This document shows positions 1 through 64,000 of a DNA stretch of 64,000 nt, piece by piece. Source of the DNA: Methanomethylovorans sp. (lineage in GTDB: Archaea > Halobacteriota > Methanosarcinia > Methanosarcinales > Methanosarcinaceae); assembly GCF_036802725.1 (NCBI RefSeq), contig NZ_DAIRVT010000002.1; one strand, given 5' to 3'. Position 1 is the first letter of the stretch. Every line of letters begins with the position of its first letter. The notes beneath the pieces are model-generated. The model was not told the DNA's origin and made no database searches. It was given only the letters and a program-made list of their open reading frames with translations. A program made the translations under genes and the position numbers.

Positions 1-142
1 AAGTATTTCATAAGCTACTTTTTGAGTCCCCTTGGATCGCATCCGAATATCGATAGGTTTTTATCTGAGTTGGCTTATCGTATATTCGATAATTGCTATA
101 TAAATAGTAACGATTGTCATACAAGCACGGAGAGTAAAAAAT

Positions 143-319
143 ATGGTAGCAGTAATCAATGTAAGCGAATGCGTAGGCTGTGGAACATGTGTTGATGAGT
201 GCCCTGCAGAGGCAATCTCACTGAATGGCGACAACATTGCAGTAGTCGATGCTAATGAGTGTCTGGACTGCGGTGCATGTGTTGATGTGTGCCCAACCAG
301 CGCTATATCAATGGAATAA
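143..319 (+). CDS. 2x[4Fe-4S] ferredoxin, 58 aa (too short for the ORF track)
   Basis: ATG at 143-145 and TAA at 317-319. My translation is MVAVINVSECVGCGTCVDECPAEAISLNGDNIAVVDANECLDCGACVDVCPTSAISME, which has two CxxCxxCxxxCP cluster motifs. The 109-aa ORF in the track (61..390, minus) is its antisense shadow. Confidence 0.85.
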   Translation: MVAVINVSECVGCGTCVDECPAEAISLNGDNIAVVDANECLDCGACVDVCPTSAISME

Positions 320-377
320 AGTATTGACCAATCTTTTCCTATTTTTCTGATCGTTTTCTTTTCTTCGAGGTTACAAT

Positions 378-1409
378 ATGGCAGAGCCAATCAGAGCCGG
401 AATATTGGGTGCTACAGGAGCTGTCGGACAGAGGTTCATACAAGCACTTGCCGATCATCCATGGTTTGAGATCACTTCCCTTGCTGCTTCAGAAAAGAGT
501 GCAGGAAAGAAATACAAGAATGCAGCTAACTGGAGGCTGGATGTAAAACTTCCGGATGAAGTTGCAGATATGGAAATTGTACCTGTGGATCCCAACAAGG
601 TGGATGCAGATGTTGTTTTCTCTGCATTGCCTGCAAGCCTTGCAAAAAGCGTGGAAGCAGATTTCGCAAAAGAGGGTTTTGTGGTGGCAAGTAATGCCTC
701 TGCGCATCGTATGGATAAAGATGTCCCTCTTGTGATCCCGGAAGTCAATGCAGACCACCTTGGACTTATAGAAGTTCAGCAGGATAAGAGAGGATGGGAC
801 GGATATATAATTACAAATCCTAACTGTTCTACGATCATGCTGGTAGCTACACTGAAACCACTCATGAAATTCGGCATCCAGAATGTAAATGTAGCCACAA
901 TGCAGGCCATATCCGGTGCCGGGTATGAAGGCGTGCCATCAATGGCCATCCTTGATAACGTAATACCCTATATAGGAAGTGAAGAGGAGAAAATGGAAAC
1001 CGAACCTCTCAAACTTCTGGGTGAGTTTAACGGTTCAGAGATAGTAAATGCAAATTTCAAATTGAGTGCTGCTTGTAACAGAGTGCCTGTTATGGACGGC
1101 CACACTGAAACAGTATGGATCACCATGAGGGATAATCCAACTCCTGCGCAGGTTAGGCAGGAATTCCTCAATTTCAATCCCAATTTGGGGGACTTACCCA
1201 CCGAGCCTGAACAAGTACTTATAGTAAGGGAAGAGGCCGACAGGCCACAACCTCGCCTCGACCGCAATATGGGCAACGGAATGAGTATCAGTGTAGGACG
1301 CATAAGAGAAGGCATACGTTACGTTCTGATGGGCCACAATACTATTCGTGGAGCAGCAGGTGCCAGTGTGCTCAATGCTGAACTCCTGCACAAGCAGGGC
1401 AAACTCTGA
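378..1409 (+). CDS. asd: aspartate-semialdehyde dehydrogenase (archaeal type)
   Basis: 343 aa. N-terminal [13 protein letters not shown] Rossmann motif, NPNCSTI active-site Cys region, and C-terminal [10 protein letters not shown]. Confidence 0.9.
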
Positions 1410-1434
1410 TGACATAAAAAGGTATCGAGAAAAT

Positions 1435-2169
1435 ATGATGCATCGCCTGATCACATTCCTATTTGTCTGTTTGCTGTCGATGGGAGTAATATCAGGCGCT
1501 GTGGCATCAGATGTAAATACTATTTTTGAACTTGAGTTAGTGCCTCTATCGGAGATCATTAAAAATCCAACGGTTTACGATAGTACGATGGCTTATCGCA
1601 AGATAAGCGTTGTCGGAAATATTTCTGAAATAGATAAGCACCTGATCACCATTAACCAGGATAACTATGAACTAAAAGTAGACCACACCAATCAGCAGCT
1701 GTTTGCTGGTTTTAATGTGGGGGACGGTATCAAGCTCACAGGACAGTTTCTCTATGATCCGATGGGAACTAGTATCTTTTACCCTAACTATGTTATGCAT
1801 TATCCCACTGTACAGATGGGTGAGGTAAACATAAGTGCCATTATTTCCAATGCATCAAAGTTTAACGGAAAATATGTTACTGTGACAGGCAATCTTACCG
1901 GAATTAAGCCGACAATGGGAGCATATGTTGCTGATATTTCAAGTCTGGATACTGGTCACAGACTTCGCGTATCTTACTATGGGTCTACTGATCTTGAAGC
2001 TGGGGACATGGTAAGCGTTAGCGGTCTTTTTAACGGTGATGTCCTGTATAGTGGACAGATGGGTAAAAAGCGTCCTCCATTATCTATTAGCACGTTCATA
2101 CCCGGTTTTACGGGTCTTTGGTCCATGTTTATCATTGGATTACTGGTTATATATATGAAGCATGAATGA
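1435..2169 (+). CDS. secreted protein with PGF-CTERM-like anchor; two internal repeats
   Basis: Start moved to ATG 1435 (MMHRLITFLFVCLLSMGVISGAVASD looks like a signal peptide). The C-terminus IPGFTGLWSMFIIGLLVIYMKHE is PGF + TM + basic tail. Repeated segments: ISVVGNISEI / YVTVTGNLTGI. Confidence 0.6.
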   Translation: MMHRLITFLFVCLLSMGVISGAVASDVNTIFELELVPLSEIIKNPTVYDSTMAYRKISVVGNISEIDKHLITINQDNYELKVDHTNQQLFAGFNVGDGIKLTGQFLYDPMGTSIFYPNYVMHYPTVQMGEVNISAIISNASKFNGKYVTVTGNLTGIKPTMGAYVADISSLDTGHRLRVSYYGSTDLEAGDMVSVSGLFNGDVLYSGQMGKKRPPLSISTFIPGFTGLWSMFIIGLLVIYMKHE

Positions 2170-2189
2170 CTTAAAACCTCAAGATCATC

Positions 2190-2894
2190 ATGTTAATTGC
2201 ATTATCAGTTGGAGGGTCCATTCTTGCAAAGGACCTTAGTACTGAAGGTTTCCGCGCCTACGCAGATATGCTCAGGGATCTGGCGAAAGAACACAAACTC
2301 ATAGTTGTTGTCGGAGGAGGCGTTGCTGCAAGAGATTACATCAGGACGGCAAGGAGCCTGGGAGCTAATGAAGCTGAATCTGATTATATCGGTATCTCTA
2401 TAACCCGTTTGAATGCACAGCTACTTATTACTGCGCTTGGAGAGGATGCATATCCGGAGCCTCCTCTCGATTACAAGGAAGCATGGAAAGCTCTTTCTTC
2501 AGGCAAGATCGTTGTTATGGGAGGGGTAATTCCGGGACAGACGACGGATGCTGTAACTGCCATAGTTGCTGAATATCTTAAAGCTGATCTTATTGTTATT
2601 GCGACATCTGTTGACGGAGTATATTCAGCTGATCCAAAGAAGGACCCGAATGCGGTCAAGTACGAGACCATGACCGCCAAGGAACTTGTAAAAATAGTGA
2701 TCTCTACAGAGATGAAGGCTGGTTCCCAATCACCTGTAGACCCCCTGGCAGCCAAGATCATAGAGCGCTGTAATATTAATACAATTGTTATGCATGGAGC
2801 AGATCCTAAGAAGGTGGAGTATGTCATTATGCAGGAAAGCATAGGTTCTATGCCTTCGAAAGAAGTTCATCTTGGAACACGGATCGTAGGATAA
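2190..2894 (+). CDS. pyrH: uridylate (UMP) kinase, archaeal type
   Basis: 234 aa. Amino-acid-kinase fold motifs LIVVVGGG and VVMGGVIPGQTTDAV. Confidence 0.9.
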   Translation: MLIALSVGGSILAKDLSTEGFRAYADMLRDLAKEHKLIVVVGGGVAARDYIRTARSLGANEAESDYIGISITRLNAQLLITALGEDAYPEPPLDYKEAWKALSSGKIVVMGGVIPGQTTDAVTAIVAEYLKADLIVIATSVDGVYSADPKKDPNAVKYETMTAKELVKIVISTEMKAGSQSPVDPLAAKIIERCNINTIVMHGADPKKVEYVIMQESIGSMPSKEVHLGTRIVG

Positions 2895-2909
2895 GTTTCT
2901 GTGGTCAGC

Positions 2910-3968
2910 ATGAAACTTAGAATATTTCTTACTGTTTTTTTCCTTTTTATAACACTGGTCTTTCCTGCTGCAGCTACTGGACAGGTAAGCATCGCTGATA
3001 TGTATGCAAATGGTGATCTATGTGAGGTCACGATCGGTTTTTCAGAGTATATGCGTAATGTGACACTGAGCTATGATCTGATGTTAAGTGATCGATCCAT
3101 AGATTCCAAAGTAGTCAGGCTGGGTGATGTATCCGCAGGAAATTTTACTCTAATTACTTTATGGGAGAGTGAATTGAAAAAGAACATCTATTCTTTTTCG
3201 GTAAGTGTATTTGTAGATGGAGAGCTTGCTGACAGCAGGCAGACAGAATTCGTTCATGGTAATCAGGCATTGCTGGAATTCAAAGTTGCAGGTTTCAATT
3301 CTGATAATAAGGGAGCAGCTGTCGTCATCAGCCCCACTAATATTTATCGTCCTTCCATTGTAGATATGACATTTGAGATCTTCCGGCAGGATGAGTTGAT
3401 ATATTTTGAAACTTTAGAGGACATTTCTGTAATCCAATCCATGGAGAAGAGCATCATATGGCCCATTTTGCTTGACAATGGGCAACAGTATGTCACAGTG
3501 CTGAAGGTCCGCTCCCATGGATCCGATCTTACATCAGCCTATATTTCCATCTTCATGGCAGAGCAGGATGTGGAAATAATGACCGATGATGTAGAAATTG
3601 ATGAATATGGTGCAAGTGTAACACTCCGGGGCATGTCACAGGTGCCTTTCTATGGTAAGGTAGGAATAACCCTTAGCAGCGATCAAAATAGTACATATTT
3701 TGAAGAAGAAAGTGAAGTTCTCACTTTCAACAAAGAGGATACAGTTGGTTTTCTATGGGAAAATATTACAGGAGGAAACTATGCTGTGATAATAAGTGCG
3801 ATCGGCAATGATGGTAAGATCCTCGATAGTTACGAGACTGCCGTGAGGATCACAGAATTGCCCCCGGCCCAGCCGGAACAAACGAATGAGTTATCTGGTC
3901 TGAACATTGTTTACAGCATTACAGTTTTCTTGGCTGCTGTTCTCCTATTCAGTATTAAAAGGGGATAA
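2910..3968 (+). CDS. hypothetical exported protein with C-terminal TM anchor
   Basis: ATG 2910 gives MKLRIFLTVFFLFITLVFPAAATG (signal peptide). C-terminal hydrophobic IVYSITVFLAAVLLFSIKRG. The stop lies 1 nt before the permease ATG, so it is probably the first gene of the ABC operon. Confidence 0.55.
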   Translation: MKLRIFLTVFFLFITLVFPAAATGQVSIADMYANGDLCEVTIGFSEYMRNVTLSYDLMLSDRSIDSKVVRLGDVSAGNFTLITLWESELKKNIYSFSVSVFVDGELADSRQTEFVHGNQALLEFKVAGFNSDNKGAAVVISPTNIYRPSIVDMTFEIFRQDELIYFETLEDISVIQSMEKSIIWPILLDNGQQYVTVLKVRSHGSDLTSAYISIFMAEQDVEIMTDDVEIDEYGASVTLRGMSQVPFYGKVGITLSSDQNSTYFEEESEVLTFNKEDTVGFLWENITGGNYAVIISAIGNDGKILDSYETAVRITELPPAQPEQTNELSGLNIVYSITVFLAAVLLFSIKRG

Positions 3969-3969
3969 G

Positions 3970-5085
3970 ATGCTTGATCTCATCATCAAGAATGTTGTCC
4001 AGCGCAAGGTAAGAACTATGCTGACCATCTGTGGCATAGCTCTGGGCATATTTGCCCTGGTGGTGATGGGGGCTATGTCTGAGAATTTCGGACAGACCTT
4101 TGAAAAATCCATGAGCCTGACAAGTGAGAAGATCAGGGTCTTTGCAGAGAGCGGCATTTTTGGTGGTGGCCTGAGCGAACACAAAGTTTCCGATGTAAGG
4201 CGTGTGGCAGGAGTCGAGGATGCTTATGGAGTGCTTGTCACTTTGTTCGATGAAGACCAATTCGGTATGAGCGGCAAGCAGGTGTTGGGCGTACCACCAC
4301 GGAAATCGAGAAATGTATTAGAACCTGTGGAACTCAAAGCAGGAAGATTTCTTACGGCCGGAGATACGTACCATACAGTGGTAGGAAAGAACATTGCCGG
4401 AGAGTACGGTCTGGATGTAGGTAGCACTCTGGAACTGAACGAGAAAAGGTTTACAGTTGTTGGCATTATGGAATACACAGGTTCTATTTTTGACAGTTAC
4501 GCTACAATACCTCTTGATACAGCTCAGGATATATATACTGCCGAGACCTCCATTACATACATCTTCGTCGAACCGGCACCAGGTGTAGATGCTGAACTCC
4601 TGTCCAAAAGAATAGAGCTGAGCGTAAAAGGAGTAAACACAATTTCTCCCAATGAACTAAAGGAACAGGCAGGTCAATCATTGCTGATATTTAGTGTGGT
4701 TACCATAAGTTCTGCCATTCTTGCAGCTATTATAGGAGGTTTGAGTGTGATGAATACTATGCTTATGTCAGTTGCTGAAAGGACACGGGAGTTCGGCATT
4801 CTGAAAGCAATGGGAGCAGAGACAAAGGACATCATACTTCTCACTTTGGGAGAAGCTGCCCTGCTGGGTGTAATAGGGGGTGTCCTTGGCATCGTTACCG
4901 GAGGCGTAGCAGCATATGCCCTGAATTCATGGCTTGCCTCCAAGGGCATAATATTATTCACAATAACTTACAGGCTGCTTATAGTTGCTATGCTGTTCGC
5001 AACACTCATAGGAATGGCATCTGGAGCATACCCGGCTTACCGGGCAGCCAGCATGAGCCCAATGGAGGCTCTGAGGCATGGATGA
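3970..5085 (+). CDS. ABC transporter permease, FtsX/MacB-like
   Basis: Start moved to ATG 3970 (MLDLIIKNVVQRKVRTMLTICGIALGIFALVVMG). Layout is one N-terminal TM, a large extracytoplasmic domain, then 3 C-terminal TMs. Confidence 0.8.
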   Translation: MLDLIIKNVVQRKVRTMLTICGIALGIFALVVMGAMSENFGQTFEKSMSLTSEKIRVFAESGIFGGGLSEHKVSDVRRVAGVEDAYGVLVTLFDEDQFGMSGKQVLGVPPRKSRNVLEPVELKAGRFLTAGDTYHTVVGKNIAGEYGLDVGSTLELNEKRFTVVGIMEYTGSIFDSYATIPLDTAQDIYTAETSITYIFVEPAPGVDAELLSKRIELSVKGVNTISPNELKEQAGQSLLIFSVVTISSAILAAIIGGLSVMNTMLMSVAERTREFGILKAMGAETKDIILLTLGEAALLGVIGGVLGIVTGGVAAYALNSWLASKGIILFTITYRLLIVAMLFATLIGMASGAYPAYRAASMSPMEALRHG

Positions 5086-5788
5086 ACGAATAGTGCAGGT
5101 AGAAGACCTTTCCAAAACATACATGCAGGGGAAGATCCCGGTAACTGCGGTCCATGATGTCACGTTCACCATCAGTCAGGGAGAACTTGTTGCCATAATG
5201 GGGCCAAGTGGCTCTGGGAAGTCTACTTTGATGGCTCTTGTCGGCTGTCTTGAAAAACCCACAAGTGGCAAAGTCGTGATAAGAGGTCTTGATATCACTG
5301 CTATTCCTGACAGGGAACTTCCAGGGATCAGGCGGAGGATGATAGGTTTTGTATTCCAGCACTATAATCTGTTACCAGCATTGTCAGCTCTTGGGAATGT
5401 CGAGCTTGCCATGAGGTTTTCAGGGGTGACTAAAAAAGAGAGGCTGAAAAGGGCAGAAGATCTGCTTCAGAGACTAGGACTTGAAAAACGGCTGCATCAC
5501 AGGCCAAATGAACTTTCTGGGGGGGAGCAGCAGAGGGTAGCTATCGCAAGGGCTATTGCAAACGGTCCTTCCATAATTCTCGCTGACGAACCTACTGGAG
5601 AGGTAGACAGCAGTACACGAGATAAAATTATCACAATATTCGAGGAATTGAGGCTTCAGGGGCAGACGATCATAATAGTTACCCATGACCCGGAAGTTGC
5701 AAAGCACTGTGACAGAGTGATCCGCATAATGGATGGAACCCTGTCACATGAGGAGAGAAGAGATGATCAGCAATATGCTACAAGGTAA
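5078..5788 (+). CDS. ABC transporter ATP-binding protein (MacB/LolD-like)
   Basis: Walker A GPSGSGKST, signature LSGGEQQR, Walker B IILADEPTG. Overlaps the permease by 8 nt. Confidence 0.9.
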   Translation: MDERIVQVEDLSKTYMQGKIPVTAVHDVTFTISQGELVAIMGPSGSGKSTLMALVGCLEKPTSGKVVIRGLDITAIPDRELPGIRRRMIGFVFQHYNLLPALSALGNVELAMRFSGVTKKERLKRAEDLLQRLGLEKRLHHRPNELSGGEQQRVAIARAIANGPSIILADEPTGEVDSSTRDKIITIFEELRLQGQTIIIVTHDPEVAKHCDRVIRIMDGTLSHEERRDDQQYATR

Positions 5789-6078
5789 GCTGTGTCTTCT
5801 GCCTTCTTCTCAGTTTCCACAGTGGTAGAAGGGTTTGTTTTAGCCTTTGATCCCTTCAATGCTTCCAGATTCATTTCCAATTGTTGGATCTGCATCTTTG
5901 CCCTTTGTACCTTCTCATTTTCAGCTTTCAGCTTTTCCAGAAGTTCTGCCTTCCTTTCTTCACTAATGTTTGAATCTGATATTTGCTTCTGGTACTGCTG
6001 GGATACTTGAGCATATTTCTTGAACATTTCGTGGAGAGTATCAAGGTTCTTTTCCAGATCCATTATAGTCTTGTCCAT
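5767..6078 (-). CDS. hypothetical coiled-coil protein (103 aa)
   Basis: Heptad-rich, K/E/Q-rich sequence. GAAGGAAG SD-like motif upstream of the ATG. Convergently overlaps the ABC ATPase 3' end by 22 nt. Confidence 0.4.
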   Translation of the reverse strand: MDKTIMDLEKNLDTLHEMFKKYAQVSQQYQKQISDSNISEERKAELLEKLKAENEKVQRAKMQIQQLEMNLEALKGSKAKTNPSTTVETEKKAEDTAYLVAYC

Positions 6079-6319
6079 GCCGGTCGCTTCCTTCGTTTTT
6101 TGAACTTATTTTGGTTATCTGCGGCTTATATTTGGTTCTAAGCTCTAGTTAAAAAAAGAATGATTATCTATATATAGATTTCTACACAACAGTGTATACT
6201 CATTGTCATAATGATGAGTGAACTTTTCTTATCTTCTTTAATAGACAGTGGATATGGGAAATGAAAATAAACAATATGTAAAAATAAAAAAGAGTGAAAA
6301 ATAGTATATGATAAAAATC

Positions 6320-6874
6320 TTAACAAATTCCTTCCGAACCCTCGCATAGCTGCAGTATTGCAGCTTCCGGGTGTGAATGTATCACTTCATTGAGCTGCTT
6401 TTTGCAATCAGTTGGAATGTTCGACAATGTACTATCCTTTTCGACGAAATCTATTATGGATTCATTCTCTGTTAGCTCTATAACATCGAAATCGTTTACC
6501 ATTAACATTACTTCCAGGATAGCCCTCTTTATTGAATTCTCATCTTCGTTTTGTGCACTGATGACAGCTTTATCATGGTGTTTGAGTTCAGCATGCATCT
6601 TTTCGATTTCCGGAGCAAGGGCCTCCATGCCTGCCTTCATGGCTGCTGCTGCAGCAAGTACCTGGACAAGTACTACTTCATCAGACTCGAACATGTCTCC
6701 TATCTCCTTCATAGCTGCTATGCATCCTTCATCGGCAAGTACCACAGGATCTATTCCTTTCTGTATACCTTCTGTTACAGCCGATTTTACTGCCTTTTCA
6801 TCAAATTCATGGATCGATTTTTTTATCCTGAAAAGGATATTATCTTTTGTTTTTTCCAGATCAGTTTTTAGCAC
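6320..6874 (-). CDS. corrinoid-protein-like protein: B12-binding cap domain plus a truncated, His-less Rossmann segment
   Basis: DEKAVKSAVTEGIQKGIDPVVL...GDMFESDEVVLVQVLAAAAAMKAGMEAL resembles the helical cap of MtaC/MtbC-type corrinoid proteins. Where DxHxxG is expected the sequence reads DENSIK. Start set to GTG 6874 because GGGAGGT sits 6 nt upstream. The track's TTG 6934 and the ATG 6925 are alternatives. Confidence 0.6.
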   Translation of the reverse strand: MLKTDLEKTKDNILFRIKKSIHEFDEKAVKSAVTEGIQKGIDPVVLADEGCIAAMKEIGDMFESDEVVLVQVLAAAAAMKAGMEALAPEIEKMHAELKHHDKAVISAQNEDENSIKRAILEVMLMVNDFDVIELTENESIIDFVEKDSTLSNIPTDCKKQLNEVIHSHPEAAILQLCEGSEGIC

Positions 6875-7121
6875 ACTAATACCTCCCGCGTTCCCCTCAA
6901 TGGTAAGGCAGGAACATTGTAACATATTGCACAAAAACTAAGATGTATTTATATTTTGCGAGTCCCGGATGATAAATCATTATTAATATGATGGTTTTAA
7001 TAAAAACAGAAAATTATATTTGTATATGTATTTTAATCAAACAAAATCATAACAAAAGTAGAATACTGATCTTTTTTGTTGATATCAGTGAACAGATCGT
7101 TCATTATAAGGAAATAAATGT

Positions 7122-7147
7122 CAATACCTGCGCAATTGCAGGTATTG
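7122..7147 (-). terminator. perfect 10-bp stem / 6-nt loop hairpin directly 3' of leuB
   Basis: CAATACCTGC-gcaatt-GCAGGTATTG at 7122-7147, 4 nt after the leuB stop (7152-7154). Followed on the transcript by the T-rich ACATTTATTTCC. Confidence 0.4.
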
Positions 7148-7151
7148 GATC

Positions 7152-8279
7152 TTACATAGAAGAAACTATTCTTGCAATATCGTTACCTACATCGGATGTG
7201 GTTGATGTACCACCCATATCATAGGTCTTTACCTTACTGTCAAGGATGTTCTTTTCAATAGCAGCAACTATAGCATCTGCTGCATCTTTTTCTCCAAGCT
7301 GTTCCAGCATAAGGGAACCTGCCCAGATCGTAGCTATAGGGTTTACCTTATTTTGTCCCTTGTACTTTGGTGCAGAACCATGTATTGGCTCGAACATACT
7401 CGTACCCTCGGGATTAATATTGCCTCCCGGAGCGAGTCCAAGACCGCCCTGTACCATTGCGCCGAGGTCTGTGATTATGTCACCAAACATGTTAGGAGTG
7501 ACAACTACATCGAACCATTCCGGGTTTTTCACAAACCACATGGTAATTGCATCCACATAGTTAAAGTCGGTTGTTATTTCTGGATATCCCGAGGCTATGT
7601 CCTGGAACTCCTGTCTCCAAAACCCATATATATCGGAAAGTACATTCGCCTTGTCCACTGAGGATACGTGTTTCTTTCTTTTCATAGCAAGATCAAAAGC
7701 GTATTTGATCACTCTGCGGGTTCCTTCCTTTGAGATCATTCCTATCTGGTAAGCGATCTCTTCACTATCTGTTTCAATGTCTAGGCCGAACTTAGCAGAA
7801 TACAGGTTTCTTTCAACCTCGAGCAGGTTCTTGCTGACTCCCTTTTTAGCTTTTCCGCCAATGCCTATGTAGAAATCTTCAGTGTTCTCTCTTACCACAG
7901 TGAAATCTATGTCTTTTGGGGTCTTGTCTTTTACAGGTGTCCACACACCCTCAAGCAATTTTATGGGCCTGAGGTTCACGTACTGGTCGAAATAGAACCT
8001 TGCTGCCAGAAGAATCCCTTTTTCCAGAACCCCCGGAGCAACTCTTGGATCTCCGATAGAACCAAGGTATATCACAGGGTAATTGGAGAGTTCTTTGAGC
8101 GTATCGGAGGAGATCAATTCTCCGGTTTCAAGGTAATGATCTGCTCCATGGGGGAAATCCACCCATTCAACATCGAACCCGAATTTCTCGCCTGCTGCAT
8201 CTATAACCTTCTTACCTTCAGCAACTATCTCTGGCCCGATACCATCGCCGGGTATAGCTGGAATCTTATACTGTGTCAT
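7152..8279 (-). CDS. leuB: 3-isopropylmalate dehydrogenase (isocitrate/isopropylmalate/tartrate DH family)
   Basis: 375 aa. [34 protein letters not shown] and [10 protein letters not shown] are beta-decarboxylating dehydrogenase signatures. Adjacent to a leuD-like gene. A homoisocitrate or tartrate DH function is not excluded. Confidence 0.75.
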
Positions 8280-8315
8280 GTTCCTTCCTTTTAAAACCGA
8301 TATTTGTCTTTGTAT

Positions 8316-8798
8316 TTACCTTACCATTTTTTTGGCATATTCTATCAGCCCGCCGGAATCCACGATCCCCCTCACGAAATCCGGTAGTGGGGTGGCTTGG
8401 TACTGCTCATCCTTTGAAATATTCTTAATGATCCCCGTGCTAAGGTCTACCTCAAGGATATCTCCATCATCTATTCTGTCGGTATCAGGGCATTCCAAAA
8501 GTGGAACTCCTATATTGATGGCATTCCTGAAAAATATGCGAGCAAAAGATTTTGCTATAACACAGCCTATCTTTGTTCCTTTTAGCGCCAAAGGCGCATG
8601 TTCTCTCGAAGATCCGCAGCCAAAATTATTGCCAGCAACAATTATATCGTTCTCTTTCACCTGCTTTGGGAACTCCGGCCTCACACCCTCAAAAGCGTGG
8701 GCTGCAAGTTCTTTGGGTGTGTTCATTATAAGATACCTGCCCGGGATCACAGCATCGGTATCAATATCATCACCAAATTTCCAAACTTTTCCTTTCAT
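8316..8798 (-). CDS. leuD: 3-isopropylmalate dehydratase small subunit
   Basis: 160 aa aconitase swivel domain (DIDTDAVIPGRYL, GCGSSREHA). The loop reads YLIM. As I recall, methanogen isopropylmalate isomerases have YLVM here and homoaconitases have YLRT. Confidence 0.75.
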   Translation of the reverse strand: MKGKVWKFGDDIDTDAVIPGRYLIMNTPKELAAHAFEGVRPEFPKQVKENDIIVAGNNFGCGSSREHAPLALKGTKIGCVIAKSFARIFFRNAINIGVPLLECPDTDRIDDGDILEVDLSTGIIKNISKDEQYQATPLPDFVRGIVDSGGLIEYAKKMVR

Positions 8799-8948
8799 GT
8801 TATCACAGCCAGACGAATTATAATATTATCAATGATAGTGTCATTCTTTCAGCTTTATAGTAACTGACATCAACTACCTAAATACAATAATCCTAAATAA
8901 TACTAATGTAAAGGGAATGATAATTCATACATCCGGCCAGGATAATAG

Positions 8949-10244
8949 TTATTCAGTTTTTTCATGTCCATAGCCTAGTGCACTGGGTTCATTGCCCCCG
9001 TGCCAGCTAAGCCGTGGGCGCATTCTTACTATATGAGCCGCCTCGGTGGTATCATCAAGTATAAATGCTATTCCCTGTTCCATTCCCATTTTCCGGATAG
9101 AATCCCCAATATTCTCTTTCATGTAGCTTGGTCTGAAAGATTCAAGAGCATTGACATCTTCAGCAGCTGTAAGACGATGGCATATGAGTATATCTGATTG
9201 TGAAGTGACTTCCGGATCAAGGGCTGAAGGACGTTGTGTGGCAAGGATCAGTGAAAGCCCCGGCTGTCTGCCCTGGCGCAACCATTCGTTGATAAGTATA
9301 TCTGAAGCAAGTGTCTTGCTTCCCTTAGGTACAAAAAGATGAGCTTCGTCGATGAACATCCAGACCATGGGCATACCTGTGTTATCTTGTTCATATCCCA
9401 TTGTCATACATTCCTCTGATCTGCGCGCATCAAGGCGCTGATAATAAATTTCCTTGCTGATCTGCCCAACAACAGCTGCTCTTACGTCCAGGTCCTTAAG
9501 AGTGCTAACATCGAGAACTGTTGTGCAACCCCTTTGAACAAGGTCTTTCACAGGGACTCCTTCTTCTGTGAAAATGCCCCATGAAGATGCCGTTCTGATG
9601 TAGTTCTCAGCAGCACTCTTGGTCACACTGTCAGCTCTTTCGTCTTCCATCACCACGTCCATTATTGTATCAAAGGAAAAACTTTCATGCATTGATCCGA
9701 GCTCTGCAACTACTCTTATTAGAAGTACTCCCAGAGGAGAAACCTCATCGATACTGAAAAGCTTACACCATGCATAACCATCCATTGAAGAAATGGGAAT
9801 AGAGAACGGAAGGACCTCTATTTTTTGTCCTTCATATTTATGGATACTCCCGGCAGGGACGAATACTTTTATTTCTAGTCCTCTTGGGTCAAGTGACCAT
9901 TGCTTCAATAAGATCTCCTGTGGGTCATTAGATTTTTCCATTGTCCAGAATATACCCATGGTATCGATCACTAGAGACGCAATATTATTCCTTATGCCGA
10001 AAGGAAGCAATGATAGTTCTTCTACAAGGGTACCCATAGTATAGGACTTTCCATAGCCTCTTTTACCACAGATCAAGATACAATGAGGCCTAAGAGCATC
10101 CAATCCTACATAAGAAGCAGCTGAGCCGTCCAGTGCCAGATATCTCCCAAGGTTAAGAAGACCTAGTTCTTCATTATTTCGTCTACCAAGAACATAGCGT
10201 TTTTTGGTGACACCCGCTGCAAAAGTATCAGAGATGGAATTCAT
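8949..10244 (-). CDS. HerA/FtsK-like (DUF87-type) P-loop ATPase
   Basis: Walker A GKRGYGKSYTMG, Walker B VWMFIDEAHLF, and ILATQRPS, typical of HerA/VirB4-clade ATPases. No NurA-like partner is nearby. Confidence 0.7.
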   Translation of the reverse strand: MNSISDTFAAGVTKKRYVLGRRNNEELGLLNLGRYLALDGSAASYVGLDALRPHCILICGKRGYGKSYTMGTLVEELSLLPFGIRNNIASLVIDTMGIFWTMEKSNDPQEILLKQWSLDPRGLEIKVFVPAGSIHKYEGQKIEVLPFSIPISSMDGYAWCKLFSIDEVSPLGVLLIRVVAELGSMHESFSFDTIMDVVMEDERADSVTKSAAENYIRTASSWGIFTEEGVPVKDLVQRGCTTVLDVSTLKDLDVRAAVVGQISKEIYYQRLDARRSEECMTMGYEQDNTGMPMVWMFIDEAHLFVPKGSKTLASDILINEWLRQGRQPGLSLILATQRPSALDPEVTSQSDILICHRLTAAEDVNALESFRPSYMKENIGDSIRKMGMEQGIAFILDDTTEAAHIVRMRPRLSWHGGNEPSALGYGHEKTE

Positions 10245-10549
10245 ATATGGGAAAAATATGCAACATATATATTTATTTCCATCTGATGCTCAGTTGCCAG
10301 GCATTTAATGTAAAATAGTAGTATCCAGTGCAAAAATCGGGGTAGATCATAACTTAAAAATAAATTACAAGGTCACAGGATCAAAACAAAAAGTATAAAT
10401 TCTAGGGTAATGAATCCATTAAGAGGAATCTCCTGTACATAAAGAATCACTCCCATCGGTTCATTCTATCTAATGGATCTATTGGTGCAATGAGATACTA
10501 TTCCCCGTAATTCACCCAAAATCTGAGAGATTCCTCAATTTCTATATGT

Positions 10550-11968
10550 TCAGGTTAAAGAAGAACGTATTTTAAGTATGCCTCTGGCTGCAAGTATTCC
10601 TGTCGCTGCAGAGTTAACAAGGTCTCTGGAAAGACCGGTACCATCCCCGGCAGCAAATAGTCCTTTTATGCTTGTTTGCATGTCCCTGTCCACAGATACT
10701 TCCATAGCATAAAGTTTTACCTCAGGCGCGTAGAGGAGCGTAGAGTCAGAATTCACACCGGGAATGATCATATTGAGGGTGTCCAGTCCTTCTATGATGT
10801 CCATAACTATTCTGTGAGGCAGCGCCATGGAAATATCTCCAGGTGTTATATCTTTCAGAGTATTCTTTATTGAATTCTTTGCAATCCTTGCTTCAGTTGA
10901 ACGTCGGCCCCTGCGCAGGTCTCCCATCCTCTGTAATACGGGCTTTCCACCACCAATGGTAGTGGCCAGTTTTGCCACTGATTTTGCGTACTTGATCGTA
11001 TTCTCCATCGGATGGGTCAATTCCACATGTACCAGAAAAGCAAAATTCGTGTTTTCTGAGGTCACAGTGTGCATCGAATGTCCATTTGTTGCAATGAAGC
11101 CTTCATAATTTTCTTTCACGACAAATCCGTGCTCATTGGTACAAAAAGTCCGCACGAAATCATCATATCTGGGAGTACGGATATGGAATTTCGGATCGTG
11201 GTTTATGCGAGTGACCGGATCCATTATTATTGCAGGGACTTCTACTCTCACTCCAATGTCCACGCCACTGAAATTCGCTTTTATTGAGTGCTCTGTTACC
11301 AGTCTATCTACCCACTCGCAGCCTATCCTCCCCGGACAAAGTAATACATAACTAGAGGTAAGATGCTTTCCATCTTCAAGTATCACGCCTTTACATACGG
11401 AGTTCTCAATTATCAGGTCAATTACTCTTGTCCTTAACATAAAATGCACACCTTTGTTGTCAAGGTCGTGCTTGAACCGTGAAATAACCACTTTTGCATT
11501 ATCTGAACCTATATGCCTCTGCCGTATCTCTATGAACTTGGCACCTACTGAAGCCGCCCGGCGCTGTAAGGTCTCTACTTCTTGTTGATCCGGCATGGAT
11601 ACTTTGGTTGTTGCACCATATTCCAAAAAAACAGCATCTACCTCTTCCACAAGTTCCCAAGCCGCAGTTTCATCATCTGTGAATACAGATAGGTCACCGC
11701 CGATATCTGGCCTGAGGTTCAAGGTACCATCAGAGAAGGTACCCGCACCGCCCACACCGCACATAATGTCACATGGCAAGCAGTGTGCACATTTCATTTC
11801 GGGTTCCAGGGAACAATGCCTGTCTTTAACATCGCTTCCCATATCTATAACTAAAATCTTTAATTTGTTGCAGGCAAGTTCCCTTGCAGCAAACATGCCC
11901 GCAGGTCCTGCCCCTACTATGATCACATCATAGTCAGGCCTATGAAAAGAAGAGGTCATGCACATCAT
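10550..11968 (-). CDS. FAD-dependent oxidoreductase (uncharacterised FAD dehydrogenase family)
   Basis: N-terminal dinucleotide-binding motif DVIIVGAGPAGMFAA and C-terminal GLFAAGDGTG. Confidence 0.75.
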   Translation of the reverse strand: MMCMTSSFHRPDYDVIIVGAGPAGMFAARELACNKLKILVIDMGSDVKDRHCSLEPEMKCAHCLPCDIMCGVGGAGTFSDGTLNLRPDIGGDLSVFTDDETAAWELVEEVDAVFLEYGATTKVSMPDQQEVETLQRRAASVGAKFIEIRQRHIGSDNAKVVISRFKHDLDNKGVHFMLRTRVIDLIIENSVCKGVILEDGKHLTSSYVLLCPGRIGCEWVDRLVTEHSIKANFSGVDIGVRVEVPAIIMDPVTRINHDPKFHIRTPRYDDFVRTFCTNEHGFVVKENYEGFIATNGHSMHTVTSENTNFAFLVHVELTHPMENTIKYAKSVAKLATTIGGGKPVLQRMGDLRRGRRSTEARIAKNSIKNTLKDITPGDISMALPHRIVMDIIEGLDTLNMIIPGVNSDSTLLYAPEVKLYAMEVSVDRDMQTSIKGLFAAGDGTGLSRDLVNSAATGILAARGILKIRSSLT

Positions 11969-12002
11969 CCATCAGAATATGAACAATGTGCTATATGCTC
12001 TC

Positions 12003-13070
12003 TCAAGATAAAATCTTATCCAGTTTTTTCAGTTTCCTGGCAAGGGAAATTTCCTGGGCGATCCTCCTACCGGTTGAAAGGCCAGGTTCAATGAAATCTG
12101 AGTATGGAGAACCTGCAGGATAAAGATTTGTGCCTGCAACTATGCGGGCAGATATCTCAAAAACTTTGATCTCAAGCTTGTCTGTGAATACTGTTTCAAG
12201 ACAGAAGGGACCTATCATACCATCGAACAGTTTAAGTGACTGCTCAACCACTTTTTCACCAAGTTCAAATATCAGTGGGAGCAACGATTCTCTTGCAACA
12301 AGTGGCACGTTTCCTGTGACAACGTATGTGGGATGAATTCCTGCATCTTCCAGTTCCCGGGGGGAACCCAGCCTGAATATCTCATCAGCATTGGATTCTA
12401 CACGTCTGTCCATACTTAGCATTTCCAGCACACCGGTGCTTAAGGTGTAGCCTTCTGTCTTCAGGGGCGAATAGAAGAAATGAAGATAATACCTTGTACC
12501 CACAATGAATTCCTGGATGTTGTATTTCTGGGTCTTGTCGACATTCTCAAGGAACTCTTCGTAATTCTTGGCAACAAAGAACCCACGTCCCCCTTTAGCA
12601 CCATGGTATTTTACCATAACAGGCCCATTTATCTCTTCTGGTTTCACCAGTTTTGGCATGTGGATACCTGCACCTTCCAGCCATTCTCTTTCTTTGTTCC
12701 TGTCAGATTCCCACTCAAGTACGTTCCGGTTGCCAAAAGTAGGTACCGGAAACTCAGTGAATTTCTCAGTGCCGAGATATTCCACAAAAGACCCATGTGG
12801 CACAACGATAGCATTCTTCCTTACAAGCTGTTCCGCTATCGATGGAATGGCTTGGTAATTATCTACTATTATGAACTCATCAGGCTTTGCTTTAGGGAAT
12901 GCATCATAGAATTTAGGAGGTTTTTTGACGCAGATACCAATTGTTTTGAAACCTTCCTTCCTTGCACCGTCAAATATCTGAAGGCTTGAATGAGAGCATA
13001 CAGTTGCAATTGCAAGGTTTTCCAGATCATAGGTTTCGACAATTTTCATGATTTGGTCTTTTTCTATCAT
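12003..13070 (-). CDS. purP: 5-formaminoimidazole-4-carboxamide ribonucleotide (FAICAR) synthetase
   Basis: 355 aa ATP-grasp protein. The N-terminus IATVCSHSSLQIFDGARKEGF matches archaeal PurP as I remember it. Confidence 0.85.
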   Translation of the reverse strand: MIEKDQIMKIVETYDLENLAIATVCSHSSLQIFDGARKEGFKTIGICVKKPPKFYDAFPKAKPDEFIIVDNYQAIPSIAEQLVRKNAIVVPHGSFVEYLGTEKFTEFPVPTFGNRNVLEWESDRNKEREWLEGAGIHMPKLVKPEEINGPVMVKYHGAKGGRGFFVAKNYEEFLENVDKTQKYNIQEFIVGTRYYLHFFYSPLKTEGYTLSTGVLEMLSMDRRVESNADEIFRLGSPRELEDAGIHPTYVVTGNVPLVARESLLPLIFELGEKVVEQSLKLFDGMIGPFCLETVFTDKLEIKVFEISARIVAGTNLYPAGSPYSDFIEPGLSTGRRIAQEISLARKLKKLDKILS

Positions 13071-13115
13071 TATTGTGCCCCAAAAAGTTACATTATATTG
13101 TTCTATCTATTTTTT

Positions 13116-13184
13116 AAGTTTGCGGAATCATCCCATAACTGCGAATTTTTTCGAAGTTTACGGAAAAGTTATGAAGTTCACGGT
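13116..13184. promoter_or_regulatory. three direct repeats AAGTTYRCGG in the purP / HTH-gene divergent promoter
   Basis: AAGTTTGCGGAA (13116-13127), AAGTTTACGGAA (13154-13165) and AAGTTCACGGT (13174-13184). The last ends 15 nt before the ATG at 13199. Confidence 0.3.
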
Positions 13185-13198
13185 TGTTATAGTTAAAC

Positions 13199-14098
13199 AT
13201 GCAAGAGATAGAGGATGAAGGCAATAATTTCGATAAAGTGCTGGTCTTGCCTCTTAATGAGGATTCAAAAAAGGTAACTCAGGCTCTCTCTAATGAGAAA
13301 GCTCTCAAAATGCTGGAAATGCTAGCAGATAAACCCATGTCTGCAACTACTTTATCTGAAAAGATGGGTCTTCCCCTTACTACCATCAAGTACAATCTTG
13401 ATAGCCTTATAGAAGCTGATCTTATTAAGGTAAAAGAGACAAAATGGAGCCAGAAAGGTCGTGAGATCAAAATATATGAGCCAGTGCAAAAACTCATTGT
13501 GGTGGTTCCCGGTACAAAGAACATTGATAGATCATCTATTATGGGGATGTTGAAAAAATACCTGGGTCTTTTCATGGGTGCAGTATTTGCAGCTACTGGT
13601 ATAGAATTCCTCACACGCCGGATAGGTCTGTTTCCTTCTGTGGACTATTATCCCGCTACTCTTGAAGAAGCTGCCATGAAATCCGGAGGATATGGTGGAT
13701 TTGCCAATGAAAGTCTTGATTCGGCTTCGAGAGCGGCAGATCAGGCAAATCTGGTAGATGAGGCATCTCCTATGCTAGCGACCATGATATCTAACGACAG
13801 CTCAGAAGCTGCTATCATGGTTTCTGATGAGGCTGTCAATTATACCCCGATGGTCCCTACGGAAAGCCTGACAACATATCTGAACACTACAGGATCGAAC
13901 ATTACAGATTCTAACTCAACTCTAATACCCGTTCCATACCCACCGGTAGAAGATGCCACAGTTATTACAGGCACAAGTCCTGGTCTCATCCCGCCCGATC
14001 TTCTGGCGCACTTGAGCGTTTGGTTCTTTTTTGGATGCTTATTTGTAATATTGTTCATGTTATTGAGGGAAATGTATTATAGAAAAAAGGCGCTATGA
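13199..14098 (+). CDS. membrane-tethered ArsR-type winged-HTH protein
   Basis: N-terminal wHTH (ALKMLEMLADKPMSATTLSEKMGLPLTTIKYNLDSLIEADLI). TM at GLFMGAVFAATGIEFL, then an S/T/N-rich segment with NxT/S sequons, then a C-terminal TM LSVWFFFGCLFVILFMLL. Confidence 0.65.
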   Translation: MQEIEDEGNNFDKVLVLPLNEDSKKVTQALSNEKALKMLEMLADKPMSATTLSEKMGLPLTTIKYNLDSLIEADLIKVKETKWSQKGREIKIYEPVQKLIVVVPGTKNIDRSSIMGMLKKYLGLFMGAVFAATGIEFLTRRIGLFPSVDYYPATLEEAAMKSGGYGGFANESLDSASRAADQANLVDEASPMLATMISNDSSEAAIMVSDEAVNYTPMVPTESLTTYLNTTGSNITDSNSTLIPVPYPPVEDATVITGTSPGLIPPDLLAHLSVWFFFGCLFVILFMLLREMYYRKKAL

Positions 14099-14114
14099 GA
14101 ATTAGTGAGACTTA

Positions 14115-14924
14115 ATGAGGGTTGCACTTAAGATCGCATATGTGGGGACAGGCTATCATGGGTCCCAGATCCAACCGGATGTTGCCACCATTGAAGGAGA
14201 ACTCTTCAACGCCCTGAAAGAACTGGAAATAATGGGTGATCCTAAAAAAGCATCTTTCCAGAGTTCAGGCAGAACAGATGCAGGCGTCCATGCAAGAGGA
14301 CAAGTGGTGGCTTTCAATACTGATAAGCTTAACCTTTCGATTCCAAGGGTCATTAATTCTAAATTACCCAACTCCATCTGGGCATGGGCACATGCAGAGG
14401 TTCCAGACGACTTTGATCCAAGAAGAGATGCAAGTAGTCGGGTCTATAGATATATCATTAGTGGAGAACATTATGATATATCCAGGATAAGGTCTGCTTC
14501 AAAGATATTGGTTGGAGAGCACGACTTTTCAAATTTTTGCAGCAAGGATGAGGACAAAGGCACAGTTCGGGATGTGAAAAGAATAGATGTCAGAGTAAGC
14601 GGGGCACTTACAAAGATCGACGTAGAGGCAAATAGTTTTCTTTGGAACATGGTGCGGAAAATGGTAACTGCTCTTACAATGGTGGGAAGCCGTATGAGGG
14701 ACGAGGCATGGCTCAAACAGATGCTTGAACCGGAATCATACGAAGAAGGATTGGAACCAGCTCAGTCATATGGTCTCACGTTAATGGAAGTAAAATATCC
14801 CATGGAGATACCCTGGACAGAAGATGCATACTCACTTCGCCGGGCCTCTGAAAAAGTGCAGGAATATCTTATAAGACATCGTGTAATGGCCGAGGTCATG
14901 CAGGAACTCGTGCCAAAAGAGTGA
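14115..14924 (+). CDS. truA: tRNA pseudouridine(38-40) synthase
   Basis: MRVALKIAYVGTGYHGSQIQP and the GRTDAGVHA catalytic Asp motif. Confidence 0.9.
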   Translation: MRVALKIAYVGTGYHGSQIQPDVATIEGELFNALKELEIMGDPKKASFQSSGRTDAGVHARGQVVAFNTDKLNLSIPRVINSKLPNSIWAWAHAEVPDDFDPRRDASSRVYRYIISGEHYDISRIRSASKILVGEHDFSNFCSKDEDKGTVRDVKRIDVRVSGALTKIDVEANSFLWNMVRKMVTALTMVGSRMRDEAWLKQMLEPESYEEGLEPAQSYGLTLMEVKYPMEIPWTEDAYSLRRASEKVQEYLIRHRVMAEVMQELVPKE

Positions 14925-14979
14925 TCTTCTCAGCTTATTGTCAGAGAGTTATTGAAAAAAATATGTTTTAGACGCCGGA

Positions 14980-15567
14980 ATGACAGTTCATATTACTTCA
15001 TCGATTAAAATTAATGAAGCCGATATACCTTATGAGGTAATATTCCGAAAAGTCAAGCATCCAAGACTGGAATTCAGGCATGGTGATCTCAAGCTTGTGG
15101 TACCTCACGGACTAAAAGAATATGAAAAACTGCTTGATAAGCACAAATTATGGGTTTATCGAAGATTCATTTCTCATAAGCAAACGCATATGTTTGCTGA
15201 GGGGATAGAACTTTGTTCCACAAGGACAGAAGTGCAATTACAAGAACATGTTGGATCTTTAATAGCTTCTATTGGTACTGAACTTGGTATATTTCCAAAA
15301 AAGGTGGCATTTAGGGAGATGCGCACTAAATGGGGCAGTTGCAGTTCAAAAGGGAACATTAATCTGAACATTTATTTGATGTACTTGCCTGAGAAGCTGG
15401 TGGAATATGTGGTGTTCCATGAAATGGCCCATTTGATAGAAATGAATCATGGACCCAGATTTAAGGAAATGATTCATAAAAAGTTCCATGAGCATAAGGC
15501 CTTTAAAAAGCAACTACGTGGTTACTGGGTTGCCATCATGGAAAAACATTCCATTAATAATTCGTAA
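14980..15567 (+). CDS. YgjP-like (DUF45/M48-family) zinc metallopeptidase
   Basis: 195 aa with HEMAHLIEMNHG (HExxH...H) near the C-terminus. Confidence 0.75.
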   Translation: MTVHITSSIKINEADIPYEVIFRKVKHPRLEFRHGDLKLVVPHGLKEYEKLLDKHKLWVYRRFISHKQTHMFAEGIELCSTRTEVQLQEHVGSLIASIGTELGIFPKKVAFREMRTKWGSCSSKGNINLNIYLMYLPEKLVEYVVFHEMAHLIEMNHGPRFKEMIHKKFHEHKAFKKQLRGYWVAIMEKHSINNS

Positions 15568-15597
15568 GAATAGATCACGGTCATTTGTGACCGTGTC

Positions 15598-17133
15598 TTA
15601 ACTTTCTCCATATCCTAACTCTATGGCTTTACTAAAGCTTACATCGGCTTCAGTATAATTTCCAGCCTGGTTGAGTGCAATACCTTTGTTATACCATGTT
15701 AAAGCATGCTCTGGATTGAGTTCTATAGATCTGTCATATGCTTGTATCGCTTCGTCGATATTCCCCATCATTCGAAGTGAATTACCCTTGCTGTACCATG
15801 CATCATAATTTCCAGGATTAAGTTCTATAGCTTTATCGAATGCTTGCCCTGCTTCTTCGTATCTTTCCATTCCATAAAGTGTATAACCTTTGTGCATCCA
15901 TGTCCAACTATTCTGGGGATTTATCTCTAAAGCTTTATCATATGCTTGAATTGCCTCTTCATATCTCTCCATTCTACGGAGTGCATTACCTTTATTGTCC
16001 CAGACCCCATCGTCCTGTGGTTCAAGCTCTATGAATTTATCATATGCCTGAATTGCATTTTCATATTCCTTCATGTAATAGTGGGACATGCCCTTATAGT
16101 TCCAGGCTTCTGTATACTCCGGATCAAGTTCTGTGGCTTTATTGTAGTTTTGTATTGCTTCTTCATACTCCTTCATTTCGTAGAGAGCATTACCCTTATA
16201 ATTCCAGATCTCGGCATCCAGTGGGTCGAGCTGCAGGGCTTTATCAAAAGCCTGAATTGCTTCTTCGTTCCTTCCCATTTTATTCAGAGCATAGCCTTTA
16301 TAGTTCCACGCTTTTGCGTCCTTTGGGTCGATCTGTATGACTTTGTCGCATACCTGGATAGCTTCCTCGTATCTTCTCATTTGGTTCAGGACAAAGCCTT
16401 TGTTATCTAAGGCTTTTGTGTACTGCGGGTCAAGTCCTATGGCATTATCTAATGCTTTCATTGCTTCGTAATAATTACCCAGTTTAGCATAAGCAATACC
16501 TTTGTAGTTCCATGTTCTGGCATCCTTTCGATCGATCTTGATGGCTTTATCAAATGCTTGTATTGCTTCTTCATATCGTTCCATTATATAATGGGTATAT
16601 CCTTTATTGTACCAGGCAGTGGCAAATTGTGGTTCGAGCTCTGTGGCTTTATCATACGCTTGTATCGCTTCTTCGTATTTTCCCATATGATAAAGTGAAA
16701 TACCTTTGTTATACCAGGCAAAACCATCCAGGGGATCAATTTCTATTACCTTGTCATATGCTTGTATTGCTTCTTCGTACTTTCCCATCTTACGAAGAGC
16801 AATTCCCTTTTCACTCCAGAATTCAACATTATTGGGCTTAAGTTGCAGGGCTTTATCAAATGCCTGAATAGCCTCTTCGTTTTTTCCAGTTTCAGTAAGT
16901 GCAATGCCTTTACCAACCCAGGCATCGCCATTTTGCGGATCCAACTCTATGGATGTATTGAATGCTTGTATCGCTTCGGTATATTTTCCTTCTTCAAGAA
17001 GGTTATTACCTTTCTCATTCCAATCGCCAGAATTATCGGTTCCGATACAACCTGCACAGAAGATCATTATAACTACTAGACCCTGGATAACATATTTCAT
17101 ATTCACTACCATTTTTCCTCCAGATTTTGCCAT
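15598..17133 (-). CDS. TPR-repeat (lipo)protein, about 14 tandem TPR units
   Basis: 14 copies of the unit ...YEEAIQAYDKAIELDPQ..AWYNKG... The N-terminal hydrophobic stretch ends in FCAGC (lipobox-like). Confidence 0.85.
   Translation of the reverse strand: MAKSGGKMVVNMKYVIQGLVVIMIFCAGCIGTDNSGDWNEKGNNLLEEGKYTEAIQAFNTSIELDPQNGDAWVGKGIALTETGKNEEAIQAFDKALQLKPNNVEFWSEKGIALRKMGKYEEAIQAYDKVIEIDPLDGFAWYNKGISLYHMGKYEEAIQAYDKATELEPQFATAWYNKGYTHYIMERYEEAIQAFDKAIKIDRKDARTWNYKGIAYAKLGNYYEAMKALDNAIGLDPQYTKALDNKGFVLNQMRRYEEAIQVCDKVIQIDPKDAKAWNYKGYALNKMGRNEEAIQAFDKALQLDPLDAEIWNYKGNALYEMKEYEEAIQNYNKATELDPEYTEAWNYKGMSHYYMKEYENAIQAYDKFIELEPQDDGVWDNKGNALRRMERYEEAIQAYDKALEINPQNSWTWMHKGYTLYGMERYEEAGQAFDKAIELNPGNYDAWYSKGNSLRMMGNIDEAIQAYDRSIELNPEHALTWYNKGIALNQAGNYTEADVSFSKAIELGYGES
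15620..17030 (-). repeat. about 102-bp coding periodicity (TPR units); approximate limits
   Basis: Near-identical GAAGAAGCAATACAAGC-type segments recur every 34 codons. This periodicity also generates the long antisense ORFs in the track. Confidence 0.7.
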
Positions 17134-17329
17134 TGCTTGTTGAAATGTAGAAGTTTTTGGGAATTAAGTTTTTCTATTTAGAACCAATGTTGATGACCCA
17201 TGATTCAAAGCCCTGTTTATATTCTCTCCATTTAATTCCTTTTATAGACTTTGCATCAGCTTTGAACTAATGTCTAATTATAATATACAACTCAACATAT
17301 ATAATTTTGATCAGGTTTATAGGAATTTA

Positions 17330-18370
17330 TTATTTTTCCTTGTATAACAATGTAATTCTTCTGGTAAGACTTCTGTGTACTCTCTGGCTATACTCGTCTA
17401 TTATCCTGAATCCCGCATCTTTTGCAAATCCGGTTATATCCATTTCTGAGACCACTACAGCAAGCTTACCTTTTCGAAGCAATCTGTACATTTCTCTGAA
17501 GGAGCCATCATAAAGATGGTGCAGGGATTCAGCTCTGATGGCTGCAGACCGTCCATAGGGAGGATCTGTGACTATAGCATCTACACATTCATCTCTAAGG
17601 GGGACCATACATGCGTCACCTGCTATAATATTATAATTGCCACCAAATACCTGCAGATTCATCTGTGCGCCTGAAGCGATCATAGAGCGCACTTCAATGC
17701 CTATTACCCTGGCACCTATCAGAGCACCTTCCACCAGAATACCTGCTGTGCCGCAGAAAGGGTCAAATAGAACATCATCCGCCTTCACTTTTGATATATT
17801 TACAAGGGCTCTGGCTATCCTGGGCATAAGCACGCCAGGGTAGAAGAAAGGTTTTTTGTGAGGCAATCTTCCCTCGAAAGCACTCCTGTCCACAGATGCT
17901 ACTACAGGGCCAAATATGCATTTTTGTCCCAGTATCAATCTGAATTGAACATCAGGTGTCTTGAGATCTGCCCTAAATCCTTTCCTGAAAATTTTGCCGC
18001 CAACGTGTCCTTCTATGAACTCTCTTTCAAAATCACAATAATGCTTGATCTTCCTTGCACGCACCACGAATGTCTTGCCAGGACCAAGATGATCTGAATA
18101 ATCAATTTCTTCTGCCATCTCCAATATGTTTTCTGCTGAAGTCTCACACATGCCCGCAACCCGCATTATATGGTGGGACATGGCAAGCCGCTCTGCTACG
18201 TACAACAAACGAGTTTCGATCTCATTCACAGTACCATCAATTTCTACGATCAGGCATTGATCAAGTATCTCTTGTTCTTTGAAGTCCAGTCCTGCTATTT
18301 CCATGCAGGCATATGCTTCCATAACCGGAAGGGAGTCATGCTCCCCGGAAAGTTCAAATGCGTACAGCAT
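17330..18370 (-). CDS. THUMP-domain tRNA (guanine-N2)-methyltransferase (Trm-G10/Trm11-like)
   Basis: 346 aa. N-terminal THUMP-like region, SAM motif FDPFCGTAGI, and catalytic VTDPPYG. Confidence 0.8.
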   Translation of the reverse strand: MLYAFELSGEHDSLPVMEAYACMEIAGLDFKEQEILDQCLIVEIDGTVNEIETRLLYVAERLAMSHHIMRVAGMCETSAENILEMAEEIDYSDHLGPGKTFVVRARKIKHYCDFEREFIEGHVGGKIFRKGFRADLKTPDVQFRLILGQKCIFGPVVASVDRSAFEGRLPHKKPFFYPGVLMPRIARALVNISKVKADDVLFDPFCGTAGILVEGALIGARVIGIEVRSMIASGAQMNLQVFGGNYNIIAGDACMVPLRDECVDAIVTDPPYGRSAAIRAESLHHLYDGSFREMYRLLRKGKLAVVVSEMDITGFAKDAGFRIIDEYSQRVHRSLTRRITLLYKEK

Positions 18371-18503
18371 AGCAGTTGCATAGAGAATCCCTTTGGTATT
18401 AAAAGGCTGCTATCATGATCATTCAAAAGTTAAGACGTGGAGTAACTTATCTAAAATATCCAAAGCAAAGAACTATTTACTATAACAATATTGGAATCTC
18501 CTG

Positions 18504-20405
18504 ATGTCAAAGCCCCTTTATCTTGGTGAAATGCTGCTGCATTGGTGCAGGAATTGTAACGTACCTGTACTGGGAAAGGAATGTGCATGTGGCAGTAGTG
18601 CAGAATCAGTGACTGTAACACCTCCTGGTGACATACGTCCGGCATTCGAATACGATATAGAACTTATAAATTCGGTTTCCATGCTGCAGTTCAATGCTCC
18701 TCTTATAGCTGATGAGAGGGTGGTGGTGCTGAACAAGGCTCCTTATGATGACCGCATGGACGAGATCATCGTTGATGGAGAGGTGTTAGGAAGCATCAGA
18801 TTTGAGCTTGATACTCTTAAATGGGTACTTCTCTTGCGTGTGGAAGGCGCAAGGCGTCTTTTTCAAACCAATACCCTGTCTGCTCTGAAGGGCTGGGTTG
18901 TTCTGGAGCAGGGTGCAGTAACGTTCATACTGGGTGGTGCCAACCTGCTGGCTCCGGGAGTTCTGGATGCAGATCCCGGTATTCAGGAGAAGGATGAAGT
19001 GGTAATTCTTGATCCCAATGGCCAGGTAGTAGCTACCGGCAGGGCTCGTATGAGCGGTGAACAAATGAGAGAGCGCCCCAAGGGAGTGGCAGTAAAGGTA
19101 AGGGACAAGGAAGAGCCATGTAAGGTGGTTGTACCACAGGGTGGACAAACCTGGAAAGAAGTCCTCGATTCCAATAAGCATTTCATGGATGAGTTCATAG
19201 GACGTTCTCATAAGTTTATCAATAATGTTGCTTCAAGCATGACAAAACAAGTGACCGTTTCATATTCCGGCGGTAAGGACAGCCTTGTTGTGCTGCAGCT
19301 TGTAAGCGAGTGTCTTGAAGATTTTGATATCCTTTTCGCTGATACTGGTATCGAATTCCCGGAAACGGTAAGTAATACACAGGAAGTTTCCCAGTTATAC
19401 GGCAAACCTCTCAGGTCCATCAGTTCAGGCAACGCTTTCTGGGAATCAGTTGATAGTTTTGGTCCACCCAGTGTGGAAATGCGCTGGTGCTGTAAGGTCT
19501 GCAAATTGGGTCCCATCACTCAGCTTATCGAAGGAAACTATGAAGAGGGCTGCCTGACATTCATCGGACAGCGCAAGTATGAATCAGACACCAGGGCAAA
19601 AAGTGAGAGGGTATGGAAGAATCCCTGGGTGGGGAACCAGATAGGTGCTGCTCCAATACAGGACTGGACAGCTATGCACGTCTGGCTGTATATTTTCATG
19701 CATGGTCTTCCTTATAATCCTCTCTACAAAAAAGGGTTTGATAGGATAGGATGCTGGCTTTGTCCTTCCTGTTCTGTTGCTGATCTGCACAGGCTCAGGG
19801 CAACACATCCGGAGTTTGCTTCAAAGCTGGAAAATTACCTCTTGGGCTATGCACAAAGGTCCGGACTTTCTCCGGAGTGGGTTGAACATGGGATGTGGAG
19901 ATGGAAAAAATTGCCACCAAGACTTCAGGAGATCGCAAAAGCCAAGGGTATTCTCACGACCCCTAAGGTTGAGATCAATGGTAAATTTGAGTTCACGGTA
20001 ACATCCGGCTATCGTCCCTGCAAGCAGGGTGGTGTGTCAGCAGAAGGTAGTTTTGCTACACCTCTTGATATGGAAACAATAGAGTCTTCAGGGATGCTTG
20101 AAGCTGTAGGCAAAGTGGCTTTCATGGAAGGGGTTTCTTCTATATTCCAGGGTGAGGACAGTGCCCAGATCTTTGCTGCCGGGACAGTAACAGCCCGTAG
20201 TGATAATGAAAAGCATGTTCTCCAACTGATAAGGTCAGTGGAGCTATCCATAAAGAGAGCTCTTCGTTGCAGTGGATGTGGTGTATGTGTGGGCAAGTGT
20301 CCGCATGATGTAATTAAGATGAAAAAGAATATTGCTGTAATTGGTGAGGGTTGTATACACTGTGGGAAGTGTATAGAAGTTTGTCCGGTAGTGAAATTTG
20401 GGTAA
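18504..20405 (+). CDS. Zn-ribbon + PUA + PP-loop (PAPS-reductase-like) + 2x[4Fe-4S] ferredoxin fusion protein
   Basis: CRNCNVPVLGKECACG, then a PUA-like segment (ILGGANLLAPGV...VVILDPNGQVVATGRA), then the PP-loop VSYSGGKDS. The C-terminus has CSGCGVCVGKCP and CIHCGKCIEVCP. Confidence 0.75.
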   Translation: MSKPLYLGEMLLHWCRNCNVPVLGKECACGSSAESVTVTPPGDIRPAFEYDIELINSVSMLQFNAPLIADERVVVLNKAPYDDRMDEIIVDGEVLGSIRFELDTLKWVLLLRVEGARRLFQTNTLSALKGWVVLEQGAVTFILGGANLLAPGVLDADPGIQEKDEVVILDPNGQVVATGRARMSGEQMRERPKGVAVKVRDKEEPCKVVVPQGGQTWKEVLDSNKHFMDEFIGRSHKFINNVASSMTKQVTVSYSGGKDSLVVLQLVSECLEDFDILFADTGIEFPETVSNTQEVSQLYGKPLRSISSGNAFWESVDSFGPPSVEMRWCCKVCKLGPITQLIEGNYEEGCLTFIGQRKYESDTRAKSERVWKNPWVGNQIGAAPIQDWTAMHVWLYIFMHGLPYNPLYKKGFDRIGCWLCPSCSVADLHRLRATHPEFASKLENYLLGYAQRSGLSPEWVEHGMWRWKKLPPRLQEIAKAKGILTTPKVEINGKFEFTVTSGYRPCKQGGVSAEGSFATPLDMETIESSGMLEAVGKVAFMEGVSSIFQGEDSAQIFAAGTVTARSDNEKHVLQLIRSVELSIKRALRCSGCGVCVGKCPHDVIKMKKNIAVIGEGCIHCGKCIEVCPVVKFG

Positions 20406-20418
20406 ATTCAATTATGCG

Positions 20419-20433
20419 TTTTTCAACTTTTTT
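20419..20433 (+). terminator. oligo-T tracts after the PP-loop gene
   Basis: T5 (20419-20423) and T6 (20428-20433), 14-28 nt after the stop. This is archaeal-style intrinsic termination. Confidence 0.35.
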
Positions 20434-20484
20434 CCAACCAGAACATTTATACATGATATACGCTAACCTTTGATGGTGATTTTT

Positions 20485-22101
20485 TTGGTAAAAAGGGCAC
20501 TGCTAAGCGTTTCTGACAAGGCCGGAATTGTAGAATTTGCGCGAGGGCTTGCAGCCCTTGGTGTGGAATTGCTATCCACCGGTGGGACGGCACGGATCCT
20601 ACGAGATTCGGGAATCGAAGTGAAGGATGTTTCAGAAGTAACAGGTTTTCCTGAAATGATGGATGGCAGGGTCAAAACATTGCATCCCAAGATACATGGT
20701 GCCATATTGTGTGACAGGCATAATCCGGATCATATGGAGCAGGCATATAATGCAGGCATCGAGCTTATTGATCTGGTTGCCGTAAATCTCTATCCTTTTG
20801 AGGTCACAGTGACAAAAGAAGGTGTTTTATTGGAGGAGGCCATCGAGAACATCGACATCGGTGGTCCGACTCTTTTGCGCGCAGCGGCCAAAAACTTTCA
20901 TTCCGTAACGGTTGTATCTGATCCCGTGGATTATGGGCATGTGCTCAAAGAGATCAGATCAACAGGTGTAGTTGCCGAGAGAACTCGCAAACAACTTGCC
21001 GTAAAAGCTTTCAGACACACGGCATGCTATGATGCAATGATAGATACATACCTGAGCAGGGAAATAGCTTCAGAAGAGGTTATACATCTGAACTTTGTCG
21101 GTGGTATGGGCCTGCGTTATGGTGAGAACTGGCATCAAAAAGCTAAGTTCTTCAAAGAGCCCGGAGTAAAAGGTCCATCCCTTGCAAATGCACGACAGTT
21201 ACATGGAAAAGAGCTATCGTATAATAATTACGTAGATGCTGATAACGCATTGCTGACCATAAAAGACCTTCATGCTGAAAAACCTGCAGTTGTTATTGTA
21301 AAACACAATAATCCATGTGGGTTAGCCACTGGAGACACTCTTCTGCAGGCTCTGAGCGCTGCATGGGATGGCGATCCCATCTCAGCATATGGAAGTATCG
21401 TTTGCAGTAACAAAGCATTTGATCTGCAGTCAGCAGAATTCCTGGAAGGCAAGTTTATAGAGATTATCCTGGCCCCAGGTTTTGACCATGATGCACTTGA
21501 GTACCTTAAGAAAAAGAGCTCTAATCTGCGGTTACTTGAACTGCCGCAGTTAAATGATGTTTTTGATTTTGATCATACGTACAAGTATGTGGTAGGTGGC
21601 TTGTTAAAACAATCCAGGGACATGGGTTTGTATGAAAAGTGGGACTGTGTGACCGAAACGAAGTTCCCTGAGTCGATGCGACCGGTTTCCGAGTTCTGCA
21701 TAAGCGCCTGCAAGAGCACAAAATCCAATTCTATTACCCTTGCTTATGAGTACCAGAAAGGTTGTTATATGATGCTTGCTATGGGCGCAGGTCAACCCAA
21801 CAGAGTAGACTCTATCAGAAAACTGGCTGCTACTAAAGCCAGAGAGAACCTAAGGGTAATATACGAAAAGGAAAGTCCGAACGAGGATTTCGATGAATAT
21901 TGTAAGAAAGTGCTTTCAAAATGTGTAATGGCTTCAGATGCTTTTTTCCCCTTCGATGACAGCATAGTTCATGCGGCTGAGAACGGAATCATGTATATAG
22001 TGTCCCCAGGTGGTTCCATTAGAGATAAGGAGGTCATAAGCACTGCAAACAAGCTAGGAGTATCTCTTGTATTTACTGGAATGCGCCACTTCTTGCATTG
22101 A
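20485..22101 (+). CDS. purH: bifunctional AICAR formyltransferase / IMP cyclohydrolase
   Basis: MGS-like IMPCH domain (KRALLSVSDKAGIVEFA...STGGTA) plus an AICARFT domain. TTG 20485 gives the canonical MVKRALLSVSDK N-terminus. A TATA-like ATTTATAC at 20445-20452 would place the TSS after the alternative ATG at 20473. Confidence 0.85.
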   Translation: MVKRALLSVSDKAGIVEFARGLAALGVELLSTGGTARILRDSGIEVKDVSEVTGFPEMMDGRVKTLHPKIHGAILCDRHNPDHMEQAYNAGIELIDLVAVNLYPFEVTVTKEGVLLEEAIENIDIGGPTLLRAAAKNFHSVTVVSDPVDYGHVLKEIRSTGVVAERTRKQLAVKAFRHTACYDAMIDTYLSREIASEEVIHLNFVGGMGLRYGENWHQKAKFFKEPGVKGPSLANARQLHGKELSYNNYVDADNALLTIKDLHAEKPAVVIVKHNNPCGLATGDTLLQALSAAWDGDPISAYGSIVCSNKAFDLQSAEFLEGKFIEIILAPGFDHDALEYLKKKSSNLRLLELPQLNDVFDFDHTYKYVVGGLLKQSRDMGLYEKWDCVTETKFPESMRPVSEFCISACKSTKSNSITLAYEYQKGCYMMLAMGAGQPNRVDSIRKLAATKARENLRVIYEKESPNEDFDEYCKKVLSKCVMASDAFFPFDDSIVHAAENGIMYIVSPGGSIRDKEVISTANKLGVSLVFTGMRHFLH

Positions 22102-22266
22102 TTTACTCCTTTTATTTTTCTATCTAATACTGCACCACATATCTTAATATTTTAGGATGATATGTTTATAACTAATATTGATTATTGAATATACGAGTAG
22201 TATTCGGTTGTTGAATGCAGTGCGTGTTTCAAATTTATATCTCTGGGTAAATTACTAGTGATTACT

Positions 22267-23049
22267 ATGAAATCTAAAGGTTTGTTGAGTTTGCTTACTT
22301 TCTCGGAAAAAAGAAGAGATCTACTCCTATTTCTTCTGGAGCAACCCTCTACTCTTTCTAACATACGTAAAAAGTTCGATGTATCTTCTCCGGAGATCGC
22401 ACCAAGGATAAGGGAGATGGAATCTGCTAACCTCATGTACAAAGACCCTTTCACCAAGATGTATACACTTACAACTACAGGAAGGATCATTGCCAAGTCT
22501 TTCAAACCTTTTGTTGATATGGTGGGCCTTATCGAGAAAAATGAGGACTTTTGGAACGATCATGACCTATCCGGCATACCTGAGTATTTACTTGATAGGT
22601 TAGCTGATCTTAAAGACTGCGTTTTTTATGTGGACAAGCTTGAGAACATTTATGATTCTCATAAAACATTTACCGAGAATATAGCGCATTCAAGTGTGAT
22701 TAAAGGTGTTTCTCCTATTTTCTTTCCTTCTTATCCAGATTTTTTCGCACAGCTTGCACTAAAAGATGTTCCCACCTCTCTTATTCTCACAAAGAGTATC
22801 TTTGATAAGGTCAAAAATGAACATGATGAGAAAATGAGGGCATATTGTGCTGCCAAATACACTGAACTCTATCTTCTTGATAGTTCCAAGGTCGCTTTTG
22901 TGGTGACAGATCTTTTCTTTTCCCTGTCTCTGTTCTTTAAATCAGGCAATTACGATCCTCGTACCGATCTCATTTGCTTTGATGAAAAAGGTATTCAATG
23001 GGGAAACGATCTATTTGACTACTACCTGTCACAAGCAAGAAAAATATGA
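22267..23049 (+). CDS. HTH transcriptional regulator with DUF1724-like C-terminal domain
   Basis: ATG 22267 gives MKSKGLLSLLTFSEKRRDLLLFLLEQPSTLSNI. This is the pattern of the methanogen ArsR-like/DUF1724 regulators. Confidence 0.65.
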   Translation: MKSKGLLSLLTFSEKRRDLLLFLLEQPSTLSNIRKKFDVSSPEIAPRIREMESANLMYKDPFTKMYTLTTTGRIIAKSFKPFVDMVGLIEKNEDFWNDHDLSGIPEYLLDRLADLKDCVFYVDKLENIYDSHKTFTENIAHSSVIKGVSPIFFPSYPDFFAQLALKDVPTSLILTKSIFDKVKNEHDEKMRAYCAAKYTELYLLDSSKVAFVVTDLFFSLSLFFKSGNYDPRTDLICFDEKGIQWGNDLFDYYLSQARKI

Positions 23050-23058
23050 AGTATGTCC

Positions 23059-23985
23059 TCATGCCATATTTCCAATTACTGATCTTAGGCACACGATAGA
23101 CCCTGCTTCACCATCAACGAGAAAAAGTCTTTCAATTTTTCCCCTTATATCTTCTTTTTCCCGGTTATGCGTGAGTCGGAGTATATACAATAACCCTATA
23201 AAGAAACTATACATCACAATTACGGGCTCGAATGCAAGCAAGCTCATTATTATGGCGGATGCTAGCAGTGAATGAGATATGATGTGTAATCCTAGTAATA
23301 ATATGCGGGTATTCTTTTCTCCAAAGCTTACAGGAAGGGTTTTGATGCCTGCCATCAAGTCTCCTTTTACGTCCTTAAAGTCGTAGATAGCTGAATTAAT
23401 GAAGAGTTTAGATCCATAATAAAAGAATACCACGAGCACAGGCAGAAGACTAACGATCCCGGTTCCGGCTATGCCTGCAATGAAAGTGCCCCATGTCAGC
23501 CCAACTACAAGATTCTTGATCCCTAGGCCGCCTTTTAGTTTAAGGTTCAGTTTTCCAAAATTCAATCCTTTACTGTACAGGTATCCAGTTACAAGCGGCA
23601 TCAAAGCCAAAAGAAGTAAACCACTGGTGCTCAGGGCGTAACAACCAGATACAAATGTAGCCAGAGAAGCAAACAATGCCAGCTTTTTGTTGGCCCCTTT
23701 TAGTTCGGATCTGTTTATACTGTCTTCAGTTGATTCAAGTGCACGATCTAGAGTATATACGGCGTACACAATAAGCCCTCCTGCCACGCAGTTCAATACG
23801 CTTATCTGTGCCAAGAGCAGGAGAGATGCTATATATATGCGTAAAGATCCTGATATTGCTACCAATAAAGAGCTTTTCAGCAGGTTTATTGTTGGCAAAA
23901 GATTTTTGCAGTATTCTTTATATGTATCTTGAATTATCTTTCGGGTATAATTGTATTGTAGACTGTTACTTGCGCTCATACACAA
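23059..23985 (-). CDS. UbiA-family prenyltransferase
   Basis: 308 aa with about 8-9 TMs. Asp-rich loop YDFKDVKGD. Confidence 0.75.
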   Translation of the reverse strand: MCMSASNSLQYNYTRKIIQDTYKEYCKNLLPTINLLKSSLLVAISGSLRIYIASLLLLAQISVLNCVAGGLIVYAVYTLDRALESTEDSINRSELKGANKKLALFASLATFVSGCYALSTSGLLLLALMPLVTGYLYSKGLNFGKLNLKLKGGLGIKNLVVGLTWGTFIAGIAGTGIVSLLPVLVVFFYYGSKLFINSAIYDFKDVKGDLMAGIKTLPVSFGEKNTRILLLGLHIISHSLLASAIIMSLLAFEPVIVMYSFFIGLLYILRLTHNREKEDIRGKIERLFLVDGEAGSIVCLRSVIGNMA

Positions 23986-24329
23986 GTAAGTTTGACTACC
24001 TTAGCATTATTAGTAACTCAGTATACTTTTATACGAGTAATTTACTTTGTAATTCCAAGTAATTTTCAACAGCCGATATTGATTATTATTTATTGTTATA
24101 ATTATATTGTAACTACATAAATTGTACGCGTTGACTAATTTTGTCCTATTTTTTATTCTCCTCTGATCCGTATATTATTCCTTGTTGCCTAAATATGCCT
24201 CTATACTTTGATCTGTTACTTGTGATAATATTGATCATAAAACAAGTTTACCTTCTTTCATCAAGTCCTTCACTCTGGATTACTCTAAAGACAGAGTATT
24301 TAATACACATCAGTGACGTTTACTTTTGC

Positions 24330-25871
24330 ATGACACTACCTAAAAAACCTTTAGTGCTTATGATCCTTGATGGATGGGGGTACGATCCCAATCCTAACGG
24401 TAATGCTGTGCAGGCTGCCAAGACACCAGTTCTTGACTCCCTTCTGGAGAAATACCCTTCCACTTTTCTGGAGGCTTCAGGGGAAAGCGTTGGTCTTCCT
24501 GCAGGCCAGATGGGCAATTCTGAGGTAGGACATCTTAACATTGGTGCAGGAAGAATTGTGTATCAGGATCTGACGCGTATTAACAGATCTATTGAAAGTG
24601 GTGAGATATATAGTAATCCAATACTTCTTGAGGCAACACGGAATGTAAAGAAACATGGCTCAAACCTACATTTTATGGGTCTTTTCTCATATGGGGGAGT
24701 GCATAGTCACCTGAAACATCTGAACAGTTTGATAGAGCTTGCTGGAGATCAGGGCCTTCCAAAGGTCTATGTCCATGCTTTTCTTGATGGCAGGGATGTG
24801 CCTCCCAGGCAAGCACTTTACGATATGGAAGAGTTCCAGCAAATGTATTCCAAAAAAGGAAATGCTATCATTGCTACTGTTTCAGGGCGATACTATGCCA
24901 TGGACAGGGATAAGCGCTGGGATAGGATAAAACTTGCTTATGATGCATTGGTCCTAGGCAAAGGCTTGAAGTCTGAAGATCCTGTTTCTGCCATCCAGGA
25001 GGCATATGGCAGAGGTGAAAATGACGAGTTTGTCAAACCTACGGTCATCACTGACAAAGAGGGTCAGCCTCTTACAACTATCAAGGACAATGATTCAGTG
25101 ATATTTTTCAATTTCAGGCCGGACAGGGCGCGTCAGCTGACCTACTCTTTTGTAAATGAATGTTTTGAGGGTTTTGAAAGAAAAGTTTCCCCCCATGTCC
25201 ATTATGTATGCATGTCCGAATATGATGAAAAATTGAATGTGCCACTTGTCTTTCCAACAGAATGCATTGAGAATACGCTGGGACAGGTGCTTAGTGATCA
25301 TGGTCTCAAGCAGTTAAGGATAGCTGAGACTGAAAAATATGCACATGTTACTTTCTTCATGAACGGAGGTGCAGAGGAGCAGAATTCCGGGGAGGAAAGG
25401 TTATTGATCCCTTCTCCTAAAGTTGCCACTTATGACCTCAAACCACAAATGAGTGCTTTTGAGGTTACTGATGCACTTGTGGAACAGATAAGGTCAGAGT
25501 CATACGATGTCATAATAGTGAACTATGCAAATATGGATATGGTGGGTCATACAGGTTTCTTTGATGCTGCCGTAGAGGCAGTACAAACCGTTGATACCTG
25601 TGTGGGCAGAGTAGTGGCTGCTGTATTGGGATCAGGAGGTTCTGCTATTATTACTGCTGACCATGGCAACGCTGAGAAAATGATAGATGCAGTTTCAGGT
25701 TCTACGCATACGGCTCATACCTCTAATCCTGTACGTTGTATCTATGTTTGCAACGAACCTGGTTTACAGCTTTGTAAAGGAAAGTTATCTGACATTGCAC
25801 CTACGATGCTTGAGATCCTGGGTATCCAGCAACCAATGGAAATGACAGGCAGGTCACTTCTTAAAAAGTGA
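24330..25871 (+). CDS. gpmI: 2,3-bisphosphoglycerate-independent phosphoglycerate mutase
   Basis: Start moved to ATG 24330 ([18 protein letters not shown]). [14 protein letters not shown] contains the catalytic Ser. The 63 upstream codons in the track are AT-rich promoter sequence. Confidence 0.9.
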
Positions 25872-25872
25872 T

Positions 25873-26889
25873 CTAGAACCATTGGTCCAGGGTTCTCTGT
25901 CCTGGCCCGCTGATCGTTTCCAGTCTTTCACAGGCTTTAATGACCCTGTCTTTTGAAAAGTCATGCTCTCCGCAAAGGAATGTAATAATTGCATCGGTGT
26001 CGGGTTTTTTCCATTTGAGGGTGTAGTTGTCGGTTACAGAAGGGTTTAAAAAAATATTTTTTATCTCCTGCACATTCTCTATTTTTTTCCCTACAGCAAG
26101 CAACACTTTTTCTATATTGTCGTGCTCTTTTATAAGCTTCAGTGCTTTTTTTGGGCCTATCTTTTCAAGGCCTGGGTTGTAATCTGTACCCACGCATATT
26201 GCAATATCTATAAGTTGTGAGCGATTGATCCCAAGTTCTGCCAAGCTTTCCTCGATTTTAATTATCTCTGGTTTAACTTCCACAAAAATATGCTTCTTCG
26301 GCAGTTTGCGCTTACCTGTAATTGTAAGGTTCCTTACAACCTGGGGTGCTCCGAACAGTATAGAATCGTAATCCTGTGAAGCAATATAGTTCGCATCTCC
26401 TCTTTTCACCAGGTGGGCAGCTTGTGCCTCTCCTTCCGAAGGGGCATCAACCCAGGGAATGCCCATGGCCAGGAGTAACCGCCTGGAATCATCTGCTATC
26501 TCCTGGGTGACCCTTGAGGACGCCTGCGCATACATATATGCTTCTTCTGCCAGTCCCTTTTCCTTTGCTTCTTCCCATTTTATCGTTGCGTTCTCTCTGT
26601 CAGCCATTCGCTTCTCTATGGTCCGATCTTTGAGATATGATGGTTTTCCATCAAAAACAAATACTGGTTTGATTCCTTCTTCCATAAGGCTGGTCATACG
26701 GTATAGGATACCTGAAAGGTGAGAGGTTGTGTTTCCTCTGGAGTCCTTAAGCGGCGTACCATCTCTTTGCCTTATTATGCTAAGGAATTGATAAAGCGTG
26801 TTGTATGCATCTATAGCTACAACTTTATGGGACAATTCGGATATTTCGATTTGCTGTTTTTTCAGGAGTTCTCCAATATCTGTTCCCAT
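25873..26889 (-). CDS. fen: flap endonuclease 1
   Basis: MGTDIGELL..., [21 protein letters not shown], and the C-terminal PIP-like QRTLDQWF. Confidence 0.9.
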
Positions 26890-26904
26890 AAAACAGGATA
26901 GTTG

Positions 26905-27216
26905 TCAGATATTCTTAGTTGTTTCGCTAGTATCCAGTCGCACATCTATGACCGAATCATCAGATGCATCGATCTTTCCTATCTTTAGTATATTTCCGAC
27001 CCTTTCGACAAGGTCTGCTTTTGTTATCTGAACTTGATGTCCATCCCCATCAGAACTTCTGTTCTTATGTACGATAAGTAACTTCTGTCCACTGATTTCA
27101 TTGCCTATTTTTGATATGACATTCTTGACAACTTGCTCGAAATCAGAATATATCATTATTTCGGAGTATTTTCCAGCTTTTTTGATAATACCAATCGGTT
27201 CCAGATGAATGCGCAT
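26905..27216 (-). CDS. small hypothetical protein, possibly a TsaA/TrmO-like beta-barrel remnant
   Basis: 103 aa. The N-terminal LEPIGIIKK and C-terminal LKIGKIDASDDSVIDVRL loosely recall the TsaA-like fold. This is a weak, memory-based match. Confidence 0.35.
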   Translation of the reverse strand: MRIHLEPIGIIKKAGKYSEIMIYSDFEQVVKNVISKIGNEISGQKLLIVHKNRSSDGDGHQVQITKADLVERVGNILKIGKIDASDDSVIDVRLDTSETTKNI

Positions 27217-27338
27217 ATACGCACCTCTTTGCAGAATAAGACTTTAAATCACTCATCATACGTAAGCACCTGTTTATATCATTTTCGCATTGTTCGGGAA
27301 ATAAATGGTATTCTACAGGAACAATATTACACCAAGCT

Positions 27339-27665
27339 TCATCTGTACCTTTTGCTATTAAGGGTTTCCAGAGCTTCGTCTACCCTGCCGATCACTTCGT
27401 CCATTTTTCTATCCATGTTGCTCTCTATGCTCTGGACATTGATCCTCAGGGACCTTTCCTTCACATCGATCATACTTTCCATTTTGCGCATGCGTATGTC
27501 AACCGAGAGGATCATAGCTGCCAGAGCGCCTACCATAACTATTGCTGCGAGTATTATAAGGGAATTCGCAGGGTCATATTTAAACCTTCCAAGCCATTCG
27601 TACGTAAGTACAAAAGATGATACAACCATCACTATGGAAAAAACAATATCTCTTGTTTCCATCAT
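27339..27665 (-). CDS. hypothetical membrane protein (2 TM + coiled-coil tail)
   Basis: 108 aa. TMs at IVFSIVMVVSSFVLTY and LIILAAIVMVGALAAMILSV, followed by a charged helical tail. Confidence 0.45.
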   Translation of the reverse strand: MMETRDIVFSIVMVVSSFVLTYEWLGRFKYDPANSLIILAAIVMVGALAAMILSVDIRMRKMESMIDVKERSLRINVQSIESNMDRKMDEVIGRVDEALETLNSKRYR

Positions 27666-27913
27666 CGACCCTCATAAAATAGAATTTTGATTGCTTTTTT
27701 ATATACTTTTCTTTAAAGAATATAAACCAATAGATTGACTTTGTAGAAAAGCCTTTTCAATCATGTTCAGGCTATAACTTACGTTCTTTTTGTTCATGAT
27801 CTTTCTGTGTCTTTTTTAAGTATTGTCTCTATTTGTATATCTATTTTTTATATATTGTGCATTATTAAATATAAATATATACTATAAACGCTTATGTTAA
27901 TACGGTGGTATCG

Positions 27914-28015
27914 ATGGACAACTTTGTTTCAACAAAGTACGCAATAGTGGTACTGGTATATCTCCTAATGCTGCTAGCAGCCGGCCTCATGGCTGGTCTT
28001 ATTGTTGTAGAGTGA
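27914..28015 (+). CDS. possible 33-aa single-TM micropeptide (not in ORF track)
   Basis: ATG 27914, TGA 28013-28015, translation MDNFVSTKYAIVVLVYLLMLLAAGLMAGLIVVE. Followed by a T6 tract (28025-28030). No clear SD. Confidence 0.25.
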   Translation: MDNFVSTKYAIVVLVYLLMLLAAGLMAGLIVVE

Positions 28016-28058
28016 TACATGCCTGTTTTTTGACATGTTTGCATGGAATGTTATTTAA

Positions 28059-28092
28059 GTACCCCTTTATAATTTATCATATAAGGGGGTAC
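28059..28092 (+). promoter_or_regulatory. 13-bp stem / 8-nt loop hairpin whose 3' arm contains the SD of the downstream TTG-start ORF
   Basis: GTACCCCTTTATA (28059-28071) pairs with TATAAGGGGGTAC (28080-28092), with one G-U pair. AAGGGGGT is the only SD-like motif and lies 6-7 nt before the TTG at 28097. Confidence 0.4.
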
Positions 28093-28096
28093 CCAC

Positions 28097-28843
28097 TTGA
28101 GTATAAAGGATCTCATTAACGTCTGGGTTATAAAGACCGGCTATTCCGGCAGGCAGGCACGGGAATGTCTTAAGAAAAATGTTATTTCTTTTGACGTGGA
28201 ACTACATGTACTTGAGGAATTTGCAGAAGATCTGAAGTCTTCTTCGAATCCAATAATTATGCAAGATCGGTACAGGTTGCTTGATCAAAAATATGATGAT
28301 TTTACCAACAATCTGGCCATTGAGCTAGAGAGCAGCCTGGAAGACCTCAATTACTTTTCCGGTTCTCCTTTGAGGGATGAAAAAATCTCCCGATTAAAAG
28401 AAATGCTTGAAGATATGAACCAGGAATTATCTGGCTTTCACAAAGTTATGGACAAATTTGATGAATTTGAAAGAATAGAGTATCTAAAAACAGCCATTCA
28501 TGATAAGCTATGTTCCATTGCTCATTCCAAACTTGAAACATGGGCTTCTGATATGGCAAGGTTCTCAATAAGTATCCTTACAGGTGATATTGTGGTAATA
28601 CCTCTTCCTGAAAAAGGTCTTTTTGCAATTGGCAGGGTCATGGGTGGGTATGAATACAATAGTACAGACATATATACCCGGCATTTTCACAATGTAGAAT
28701 GGTTGAATATGCAAGTTCCATTCCCCGAACTTAAGGAAGAGCTTAATGGTTCTTCATCAGTTTTTCTTCTTACAGGGGATGCAAGGGAAAAAATACTTGA
28801 TATGCTTGTTTCTAAAAGAATCCGTCAGAGTGAATTAATATGA
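28097..28843 (+). CDS. hypothetical protein: small domain split by an acidic coiled-coil insert
   Basis: 248 aa with a TTG start. The N-terminal WVIKTGYSGRQARECLKKNVISF and C-terminal GDIVVIPLPEKGLFAIGRVMGGYEYN...HFHNVEWL flank about 110 aa of E/D/K/L-rich helix. Confidence 0.5.
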   Translation: MSIKDLINVWVIKTGYSGRQARECLKKNVISFDVELHVLEEFAEDLKSSSNPIIMQDRYRLLDQKYDDFTNNLAIELESSLEDLNYFSGSPLRDEKISRLKEMLEDMNQELSGFHKVMDKFDEFERIEYLKTAIHDKLCSIAHSKLETWASDMARFSISILTGDIVVIPLPEKGLFAIGRVMGGYEYNSTDIYTRHFHNVEWLNMQVPFPELKEELNGSSSVFLLTGDAREKILDMLVSKRIRQSELI

Positions 28844-29224
28844 TGTGATCCCTAAAAATTGAATTAAGCTGCATTTAGAGAATATTACGAGCAGGTTATT
28901 GACCACAAGGAATATACCTAGAAGGCTTACAGCACTTCTGGATGCTAACCATATATAATTTTTCCATGCAGATCCAGTACTCATTATCGTGAGATAGTAC
29001 CAATAAATTATCCCAATGAATACAACCTTCATTATGAGCATTGACCATATGCCGAATTCATCCATCAGGATGGCAAGGAATGGATTTTCCTCAAATCCAT
29101 AATCTAATGCATGATAAGTGGTGATGAAATCTCCTAACACATAGAATAGGACTATGTGCTTAATATCTCCAAGAAACTGTGTAAAGGGATCAGATCCTGC
29201 CATAAAGATGTTTTTCAGCACCAT
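28835..29224 (-). CDS. DUF5658-like membrane protein
   Basis: 129 aa, 4 TMs, with a TTYHALDYGFEENPF motif. Confidence 0.6.
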   Translation of the reverse strand: MVLKNIFMAGSDPFTQFLGDIKHIVLFYVLGDFITTYHALDYGFEENPFLAILMDEFGIWSMLIMKVVFIGIIYWYYLTIMSTGSAWKNYIWLASRSAVSLLGIFLVVNNLLVIFSKCSLIQFLGITSY

Positions 29225-29386
29225 ATGTATAGATGCTCATGAACCAGTATATATTCAAAATGTATACAATTCATCTCCTTATGTACATGTAATGTCTGAT
29301 GCTGTTTATATCCCTTGATATCATATACTGAGACCATTGAAAAGATAAGACAATTGTTTTGTACTATTAATAACAATGCTTATAGC

Positions 29387-30562
29387 ATGACAGAGAGGAT
29401 GAAGAACATGGATATAACAGATTTGCTGGCCAAGCACAAAGCAGATGGTTTCATGATCGTGGGTAATGTCGATAATGCTGATTTCTACTACGCCACAAAT
29501 TTCTTCGTCTCAGATAAATACACCTATATACAAACATTAGGCTCCAAAGAGATACTTGTAGTTTCAGAAATGGAAAAAGGCCGTGCTGAGCTCGAGTCCA
29601 GGGTTACCGATATACGTACGTTGCAAGATTATAACTACAGAGAGAAAATAAAGCAAAGGGGCGACCCATATCAAGCTTATGTAGATTGTATAGCTGAGAT
29701 CTTACAAAAAGAAGGTATCCGAAAATTAGGAGTCCCAAAGGATTTTCCCTATCATACAGCTCAGGCTCTGAAAGAGGAGGGCTTTACTATTGTTGACATG
29801 GAAAGTCCTTTCAGAAAATTGAGGTCGATCAAAAGGGAAGACGAAATAGGGCATATCAGGTATGCCCAAAAAGCCTGTGAAAAAGCCATGGCTGCAGCCA
29901 TTGATCTTGTTCATAAGTCTGAGATAGTCGACGGTAAACTTCTTTTCCGGGGTTTTGAACTCACTGCAGACGACGTTCGCAGAGAGATAGACCTTGCATT
30001 ACTGGATTCAGGTTGTGAGGCAGTGGGCACTATTGTTGCTGGCGGTAAAAAAGCTGCCAATCCTCATTGGGAAGGAGAAGGCCCACTTAAGCCAAACGAG
30101 TCTATTGTTATTGATATATTTCCTCGCAGCAAAAAGCACCGTTATTTTGCCGATATGAGCCGCACAGTCCTGAAAGGTGAAGCATCTGTAGAGCTTCAGA
30201 AAATGTATGATGCGGTTCTGGCAGCTCAGAAGGAAGCCATAGAAATGGTAAAGCCTGGCATACTCTGCAGTGACATACATGATCGTGTATGTGATGTACT
30301 AGAATCCCATGGGTTTAAAACAATACGTAGCGGTTCTAAAGTAGGTTTCATCCACTCTACAGGCCATGGGGTTGGTCTTGAGATCCATGAGGCACCATTT
30401 GTGGGAGTTCAGGCCATTCCTCTTGAGAAGGGTAATGTAATTACCATTGAACCCGGTCTTTACTATCCTGATCAGGGGGGTATTCGTATAGAGGATATGT
30501 TGTTAGTGACAGAGGATGGTTGTGAGAATCTCACATCACTTGAGAAGAGATTTGTTATATAA
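29387..30562 (+). CDS. Xaa-Pro aminopeptidase/dipeptidase (M24B)
   Basis: Creatinase-like N-domain plus a pita-bread domain with metal ligands in DIFPR...YFADMSRT, HSTGHGVGLEIHE and IEPGLY...IRIED. Start set to ATG 29387; the track's TTG 29315 is less likely. Confidence 0.8.
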   Translation: MTERMKNMDITDLLAKHKADGFMIVGNVDNADFYYATNFFVSDKYTYIQTLGSKEILVVSEMEKGRAELESRVTDIRTLQDYNYREKIKQRGDPYQAYVDCIAEILQKEGIRKLGVPKDFPYHTAQALKEEGFTIVDMESPFRKLRSIKREDEIGHIRYAQKACEKAMAAAIDLVHKSEIVDGKLLFRGFELTADDVRREIDLALLDSGCEAVGTIVAGGKKAANPHWEGEGPLKPNESIVIDIFPRSKKHRYFADMSRTVLKGEASVELQKMYDAVLAAQKEAIEMVKPGILCSDIHDRVCDVLESHGFKTIRSGSKVGFIHSTGHGVGLEIHEAPFVGVQAIPLEKGNVITIEPGLYYPDQGGIRIEDMLLVTEDGCENLTSLEKRFVI

Positions 30563-30592
30563 TGTTATTAAGTTATCAGTCGTAGGTGTTTT

Positions 30593-31483
30593 ATGACAAG
30601 TATAATGCAGGATGATATTCTGGAGAAATATCTAAAGGCAGGCGAGATACTATCCAGGGTGAGAAGTGAAGCAAAGGATAAGATAAAAGTGGGTGCAAGT
30701 CTGCTTGAAGTAGCGGAGTTCGTGGAAAACAGGACCATAGAGCTTGGAGCCGATGGTTCAGCGTTCCCATGTAATATCTCACGGAACGATGAAGCTGCCC
30801 ATGCCACACCAATGGCAGGTGATGAGTCGGTTTTTGGAGAAGATGTGGTGAAGCTGGATATCGGGGTTCACGTGGATGGCTATATTGCTGACTCTGCCAT
30901 CACAGTGGATCTCACAGGTAAGCATGGGGATCTCGTCAAAGCCTCAGAAGCTGCCCTTTATGCTGCTATAGATACTGTAAAAAGTGGGGTTAATACTGCA
31001 CAGCTGGGTTCTGTGATCGAAGACACTATTGTAAACCTTGGTTTCAGGCCAATAGTCAATCTTACAGGTCATGGAGTTGCCAGGTATATTGCCCATACTC
31101 ATCCCAGTATACCCAATCGGCGTATTGATCACGGTTCTGTGCTCACGGCCGGAGATGTGATAGCTATCGAACCCTTTGCTACTGATGGTGCGGGAAAAAT
31201 AATAGATGGTTCATGGTCAGAGATATTCAGTGTCATAGGAAACAAACCTGTGCGTCTGCCAGCTGCCCGTAATCTTTTGAAAGAGATAGAACCATATAGG
31301 ATGTTGCCATTCGCCAAGAGGTGGCTCAAGACCGAAAAACTTGACTTTGCTCTTATGCAGCTTGCTAAATCAGGTGTGATCACTTCTTATCCGGTACTCA
31401 AGGAAGTTGCGGGCGGTCTTGTGTCCCAGACGGAACATACGCTTATTGTTACCGAGGACGGTTGTCAGGTGACCACTCTTTAA
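30593..31483 (+). CDS. map: methionine aminopeptidase, type 2 (archaeal)
   Basis: 296 aa. FPCNISRNDEAAH, DIGVHVDGYIADSA, LTGHGV, and the C-terminal SQTEHTLIVTEDG. Confidence 0.9.
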   Translation: MTSIMQDDILEKYLKAGEILSRVRSEAKDKIKVGASLLEVAEFVENRTIELGADGSAFPCNISRNDEAAHATPMAGDESVFGEDVVKLDIGVHVDGYIADSAITVDLTGKHGDLVKASEAALYAAIDTVKSGVNTAQLGSVIEDTIVNLGFRPIVNLTGHGVARYIAHTHPSIPNRRIDHGSVLTAGDVIAIEPFATDGAGKIIDGSWSEIFSVIGNKPVRLPAARNLLKEIEPYRMLPFAKRWLKTEKLDFALMQLAKSGVITSYPVLKEVAGGLVSQTEHTLIVTEDGCQVTTL

Positions 31484-32259
31484 TGAGGGATAGGTTGAAT
31501 ACTCCACTTTTAGCATTTTCATTGCTTTTTTTGTTTATGATACTTCCAGCGAACGCAACCTTCACCTGGGAAAACAATATTACTGTTGGATATGACGAGG
31601 TCCAATGGATGTATACGGAGACCTATGATGAAGCCAATTCTATCATCTACAAAGACTACGTCGATATGTCGGTGGGTAACCGGGATGGCTTCATAAATGC
31701 ATGGGAGGTTCTTAAAACAGATGTGAATACCAGGTCTGCCCTACAAAATTCTATCATTGAGCAGATGGATGTAATTGTGAATGGCTCTTCTGAATACATC
31801 GTGCTAACAGATGTAAATTCCCGGATGTCCCCTGAATTGTTGGGTCCGGTAATGCAGGCAGAGGTTATTATGAATATCTACACGACCAATTACCGCGTTG
31901 TAGATCCGTTTTTAGAAGTTGGGAACAGCAGTATAGGTTTCATTGGTGAAAAAAACACTCCTATAGTTATCAATATGCATAAGGGGATATCTGTGAATTC
32001 TACTGAAGGTATCGATAATGTATCTGTCAGCAACAATGGACAGGTTGTAAAGATCGCGGGTATTTTTGGTTCGACTGGAAAAGCAACAGTTTATTTCCAC
32101 TTGGAGGAGGCTGAAGATATCGTTGCCTCAGTCCCGGAAGTCACTGAAGAGGGTCTTTCAGGTGAAGGACGGATATTGGGGGATGAGCCATATCATGATT
32201 TCTCTCTTGCTGGAAGGATATTCCCTTCTTTAAGGATATGCAATCCCGAAAGTGTTTGA
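31483..32259 (+). CDS. hypothetical secreted protein
   Basis: ATG 31483 overlaps the map stop (TAATG). Signal-like LLAFSLLFLFMILPANA. Several NxS/T sequons. Confidence 0.5.
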   Translation: MRDRLNTPLLAFSLLFLFMILPANATFTWENNITVGYDEVQWMYTETYDEANSIIYKDYVDMSVGNRDGFINAWEVLKTDVNTRSALQNSIIEQMDVIVNGSSEYIVLTDVNSRMSPELLGPVMQAEVIMNIYTTNYRVVDPFLEVGNSSIGFIGEKNTPIVINMHKGISVNSTEGIDNVSVSNNGQVVKIAGIFGSTGKATVYFHLEEAEDIVASVPEVTEEGLSGEGRILGDEPYHDFSLAGRIFPSLRICNPESV

Positions 32260-32311
32260 ATAAAGGAATTAATCTTTATAGTCCATTTAATTAATGTTGA
32301 GGCAATAGAAT

Positions 32312-32599
32312 ATGATGATCGAACAGATTAAACTAAAAAAAGGTATTGCCATAGGTCTGAACATTCAAATGCAGCATGCATCCTTGCTTGTAGTGAAAGC
32401 AGATTTGGGATTCGTTATGTGTGGTTATCTGGATATGGCTACAGCTGAGAAGCTGGGAGATGTGGCTGTACGGGTTTCAGGGGTCAGCACATTTGAAGAT
32501 GTTCTCACTGCAGAAGTCAAGTCAGTAACTCCTAAAGCTAAAGAACTTGGCATTGCAGTGGGCATGAAGGCTGTAGATGCCCTGGAGCTAATGTTCTGA
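32312..32599 (+). CDS. DUF1805 (YunC-like) protein
   Basis: 95 aa. LLVVKADLGFVMCGYLDM...A is typical of the family as I recall it. Confidence 0.65.
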   Translation: MMIEQIKLKKGIAIGLNIQMQHASLLVVKADLGFVMCGYLDMATAEKLGDVAVRVSGVSTFEDVLTAEVKSVTPKAKELGIAVGMKAVDALELMF

Positions 32600-32684
32600 A
32601 TTTATACCAATATTTTTATTACCCTTTATTATCTCAACAGATTAACACTTGCATAGTATTAAATACTCTTAATATATTATTAAA

Positions 32685-33632
32685 TTGAAAATAATTTTGA
32701 TCTTAAGCGGGGATATTACTTTGAGTTCGGAAAAAGGTTTCTTAAAGACTTATGCTCCAATCTTTGCTATGGCTGGCATTATATTGGCTGTCCAGTTTCT
32801 ATCTTTGTTGCTGGCACAACCTATGAATGCTGAAGGTATGCAGGCTTTTGAGGACCCGGACTCTACAGCCAATAGTTTGTACTACATCGCAATCATCCTT
32901 GTGTTCACTTTCTTCCTGCTCATAGCACTGAAGAAAAATATGCAATGGGTCATTCAGCTTGTAATACTACTTGCAGTGGCTTCTACTGTATATTATGTGT
33001 TCATAGCTCTATTATCGCTGTTGACGGATTCAAACACGGCAATAAATGCTGTTTCTTTGTTCATGGCAATAGTTCTTACTGTTCTGCTGTACAAGTTTCC
33101 GGAGTGGTATGTGATAAACACTATTGGCTTGATCATAGGAGCAGGTGCAAGCGCCATCTTCGGCATTTCCCTTTCAATAATCCCAGTACTTGTTTTGCTA
33201 TCACTTCTCGCTATCTATGATGCGATCTCCGTCTACAAGACAAAGCACATGATAGACCTTGCTGAAGGTGTTATGGACCTGCGTTTACCCATACTTTTCA
33301 TTATTCCTAAGAAACTGAACTATTCCTTTATCAAGGACACTTTTAAGAAAGAAGATGGCGAAGAAAGAGAAGCTTTTTTCATGGGTCTGGGTGATGCAGT
33401 AATGCCTACCATTCTGGTAGTTTCTGCTAATATTTTTCTAGATTCACCTTTGAAATATATGGGTATTTCATATCCCTCCATAGGTGCCATGATTGGAACA
33501 CTAATAGGATACGCTGCTCTTATGGTATTCGTAATGAAAGGGAAACCACAGGCAGGCTTGCCATTCCTTAACACAGGTGTTATACTTGGATACGTAGCAG
33601 GTGTACTGATCACAGGTGGATCTTTCTATTAA
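32685..33632 (+). CDS. presenilin/signal-peptide-peptidase homologue (PSH-type intramembrane aspartyl protease)
   Basis: The catalytic YD (LLAIYDAISVYKTKHM) and GxGD (FFMGLGDAVMP) motifs sit in adjacent TMs, and there is a C-terminal PAL-like GLPFLN. Closely resembles the archaeal presenilin homologue I remember from Methanoculleus. The exact start is uncertain. Confidence 0.8.
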   Translation: MKIILILSGDITLSSEKGFLKTYAPIFAMAGIILAVQFLSLLLAQPMNAEGMQAFEDPDSTANSLYYIAIILVFTFFLLIALKKNMQWVIQLVILLAVASTVYYVFIALLSLLTDSNTAINAVSLFMAIVLTVLLYKFPEWYVINTIGLIIGAGASAIFGISLSIIPVLVLLSLLAIYDAISVYKTKHMIDLAEGVMDLRLPILFIIPKKLNYSFIKDTFKKEDGEEREAFFMGLGDAVMPTILVVSANIFLDSPLKYMGISYPSIGAMIGTLIGYAALMVFVMKGKPQAGLPFLNTGVILGYVAGVLITGGSFY

Positions 33633-33648
33633 TATTTTTTAATTTTCA

Positions 33649-34122
33649 TCATCTCTGCTCTGGCAGTTCAGAATTAAAATTACAGAACATACAAGAGGGG
33701 TCCTTTCCTTCTACAGTAGACGCAAATTCAGAATCTATGGCACGGGTACCCTCTGCAAGTATGGAAGCATTGGCTACGGTACTGCTAATAAGGATCGTAT
33801 CGAATATCTCTTCCCTGCTCACTCCGAGTCTTTTGGCAGCCCTTATGTGTGTTTTAAGACAATGGCCGCACTTGAGGGCAGAGGCAACAGCAATACTGAT
33901 AAGTTCCACGGTCTTTGGGTCCATACGCTTGAACTCACGCATAATGCTGTTCGTATATATCATTCTGGAGATAAAGAGTTCAGGCATATCCTTAATGAAA
34001 TTTACTATATAGGGGACTTCTCCATATTGTTTCTTCATGTCCTCCAGCATTTTTTCAACGACTTCTTCCGGCTCTTCGTTAAGAAGTTCTTTGATCTTTT
34101 CTATTTGCACGTTGCACCTCAC
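33649..34122 (-). CDS. carboxymuconolactone decarboxylase (AhpD-like) family CxxC protein
   Basis: ALKCGHCLKTH is the AhpD-type CxxC..H motif. GTG 34122 overlaps the mmp7 stop by 4 nt. An alternative GTG at 34110 is preceded by GAGGTG with a 4-nt spacer. Confidence 0.75.
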   Translation of the reverse strand: MRCNVQIEKIKELLNEEPEEVVEKMLEDMKKQYGEVPYIVNFIKDMPELFISRMIYTNSIMREFKRMDPKTVELISIAVASALKCGHCLKTHIRAAKRLGVSREEIFDTILISSTVANASILAEGTRAIDSEFASTVEGKDPSCMFCNFNSELPEQR

Positions 34123-35054
34123 ATCTCTATGCCCACTTCAGATTTCCTTTTCACCTTCACAAGTATGTAGTTCTTCATTTTTGAGGGTGTAATAGTTGCA
34201 ACATCTCTAAGGTGGATGTTATCCTGCAATTCCATATCTTCAACCTTCTTATGGAAATCAGCATAAGGGAGTTTAATGCGCAGTCCATCTAATTGCAGCG
34301 TGAGCGGCGCAGGGGTATATACGCTTTCTATCTCAGGGATCTGTTCCTGTACCTCTTTCATGATCCTTGCAGGCAGGACGGCAAGTGGGTCTCTGGCAAT
34401 ATCCTCTCTCATTTTTTCCACGATTATCCCCACTTTCTCACTCATAACATCCAGGCCCCCCAGTTCATCACTGTGCCTTAGCCTGTGAGCGACCCTGCCG
34501 ATGTTCCCTATGTACATATCGGCACCAGGCACTTCTTCAGTCTTAAGGTCCGGCCCTCCTGTGGCAACGATGGGTATCTTTATACCTTCAAAGAGTTTAG
34601 GTTTCTTATTGATTATACAATCCCGGAAGGTACCAAAAGAGAACAGGGCAATATCATGCTCATTTATTAGTCTTCTTTCATAATCTGCAGAAAGTGCAAC
34701 TCTTCTTCCCATGCCTCTGGCAAGTCCTATCATAGTGGTGTTAGCGCCTCCCCGTCTCAGGAATTCAGCTATATCACAGGCAGAATGCGGCAGATGATGA
34801 GACGCAAGCGTAGGTGAGACAACGGCTATTTCAGTTCCTGTAAGGGGAGCTCTGGATATCTTTCCAAGAAGATCTTTGGCAAGCTGCTCAATAAGATGTA
34901 CATCATCTCTGGGTACGAGCATCACAAGAGTAACCTCTGTGGCAGCCGGTGTTTTCTGGATGAGGTATCCTCCCAGATCTTCCAACAGTTCCAATATAAG
35001 CGTATGCCTGTGTATTCCACCTTCATATATGTAAGGTTCAAGCACTGCTGCCAA
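34119..35054 (-). CDS. mmp7: methanogenesis marker protein 7
   Basis: 311 aa. The N-terminus YIYEGGIHRHTLILELLEDLGGYLIQK, the size, and the position in the atwA/mmp block match marker 7. Confidence 0.8.
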   Translation of the reverse strand: MAAVLEPYIYEGGIHRHTLILELLEDLGGYLIQKTPAATEVTLVMLVPRDDVHLIEQLAKDLLGKISRAPLTGTEIAVVSPTLASHHLPHSACDIAEFLRRGGANTTMIGLARGMGRRVALSADYERRLINEHDIALFSFGTFRDCIINKKPKLFEGIKIPIVATGGPDLKTEEVPGADMYIGNIGRVAHRLRHSDELGGLDVMSEKVGIIVEKMREDIARDPLAVLPARIMKEVQEQIPEIESVYTPAPLTLQLDGLRIKLPYADFHKKVEDMELQDNIHLRDVATITPSKMKNYILVKVKRKSEVGIEM

Positions 35055-35058
35055 GAGC

Positions 35059-35652
35059 TTACCCTCCCTTTATCTTTTCAAGCATTTGGTGTCCTTGCTG
35101 CACCCATTCTGGTTTCATGGCATCTTCGGATGCTACGAAAATAAATTCATTGCTGTTAAGTGAGTGATAACGTACCCTGAACCCTTCAGGAGTTCCTCTT
35201 ATAGCCATTTCGACAAGCCTGGAAAGCAATGTGCGTTTTGGGTCGAATATGGCCATTTCTTTTATGGCCTCTATCTCAGTGTCCATATTTTCCACGTTTA
35301 CATTTATGGTCTTCCTGTCCTGTTGAATGACTTTTCCGCGTCCATATTTTGCCCACAGTTTCTCCAATAGGTCAGGCAGGTACTTCTCATCTCGCAGGAC
35401 TATCTGTATCTCATTCCTGGTGACAGCTCCAATGTTAACATCTGCAAAGTCCGATGTTTTTACTAGTGGAGGACTGCCTCTCAGAATGATGGCCATCTGG
35501 AATAGTGAGTCTTCAGGCGTTATGATAGCATATATCCTGCCAATAGAGTTGGCAAGACCAAGCTCCGAAATGACATCTGAGAGTATTGACCTGTAAGCTT
35601 CGGCCTCTTCAGGTATTTTAGTTTCCACCTTGAAGATCTCCAGAGGCTCCAT
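35059..35652 (-). CDS. mmp17: methanogenesis marker protein 17
   Basis: 197 aa. Assigned by size and position between markers 15 and 7. Confidence 0.7.
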   Translation of the reverse strand: MEPLEIFKVETKIPEEAEAYRSILSDVISELGLANSIGRIYAIITPEDSLFQMAIILRGSPPLVKTSDFADVNIGAVTRNEIQIVLRDEKYLPDLLEKLWAKYGRGKVIQQDRKTINVNVENMDTEIEAIKEMAIFDPKRTLLSRLVEMAIRGTPEGFRVRYHSLNSNEFIFVASEDAMKPEWVQQGHQMLEKIKGG

Positions 35653-35657
35653 ATTTC

Positions 35658-36899
35658 TTATTCCTCCACAAATCCCGATGCCAGCAATGCACTTCCCACA
35701 GCACCTATGAGGTGGGAGTTCGGTGGCACAAGCACATCTATTTTAAGCAGACTGCTCAAGGCTTTTGGAACGCCTTCTATCAGTGAAGAGCCACCCACAA
35801 GGATCAGTGGCTCTTTTACATCCACTTCCTGCAATTGCTGCTCAAAGATCTGTTCCACCACACTATGACATGCCGCAGCAGCCACATCCTCCGGTCTTGA
35901 TCCTTTCGCCAGTGAGTTTACAAGTGACTGGATACCAAAGACAATGCAGTAACTGTTCATATCGACTTTTTCCTGCATACCTTTTACAGCCAGTGCACCC
36001 AGTTCAGTAATATCGACACCAAGTCTCTTTGCTGTCATATCCAGAAAACGCCCGGATGCACCTGCACAGATACCACCCATGGTGAACATGCCTGGAATTC
36101 CATCTTCCACTGATATTGCCTTGTTATCCATTCCACCAATGTCGATAACGGTTGCAGAGCCTTTTTGCTTGTTTGCCAGGTACACTGCACCTTTGGAATT
36201 GACAGTGATCTCTTCCTGTACCAATTGCGCCTTAAAATGCTCTCCTACCAGGAACCTGCCATAGCCGGTGGTTCCAATAGCCTGGATCTCTTCGGCCTTT
36301 ACTCCAGCTTCCTCAAGTGCATGGTTGAAAGCTTCTGTTGCACTATCAATGACCTTTATAGTGGGCACCCAACCCTGGCCAATGATCTTGTCATTTCTCA
36401 TTATCACAGCTTTTGTAGTGGTCGAACCAGAGTCTATGCCTGCAGTAAGACCAGTCTGATGCTCACGGGCAAGCAGATGTTTCCTTCTTGCGATGGTGGT
36501 AAGAGCTTCCATTCTTGTCATAAGGGTGGCTGCTGTTGTCCTTTCGGTGAAAGAATAACTGATAACAGGAATACTGGAATGCTTATTTATATATCTTCTA
36601 ACTTCGTTCCTTACAATAGCAGCTTCAGCACACCTGAAACATGATGTGATGAACACTCCATCCACGTCTGCAATGCCTTCCACCACTGCCTGGGCTCTTG
36701 CCATCATCAGACGCAGATCAGGACTTGCAGCCTCTATTCCGAAATCCCTTCCGATCGTGTCAAGAGAAGCTATATCTATTTCAGGAAAGACCAGTTTTGC
36801 ATTGACACTGGAAGTCACTTTTTCCAGTTCACCCTGGACACCTGCATATTCAGAACCGCATGAGACCAGCGCCACTTTTACTTGCTTCTCCGTGCTCAT
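35658..36899 (-). CDS. mmp15: methanogenesis marker protein 15 (N-terminal Cys domain + BcrAD/BadFG/HgdC-type ATPase)
   Basis: [13 protein letters not shown] and [12 protein letters not shown] phosphate motifs. [10 protein letters not shown] and NSYCIVFG match the two cluster-binding Cys regions of 2-hydroxyacyl-CoA dehydratase activators. Confidence 0.85.
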
Positions 36900-37348
36900 G
36901 ATCTAGCCTCCGTTGACAGTGATTTCAGGAACTCGGCTATCTTGTAGACAAATTCCTTGCCTTCCTCTTCATTTCTGGGGTACTCTACTTCAAGGATAGG
37001 TATCTCTTTTTGGCGTATCAGATATTTGGTAAGCTCGTTCGTCCTGGCACATCCCATACACCCAAAGGCCATGGTTGCCTCATTCACGATGATAGCAGCT
37101 TCTGCCTCATCTATCATGGGTCCTACTATAGCCATCCTCCCCCTTACACCCGCGGGTACTTCCACTGCTGCATATTTCAGACCCATTTTAGGCTCTTCAG
37201 CCGTTATATTCAGAGGTGGGGAGTCTACTCCTACAGTATTTACCCTCTCTTTGATCTTTTCCATCATCGCAAGGGGCTTGTGGCCGAAGCGCTCTACTAG
37301 ATCAGAAAGTATCAGGCTGTTGATAGGATAAATGATCACTTTTGCCAT
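36896..37348 (-). CDS. mmp5: methanogenesis marker protein 5
   Basis: 150 aa. Shares a 4-nt ATGA overlap with mmp15. Assigned by size and position. Confidence 0.7.
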
Positions 37349-37357
37349 TATATTGCC

Positions 37358-37789
37358 TCATAAATTTGATTCAATGATCTCCTTCAGCTTCTTTACTTCT
37401 ATTTTTTCAGCACGGTGTATCTCAGCGGGTGGAACATGTTTATCGTAAGCATCAAGTGCTTTTCCGATCATGGGTAGCATCTGGACTTCCTCTCTCAGGT
37501 AATGGAATCCTGGTCTGGGTCCGCCACCCCTTACAGACCGGCATCTTCTCTCATCCCCGGGGTGAAACCCACGCTCTTTCACAAAGATATGATTCCTGTC
37601 CATAGCCCTCAGTTCATCAACTACCTTATCCACAGCAGTCCTCGGACCAGTAACCATTGTTCCAAAACAAGTTTCTTTGATAGTTATGGATGTTTCTGAT
37701 TCATATACTTTCATTGCGGCATCTATGGGTAGAACGCTGTCAGAACTTATGACCACAATTTTAGTGATAACATCTTCCTCATTACTCAT
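37358..37789 (-). CDS. mmp6: methanogenesis marker protein 6
   Basis: Start set to ATG 37789 (MSNEEDVITKIVVISS), preceded by GGAGGGGGG and overlapping the mmp3 stop by 8 nt. The track's start at 37819 is the alternative. Confidence 0.7.
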   Translation of the reverse strand: MSNEEDVITKIVVISSDSVLPIDAAMKVYESETSITIKETCFGTMVTGPRTAVDKVVDELRAMDRNHIFVKERGFHPGDERRCRSVRGGGPRPGFHYLREEVQMLPMIGKALDAYDKHVPPAEIHRAEKIEVKKLKEIIESNL

Positions 37790-39350
37790 GGCCCCCCTCC
37801 CTGTTACGCTCGATGACATAGATCTTATCTCCTTCTTTGAAGTTCCGGAGCTTTTCTATGTCAAGGATACGCCCAATGATATTTGTACTTATGAACTTCT
37901 CTCCGGTAGGTCCGAAAAGGTCATCGTCCTTCGTTTTGACACCTACCATTCCCATACGCTTAGCTGCCTGGTTTGTAACACCTATCTCCCCGGATGCAAC
38001 CTTTTCCTTTGGTGTGTTCTCCGGCAGGATCTCCTTATATCTCTCTGCAGGTTTTTCAGCTTTGAAGATATAGGTATTCTCATACATCATTATCAAAGGC
38101 ATTATTCCTACAGGCCTGAACTGCAGGCCAATGGCATGTCTGAAAAAGTCCAGGGTTATGGGTGCAGCATTGTCATACAACTCTATGCTAACCATCTTTG
38201 ATCCATCAACTCCTGTAGCCCTGACAGTACCCGCCCGAAGTATCTCAATGGTAGTATCGGGCTCCTGGGCCACAATTACTGCTTCATCAGCGACATCCCC
38301 TTCTCTTATAAGTTTCACACCATATGGAGCCAATTCCTCTTCAGCCTCGCGGAAACTCTTGCCATGCAGCATTATCTGTGGTGGTGTAGTGTTTATTAGA
38401 AGCCGGTGTCCAACTTCTGCCATGTTCACAAGTTCCATGCCCTGTTCCACGTGTCCGATCACCGAATGCAGAATGCTGGCTGTTCTGTCGTCGGTGGAGA
38501 TAAAAGCCTTTCCTGATCCATATCCCACGGTGCGCAGGAATACACTCCCTCTCGTGCGCGGTTCATAGTTTTCATATACAGGAAGCTCTCCAATAAGAGC
38601 ATGGTCTGATATAAAAGAGCTGGAGACCATATCTACTTTGAAACTTCCACTCCTTATGACCGCAAAAAAATGTTCTGCTCCGCGGGGAGATTCAGCTGAC
38701 ATTGCCACATCCAGAAATGTGAATACTTTTTCCCCATCTTCGAGGGGAACCGTAAGATCAGTAGTAAGAAGATGCTCACCTGTTTGTTTCCATGATATCA
38801 CAGGCTTTATCTCAATTATCCTGTCTTTCTTTTCCAAGTTGTCCAATAAACTTTTTCCACTTACTACTCTTCCAAAGGAACCTTCCAGGGGAGCTCCATA
38901 TTCTGCAGAATGTCTATCCTTAGTTATTATCAAGTGCGTATTATGAGGATCTCCTCCACCCGCTGCAAAAAGAAGTTCATATTCTCTATATGTGCCTGTC
39001 TCTCTCCTGGGAACCATTTCACTTGCAAAGGGACCAAATGCCACTGCATCCCGGCTGATCCATCGCAGAGGCATATCTCTGTACTCTCTAAACTTGTCTG
39101 CCCACTGTTTCTTCGAAGATGAATGTTTTTCAAAGAGTTCGATCACGAACTCTCCGGAGGTGGTTATTATCCGATATTCCACTACATTTTCTTCTTGTTC
39201 GATCTCAGACCTTTTCAGTATTCCTATTGAAATACCTTCTTTATAAGGTGCGTCAGACACCCGGATGGCATCCCCAAGAGTAGCTCTTTCAGGCAACTTT
39301 ATTTCAATTCCGTTGACCTCTACTGTTATTTCGCCATCCATATCTGACAC
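37782..39350 (-). CDS. mmp3: methanogenesis marker protein 3
   Basis: 522 aa. The N-terminal beta-grasp-like ITVEVNGIEIKLPERATLGDAI, the size, and the position next to atwA match marker 3. Confidence 0.8.
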   Translation of the reverse strand: MSDMDGEITVEVNGIEIKLPERATLGDAIRVSDAPYKEGISIGILKRSEIEQEENVVEYRIITTSGEFVIELFEKHSSSKKQWADKFREYRDMPLRWISRDAVAFGPFASEMVPRRETGTYREYELLFAAGGGDPHNTHLIITKDRHSAEYGAPLEGSFGRVVSGKSLLDNLEKKDRIIEIKPVISWKQTGEHLLTTDLTVPLEDGEKVFTFLDVAMSAESPRGAEHFFAVIRSGSFKVDMVSSSFISDHALIGELPVYENYEPRTRGSVFLRTVGYGSGKAFISTDDRTASILHSVIGHVEQGMELVNMAEVGHRLLINTTPPQIMLHGKSFREAEEELAPYGVKLIREGDVADEAVIVAQEPDTTIEILRAGTVRATGVDGSKMVSIELYDNAAPITLDFFRHAIGLQFRPVGIMPLIMMYENTYIFKAEKPAERYKEILPENTPKEKVASGEIGVTNQAAKRMGMVGVKTKDDDLFGPTGEKFISTNIIGRILDIEKLRNFKEGDKIYVIERNREGGHE

Positions 39351-39366
39351 CTCTTTGCATAATTCT

Positions 39367-40983
39367 CTATTGATCTGCGTTCGCTTCGATCCTTTCGGTT
39401 TCGGTAAGTTGTGCGATCACTTTCCTTGGCTCCCCTATGTCCACAATCTCTCCATTTCTCATAAGGGCTACCCTGTCACATATCTCTTCCAGGAAGTCCA
39501 TGTCATGGGATACGATCACAAATGTATTCCCCAACTCCTCCCTTGCTTTGAGAATGGATCTTGTGACATCTTTTTTAGTAATTGGGTCCATTGTACCTGT
39601 TGGTTCATCCATTACTATTATGTTTGGCTCCTTCATTAATATCTGGGCAAGTGCCACCCTGTGTCGCTCTCCTTCACTAAGCTCGTCAGGCATCTTGGAT
39701 AATATCGATTTTGCCTTTTCTTCTGTGAAACCAGTGGTTTTCAAAGTAATGATCGCCTTTCTTACTGCCAGTTCATAAGGCAGGTCAATACCGATAGACT
39801 CTGTGAGGTTATCTATTATATTGCGGTGGGTGTAAAGACTGTATTCCTGATGCAATATGCCCATGTACTGAAGTGCGCGTCCCCTGCATTCCGGCCCAGG
39901 TTTTTTCATATCGATCCACTCATCTCCTACCCTCGTAACCACTTCGCCGCTGGTGGGCTGAACTATTCCCATGAGGATCTCTGAAGTAGTGGTCTTCCCC
40001 GCACCGCTGACCCCGGCAAGGCCGAATATCTCACTTTCTCTTACTTCAAAAGAGATATCACTTACGGCATTGACGACTCCTCTTGTAACCGATATGTACT
40101 TCTTTCGGAGATTTTGCACTTTTATTATAGGGTCGCCAATGGCAACGTCTTGCCTCTTCTCTAGTGCACATGCCATGCCGGTAAATTTCTTTGCCATTTC
40201 GCAGGGGTCTCCCTCGGCGACCATGGCCCCATCTTCAAGGATGATTGCCCTGTCAGCAATATCCTCAACAACTTCAGACCAATGAGAGGTTATGATCATT
40301 GTCATATTGTAATCCTTGACAGTCCTCTCGATAACATCATGTACTATCTTTGCAGTCCTCGGATCAAGTGTGCCGGTAGGTTCATCTGCTAGCAGCAGCA
40401 TTGGATTTCTCACAAGCTGGCGGGCAAGGACGACTCTCTGTTTCTCACCACCGCTCAGGTCTCGTGCTATATGCATCATACGGTGAGATAATTGTACTTT
40501 TTCCAGCAGCTCCATCGCCTTTGAAATGACATCTTCATCCTGCTGTCCAATTTCGGTAAGGGAATTTACTACATTTGTTATGACCTTCTCATCACCATAC
40601 AGTGCAAAAGTGCGCTGCAGCATTATAGCTATCCTCTTGGTGATGTCTTTTCTTTTGTGGTCATGAATTGACATCTCAACAAAATCAGCATCAAAAGGTA
40701 GTAATTTTTCTCCGGGACATGCTGGACATTCACTTCCTATTTTGCTCGGAGGTTCGATATGACCGCATTTTTCACAGGTTGCAAGATGGTATATCACCTG
40801 CCCGCTTATACTTTCATATTCTTCTACTCCGCGAAGTACATGCATTAGAACAGTTTTACCTGCTCCGCTTCGTCCCAATATACCGATGACCTCTCCTTCG
40901 TTTATAGTAAGGTTTATGTCCTTCAGAACTTTTAAGCCGTCAAAATCCACATTAAGGTTTTTTACCTCGATGAACGCTGCCAT
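39367..40983 (-). CDS. atwA: methyl-coenzyme M reductase system component A2 (tandem ABC ATPase)
   Basis: Two ABC cassettes: GRSGAGKT / LSGGEKQR / LLADEPTG, and GVSGAGKT / LSEGERHR / IVMDEPTG. A CxxC...CxxC insert (CEKCGH..CPACPG) sits in cassette 1. Confidence 0.9.
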
Positions 40984-41214
40984 TTATGTTCCTCCGTTTA
41001 TGTACCGGCTGGAATTCTCCTAGTTCTGACTACCAGTTCAAATTACTTAATGGTATTGTATGGTATGTACTAAACTGCTAACAACTTCTGCCGGACATTT
41101 ATAATTAGTTTTTAAATTTACTTTTTGTAGAGTATCATCTGCATTATATCAAACTATACATAAACGTAACGCATATTGTTTTCGCCGTTAACAATAAAAA
41201 TCTGTCCCCTGCTC

Positions 41215-42090
41215 TTACCTATGGTCAGAAGCATTCAATGAGTCCACAATATCTATAACCTCTATGATATCACTGATCACATGATCAGCGGCTTCCAATA
41301 ATCTTTGTGGTCTTTTATCCCCTTGCTGGATAGTGACTATCCCCACATCAGCAACCTCCAAGGCGCGAATATCGTTAACACCATCGCCAATCATCAGTAC
41401 TATATCATATTTCTTTTTAAGGGCCAGTACAATATTAGCCTTCTCATCTGTAGTGGCTATATCGAAAACATTTGTAAGTGGGATGCAAAGTTTTTCAGCT
41501 ACTCTCCTTAGTGAACGCATGGTGTCGCCAGATGCTATGTATGTATCGATGCCCCTGCTATGCAAAAGCTCTATTGTTCTGGGAGTATTGGAGTATAATT
41601 TTCCTGCTGTGCTCAGTACATATGGGATGAACTGCAACTGTCCATCCACGATCAGACCTGTTGCAATATAGTAGCTTTCAGGGCAACTCCGGTGTGCAAA
41701 AGCCAGGACTTCTATCACATCTCCCACTACGACCTTTTGGTCGTTGATTATTTCCATTGCCTCCTCTGTGCTCATCGGCCCACTGGAACAACTGATGTCT
41801 ATTTTTAATCCATTATCAGCTATGAACCTCCGGAGTTCTGTTTTTGGATCAGTGTTCTCAATGGCAACAGGTTCAGCATGCATTACCACAAGAGCTCTTC
41901 TGGGTCTCTCTGCTACCAGCATGATACTTTCTATGTTTTCAAGAATATTGCCCGTTGATGTCTCTTTTGCCACACGGTACATGCGTAGCAGTGTTCCTGC
42001 GCTATCAAATACCACTGCTATCTTCTTTTGCATGGGGCCGGTTTGTCCCTCATTGTATTTATCGTTATGCAGCTCATATTTATTGATCAA
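41215..42090 (-). CDS. soluble P-type-ATPase-like HAD phosphatase
   Basis: FDSAGTL (DxxGT phosphorylation-site-like motif) and MIGDGVNDIRAL (GDGxND hinge). No TM segments. The real start is probably MQKKIAVVFD (ATG 42033). Confidence 0.7.
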   Translation of the reverse strand: MINKYELHNDKYNEGQTGPMQKKIAVVFDSAGTLLRMYRVAKETSTGNILENIESIMLVAERPRRALVVMHAEPVAIENTDPKTELRRFIADNGLKIDISCSSGPMSTEEAMEIINDQKVVVGDVIEVLAFAHRSCPESYYIATGLIVDGQLQFIPYVLSTAGKLYSNTPRTIELLHSRGIDTYIASGDTMRSLRRVAEKLCIPLTNVFDIATTDEKANIVLALKKKYDIVLMIGDGVNDIRALEVADVGIVTIQQGDKRPQRLLEAADHVISDIIEVIDIVDSLNASDHR

Positions 42091-42114
42091 TTAACTATTT
42101 GTATTGCGTAATGT

Positions 42115-42861
42115 ATGTTCATATGGTGCTCAATGTTTCAAACATGTCCTGCTTTCATAGGGTTGCTATTCTTTGTCTGTTTTTTTACTTCAGTGGCAGT
42201 ACATGGTGTGTATGCAATGGAGGATAATGCTTATCCTGCGCTTACTACAATACCTTGGGACCATTCCCCGATCACAGTATACATTGATAATGTTAATGTT
42301 CCAGAACATTACAGTCCCACATATAAAGAACAGGTAGAATCTGCTATGACATACTGGGAAAATGGGGGGAATGGCCATCTGGCATACGAACCCGAATTCA
42401 GGCTGGTTGATTCTGAAAGTGAAGCTGACATCTATATTATGTGGGTGGAGAATCTGGAAAAGGACGCGGGCGTTGAGAACGGTGTTGCAGGTTTTGCAAG
42501 GCCTTATGAAATCAATGGGAAGTATGTGCGAGTGGATATCGTCCTGGAGGTGGGCAATTATGAAGGTTATGCATGGAAACAATATGGTGATGCCAACATG
42601 CGTGAACTGGCAAAGCACGAGCTGGGGCATGCTCTTGGTCTTGGCCACAGTAACGACAGGCGTGATATCATGTATCCCACCTATGATCAAAAGGATAACA
42701 TCGACCCACTACTTGTAGAGAGGACCAGGCCTTTCATATATGCTGCTGTCATAGTTTCCGCAATTACAGTGTCATTATCTGTCATCAACTGGTTACGATA
42801 TCGTGGAAAAAGACGTTCTATCGAAGATAAGTTCCTGGGTGGCAAACATGGAAGATCTTGA
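42115..42861 (+). CDS. matrixin-like zinc metalloprotease with C-terminal TM anchor
   Basis: HELGHALGLGHS (HExxHxxGxxH) followed by the Met-turn DIMYP. N-terminal signal/TM and C-terminal TM IYAAVIVSAITVSLSVINWL. Confidence 0.75.
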   Translation: MFIWCSMFQTCPAFIGLLFFVCFFTSVAVHGVYAMEDNAYPALTTIPWDHSPITVYIDNVNVPEHYSPTYKEQVESAMTYWENGGNGHLAYEPEFRLVDSESEADIYIMWVENLEKDAGVENGVAGFARPYEINGKYVRVDIVLEVGNYEGYAWKQYGDANMRELAKHELGHALGLGHSNDRRDIMYPTYDQKDNIDPLLVERTRPFIYAAVIVSAITVSLSVINWLRYRGKRRSIEDKFLGGKHGRS

Positions 42862-43210
42862 ACTCCTGTGTCGTGAAATGTTAAGATACCTTAAAGGTGA
42901 GCAAGTAGATTTTTCATGGTGTAAAGTTGATCTTTCCCATTTATCTGATTTTGAGAAAGATGTGCTTGAGCAGACAAGACACATTCCCTACGGACATACA
43001 ATTACCTATGGAGAACTGGCTGCGCTAATAGGCAGAAGAGGAGCTTCCAGAGCAGTAGGAAGTGCTTTAGCAAAAAACCCATATCCTATAATCATTCCAT
43101 GCCACAGGGTAGTGTCAAGTAAAGGCATGGGAGGATTTTGTGGAAGTAAGGATCATGAAAGTTTATCTTTGAAACGCAAACTACTGGAACTTGAAGGAGT
43201 TAAAATATGA
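42848..43210 (+). CDS. ogt: methylated-DNA--protein-cysteine methyltransferase, C-terminal-domain-only form
   Basis: IPYGHTITYGELA...NPYPIIIPCHRVV (PCHR active site). ATG 42848 gives 120 aa and overlaps the matrixin gene by 14 nt. Confidence 0.8.
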   Translation: MEDLELLCREMLRYLKGEQVDFSWCKVDLSHLSDFEKDVLEQTRHIPYGHTITYGELAALIGRRGASRAVGSALAKNPYPIIIPCHRVVSSKGMGGFCGSKDHESLSLKRKLLELEGVKI

Positions 43211-43222
43211 AGGTGAGAATGA

Positions 43223-44929
43223 ATGTTCGGCTGGACAGGGAGAACTATCTTTGTTGACCTTAGTTCTCATTCGGTCACTGAATCAAGAACGGGTGTAAAG
43301 CAAGCCAGAGAATATCTGGGAGGTCGGGGTTTTGGTATAAAGTTGATGTATGAATTTGCTGACCCGGATGTGGATCCCTTATCACCTGACAATCCACTGG
43401 TGTTTGCTACAGGTCCGCTAACAGGGACAGCAGCTCCGATGTCCGGACATTATTCAATTACCACGAAATCCCCACTTACTCATACTATATTTGATTCCAA
43501 TGCCGGAGGACACTTCGGAAAGGCAATGAAATATGCGGGTATAGATGCCCTGGTCATTACGGGAAGGTCCGATACCCCTCTCTATCTATCCATCTTTGAT
43601 GAAGATGTAGAACTTATCTCTGCAGAACATCTTTGGGGAAAAGATACAAGGGAAACTACTTTAGCGCTGAAGGAAAAGGGAAGTGTGGTATGTATAGGCA
43701 GGGCAGGTGAAAAAAAAGTACGCTTTGCAAACTTTGTGAGCGACAACCTTTATTCAAGTGGTCGGGGTGGTCATGGGGCTGTAGCCGGCTCCAAGAACCT
43801 GAAGGCCGTAGTGGTAAAAGGTACTAATGACCCTCTTATAGCAGACCCGCAAGCATTTGAAAAGGCTATAGCCAGTGCACAGAGGTTACTACAAGCAAAT
43901 CCAGTAACCTCCAAAGGTTTATCTGTATATGGTACTTCCTTTATGGTCAATGTCATGGACCATCTTGATATCCTCCCTTCCATGAATTTCAGGGAACAGA
44001 ATTTCCATTATGCTGGAAATATCTCAGCAGAACAACTCTCAGCGTCTTACAAAAGTAAGAAAACACCATGTGATAACTGTCCTCTTGGATGTAGGAGGTT
44101 GCTTGAAAACGGTAGTCCAATACCTGATTATGATGCTTTATGGGCTTTTGGTCCAGCTGTGGGTAACACTGATCAGGAATCCATTGTAAAGGCTAATGAA
44201 CTTTGTTATGTTAATGGTGTAGATCCTATCTCATGTGGAGCTACTATCGCATCATATCTTGAAATATCTGGTGGGAAAATGGATCCTGCACATCTCTTGC
44301 AAACAGTTTCTGAAATATCACAAGGTATCAGTTCACTCGGTGAAGGTTCTTTATCCTATATGATCAAGCAGGGCGTAAAAGAACTTAGCATGAGTTCCAA
44401 AGGTCTGGAAATACCCGGCTATGATCCCAGGAGTATTTCAGGGCTTGCTCTTGCATATGCCACTTCAAATCGGGGGGCATGCCATATGAGTGCATTTATG
44501 GCAGGACCCGAGTTATTGGGTAAACCGGTGGGGCTTGACAGATTTGTATTGCAGGGCAAAGCTGGCTTTGTTAAGTTGTTCCAGGATCTTGCAGCAGTTA
44601 TTGATTCTGTTGTCCTGTGTCCGTTTGTGAGTTTCGCTCTGAGCGAAGGGGAGATAGCTTCTTTGATCAGTGCTGCAACGGGAGTCTCATATTCTTCTGA
44701 GGACTTGCTGAGGGTGGGTGAGAGGATATGGAATCTTGAAAGATCGTTCAATCTCAGAGCAGGTTTTACCTGTGAGGACGATACCTTACCCAAGAGAATG
44801 CTTTCAAAAGGTGGTATTTCTGAAGGAGAATTTAAAAGAACTATTGCTGAGTATTACCAATTAAGGGGATGGGACAGTCTGGGAGTTCCAACTACAGGCA
44901 AGCTTGAACAACTTGGGATAACATTTTAA
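43223..44929 (+). CDS. aor: aldehyde:ferredoxin oxidoreductase family tungsto/molybdopterin enzyme
   Basis: 568 aa. N-terminal GWTGRTIFVDLS...GGRGFG and the CDNCPLGC cluster region. Confidence 0.85.
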   Translation: MFGWTGRTIFVDLSSHSVTESRTGVKQAREYLGGRGFGIKLMYEFADPDVDPLSPDNPLVFATGPLTGTAAPMSGHYSITTKSPLTHTIFDSNAGGHFGKAMKYAGIDALVITGRSDTPLYLSIFDEDVELISAEHLWGKDTRETTLALKEKGSVVCIGRAGEKKVRFANFVSDNLYSSGRGGHGAVAGSKNLKAVVVKGTNDPLIADPQAFEKAIASAQRLLQANPVTSKGLSVYGTSFMVNVMDHLDILPSMNFREQNFHYAGNISAEQLSASYKSKKTPCDNCPLGCRRLLENGSPIPDYDALWAFGPAVGNTDQESIVKANELCYVNGVDPISCGATIASYLEISGGKMDPAHLLQTVSEISQGISSLGEGSLSYMIKQGVKELSMSSKGLEIPGYDPRSISGLALAYATSNRGACHMSAFMAGPELLGKPVGLDRFVLQGKAGFVKLFQDLAAVIDSVVLCPFVSFALSEGEIASLISAATGVSYSSEDLLRVGERIWNLERSFNLRAGFTCEDDTLPKRMLSKGGISEGEFKRTIAEYYQLRGWDSLGVPTTGKLEQLGITF

Positions 44930-45098
44930 TATGGTTATCAGGTCATCAGTCGCAGTAGGTATTTTAAATAGTAATCTTTCTATTTTTTAGACTATATGCT
45001 TCTTATATAGATAACTTGATATATGGAATGGTAAATTATTACCAGTCATATTCAATGTTTGATCGCTTATTTAATAGACCGTTCCGGAGAATTCATAA

Positions 45099-45482
45099 AT
45101 GAAACAGCAAGTAGAGGTTAAAGAACTTAAAGAGGGTAAGTACGTTCTAATTGATGAAGAGCCCTGTGTCATTAAGAGTATTTCTAAATCCAAGCCAGGA
45201 AAGCATGGTTCAGCAAAAGCAAGGATCGATGCAATTGGAATTTTCGATAATCAGAAAAGGTCCATTGTGGGACCTGTGTCTGACAAGATATATGTTCCTC
45301 TGGTTGAAAGAAAGAGCGCTCAGGTAATTGCCATAGCAGGCGATGTTGCCCAGCTTATGGACATGGGCGATTACTCTACCTTTGAGCTTCCTATAACTGA
45401 AGAATATAAGGAGAGAGTAAAGGAAGGGGAAGAGATCACTTATCTTGTTGCCATGGGCAAGATGAGGATCGATATGAGGTAA
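45099..45482 (+). CDS. eif5a: translation initiation factor 5A
   Basis: 127 aa. SKSKPGKHGSAKA contains the hypusine-site Lys. Confidence 0.9.
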   Translation: MKQQVEVKELKEGKYVLIDEEPCVIKSISKSKPGKHGSAKARIDAIGIFDNQKRSIVGPVSDKIYVPLVERKSAQVIAIAGDVAQLMDMGDYSTFELPITEEYKERVKEGEEITYLVAMGKMRIDMR

Positions 45483-45538
45483 ACTTATACCTCATATATT
45501 TTCTACATGTATACAAATTTATACACTATTCTGGTTAA

Positions 45539-46408
45539 ATGTTCCACGATCTTTGTATGATGGATTCACTGTCAGATTATTCATCTGCCAGATATGTTCT
45601 CTTTGGTGTTCCCTTTGATGGTACATCTTCTTTCCGTGCTGGCAGCAGGTGGGCTCCTGATGCTATGCGCAAGGCATCTGCTAATTTTGAAACCTATAAT
45701 TCATACTTCGACATAGATTTTGAGGATCTGCTGATCCATGATGCAGGTAACTTCGAGCCTTACTCGGATGTTGAGAAGACACTCGAAGAACTTCTCTTCG
45801 CAGTGGAACCAATCGTGAAGGATGGAAAGATCCCAATAATGATGGGTGGGGAACACTCTCTTACTTATCCCTGTGTGAAGGCATGTGCAAAGCATGTAAG
45901 TGAAGACATTGGCTTTGTGGTGATGGATGCTCATTTCGATCTGCGTGAAGAATATGGCGGTGTAAAATTCAATCATGCCTGTGTTTCCAGACATATTTTA
46001 AATGACATCACTGACAAGTATGTGACAATTGGTGTGCGCAGCGGTCCCAGGGAAGAATGGGAGTTTGCAAAAGATAATGGTGTCTGCTACTATACTCCTG
46101 ACATTGTAAGAGAAAAAGGTGTTAAAACAGTTCTTGCAGAAGCACTTGAACACCTTGACTGTGACAAGATATACCTGTCACTGGACATGGATGCCCTTGA
46201 CCCATCTTTTGCTCCCGGTCTTGGAACCCCTGAACCTTTCGGGCTGACAGATGTGGAGGTGAGGGACATTATCCGCATCCTTGCTCCTATGTCTATAGGT
46301 TTTGATGTAGTTGAGATCTCTCCAGAGTACGATGGAGGTCAGACTGCTCTTCTGGGCACGAAATTACTTCGCGAGTTCATTGCAGCACACGCTGCAGCAA
46401 ACAGATGA
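45539..46408 (+). CDS. speB: agmatinase (ureohydrolase family)
   Basis: MMGGEHSLT, VVMDAHFDL, SLDMDALDP, and Mn-ligand motifs. Confidence 0.85.
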   Translation: MFHDLCMMDSLSDYSSARYVLFGVPFDGTSSFRAGSRWAPDAMRKASANFETYNSYFDIDFEDLLIHDAGNFEPYSDVEKTLEELLFAVEPIVKDGKIPIMMGGEHSLTYPCVKACAKHVSEDIGFVVMDAHFDLREEYGGVKFNHACVSRHILNDITDKYVTIGVRSGPREEWEFAKDNGVCYYTPDIVREKGVKTVLAEALEHLDCDKIYLSLDMDALDPSFAPGLGTPEPFGLTDVEVRDIIRILAPMSIGFDVVEISPEYDGGQTALLGTKLLREFIAAHAAANR

Positions 46409-46524
46409 GATTTAAATTTAATTTTAGTTGATAAGCACCTTTTTGCTTTCATCTGTTCATTTTGAGGTTTTGGAATTTCCTTGGGGTTAAATATTTACTC
46501 TTCCCTGTCATAATTAAACAGATT

Positions 46525-47175
46525 ATGAACGAAGAAGTCGAAGTTGTATGTCCCTCTTGCTCACCACGTCACCCGGTGCTGCATGAGGTCCTTAAATCAG
46601 GTGTAAATCCTGTGGTAAAATGTTCAGAATGTGGCACAGTTCACCCTACAGTTATAGAAACTCCCAGGAACATTGATGTCAAGGTTATCGTAAGCAGAGG
46701 AGATTCTTCCTTTCCACTGCATACCCATCTGCACGCCGATGATATAATTCGTGTTGGTGATGAGATGTTCATCGATGACGAGTCTTCAGATGAGGTCTAT
46801 CCGGTTGTAATAACAGCGATCGAATCTGGTCAAAAAAGGCCAGAAGCAGCCAAAGTCGCAGATATTGATTATCTATGGGGCAGGGCTATTGACGAGGTGT
46901 GCGTAAAGATAGCTATCCATGAAGGCACCACTACAAGATCGGTGATCAAACAGGTTCCCGGAGGTTACCAGTTCACCATTGGTTCGACCGAAAAGGCTGG
47001 CCCTGATGAGTTCAAGATCATAAAGATCAAGGAAAGAGATGGCAGTTTCAGATCCCGTGATGGTATCGTCATAGAAGCCAAGAATATAAAAAGAATCTTT
47101 GCAAACCCTGTTCATAGAAGAGCATGGGGAAGTGGTACTTCGTGGAGTTCTCGAAGGAGAGAGCAGAGCTGGTAG
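46525..47175 (+). CDS. zinc-finger protein (HVO_0476-like family)
   Basis: ATG 46525 gives [14 protein letters not shown]...[10 protein letters not shown] (CxxC...CxxC). Confidence 0.6.
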
Positions 47176-47810
47176 CTCGCCTGAAGGTTCATGGTATAAG
47201 TGAAAAGGTTCTCAGAGCAATGCTTAATGTGCCCAGGCATCTCTTTGTTCCATCTGTGCACATGTCAAGCGCTTATGTGGACTCACCACTTAATATCGGG
47301 TATGGTCAAACCATATCTGCTCCTCATATGGTAGCTATTATGTGCGATCTGCTTGACCTTCAGGAAGGTCACAAAGTCCTGGAGGTGGGTGCAGGTTCGG
47401 GATATAATGCTGCAGTTATGGCTGAGATCATAGGGAATACTGGTATAGTATATTCTACTGAAAGGATACCGGAGCTTGTCAGATCGTCGAAAAACAATCT
47501 AAAGGCAGCTGGCTATCGTAATGTAGAGGTTTTTCTTTCCGATGGATCTATAGGTCTGCCTGAACATGCGCCCTATGACAGGATATGCGTGACCGCATCA
47601 GCTCCCTCTATTCCTGAACCTCTGGTGCAGCAGCTAAGATCAGGGGGGAGGATGGTTATTCCTGTGGGGGAGATGTTCCAGTCCCTCTTCCTTGTTACAA
47701 AAGAGAATGATGGTACTGTGGTCACTAAAGAATGGGGTGGCGTAGTTTTTGTTCCCCTGATAGGGAAACATGGTTTTCATTTCGAGCAGAAACCTTACAG
47801 GCACCATTGA
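47124..47810 (+). CDS. pcm: protein-L-isoaspartate O-methyltransferase
   Basis: [19 protein letters not shown] and the [19 protein letters not shown] motif. The start may lie downstream of 47124. Confidence 0.85.
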
Positions 47811-47930
47811 AGTTTCCATTTTTTAATAGAGCTTCATTCATATGATTGCACATTAAAGGAGAATTTTTGATGGCATATCTATATGATATATGTCATATAA
47901 TAGTTGATAATGTAGGAAAGTGTTCTATTC

Positions 47931-48386
47931 ATGGCAAATGAGGAAGGAGTCAGGGAAGTATTTGTGAAGGGTATTTTTCTAGTAAATATGCTGGGTGGTA
48001 CATCTCCTGCAGTATTGCTGGAGGATAAGGATGGTTTAGTAATGCCCATTCACATAGGCCAAGCTGAAGCATTGTCGATTGACACGGTGATGCGTAATGA
48101 GACCCTTCCACGTCCTATGACCCATGATCTTCTGGTCGCTGTTCTTGAGCGCATGGAAGTTGAAATTGACAGTGTGTTCATTGATGATAAGATCGATAAT
48201 GTCTATTATGCCCGTCTGGTGCTCAAAGATGGCGGAAAGCATATGGAATTTGATGCCCGGCCCAGTGATTGCATCGCCATAGCCCTGAGGACAAGTGCTC
48301 GCATTATGATCTCCGAGGACTTGATCATCAATGATGCTGTGAGCAAGGACCTGCTCAAAGGGGCACGTTCTCTTTCTCTTTACTGA
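47931..48386 (+). CDS. bifunctional nuclease (DUF151) family protein
   Basis: 151 aa. PIHIGQAEALSI...RPMTHDLL...ARPSDCIALALR pattern. Confidence 0.7.
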   Translation: MANEEGVREVFVKGIFLVNMLGGTSPAVLLEDKDGLVMPIHIGQAEALSIDTVMRNETLPRPMTHDLLVAVLERMEVEIDSVFIDDKIDNVYYARLVLKDGGKHMEFDARPSDCIAIALRTSARIMISEDLIINDAVSKDLLKGARSLSLY

Positions 48387-48433
48387 TAAAAAAGTTTAGA
48401 AAAACTTATATGGTGTCCAGTTGATGCTTCTAT

Positions 48434-49141
48434 ATGAGGCACAGGATATTCTACAATCCTTTCACAATGGTCTTTACCTTTGTGCTGTTGCTTCTGCTAT
48501 CTGTTGTCGTATCATTTCTCTTTTTCGGGCTTGTAAGTTCAGCTTTTGCAAAATTAGGTTTTTCGTGGGGTGATGCATTCCTGCTTCTTTTCCTCTGTCT
48601 GATTGGCAGCAACATCAATGTCCCTCTCACGACCCTGGAAACGGAGGTACATATCCCTAACGATAATTTCGTCAGGGCCTTTGGTGTAAAATACCGCGTG
48701 CCTTTCAAGGAAAGTTTTATCAGAAAGACCACAGTGGCTGTTAACATAGGAGGGGCGGTAATACCAATTTTTGTATCAGTCTACCTTCTTTATATATATC
48801 CAGGAGCGATAACCTATTCGCTGTATGGGATAATGATCGTAGCAGCAATTACTAAAATGGTAGCACGTCCTGTAAAAGGTGTGGGTATAGTGACACCTGC
48901 ACTGGTACCCCCACTGGTAGCAGCATTAAGCTCCATACTAATAATCTCTCATTTTCCGGCAGATCATGAGTTCATATTCATAATTGCATACACTGGCGGC
49001 ACCCTGGGCACATTGGTCGGTGCGGATCTCCTCAACCTGCGCGGTATTACAAAGATAGGTGCGCCGGTGGTGAGTATAGGCGGGGCGGGCACTTTTGATG
49101 GTGTCTTCCTTGCCGGTGTTATAGCCGTACTCCTGGTGTGA
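48434..49141 (+). CDS. DUF1614 membrane protein
   Basis: 235 aa polytopic protein. LIGSNINVPL motif. Confidence 0.6.
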   Translation: MRHRIFYNPFTMVFTFVLLLLLSVVVSFLFFGLVSSAFAKLGFSWGDAFLLLFLCLIGSNINVPLTTLETEVHIPNDNFVRAFGVKYRVPFKESFIRKTTVAVNIGGAVIPIFVSVYLLYIYPGAITYSLYGIMIVAAITKMVARPVKGVGIVTPALVPPLVAALSSILIISHFPADHEFIFIIAYTGGTLGTLVGADLLNLRGITKIGAPVVSIGGAGTFDGVFLAGVIAVLLV

Positions 49142-49193
49142 GGATTAATAAGATTCATAACCTATTAATACGAGTTTTCCATGAGTATTCATC

Positions 49194-50015
49194 ATGCTAA
49201 CAAAAAGGATCATACCCTGTCTTGACGTGACACTTGACGAAGCCGGAGGCACCGTGGTCAAAGGTATTGAGTTCGTTGACCTGAGGAAAGCAGGCGACCC
49301 TGTGGAACTTGCCAAGCGCTACAATGAACAGGGCGCCGATGAACTTGTATTTCTTGATATTACGGCTTCCCATGAGGGCAGAGGCACTATGGTCAATGTC
49401 ATAGAAAGGACTGCTGATGAGGTTTTCATTCCCCTTACTGTGGGAGGTGGTATCAATTCAATAGAGGACATCCGGCAGATCCTCAGAGCGGGTGCTGATA
49501 AGGTTTCTATCAACACTGCGGCAGTGAAAAATCCGGACCTTATCCGGCAATCATCGCAGATATTTGGTTCTCAGTGCATTGTTACTGCCATTGATTGCAA
49601 ACGCAATCTGGACATTGACAACAATCTGGATAAGGTTATATTGGAGCTTGAGGACGGTACTCCGGCATGGTACGAAGTTGTTATCTATGGGGGCAGGAAA
49701 CCTACAGGTATCGATGCAGTACAGTGGGCAAAAAAAGTAGAGGAACTTGGTTCAGGTGAGATCCTGTTGACAAGCATGGACAGGGATGGTACATACGATG
49801 GATTCGATATTCCAATTACCAGAAAGCTCTCCGAGGAACTGGATATACCTGTGATAGCCTCTGGTGGAGTGGGCAACCCGCAGCACATATATGAAGGCTT
49901 CACTAAAGGCAAGGCTGATGCTGCACTTGCAGCAAGTATCTTCCACTTTGGGGAATATACTGTGCAGGATGTGAAAGAATACCTCAGGGAAAGGAATATC
50001 CCTGTCAGGCTGTAA
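49194..50015 (+). CDS. hisF: imidazole glycerol phosphate synthase cyclase subunit
   Basis: [33 protein letters not shown]. Confidence 0.9.
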
Positions 50016-50031
50016 TTCGGGTGGTGTTATT

Positions 50032-50319
50032 CTGGAGATCAAGGAATTCCAGCAGTTCATGTCCGATCTGTACGGACACAACGATAGAAGGCGTGGTGCC
50101 ACTGCCACCATGTTATGGCTTGTGGAAGAAATAGGCGAACTCGCGGAAGCTGTGCGCAGACACGATACAGAGAACATAAAGGAAGAGCTTGCGGATTGTT
50201 TTGCCTGGGTGGGCGCTCTGGCAAACCTCTACAATGTGGACCTTGAAACTGCTTTCCTCGAAAAGTATCCGCTTGCATGTCCCACGTGCGGCAAAAACCC
50301 ATGTGTCTGCACGGATTGA
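50032..50319 (+). CDS. MazG-like nucleotide pyrophosphohydrolase (small all-alpha NTP-PPase)
   Basis: LWLVEEIGELAEA and EELADCFAW (EExxE / ExxD metal motifs). The first ATG is at 50059, but the family-conserved LEIKEFQQFM lies upstream. CTG 50032 is preceded by GGGTGGTG with a 5-nt spacer. The start codon is uncertain. Confidence 0.7.
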   Translation: MEIKEFQQFMSDLYGHNDRRRGATATMLWLVEEIGELAEAVRRHDTENIKEELADCFAWVGALANLYNVDLETAFLEKYPLACPTCGKNPCVCTD

Positions 50320-50339
50320 TCATCAATCGGCAGCTCAGA

Positions 50340-51335
50340 TCAGATGTAGGGTTCACAATGAATGTAAAGGATAGTTTCTTTACCGTACTTCTCACGTAAT
50401 CTGTTCTCTATTTCAGTGCAGATATCGTGGGCTTCTATAAGACTTAGTTGCTTATCTACCTGTATATGCACATCAGTGGCAATATTATTGCCTATCTTCC
50501 TTGTTTTGAGCTTGTGGAAGTCTTTTACGCCTTCAGTGGACACAATAATGTGCTCTATGTCTTCAATGACATCTTTTTCAAGGGCAGCTTCCGTAAGTTC
50601 ATTGGCATTCCTGTACGTGATCTCCAGTGCCACTTTGAATATGAAAAAGCTCAATATGACCGCTGCTATCGGGTCAAGGACTGCCCATTTGCCTCCTAAG
50701 GCTATTGCACCGCCGATACCCAGCATTGTTCCCACTGAAGAGAACGCATCTGAACGGTGATGCCATGCGTTTGCTTCCATAGCATCACTTTTTATCTTTC
50801 TGGCATAATTTAAGGTATATCTGTACAGCAATTCCTTTGCAACGATAGAAACCACCGCAGCAATAAAGGCTATAAGTCCTGGTTGTTGCAGGTTTCCACC
50901 ATTAATTACAACAAGTATCTTTCCCAGGCCACTCAGAAGTATCTCCAGGCCTATGATAAAAAGTACAATGCCCACAAAAGCTGCACATAGGGTTTCTATC
51001 TTGCCGTGGCCATACTGGTGGTTATGATCAGCAGGTTTTCCTGCAGCTTTGAGTCCTACTATCACCACAATATCAGTTACAAAGTCGGAAAATGAGTGGA
51101 CCGCATCTGCTATCATTGCTGCACTGTTTCCTAAAATTCCAGCAATGAACTTAAAAATGGTCAGGATGATGTTTACTATCATCCCATTTACAGTCACTTT
51201 TACAGCGGTCTCACTTCTTTCTTTTCCAGTGTGCATGCAATTAGATGCTCCTTTGGATAAACTAATGACTATTATCTCCCTATTTAACTCTTTGTGTATT
51301 TTTCGAGCACCATCTTCTTTTTTGAGAGCCTTCAT
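50340..51335 (-). CDS. cation diffusion facilitator transporter
   Basis: 6 TMs with HSFSDFVTD and HHRSDAFSS motifs, plus a C-terminal cytoplasmic domain. The start is possibly internal (MHTGKERSE...). Confidence 0.85.
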   Translation of the reverse strand: MKALKKEDGARKIHKELNREIIVISLSKGASNCMHTGKERSETAVKVTVNGMIVNIILTIFKFIAGILGNSAAMIADAVHSFSDFVTDIVVIVGLKAAGKPADHNHQYGHGKIETLCAAFVGIVLFIIGLEILLSGLGKILVVINGGNLQQPGLIAFIAAVVSIVAKELLYRYTLNYARKIKSDAMEANAWHHRSDAFSSVGTMLGIGGAIALGGKWAVLDPIAAVILSFFIFKVALEITYRNANELTEAALEKDVIEDIEHIIVSTEGVKDFHKLKTRKIGNNIATDVHIQVDKQLSLIEAHDICTEIENRLREKYGKETILYIHCEPYI

Positions 51336-51506
51336 TACTTATTATTGCCATTACTTTTTAATCATTTAAAAATATGTTTTGCTATCCTATATTTGGGTAG
51401 AGCTAAATTGAGACTCTCACTCCTCACTCATCTCTCTTTTTTTGTTTTAGGTGTAATTTAAATAGAAAGAAGACCGACTTATCAGATGCAATAGAGGTGG
51501 TGCCTT

Positions 51507-52469
51507 ATGCTTTACAATATTAGGCAATATTATATCGTAATGCTCTTACTGGTATTAGTTCTCCTTGGGAGTGGTTGTGTTAGAGATTTTGATGAAGGGT
51601 CCTACCTGTATATAACAAATACTGAGTTATCGGCGGATAAAGTGGCAAGTTCTTTTGTCGATCTCAATATAACAACATATATTTTTCACGAGAGTGGAGT
51701 GCAGAAATCGAATACTTCACTGGAACTTAAGGTATTCGACCGCAGCACCGGTCTTCTCAAGTTGCGCAAGACTGCAGATGTGGGTTTCATAAAGGAAGGT
51801 GAAACATCTTCGATATCTCAGTCTATAAGGCTACCCAAAGAAGGACAATACAGGATAGAATCTGTATTATATGAGGGTAACAAGACGAAACATACATCAG
51901 AGGTACAGTTGAGTGGACTTGAAGGCCTGAAGACCGATGTACAGGAAATAGGCATAGGGATAGATAGCATGGATTTTCTGGTCAGGAAGATTGTGGGTAA
52001 CAATGTTGTGATAGAGAATGACATCTATCTCACGAACGCAGGTTCTAGTGTGAGTGAAGACTACAAGGTGCTTGTAAAAGCCCGTGAAATGGATGCGCGC
52101 CTTATAGCTGATAAGGTTTGGACCACCACCGGGATCATCGGTCCGGAAGAAACCATTGTAAGGAGTGTTAATCTTACAGTGCCTGACAATTACAATTACG
52201 TTGTTGAGGTCATCATCTGGAAAGATAACACTATTGTAAAGCGCGGTGAGGATTATGTTCAACTGAATCCGGAAAAAGTTATTGACAAAGACAAAACTGT
52301 AGAGTCTAAGGATGTTACAACGAGCGATTTTCTAGTAGAGGAAACTCCAACAGAAGTTCCTGCATACGAAGTACCCTATGAGGGAACACAAACACCAGGA
52401 TTTGGTTCAGTATTTGCTATAGTATCTTTAATTGCAGCATTCTTCATGTTCAGGAGGAGATCTGTATGA
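51507..52469 (+). CDS. surface protein with PGF-CTERM sorting signal
   Basis: Signal/lipobox-like VLLGSGC. The C-terminus TQTPGFGSVFAIVSLIAAFFMFRRRSV is PGF + TM + RRR. Confidence 0.6.
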   Translation: MLYNIRQYYIVMLLLVLVLLGSGCVRDFDEGSYLYITNTELSADKVASSFVDLNITTYIFHESGVQKSNTSLELKVFDRSTGLLKLRKTADVGFIKEGETSSISQSIRLPKEGQYRIESVLYEGNKTKHTSEVQLSGLEGLKTDVQEIGIGIDSMDFLVRKIVGNNVVIENDIYLTNAGSSVSEDYKVLVKAREMDARLIADKVWTTTGIIGPEETIVRSVNLTVPDNYNYVVEVIIWKDNTIVKRGEDYVQLNPEKVIDKDKTVESKDVTTSDFLVEETPTEVPAYEVPYEGTQTPGFGSVFAIVSLIAAFFMFRRRSV

Positions 52470-52762
52470 GCGGGGATTTAAAAGAAACTGGAAATTTTGG
52501 GCATGAGCAATCAATTACACCAGTAAAGGTGAAAGAGAAAAAGGCATCTTCAATTGAAGATTATTTCAGGATAGGCCTGTTTGTATTGGTGGCCCTCCTG
52601 CTTGCAATCTCTTCTCTCCAGTTCTACAGTTCGGTACATGATGTGATATATACATGGTTCGAGTCAGAATATGTTCCCATAATCAGAGCTGTGTTTAATC
52701 TTGCAGTTGTAGTTTTCTGTTTATATGTTATCAAATTCCACCTTATGAAAAAGAAGGCATAG
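52466..52762 (+). CDS. small membrane protein (2 TM)
   Basis: 98 aa. Shares a 4-nt ATGA overlap with the upstream PGF-CTERM gene. Confidence 0.45.
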   Translation: MSGDLKETGNFGHEQSITPVKVKEKKASSIEDYFRIGLFVLVALLLAISSLQFYSSVHDVIYTWFESEYVPIIRAVFNLAVVVFCLYVIKFHLMKKKA

Positions 52763-52852
52763 ACTCTTTGGATATATATTCCCGAACATTGGCCGGAAAC
52801 TTCAAAGTATTCCGGCCATCTTTTATATATCGTGACATCATCAGAAAACCTA

Positions 52853-55300
52853 ATGTCCTCAATTCCTGAACTGCTGGCCCCGGCTGGTGATATGCTATCT
52901 CTTAAGGCAGCTGTGGAGAATGGCGTAGATGCTGTGTATCTGGGTGTTAAGAAGCTCAGTGCCAGAGCTTATGCTTCTAATTTTTCTCTCGATGAGCTGG
53001 AACAAGTTATCGATTATGCTCACCTCAGGGGTGTGAAGGTATATGTTACAGTGAATACTCTTATAAAAGATGCAGAATTTGCTGAGGCTGCCAGGACACT
53101 GCAGAGCATTGCCGCATATGGAGCAGATGCCGTAATAGTGCAGGATATAGGTTTGCTTTCATTTTTACGTGAATTTCTTCCGGAACTTCCTGTACATGCA
53201 AGTACGCAGATGACAGTACATAACACTGAAAGTGTATGTTCACTTGAAGGTCTGGGTGTAAAAAGGGTCGTGCTTGCAAGAGAACTTTCGCTTGAAGCAA
53301 TCCGTTCCATCCGTGATCATACGCAGGCAGAACTTGAGGTATTCATTCATGGTGCTCTATGTATCTGTTACTCCGGACAATGTCTGTTCAGCAGCATGAT
53401 AGGCGGAAGAAGCGGTAACAGAGGGTACTGTGCACAGCCCTGTCGCAAGCAGTATTCTTTGAAGAAGAATGGCGAAGAGGTCAATGTTAAAGGTAATTTC
53501 CTGCTAAGCCCAAAAGATCTTAATACTGCTGAAATCCTGCCCAAAATTATCGAAGCAGGTGTTTCGTCCCTTAAGATCGAAGGAAGGATGAAACGTCCCG
53601 AATATGTGGCAGGTGTGGTAAGTATCTATAGGCGGCTTCTGGACCGGTATGCAACAGATCCTGCAGGTTATTTTGTATCCGAGGAAGAATTGATAACACT
53701 TGAACAGCTTTTTAACAGGGGTTTTACTCATGCATATCTTTCGGGAAAACCACGTTTTGAGCTAATGGATCACGACGTGCCTTATAACCGAGGGGTTCTG
53801 GTGGGCACTGTAATCGGTCGTTCTAGCAGAGGCTATGTAAGCCTCAAATTGTCAGGCTCTCTCAATGTTGGTGATGGGATTGGTTTTTCATCTGAAGGAA
53901 CGGGTGAGAATGTAACCCGGATGTTCTACAAGGGTAAACCTATAAATACTGCTGGTAAAGGCATGGTTGTAGACCTGCTTCTTTCCAACCCAGTATCTGC
54001 AGATACGCAGGTATACAGGACTTCAGATGTCTCACTTCTTAAGTCTATGGAAAGGTCTTTCACTTCTCAAACGCCTGTACGCAAAGTGTCCGTGAGGCTT
54101 AAACTTACTGCTGTAAAAGGCAAACATCTGGAAATGTCTTTGGAGGACAGCGATAACAATGTGGTAAGGATGGATTCAGAATATATTGTCCAGGCATACC
54201 AGAAAAACCCGACAACTAAAATAGATGTTGAAAAACAGCTCTTAAAGCTTGGGGCTACTGTTTTCTATCCGGTCTCACTGGAAGTCCGGTCAGACCCCGA
54301 TATTTTCATTCCTATCAAGGAACTGAACAATATCCGTAACAGTGCCGTTCTGGAAATGGGGAAGATAAGAACCAGAAAATGGAAACGTACATTTGAAGAA
54401 TTTATTTTTTCACCTCCTACTTACCGTGAGGAAAAAACAGGAAAACCTTTGCTGTCTGTCAGTGTGAATACTCTGGATGGTTTGTTGTGTGCAGCAGATG
54501 AAGGTGCAGATATGATCTATTTTGGAGATGAGGACTTCCGCAGCCATACGAAAACCACACTTAAAGAAGCATATGATATTGCATTTAGGGCAGGCTGCAG
54601 GATATATCTTACAACACCATCTATTGTCTGGGATAAGGAAATGGATGAATTGTATTTGCTTATCCGGGAGGCACTGAAAATTGGTTTCTGTGGGGTGCTT
54701 GTTGGCAACCTTGGTGTTCTCAGAGCAGTTCAACAGTTGGGTTGCAATATTATTATAGACTGTTCTCTTAACGTATTCAACCACAGATCGGTTTCATTTT
54801 TCCATAGTGCAGGTACTGAAGCTGTTACCTTATCTCCTGAGCTTAAACTGGAGCAGGTTTCATCACTGAGCAGATATGGAACTGTGGAATGCGTGGTACA
54901 TGGAAATCTCAAGCTCATGGTTATAGAGAATTGCATCGTTGGAAGCTTGCTGGGTGGTGAAAATGATGCATGCTGTATGCCCTGTAGGGATAATACTTAT
55001 GCAATGAAGGATGAGAAAGGTTTTGAATTCCCGCTACTGATGGATGAACGCTGCAGGACCCATATTTTCAATTCCAGGGAATTATGTTTGCTGGATGATG
55101 TTGCCAACTTTATCAAAGCAGATATACTCAGATTCAGGATAGACGCAAGGTATATGGATGCGCAGAAAGTGCGGTTAGTGGTATCTGCATACAAAAAACG
55201 TATCGATCAATGCATTTCCAAGCAAGCGGTCCCCCATCTTTCCTGCAGGGACATATCTGACAAATACACAAAAGGACATTATTTCAGAGGCGTATTATGA
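52853..55300 (+). CDS. double-length peptidase-U32-family protein (two U32 modules)
   Basis: ATG 52853 gives MSSIPELLAPAGD. Module 1 signature: EVFIHGALCICYSGQCLFS...YCAQPCR. Second, degenerate module: ECVVHGNLKLMVIENCIVGS...ACCMPCR. Confidence 0.8.
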   Translation: MSSIPELLAPAGDMLSLKAAVENGVDAVYLGVKKLSARAYASNFSLDELEQVIDYAHLRGVKVYVTVNTLIKDAEFAEAARTLQSIAAYGADAVIVQDIGLLSFLREFLPELPVHASTQMTVHNTESVCSLEGLGVKRVVLARELSLEAIRSIRDHTQAELEVFIHGALCICYSGQCLFSSMIGGRSGNRGYCAQPCRKQYSLKKNGEEVNVKGNFLLSPKDLNTAEILPKIIEAGVSSLKIEGRMKRPEYVAGVVSIYRRLLDRYATDPAGYFVSEEELITLEQLFNRGFTHAYLSGKPRFELMDHDVPYNRGVLVGTVIGRSSRGYVSLKLSGSLNVGDGIGFSSEGTGENVTRMFYKGKPINTAGKGMVVDLLLSNPVSADTQVYRTSDVSLLKSMERSFTSQTPVRKVSVRLKLTAVKGKHLEMSLEDSDNNVVRMDSEYIVQAYQKNPTTKIDVEKQLLKLGATVFYPVSLEVRSDPDIFIPIKELNNIRNSAVLEMGKIRTRKWKRTFEEFIFSPPTYREEKTGKPLLSVSVNTLDGLLCAADEGADMIYFGDEDFRSHTKTTLKEAYDIAFRAGCRIYLTTPSIVWDKEMDELYLLIREALKIGFCGVLVGNLGVLRAVQQLGCNIIIDCSLNVFNHRSVSFFHSAGTEAVTLSPELKLEQVSSLSRYGTVECVVHGNLKLMVIENCIVGSLLGGENDACCMPCRDNTYAMKDEKGFEFPLLMDERCRTHIFNSRELCLLDDVANFIKADILRFRIDARYMDAQKVRLVVSAYKKRIDQCISKQAVPHLSCRDISDKYTKGHYFRGVL

Positions 55301-55719
55301 AGGTCTTTTTTTCAGGCTCTATCCGTGGTGGAAGAGAAATGTTGTCCGTTTATCAGCATCTTTGCTCATTTATTGTTTCTAAAGGGCATGAAGTACTTAG
55401 TGAGCATGTAGCTGATGCACAGCTTGAAAAAGTGGAATATTCCATGACAGAGCAAGAGATCTTTGCAAGGGATATAGCTCTCTTAGAGCACAGTTCATGC
55501 CTTATTGCAGAGGTAAGTCTTCCTTCTACAGGCGTTGGCTATGAGATATGCAGTGCAGTTCAAAGGCATATTCCGGTACTGTGTCTGTACAGGCCTGGAT
55601 CAAATGTGTCGGCTATGGTCCTGGGTAATCCCCATGTTGCCCTGTGGCAGTATTCCACACTGGAGGAGCTTGATACTAAAGTGTTAACCTTCCTGATCTC
55701 GCTGCAGGGAGAAATATAG
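55297..55719 (+). CDS. DNPH1/Rcl-like nucleoside 2-deoxyribosyltransferase-superfamily protein
   Basis: VFFSGSIRGGRE and STGVGYEI motifs. Shares a 4-nt ATGA overlap with the U32 gene. Confidence 0.7.
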   Translation: MKVFFSGSIRGGREMLSVYQHLCSFIVSKGHEVLSEHVADAQLEKVEYSMTEQEIFARDIALLEHSSCLIAEVSLPSTGVGYEICSAVQRHIPVLCLYRPGSNVSAMVLGNPHVALWQYSTLEELDTKVLTFLISLQGEI

Positions 55720-55753
55720 GGATAATAGTTAAATATTTATTCTGCCATATATT

Positions 55754-56005
55754 ATGTACATGGCTACAGAGATCATAATCGTTCTGGCTGCAATAGTAAT
55801 TGCATACCTGCTTTATAAAGTCCTGAAGACCGTAAAGAACATGGTGGTCAATACTATCATGGGATTGCTTGTGCTTGTTATAGCCAATACCGCTCTAGGA
55901 CTGGAAATAGCATACTCATGGGTTGTGGTCCTTACATGTGCCATTGCAGGTGTTGTTGGTGCCATCCTTGTGATCCTGCTGCACTATGCGGGCATCTTCT
56001 TCTGA
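55754..56005 (+). CDS. BofA-like small membrane protein
   Basis: 83 aa, 2-3 TMs. NTIMGLLVLVIANTALGL...AGVVGAILVILL. Confidence 0.5.
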   Translation: MYMATEIIIVLAAIVIAYLLYKVLKTVKNMVVNTIMGLLVLVIANTALGLEIAYSWVVVLTCAIAGVVGAILVILLHYAGIFF

Positions 56006-56676
56006 TCATAGCGCATAACGGCACGGATCATGTGCCGGATATATTTCTCTCCTCTATAATTCTTTTCCAATAGGTTGTCTTTCAATTCGAGGAAGCCGAA
56101 TCCTTTGAAAAGTGTCCTTATTTCTTCGGGAGTGAAATAGTGGTAAAGGATCCCATTGTGGCGCATAAAACTGCGTTCTTCTACTTCCTCTCCCCCATAT
56201 CTCATATCCTGAGAACCAAAGACCTCTAGGAATACCAACCCATTGCATTTTAAAACTCTTCTTATCTCGCTGACTGCAGCATATCTAGCTGCTTCAGTGA
56301 GATGCTGCAAAACTCCCAGACAGATCACGGCATCAAAAGTTTCTCCCTTAAAGGGCAAGTGGGTAAGACTTGCAGTGGCATAATCAGCTTTTCTATCCTG
56401 CTTTTTCAGGTACTCCCTTGCTCTGTGCAAAGCCATGGATGAAATATCCATACCTGTTGTGCTGTAGCAGGCAGATAGTGGAAATAGATGTCTTCCACAT
56501 CCGCATCCCACATCCAGTACTTCGCTTCCAGGAGGAAGCATTTCTGTTATATGGGATATGGAGCCAGCACAGCCCCATTGTAAATGCCTGTACTCCTTTT
56601 CCCACGCAAGAATATCTTCTTTCTCTATCAATTCTTTATGGCCTGTAACTTGCAGCTTCACTGAATCTCTTTGCAA
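55984..56676 (-). CDS. class I SAM-dependent methyltransferase
   Basis: [11 protein letters not shown] motif I and [11 protein letters not shown]. The start overlaps the lysK 3' end, so the true start may be internal. Confidence 0.75.
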
Positions 56677-58228
56677 GGAAGTCCTTTTCCATTGATGAAA
56701 GGAACCATCCTGCCTTTGGGCCAGATTGCTGTCCCAGCACGGCCAGATAGATGGCTTTGAACATCTCAGTTGTTTTTACTTCCAGTTCATCAGTACCAAT
56801 CCCCATTATACGGGCAATCCTGGCATTAAGAGAAGAACTCTTATCCTGGGAGGAATAGACAAGGTTGTGGTAATCTTCCCCACTCAATTCCTTTGCAGCA
56901 TCTATCTCCTCGGATAATGCCTGGAGGAAAGCTCTTTGGGTAGCGTTCAAGGTTGCAGCCTGTACAGGGATCTCTTCCTTGACGCTGAACTTTACCATGT
57001 CAGGAGCATACATGTCAAGCCACTTTCCGACGTTCTCTGCAAGTTCCAGGATACATTTCTCATTTTTCGTGCTGTATCCCGATCTCTCCACTATCTTCAT
57101 CACTCTGTCAAGATTACCGTGAGCTACCTGGTAAATAGTGATCATGTGCCTGAAAGGGATATCTGTGTGGCAGATACCTGCTGCATGTGATAGTTCTTTC
57201 AGTCGTTTGTTATAGCCGGACCCTTCTGCGTTAGCACTCAGCTTTTCATATTCTTCTACCAGGTTGAGCAGGGGCAGGGAAGGATCAAAGCGAATGTGCT
57301 TCTCAGGTTTTGTTCTTATGATCAAGTATCTCAATATTTCGGGTGGGAGGACTTCCAGCATATCGGATATTGCCACTACCACTCCGCTTGAGGAAGACAT
57401 TGCGCCTTTTGTACCCAGCATGATCCATTCATATACCACCGGATATGGTGCTTTGTATCCATATATTTCCTCACTTATGGCTTTGCCTGTATCGTAGGAC
57501 CCACCTTTGGAAGCATGGTCCTTCCCGAAAGGCTCAACTGTAACTCCCAGCACACCCCAGCGGGCAGGCCAGTCCACCCGCCATGTAAGTTTCCCTCCTC
57601 CTGTCATTGATACGGTTCCGCAGTCTCCGCAGGAGCAAGCATAATTAACTGTCTCTGCTTCAATATCAAATCCAGTGACTTTAGTGGTCGTAAGCCGGCC
57701 ACATTTGCTACAGATCGGATTAAATGGACTCCAGTCATCTGTGACCTCTTTTCCGGAGTGTTCCTGCAGGATACGTGCTATTTTGTCTCTGTTGAGGAGA
57801 GCTGTTTTGATGCTTTCCACATACATTCCCTGTTTATACATCTCATCAGCCCTATATATTTTAGGATGAATACCTAAGCGATCCAGGGCTTTGTAGAACG
57901 GTTTGAGAAAATGTTCAGCATAACTGGTACATTCACCACATGGGCAGGGAATTTCTGAAATAGGCTTTCCCACATGAGGTGCAAAGCTTTCGTCCAGGAA
58001 AGGATATACTTTCCTCAGAGGATCGTAAGTGTCTGCAACATAGATAATTTCTGCAGCTGCTCCCTGATCCAGCAGAGCACGGTAAGTTGCGTCTGCCGTG
58101 ACCACTTCTCTCATGTTCCCGATGTGGATGTGTCCTGAGGGAGTGATGCCAGTTGCCACAAGGTGTTTTTTTCCGCTTTCAAGGATCTCCTCTGCCATGA
58201 CATCTGCCCAATGCGTTATCTCTGCCAT
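56636..58228 (-). CDS. lysK: lysine--tRNA ligase, class I
   Basis: 530 aa. [12 protein letters not shown] (HIGH-type motif), typical of archaeal class I LysRS. Confidence 0.9.
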
Positions 58229-58487
58229 ATTAGTTCACCAAATTCATAATAATGATGCATTATGAAATTATATACTATTATTTTAGAGCTGTGGTGTGAA
58301 GGTATGTCTGGAAGGTGCAAGATTCTCCTTCTGCACTAAGTGATCGCACATATCCCGGGATGTAAGCTTCAAAGCCTGTCCTGTAATGCCCCTTCTCCCG
58401 GAGCCATCTGAATACTATGGTCCTTTTTGTCTCACATAAGAAAAAATGTTCGCACAAGTACGAATCGAAAGAGTTAATTAGTAGTAT

Positions 58488-58760
58488 ATGCTCTTTTCTT
58501 CAATGACTCGTATCACGCCTATAGGAGAAAGGAACAGTCTTTCAGTTATGAGGGATATATTCATGCTGTATAGGATGCGGGATCCAGCAGGTGATGAACT
58601 TGCCTCTCTTATTGAAATGCTGGGCACCCATGGTTCCATTGCATCTGCTCCGGTTCTTTATGATGAAGGGGATCACCCGGAAGACGATGAAATAGACACA
58701 AATGCTACCCAAGCTGTGCTTGTATTCACTGGTGAACTCCAAAGTTCAGAAGCTCAGTGA
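58488..58760 (+). CDS. doubtful acidic hypothetical ORF (90 aa)
   Basis: ORF only, with no recognisable motif. Convergently overlaps the TPD gene by 35 nt. Confidence 0.2.
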   Translation: MLFSSMTRITPIGERNSLSVMRDIFMLYRMRDPAGDELASLIEMLGTHGSIASAPVLYDEGDHPEDDEIDTNATQAVLVFTGELQSSEAQ

Positions 58761-59505
58761 CCTCTTTTTCGAATTCTTCAAAGAATAGATAGCATTTTAG
58801 TATATGTCCATTGCTTTCAAGCGTGTCTAGGAACCCATACCAATATACTACTAATCCACAGCCGGACATCTGTTCGTAATGGGAAAACTGTTTTTTCGTA
58901 TAGTGTTTGTGTTCCTGCTCATCCCCGAACATTGCCTTGCTCTCTATCCAGGATATTCTCATGTCATCTATTGTTATGGGTTCAGGCAGCAGGAAGTCTG
59001 GGGTCTTGGTCATATTCTGCTCTCTTAATTGTTCCTCGGTCAGGAAATCTATTTTATGGGCCTTTAGCCACCGGGAGATGATTTCCTCTCCAAGTCTGCC
59101 TTTTTCCAGCTGGAGATCGTGTGCACGTGGAGAAAAAAAATGATCTTTATCCAGAGCCTCTATGATCTCTTGGCTTAAACGTTTGTTTTTAAGTCTGGCC
59201 GGGGAATTAAAAGCCATTTTTTTAGGTATGTCCAGTTCTTTCAGTATGAGGGACGCCATCAACGTGGCAGGTATCTTTTTAGCTTTGGACATATCGAGTA
59301 TCGTTTTCCCTCTGTTCCATTGTTCCAGTTGTGCCGGTCCACTTCTTTTCAAATTACCAAAATTTGATTTTACCTTAGAAACTGTTTTTTGGGATAATAT
59401 CGTATACGCAATACCCGGGTGGATACCGAACGTCTTGGCCACGGGTCCTATGTCCGTTATGTCCTCCAGCAATTCGTATATCTTTTCATACTTGCTCTTG
59501 TTCAT
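58726..59505 (-). CDS. TPD-motif (CDIN1/C15orf41-like) PD-(D/E)xK nuclease-fold protein with N-terminal HTHs
   Basis: KTPDFLLPEP...ISWIESKAMFGD gives a D...ExK arrangement with the eponymous TPD. The N-terminal half has two HTH-like segments. Overlaps the upstream glycosylase gene by 20 nt. Confidence 0.65.
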   Translation of the reverse strand: MNKSKYEKIYELLEDITDIGPVAKTFGIHPGIAYTILSQKTVSKVKSNFGNLKRSGPAQLEQWNRGKTILDMSKAKKIPATLMASLILKELDIPKKMAFNSPARLKNKRLSQEIIEALDKDHFFSPRAHDLQLEKGRLGEEIISRWLKAHKIDFLTEEQLREQNMTKTPDFLLPEPITIDDMRISWIESKAMFGDEQEHKHYTKKQFSHYEQMSGCGLVVYWYGFLDTLESNGHILKCYLFFEEFEKEVTELLNFGVHQ

Positions 59506-60154
59506 GCATTGTTCCTTTCCTGTGGCCCTTTATCAGTATACATTCCTCACAGCGTTTTTTTCCACAATATGATTTCCCATATTCAACGATAAGTGCGTGG
59601 TACTCTTTGAACATGTTGACATCCTGTGGGAGTGCACTTTCAAATAATTTCTGTAGCTTTCCATAATTGCCTTCCACGCCTATGCAGCTCATAATGCGTG
59701 TAGTATACGCATCTATAACAAATTTAGGTTTATCAGCAGCATATAGTAGGATGCTATCTGCAGTTTCATTACCAACGCCATTCATAGATAATAAAATTTT
59801 ACGCAAGTGGTCAATAGGAAGGTTGAACAGTTCGTGCATATCGTTCTCTATCAGGAACTGTGCTGCATTTCTCAGCCTGGTGGCTTTCTGTCGATAGAAT
59901 CCACAGCATCTTATCATTTCTTCCAGCTCGATGATGTCTGCTTTGGCAAGACCATATGGTTCAAGCAGTCCTGCCTGCCTGAGGTTGCCTATGGCCCTTT
60001 CTACGTTGGACCATTTTGTCTGCTGAGTCAGAAAAGCCCCTACTATTACCTCAAAGCGCGTTTCTGCAGGCCACCACTTCTGGGGTCCGAATTCTTCCAG
60101 AAGTATTCTATATATCTCTTTGAGTTCACTTTCTTCAATTTCTGAAGGTAACAG
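59486..60154 (-). CDS. HhH-GPD glycosylase (endonuclease III-related, WWP-motif family); start codon non-canonical or frameshifted
   Basis: The reading frame is open from 60178. ...LKEIYRILLEEFGPQKWWPAETRFEVIVGAFLTQQTKWSNVERAIGNL... lies upstream of the first ATG (59917). HhH is NGVGNETAD and the catalytic Asp sits in VIDAYTTRI. CTG 60154 follows GGAGATGAT with a 6-nt spacer. Confidence 0.7.
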   Translation of the reverse strand: MLPSEIEESELKEIYRILLEEFGPQKWWPAETRFEVIVGAFLTQQTKWSNVERAIGNLRQAGLLEPYGLAKADIIELEEMIRCCGFYRQKATRLRNAAQFLIENDMHELFNLPIDHLRKILLSMNGVGNETADSILLYAADKPKFVIDAYTTRIMSCIGVEGNYGKLQKLFESALPQDVNMFKEYHALIVEYGKSYCGKKRCEECILIKGHRKGTMHEQEQV

Positions 60155-60208
60155 AGAACGATCATCTCCAAAGTTCTTTCAGTTAGAAGTCTGTATCCAT
60201 CACTTTTT

Positions 60209-60574
60209 CTATTCTCGTTCTTTTTTGAACTTATCGTGTGTTTCTATAACAGTTGCATTCTTGTTTCTTACAGTTACCTTCTCAAAAGGTTCACTTGTCT
60301 GCATATCAGCTGCAATGTTTTTAGGATCATTTTCGGATTCTTTTTCAGGCATCTCTGGGATGCCTATATCCCTTCCTAATTTTATTTTCGTATTCTCTAT
60401 GTATGTATCTAGGATCACTCTTTCAGAATGGGTTTTTTTGTGGGAACTTCCGTATCCAATAATGCAATTAGCTTCTTTGGTGCGCCAATCCACATGATAG
60501 AGATGACATTGTTTTCCTTTGCAATTTGATGTTCCATCAAGTGGACACTTTGCAGGTATTCCCATAATGATCAC
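60209..60574 (-). CDS. hypothetical Cys-rich protein (121 aa)
   Basis: N-terminus CPLDGTSNCKGKQCHLYHVDWRTKEANC, followed by a charged tail. Ends 30 nt upstream of the start of the glycosylase's open frame (60178). Confidence 0.4.
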   Translation of the reverse strand: MIIMGIPAKCPLDGTSNCKGKQCHLYHVDWRTKEANCIIGYGSSHKKTHSERVILDTYIENTKIKLGRDIGIPEMPEKESENDPKNIAADMQTSEPFEKVTVRNKNATVIETHDKFKKERE

Positions 60575-60589
60575 AGATAATAATTGAGG

Positions 60590-61438
60590 TTAGAAATTCT
60601 TTATGGAACCAGCAATAAGGGGTGCAACGCTCACCGAGCTCTGCGCTTTTTCCAGTGTATCCGTAGCTATGATATCACGCACACCTGCATTAAAAAGACG
60701 CAACACCGCATTCTTTGCCAGTACTGGATGTACGCATGCAAGGTAAACGTCACTTGCTCCCTGGCTCTTGAGGAGTTTTATAGATTCCGCCATTGTACCG
60801 CCTGTAGCGATCATATCATCCACCAGGACAACATCCCTGCCACAGACATCCATATTCTTCGTTTTGATGGTCACGGTGTCCCCAGAAAGCCTTGTCTTTT
60901 CAAGATAATCGTACTGAATACCCACTCCATTTGCAGTATTCTCTGCCAGGCTCATAGCGCCTATATCAGGAGCTACGATCAATGGATCTTTCAGATGGAG
61001 GGAACTGATATATTTTCCAATGACATCTGAAGCATCCAGGTCAAAAGCATCGGAACTGAAATAATCCAATATACTTGGCTTGTGGATATTTACAGTAAAT
61101 ATTCTGTCTGCAGATATGCTTCGAGCTACAGCTCTTGCACTGATGGGCTCTCCAGATTTGAACTTCCTATCCTGGCGTGCATATCCCATATAGGGAATAA
61201 CCACATTTACTACCTGTGCATCTTCACAGGCATCTATCATAAGTAGCAGTGCCATGAGGTCGGAATCTGTCGCAGTGCTCTGTATGATGGTCACTTCGTC
61301 CATAGGCTCTTCCATTATACGGGTATATATCTCACCATCGGGAAAACGGTTGAACTCACAAAGAGTTGGTTCAATGTTCATCTCTCTTGCCACGCGGGTA
61401 GCAAGTGCCTGTGATGCTGGCCCTCCTATTATTTTCAA
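60590..61438 (-). CDS. prs: ribose-phosphate pyrophosphokinase
   Basis: MKIIGGPASQ, YMGYARQDR, and the PRPP-binding loop VVLVDDMIATGGT. Confidence 0.9.
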   Translation of the reverse strand: MKIIGGPASQALATRVAREMNIEPTLCEFNRFPDGEIYTRIMEEPMDEVTIIQSTATDSDLMALLLMIDACEDAQVVNVVIPYMGYARQDRKFKSGEPISARAVARSISADRIFTVNIHKPSILDYFSSDAFDLDASDVIGKYISSLHLKDPLIVAPDIGAMSLAENTANGVGIQYDYLEKTRLSGDTVTIKTKNMDVCGRDVVLVDDMIATGGTMAESIKLLKSQGASDVYLACVHPVLAKNAVLRLFNAGVRDIIATDTLEKAQSSVSVAPLIAGSIKNF

Positions 61439-61505
61439 TTTAAGTACCTCAAGAAATTGTTTACTTAATCTCGGATATGATTTTTCTACTCTACTATGTC
61501 TTATG

Positions 61506-62000
61506 TTAATTAGTTTTGGTTCCCTTTATCTTTTCAAGCACGCTTATGTTCTTTATGGAAGTGTTGGGATAATTACCAGTATCATCTTTTTCTGCGGATT
61601 TCACCATGTCCCACACTGTTAGAAGTGCGATAGAAACACCAGTGAGTGCTTCCATTTCTACTCCGGTTCTCCCAACGGACCGGACTTCTATAGTGGCAAC
61701 TATTGCTCCTTCTCGGAAGGAAAAATCTACATCGACACTTGTTATAGGTATCTGATGGCACATAGGTATCATTTCAGCAGTTCTTTTTACACCAAGTATA
61801 GCTGCTGTCCTGGCAGTTGCCAATACATTACCTTTTTCTATCGTGCCATTTTTAATTTTCTCTATAGTTCGGTCGGAGAGTAAGATCTCACCGACTGCTG
61901 TTGCACGTCTGTCAACAATATCTTTGCTACTGATATCCACCATTATGGCTCTGTCATCTTTCAGATGGCTTAATTTTTTCTCCAAGGGAACCACCATCAA
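61506..62000 (-). CDS. moaC: cyclic pyranopterin monophosphate synthase
   Basis: 164 aa. LSHLKDD..AIMVDIS, MIPMCH, TGVEMEALT. Confidence 0.9.
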   Translation of the reverse strand: MMVVPLEKKLSHLKDDRAIMVDISSKDIVDRRATAVGEILLSDRTIEKIKNGTIEKGNVLATARTAAILGVKRTAEMIPMCHQIPITSVDVDFSFREGAIVATIEVRSVGRTGVEMEALTGVSIALLTVWDMVKSAEKDDTGNYPNTSIKNISVLEKIKGTKTN

Positions 62001-62001
62001 T

Positions 62002-62187
62002 TCAGTCTATGCGCAGGTTTTGCCTTTGCCGATAGTCCTCAATTGTATTCTCTAACTTTTTTATAAGATCTTTAGCTTCATCAACTGTCAACTTGAGTAT
62101 TTCCTCGTCTTCTACGTGGGTAATAATTATTCTGACATTTTTTCTCTCAATATCAACGCTGATCTTCCTATTCTCATCTTTTGTCAT
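62002..62187 (-). CDS. small acidic hypothetical protein (61 aa)
   Basis: ORF packed between nnr (4-nt gap) and moaC (1-nt gap). No recognisable motif. Confidence 0.4.
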   Translation of the reverse strand: MTKDENRKISVDIERKNVRIIITHVEDEEILKLTVDEAKDLIKKLENTIEDYRQRQNLRID

Positions 62188-62191
62188 AAAT

Positions 62192-63664
62192 TCACTCCCT
62201 CATCACATCAGTTATCCTTTCGATTATATCGGTAGCTAGTAACCCATATCCTTTCTCTTTGAATGCAAGGTCTCCTGCAGCTCCATTAATGTAAGCTGCA
62301 CAGGCGGCAGCTTTCAATGGTGAGTTGGCGGCTAAAAGTGCACCTGTGATACCCGCAAGCACATCTCCTGTACCACCTACGCTCATTCCTGCATTACCGG
62401 TCCGATTAAGCATGACTTTCTTTCCATCGGAAATAATATCCACTTTTCCTTTGAGAAGAGTAACTACATTTTTTTCTTTAGAAAATGTCATTACTTCTTC
62501 TATCCTCTTGTTCATGTCCACCGAAGTTTCAACTTTCCTTATCCTTGAAAACTCTCTGGCATGGGGTGTGATGACTATTTCAGAAGCACTGCCTTTAACC
62601 TCCTCGACGGCAGGTAATGCATCTGCGTCAAGCACTAGTTTTTTGCCCAAAGGGACTATTCTGCGTGCAGTTTTTTCCACTCCATCCTCATTCCCAAGCC
62701 CCATGCCCATAACAATTACATCGTGCTGGCAAGCAAGTTTTGTGATCAGGGGCAGATCATCACTGCACAATCTTTGACCTGATAGGCAACGTACAATAAG
62801 GTCAGGAGAGAAAGATGCAATGGTGCTGGCTACATTGGATGGGGCTGCCACTGTTACGGTATCAGCTCCCGTTCTGAGCGCCGCGAGGGCCGCCAGGGCC
62901 GGAGCTCCCGAATAAGCCCCCCCTCCTATTATGAGTATTCTGCCAGCTTGCCCCTTATGGGAATCAGGAGTCCTTATATTCAGGTTTCTCAGGTTCCCTA
63001 TACCTATAACTCTTTCAGCATGGGAACAAACACCTATGCCTTCTACCTTTACTTCGCCGGTGTAATGGGATACCGGGAGTCTGTTCAATTCTTCTTTCAT
63101 TTTATGGAAAGTAACTGTCAGATCCGCTTTGACACATTTTGGCACTTCGCTCTTTGTGTCCATTGTTCCTGAAGGCACGTCAACCGATATCACATATTTT
63201 CCGGACGAATTTATAAGTTCTATTGCCGAAGCTTCTGGTTCTTTAATATCACCTTTCACACCAGTTCCAAGTATTCCATCAACTATGATATCGGCATTAT
63301 TGATCGATCCGGATAGTTTCTCATCTCCAGGATCGGTTATTTCGTTTATACTGTTGATGTTACAATGTCTAAGCAGCAGAAAATTTTTCTTTGCTTCTTC
63401 AGTGCGTATTGAGGCAGCATTTCCTAAAAGTATGACATCGACCTGGAACTGTGGGAACTGGCAAAGGTGGCGTGCGGCCACAAAGGCATCTCCTCCGTTG
63501 TTCCCTCTGCCTGCAATCAGCAATATTTTTCCTCCGGAGAAACGGCTACTTATCTCTTTTGATATTGAAGAACCTGCGTTTTCCATGAGCTGGATGGGCA
63601 AAAGGCCAAGCTGAGCGCAATTTGCATCAATAGCTTTCATTTCTTCCCAGGTAATAGAATCCAT
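62192..63664 (-). CDS. nnr: bifunctional NAD(P)H-hydrate epimerase / ADP-dependent dehydratase
   Basis: YjeF_N part (LLIAGRGNNGGDAFVAARHL) plus a carbohydrate-kinase-like C-terminal part (GGTGDVLAG). Confidence 0.85.
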   Translation of the reverse strand: MDSITWEEMKAIDANCAQLGLLPIQLMENAGSSISKEISSRFSGGKILLIAGRGNNGGDAFVAARHLCQFPQFQVDVILLGNAASIRTEEAKKNFLLLRHCNINSINEITDPGDEKLSGSINNADIIVDGILGTGVKGDIKEPEASAIELINSSGKYVISVDVPSGTMDTKSEVPKCVKADLTVTFHKMKEELNRLPVSHYTGEVKVEGIGVCSHAERVIGIGNLRNLNIRTPDSHKGQAGRILIIGGGAYSGAPALAALAALRTGADTVTVAAPSNVASTIASFSPDLIVRCLSGQRLCSDDLPLITKLACQHDVIVMGMGLGNEDGVEKTARRIVPLGKKLVLDADALPAVEEVKGSASEIVITPHAREFSRIRKVETSVDMNKRIEEVMTFSKEKNVVTLLKGKVDIISDGKKVMLNRTGNAGMSVGGTGDVLAGITGALLAANSPLKAAACAAYINGAAGDLAFKEKGYGLLATDIIERITDVMRE

Positions 63665-63740
63665 AGTTATCTTTTAATCCATTGTTTTACATTCTATTTA
63701 TTCATTGATATTTCCCGAATCCAGTAATTGACCGAAGATA

Positions 63741-64000
63741 ATGGTTTTACTGGATGAAGATTATGGAGGTCGTTCTATTAACGCCAGCACCAAAGAGATG
63801 AATGCCATGGACAAGTCTAAGATAAAACCCCTTTATCTGGTCCTAGGCAGCGGTAGTTTAGGTTTCGCTCTTGTAAAAGAGCTCAAGGAACGTGATAAAG
63901 AAATATTTGTTGTAGATAAAGATCCTCAAAAGGTTGAAACATTAAGGGAAGAAGCTTATGATGCCATTGTAGGTGACATCAGCGACCCGGAGGTTTTGGA
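63741..64000 (+). CDS. TrkA-N (NAD-binding) domain K+ transport/regulatory protein, 5' partial (runs off the window)
   Basis: LVLGSGSLGFALVKELKERDKEIFVVDKD Rossmann motif. Candidate starts are ATG 63741, 63798 and 63807. Confidence 0.7.
   Translation, partial: MVLLDEDYGGRSINASTKEMNAMDKSKIKPLYLVLGSGSLGFALVKELKERDKEIFVVDKDPQKVETLREEAYDAIVGDISDPEVL

Follow-up and report, generated by a model that had tools for sequence, protein, structure and literature searches.

Genes and junctions of the cluster

Eight closely packed genes lie on the minus strand from position 40983 to position 33649 of the window (the whole 64-kb stretch of DNA that was analyzed), and encode, in this order, component A2, Mmp3, Mmp6, Mmp5, Mmp15, Mmp17, Mmp7, and a thiol-redox protein of the AhpD/CMD family (Table 1). 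The original prediction had identified the first seven open reading frames as A2 and methanogenesis markers 3, 6, 5, 15, 17, and 7 and had proposed that the TIGRFAM marker and A2 models be run on them. The frames lie on the minus strand where they had been placed, and with the NCBIfam equivalog models at their curated cutoffs, every score exceeded the cutoff. A2 and all of the marker genes are intact and follow the gene order of Methanosarcina; in the gene order comparison that had also been proposed, the order was identical in all 80 Methanosarcinaceae loci that extended far enough to contain them.

TABLE 1 Features of the cluster and its leader, with their coordinates in the window, and junctions between adjacent genes
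Feature	Position or spacing	Strand	Evidence or remark
Conserved upstream block 1	41122..41204	-	84% of columns invariant, eight Methanomethylovorans-group sequences
"TATA-like" stretch of the original prediction, TTTAAAAACTAATTATAAAT	41097..41116	-	Within the variable stretch that separates blocks 1 and 2
Conserved leader block 2	41036..41092	-	79% of columns invariant, eight Methanomethylovorans-group sequences
atwA (component A2, double-ABC ATPase)	39367..40983	-	TIGR03269, 863 bits versus cutoff of 517
mmp3 (structural subunit of activation complex)	37782..39350	-	TIGR03268, 570 bits versus 234; role from PMC12176620
mmp6 (DUF2102; 143 aa from ATG 37789)	37358..37789	-	TIGR03272, 180 bits versus 126
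mmp5 (DUF2112; small alpha/beta protein)	36896..37348	-	TIGR03271, 247 bits versus 140
mmp15	35658..36899	-	TIGR03286, 724 bits versus 456; TIGR00241, 311 bits
mmp17 (DUF2113)	35059..35652	-	TIGR03291, 168 bits versus 67
mmp7 (McrC-like cluster-binding subunit; TTG start)	34119..35054	-	TIGR03274, 426 bits versus 349; Pfam MCR_C
AhpD/CMD-family gene (153 aa from GTG 34110)	33649..34110	-	TIGR00778 (ahpD_dom), 45 bits versus 27.8; Pfam CMD PF02627
atwA/mmp3 junction	16-nt gap (from GTG 39350)	-	Read from sequence
mmp3/mmp6 junction	8-nt overlap, GGGAGGGGGG ahead	-	Read from sequence
mmp6/mmp5 junction	9-nt gap	-	Read from sequence
mmp5/mmp15 junction	ATGA overlap	-	Read from sequence
mmp15/mmp17 junction	5-nt gap	-	Read from sequence
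mmp17/mmp7 junction	4-nt gap	-	Read from sequence

The locus is the Methanomethylovorans orthologue of the MCR activation operon of the Methanosarcinales, which has already been described and which turns on MCR, the enzyme of methane formation. In Methanosarcina acetivorans this operon consists of seven genes that are cotranscribed, as judged by RT-PCR bridging every junction, and a clean deletion was obtained for none of the seven. Because the seven-gene unit is this published "MCR activation operon," the core of the original prediction is right but already known, and the novelty that it implied was overstated.

The spacings claimed through mmp17/mmp7 match the junctions read from the sequence. 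A Shine-Dalgarno-like motif is found at every start in the operon (for atwA, GGAGG 7 nt ahead of the ATG), and the gaps or overlaps are at most 25 nt. The start of mmp3 is ambiguous, being either GTG 39350 or ATG 39341, the latter with the better Shine-Dalgarno sequence (GAGGTG-N6-ATG), in which case the atwA/mmp3 gap would be 25 nt. The last junction departs from the claimed 4-nt overlap of mmp7 with the next gene. Aligned homologues of the AhpD-like protein have their start ATG at the fifth codon of the longest open reading frame, which begins at 34122, and GTG 34110, with GAGGTG 4 nt upstream, is therefore most likely the start codon. This leaves 8 nt between the mmp7 stop codon and the AhpD-like gene, the Shine-Dalgarno sequence of which overlaps that stop codon. 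The obligatory cotranslation claimed for Mmp5, Mmp6, and Mmp15 holds for this lineage but not generally: unlike the tight cluster here, the genes are dispersed in Methanococcus maripaludis (Mmp_0620, 0154, 0421, 0656).

A2 harbors an N-terminal zinc-binding motif (C70, C73, C86, and C89; CxxC-x12-CxxC) and the Walker A lysines K43 and K329. The motif is the one described for A2 of M. acetivorans; A2 is reportedly oxygen sensitive, and a Cys/Zn redox switch has been proposed. Mmp7 matches PDB entries 8s7v_H/9h1l (4e-73), and its cluster ligands are conserved, with H87, C93, and C146 aligning with H84, C90, and C143 of M. maripaludis. McrC copurifies with Mmp7, Mmp17, Mmp3, and A2 in a complex with three L-cluster-like [8Fe-9S-C] clusters, and Mmp17 is the subunit adjoining the outermost of these, FeSIII (PMC12176620); this agrees with the account of the cryo-EM work in the original prediction.

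Conserved blocks in the leader

The leader upstream of atwA is 231 nt long, as had been predicted, and AT rich, with 34% GC versus 45% for the operon. The stretch TTTAAAAACTAATTATAAAT, proposed as TATA-like, is indeed present at 41116-41097, but it falls where the leader is conserved least and is not the conserved element: among eight Methanomethylovorans-group sequences, only 40% of its columns are invariant, versus 84% and 79% for the blocks on either side.

Block 1 contains a T5 run just past the stop codon of the upstream HAD gene, GTTAAC (41192-41187), and ATGCGTTACGTTTATGTA (41174-41157). In blastn searches, 57 of 66 Methanosarcinaceae loci, with Methanosarcina represented, carried it ahead of atwA; it occurs once in the window, and in a metagenome scan its extended motif was found solely between the HAD gene and A2. 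Block 1 is the best candidate for a BRE/TATA element and an operon-specific control site, and GTTAAC-N12-ATGCGTTAYGTTTATGTA, which is conserved across the family, appears to be a better promoter candidate than the TATA-like stretch.

Block 2 contains an inverted repeat, GTTTAGTAC...ACAATAC (41075-41053), followed by CCATTAAGTAATTTG (41053-41039); in other genera the repeat reads GTTTTGyr..yrCAAAAC. It is present 45 to 58 nt upstream of the ATG in loci from Methanomethylovorans, Methanolobus, Methanococcoides, and Methanohalophilus and was not found in Methanosarcina loci. Although 85% of the cells pair, covariation does not exceed that of shuffles, and no Rfam match to the block was found. Block 2 may serve as a second promoter, as an operator, or as an element of the 5' UTR.

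Mmp6, Mmp5, Mmp15, and the AhpD-like protein

Mmp6 has an N-terminal ferredoxin-like/PII-like domain and an invariant Arg/Gly-rich loop (RRCRxxRGGGPRPGF), and C41 and C83 are invariant in the alignment; the Methanomethylovorans hollandica homologue is also annotated with 143 aa. A structural model of moderate confidence (pLDDT 67) matched PII-like and MJ1052 folds in Foldseek (E 5e-3, probability 0.99). Mmp5 carries the motif FGCxGCARTNE; of 23 diverse representatives, 21 have C100 and about 14 have C97. Neither sequence nor fold comparison revealed a relative in the PDB, the latter with a model of only moderate confidence (pLDDT 70). Mmp15 combines an N-terminal Cys-rich domain (residues 1 to 150), in which C14, C87, and C90 are invariant in the alignment, with an ATPase domain of the HgdC/BcrAD type (residues 152 to 408). 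In the alignment with 1hux, C278 and C318 of Mmp15 fall on C127 and C166, the pair that bridges a [4Fe-4S] cluster in HgdC-type activators. The PDB matches of Mmp15 (9gai_D [6e-31], 4eht, 1hux, and 7yyl_E) comprise MbdQ, HgdC-type activators, and DCCP reductase. All three proteins are missing from the activation complex structure and, as the original prediction stated, have no assigned role.

Mmp6 is naturally fused to Mmp5 in a lineage resembling Methanosarcina and, as an independent event, in Archaeoglobales, and Mmp5 is fused to Mmp15 in "Ca. Verstraetearchaeota," in each case on several contigs. The order within these pairwise fusions, from three other lineages, is the gene order here. Because of these fusions, we infer that Mmp6, Mmp5, and Mmp15 work as one module, with an HgdC-type ATP-driven electron activator at its core.

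In the AhpD-like protein, residues were compared via offsets with Mycobacterium tuberculosis AhpD (1gu9). The catalytic signature consists of E69, C81-x-x-C84, and H88, a tetrad conserved in the alignment, and the C-terminal tail carries C140-x-x-C143.

Alternative readings and proposed mechanism

Electron injection by Mmp15, Mmp5, and Mmp6 is the most likely function suggested by homology and by the fusions, and a role in cluster maturation or insertion would also fit these. Such a maturation module would use ATP to deliver NifB-derived [8Fe-9S-C] clusters and insert them into McrC and Mmp7. We consider this rather unlikely, given that the characterized proteins with an ATPase domain of the Mmp15 type are all electron-transferring activators (HgdC, HadI, benzoyl-CoA reductase MbdQ/P, and DCCP reductase) and not cluster chaperones. 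On the other hand, the purified complex, from which Mmp15, Mmp5, and Mmp6 are absent, still activates MCR when supplied with Ti(III) citrate and ATP, nifB comes next after the Mmp cluster of Methanothermobacter marburgensis, and the cysteines of Mmp5 (C100), Mmp6 (C41 and C83), and the N-domain of Mmp15 (C14, C87, and C90) could carry a transient cluster. That complex, however, is barely active and gives no activation when DTT replaces Ti(III) citrate; its authors blame missing partners that lower the electron potential and expect further Mmp proteins to be needed. A division of the cluster into several sub-operons by internal promoters or terminators, such as atwA-mmp3 and mmp6 through the AhpD-like gene, seems improbable. 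All three T5+ runs inside the operon on the sense strand fall within mmp3, and one of them, a T7 run (38670-38664), or internal promoters may break a single transcript; block 2 could act as a second promoter. From 38143 down to 33000, no T5+ run was found on the sense strand. In Methanosarcina, the noncoding spacer between mmp3 and mmp6 measures about 250 to 320 nt, and a break at that junction is therefore tolerated, but here the two genes overlap, the intergenic spaces of the cluster are uniformly short, and RT-PCR in M. acetivorans spans all junctions despite the larger spacers.

In all 78 evaluable Methanosarcinaceae loci, which represent at least eight genera, the AhpD-like gene follows mmp7, as it does in a single Methanotrichaceae genome (L081) in which all other neighbors differ. 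It remains next to mmp7 where the block has flipped with respect to the SPP and M10/AOR flanks, with breakpoints just outside the AhpD-like gene, and its divergence (42 to 96% identity) proceeds at a rate on par with that of Mmp3, Mmp6, and Mmp17. Together with the 8-nt gap and the Shine-Dalgarno sequence placed over the mmp7 stop codon, this argues against a syntenic passenger that takes no specific part in activating MCR and would instead be a general disulfide reductase of the MdrA type or an oxidative-stress protein. Such a passenger is nevertheless a serious, if tentative, possibility. MdrA, another AhpD homologue of M. acetivorans, is reportedly a general protein disulfide reductase. Orthologues on Methermicoccus-like and other contigs (L083, L085, and L084) adjoin mch or TtuA-like genes rather than mmp7, and the published RT-PCR-defined operon ends at seven genes, with the AhpD-like gene outside. 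In Methanosarcina, the two genes are about 145 nt apart, in contrast to the spacing here, and the conserved spacer contains a T5 run and AT-rich boxes, which points to a separate transcription unit. Among the matches listed, the family is limited to Methanosarcinales-type names, whereas MCR activation is universal; given this narrow distribution, the protein is therefore not a core activation factor.

Taken together, it is probable that the locus unites the MCR activation operon, an electron module of Mmp6, Mmp5, and Mmp15, an AhpD-like accessory, and a promoter in block 1. Transcription in Methanomethylovorans would begin at the block around ATGCGTTAYGTTTATGTA that is conserved throughout the family, and the eight cistrons would be translated from one mRNA. 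As in the published part of the mechanism, A2, Mmp3, Mmp17, and Mmp7 would assemble on MCR with McrC, which comes from the mcr operon elsewhere; three [8Fe-9S-C]-like clusters would conduct electrons to F430, and ATP binding and hydrolysis by A2 would remodel MCR such that Ni(II) becomes reducible to Ni(I). Beside this complex, Mmp6, Mmp5, and Mmp15 would form a second, transient module. Most likely, this module would use ATP to push electrons of very low potential, drawn from ferredoxin or a thiol donor, into the outer cluster, which is exposed at the surface and lies at the interface of Mmp7 and Mmp17. The AhpD-like CxxC protein would be a lineage-specific accessory of the Methanosarcinaceae and Methanotrichaceae, which would keep the thiol and zinc sites of the oxygen-sensitive activation machinery reduced.

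Identity and conservation of the MCR-activation operon

Eight consecutive ORFs on the minus strand make up the operon, in the order atwA (component A2)-mmp3-mmp6-mmp5-mmp15-mmp17-mmp7 followed by a gene of the AhpD/CMD family. The identities of the first seven had been proposed from the sequence alone; when judged by the NCBIfam equivalog models with their curated cut-offs, 7/7 proteins exceeded the cut-off.

Features of the operon, its flanks and related loci (window positions unless another contig is named)
Feature	Position (strand)	Model	Score / cut-off (bits)	Remark
Operon, eight ORFs	40983..33649 (-)			
Component A2		TIGR03269	863 / 517	
Mmp3		TIGR03268	570 / 234	
Mmp6		TIGR03272	180 / 126	
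Mmp5		TIGR03271	247 / 140	
Mmp15		TIGR03286	724 / 456	
Mmp17		TIGR03291	168 / 67	
Mmp7		TIGR03274	426 / 349	
AhpD-like protein	33649..34110 (-)	TIGR00778	45 / 27.8	AhpD core domain; Pfam CMD PF02627, 3.3e-14
T5+ runs, sense strand	38664-38670 (T7), 38967-38971, 38143-38147 (-)			the three runs within the operon, all in mmp3
Block 1, conserved upstream block	41122..41204			
Block 2, leader block	41036..41092			
HAD-IC/P-type-ATPase-like gene	41215-42090 (-)	TIGR01494	66.9 / 62.3	GDGVND motif; without the membrane part
Spacing of convergent stop codons	33633-33648			16 nt, AhpD-like and presenilin-type protease genes
Matrixin-like metalloprotease ORF	42115-42861 (+)			overlaps next ORF by 59 nt, longest-ORF call
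MGMT (O6-methylguanine methyltransferase) ORF	42803-43210 (+)			start probably further downstream than longest-ORF call
mmp3/mmp6 spacer, Methanosarcina	L052 6878-7195			AT-rich, non-coding
Full block-1-type motif at contig end	L138 48-65 (-)			downstream gene cut off
Two copies of a ~70-nt unit	L114 946-1049			86 nt apart, flanked by GC-rich palindromes

The genes are tightly packed, with no gap above 25 nt inside the operon, overlaps at some junctions (8 nt between mmp3 and mmp6) and a Shine-Dalgarno-like GGAGG or GAGGTG before each of the eight starts. The spacings listed in the original prediction match the sequence, except that the 4-nt overlap between mmp7 and the AhpD-like gene is probably an 8-nt gap. 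The start of mmp6 is ATG 37789 as had been assumed, and the annotated Methanomethylovorans hollandica protein has 143 aa; for mmp3 the start may be ATG 39341 (GAGGTG-N6-ATG) in place of GTG 39350. Oligo-T is an archaeal termination signal, and because T5+ runs lie in mmp3, partial termination within this gene is conceivable.

Methanomethylovorans is a genus of methylotrophic methanogens, and Mmp7 is 99% identical to a protein of a Methanomethylovorans MAG; together with the close match of the AhpD-like protein to M. hollandica, this places the window in a Methanomethylovorans species. Our genome scan covered the 80 closest loci, all from Methanosarcinaceae, and the order A2-Mmp3-Mmp6-Mmp5-Mmp15-Mmp17-Mmp7 was found in every locus long enough to include the genes. 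The comparison of gene order that had been suggested thus shows a constant arrangement in this family, Methanosarcina and ANME-3 (L059) included, and the same order in a Methanotrichaceae locus (L081).

The same seven genes have been described in Methanosarcina acetivorans, where the MCR activation operon consists of A2 (MA_3998) and six methanogenesis marker genes, RT-PCR bridges all junctions, expression is constitutive at about 40-fold below mcr, and no clean deletion could be obtained for any of the seven genes; methanogenesis markers track genomes with MCR/ACR (bioRxiv 10.64898/2026.03.18.712670). MA3998 has long been used as a constitutive qPCR reference gene. For the window, a single mRNA is predicted indirectly, from the narrow gaps and overlaps and from the RT-PCR in M. 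acetivorans. The window shares with the Methanosarcina operon the seven genes, their order and strand, block 1 and the motifs of A2. The latter comprise two ABC_tran stretches, with Walker A lysines K43 (GRSGAGK43T) and K329 (GVSGAGK329T) in the translation, and an N-terminal zinc-binding motif, CxxC-x12-CxxC (C70-x2-C73-x12-C86-x2-C89), identical to the one reported in A2 of M. acetivorans. The differences are that mmp3 and mmp6 overlap in the window whereas Methanosarcina loci have a spacer of roughly 250-320 nt, that the AhpD-like gene lies close to mmp7 in the window and behind a longer spacer there, that block 2 is absent from Methanosarcina, and that the entire block has the opposite orientation with respect to its flanks. 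No convincing ORF was found in the Methanosarcina mmp3/mmp6 spacer.

The original prediction had referred to a cryo-EM structure of an activation complex with FeS cofactors, and this is accurate: the published Methanococcus maripaludis complex holds McrC, Mmp7, Mmp17, Mmp3, A2 and a DUF2098 protein, and it carries three [8Fe-9S-C]-like clusters with ligands from McrC and Mmp7 (PMC12176620). A2, Mmp3, Mmp7 and Mmp17 of the window are orthologues of its subunits (8S7V/8S7X/9H1L), with Mmp7 matching PDB 8s7v_H/9h1l at 4e-73. In the alignment to 8s7v_H, Mmp7 H87, C93 and C146 correspond to M. maripaludis H84, C90 and C143, of which H84 and C143 are FeSIII ligands and C90 lies near FeSII (PMC12176620). 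The cluster ligands are therefore kept, and C93 and C146 are the only two Cys of the window protein. The M. maripaludis genes are dispersed, whereas those of the window form one locus, which does not encode McrC or DUF2098; the structure in turn lacks Mmp5, Mmp6, Mmp15 and the AhpD-like protein. In Methanothermobacter marburgensis, further Mmp genes form a cluster (MTBMA_c04360-c04410, followed by nifB and with A2 outside), Methanosarcina adds A2 to that locus, and the extra Mmp proteins are expected to be necessary for physiological activation (PMC12176620). Going by that description, both the M. marburgensis cluster and the window are clusters of MCR-activation marker genes, and the window differs in being led by A2 and trailed by the AhpD-like gene. 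The reading of the locus as an activation operon was real and correctly interpreted, although its core has already been described and it is no new kind of system.

Promoter, leader and flanking genes

The intergenic region upstream of atwA spans 231 nt with 34% GC, compared to 45% in the operon, and in eight Methanomethylovorans-group sequences it resolves into two highly conserved blocks with a variable spacer between them. The TATA-like string to which attention had been drawn earlier is present in the leader, but it is located in the variable spacer, outside both conserved blocks. Block 1 contains GTTAAC-N12-ATGCGTTAYGTTTATGTA and was detected by blastn upstream of atwA in 57/66 loci of all genera, including Methanosarcina; a related AATGCATTATAAATATATA lies ~190 nt before the start in the Methanotrichaceae locus. 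Block 1 is the predicted core promoter and a better assignment than the TATA-like string, a lead drawn from sequence conservation rather than a demonstration, and it probably also includes a putative operon-specific binding site. With block 1 as core promoter the 5' UTR would be ~145 nt, and a single transcript of ~7.5 kb is predicted to begin near 41130, ~25 nt past TTTATGTA, and to continue through the AhpD-like gene.

In a metagenome scan the extended block-1 motif was found solely between the HAD gene and A2; the sole match whose target could not be confirmed as A2 is the one at the end of contig L138, with the full block-1-type motif AGTTCACACTG...ATGCGTTATGTTTATGTA. The exact 18-mer had 59 metagenome matches, of which ~33 had the GTTMAC context and were all upstream of A2; L138 has this context too, and the remainder occurred in unrelated contexts. 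A regulon sharing the motif was considered and rejected, as the window has a single copy of the motif, the GTTMAC-context matches lie upstream of A2 and no regulon was found. The ~70-nt unit that is present in two copies on contig L114 also holds the 18-mer ATGCGTTATGTTTATGTA; it looks like a repeat element unrelated to methanogens.

Block 2 consists of an inverted repeat followed by CCNTTAAGTAATTTG and is common to several genera. A role as an RNA hairpin is not supported: the inverted repeat is conserved and 85% of cells pair, yet the observed covariation values were attained by 341-498 of 500 shuffles. A search of 33000-42200 against Rfam gave no match at E<=1. An operator, a second promoter (BRE/TATA), a DNA palindrome and an unstructured UTR element are the candidate readings of block 2.

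The genes flanking the operon are unrelated genes, encoding a soluble HAD/P-type-ATPase-like protein upstream on the same strand and a presenilin-type protease downstream in convergent orientation. In at least 65 loci, all Methanosarcinaceae, the HAD gene directly precedes atwA in the same orientation; it is inverted along with the operon, is missing upstream of A2 in the Methanotrichaceae locus, and may be functionally linked to the operon. As a synteny control, a flanking-gene map of window 30593-44929 was compared with the related Methanosarcinaceae loci L001-L080. The stretch HAD-A2-...-Mmp7-AhpD has been inverted as a single block with respect to its flanks, which are the presenilin-type protease (PSH/SPP) on one side and the matrixin (M10)/MGMT/aldehyde:ferredoxin oxidoreductase (AOR) genes on the other, and this inversion divides the Methanomethylovorans/Methanolobus arrangement from that of Methanosarcina. 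At the 3' end, a search of the sense strand revealed no oligo-T terminator in the 650 nt that follow the AhpD-like stop. The convergent stop codons lie close together, and transcription of the operon probably continues in antisense direction into the protease gene.

A candidate Mmp6-Mmp5-Mmp15 module

Residues 152-408 of Mmp15 form an HgdC/BcrAD-type ATPase domain (PF01869, 1.5e-66; TIGR00241, 311 bits). Among solved structures it is closest to MbdQ of 3-methylbenzoyl-CoA reductase (6e-31), to the activators of 2-hydroxyisocaproyl- and 2-hydroxyglutaryl-CoA dehydratases and to the reductase of the double-cubane cluster protein (DCCP). In Mmp15, C278 and C318 fall at the positions of C127 and C166 in 1hux_A (HgdC), the two Cys that bridge the inter-subunit [4Fe-4S] cluster there. 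Mmp15 thus has the same ASKHA-type ATPase domain and both bridging Cys as the HgdC/HadI activators, the class I benzoyl-CoA reductase ATPases (MbdQ/P) and the DCCP reductase, but differs from HgdC-type activators in an extra 150-residue Cys-rich N-terminal domain, in which C14, C87 and C90 are invariant, and in its partners by fusion, which are Mmp5/Mmp6 and not HgdAB/BcrBC/DCCP-type acceptors.

Mmp5 and Mmp6 are less readily placed. No sequence relatives of either were found in the PDB, and profile searches of PDB sequences gave nothing significant for Mmp5 or for the N-domain of Mmp15. The Mmp5 family comprises only 89 representative clusters in an exhaustive phmmer search; C100 is present in 21/23 diverse representatives, while C97 is not broadly conserved. 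An AlphaFold2 model of Mmp5, of only moderate confidence (pLDDT 70), depicts a small alpha/beta protein for which no fold matched significantly (best Foldseek PDB E 0.25; DCCP at probability 0.25). Homology of Mmp5 to the Mmp15 N-domain was also considered but is not supported, with an hhalign probability of 6.9% and only a local CxxC...IP match in BLASTP (E 0.002). Mmp6, which keeps C41 and C83, was likewise modeled with moderate confidence (pLDDT 67). Its N-terminal domain is ferredoxin-like and similar to PII-like and MJ1052-type proteins (E 5e-3, probability 0.99); an invariant Arg/Gly-rich loop that comes after it is not modeled.

What ties the three proteins together is a set of natural fusions. 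Mmp6+Mmp5 fusions occur on several contigs of a Methanosarcina-like lineage (295-299 aa) and independently in Archaeoglobales MAGs (259 aa), and Mmp5 is fused to Mmp15 by a Pro-rich linker in at least 10 members from Ca. Verstraetearchaeota (577-598 aa). The fusion order matches the gene order mmp6-mmp5-mmp15 of the window. Such recurrent fusions are Rosetta-stone evidence that Mmp6, Mmp5 and Mmp15 would form one physical module, a grouping that we offer as a lead, not as a demonstration.

Two functions come into consideration for this predicted module. The main rival explanation is that it serves in cluster maturation. We prefer the reading that it would be an ATP-driven electron-injection module because the characterized relatives of the Mmp15 ATPase domain share one function. 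Electron injection also fits the behavior of the M. maripaludis complex, which does not activate MCR when DTT is used in place of Ti(III) citrate (PMC12176620). An electron-injection module may dock where the outermost cluster lies exposed, at the Mmp7/Mmp17 face.

The AhpD-like eighth gene and MCR activation

The start ATG of homologues from other genera aligns with codon 5 of the longest AhpD-like ORF of the window. The probable start, judged from the sequence, is GTG 34110, with a GAGGTG that overlaps the mmp7 stop codon. The product, 153 aa long, has a single domain and is 93% identical to its homologue in M. hollandica DSM 15978. E69, C81, C84 and H88 are invariant among 18 homologues and line up with E118, C130, C133 and H137 of Mycobacterium tuberculosis AhpD (1gu9_A; ungapped, 67-114 to 116-163). 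The window protein has the CMD/AhpD fold signature of M. tuberculosis AhpD but differs from it in being short, in a conserved C-terminal CxxC tail, in its tie to mmp7 and in having no AhpC/lipoamide partner in the locus; no AhpC-like or lipoamide-related gene was found among the ORFs adjacent to it. By description only, it may be likened to MdrA (MA3736) of M. acetivorans, which is reportedly an AhpD-like disulfide reductase.

Among the closest loci, the AhpD-like gene is directly 3' of mmp7 on the same strand in 78/78 evaluable Methanosarcinaceae loci, and the two genes remain together across the inversion. The gap between them is 8-17 nt in Methanomethylovorans (8 nt in the window), about 25-45 nt in Methanolobus and Methanococcoides and about 130-150 nt in Methanosarcina. 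The eight genes are arranged alike in the Methanotrichaceae MAG (L081), where the gap is 18 nt and every other neighbor is different. These data point to a deep linkage of the oxidoreductase to the operon, which is likewise a lead. Three observations count against a core role: orthologues on Methermicoccus-like and other contigs do not adjoin mmp7, the family is limited to Methanosarcinales-type names among the matches listed, and the Methanosarcina spacer is conserved and contains a T5 run together with AT-rich boxes, which suggests that the gene may be separately transcribed there.

We found no paper in the literature linking an AhpD/CMD gene to MCR activation or its operon. A2 is reportedly sensitive to oxygen, and a Cys/Zn redox switch has been proposed for it, which would make a dedicated thiol reductant a plausible role for the AhpD-like protein. 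It might re-reduce the Cys4-Zn "redox switch" of A2 or other thiol ligands after exposure to oxidants, or it might supply thiol-derived electrons to the activation system. Taken to its furthest, this would make the protein an unrecognized eighth, lineage-specific activation component of the Methanosarcinales, a dedicated thiol:disulfide oxidoreductase. A linked reading is that Mmp6-Mmp5-Mmp15 would be the missing ATP-driven "archerase" by which physiological donors attain the -650 mV Ni(II)/Ni(I) couple. We consider this pair of readings unlikely as it stands.

MCR accounts for almost all methane of biological origin, and the reduction of its nickel cofactor to Ni(I) is only beginning to be understood. 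To this our analysis adds as leads the grouping of Mmp6, Mmp5 and Mmp15, the linkage of the AhpD-like gene and a better promoter assignment. The candidate Mmp6/5/15 module indicates which proteins to co-express and to add back to the purified complex, whose activity is low, and the AhpD-like oxidoreductase is an obvious candidate partner for the A2 ATPase with its reported oxygen sensitivity. The operon-specific and unusually conserved promoter/leader block gives a handle, for study or engineering, on the constitutive, low-level expression that has been reported.
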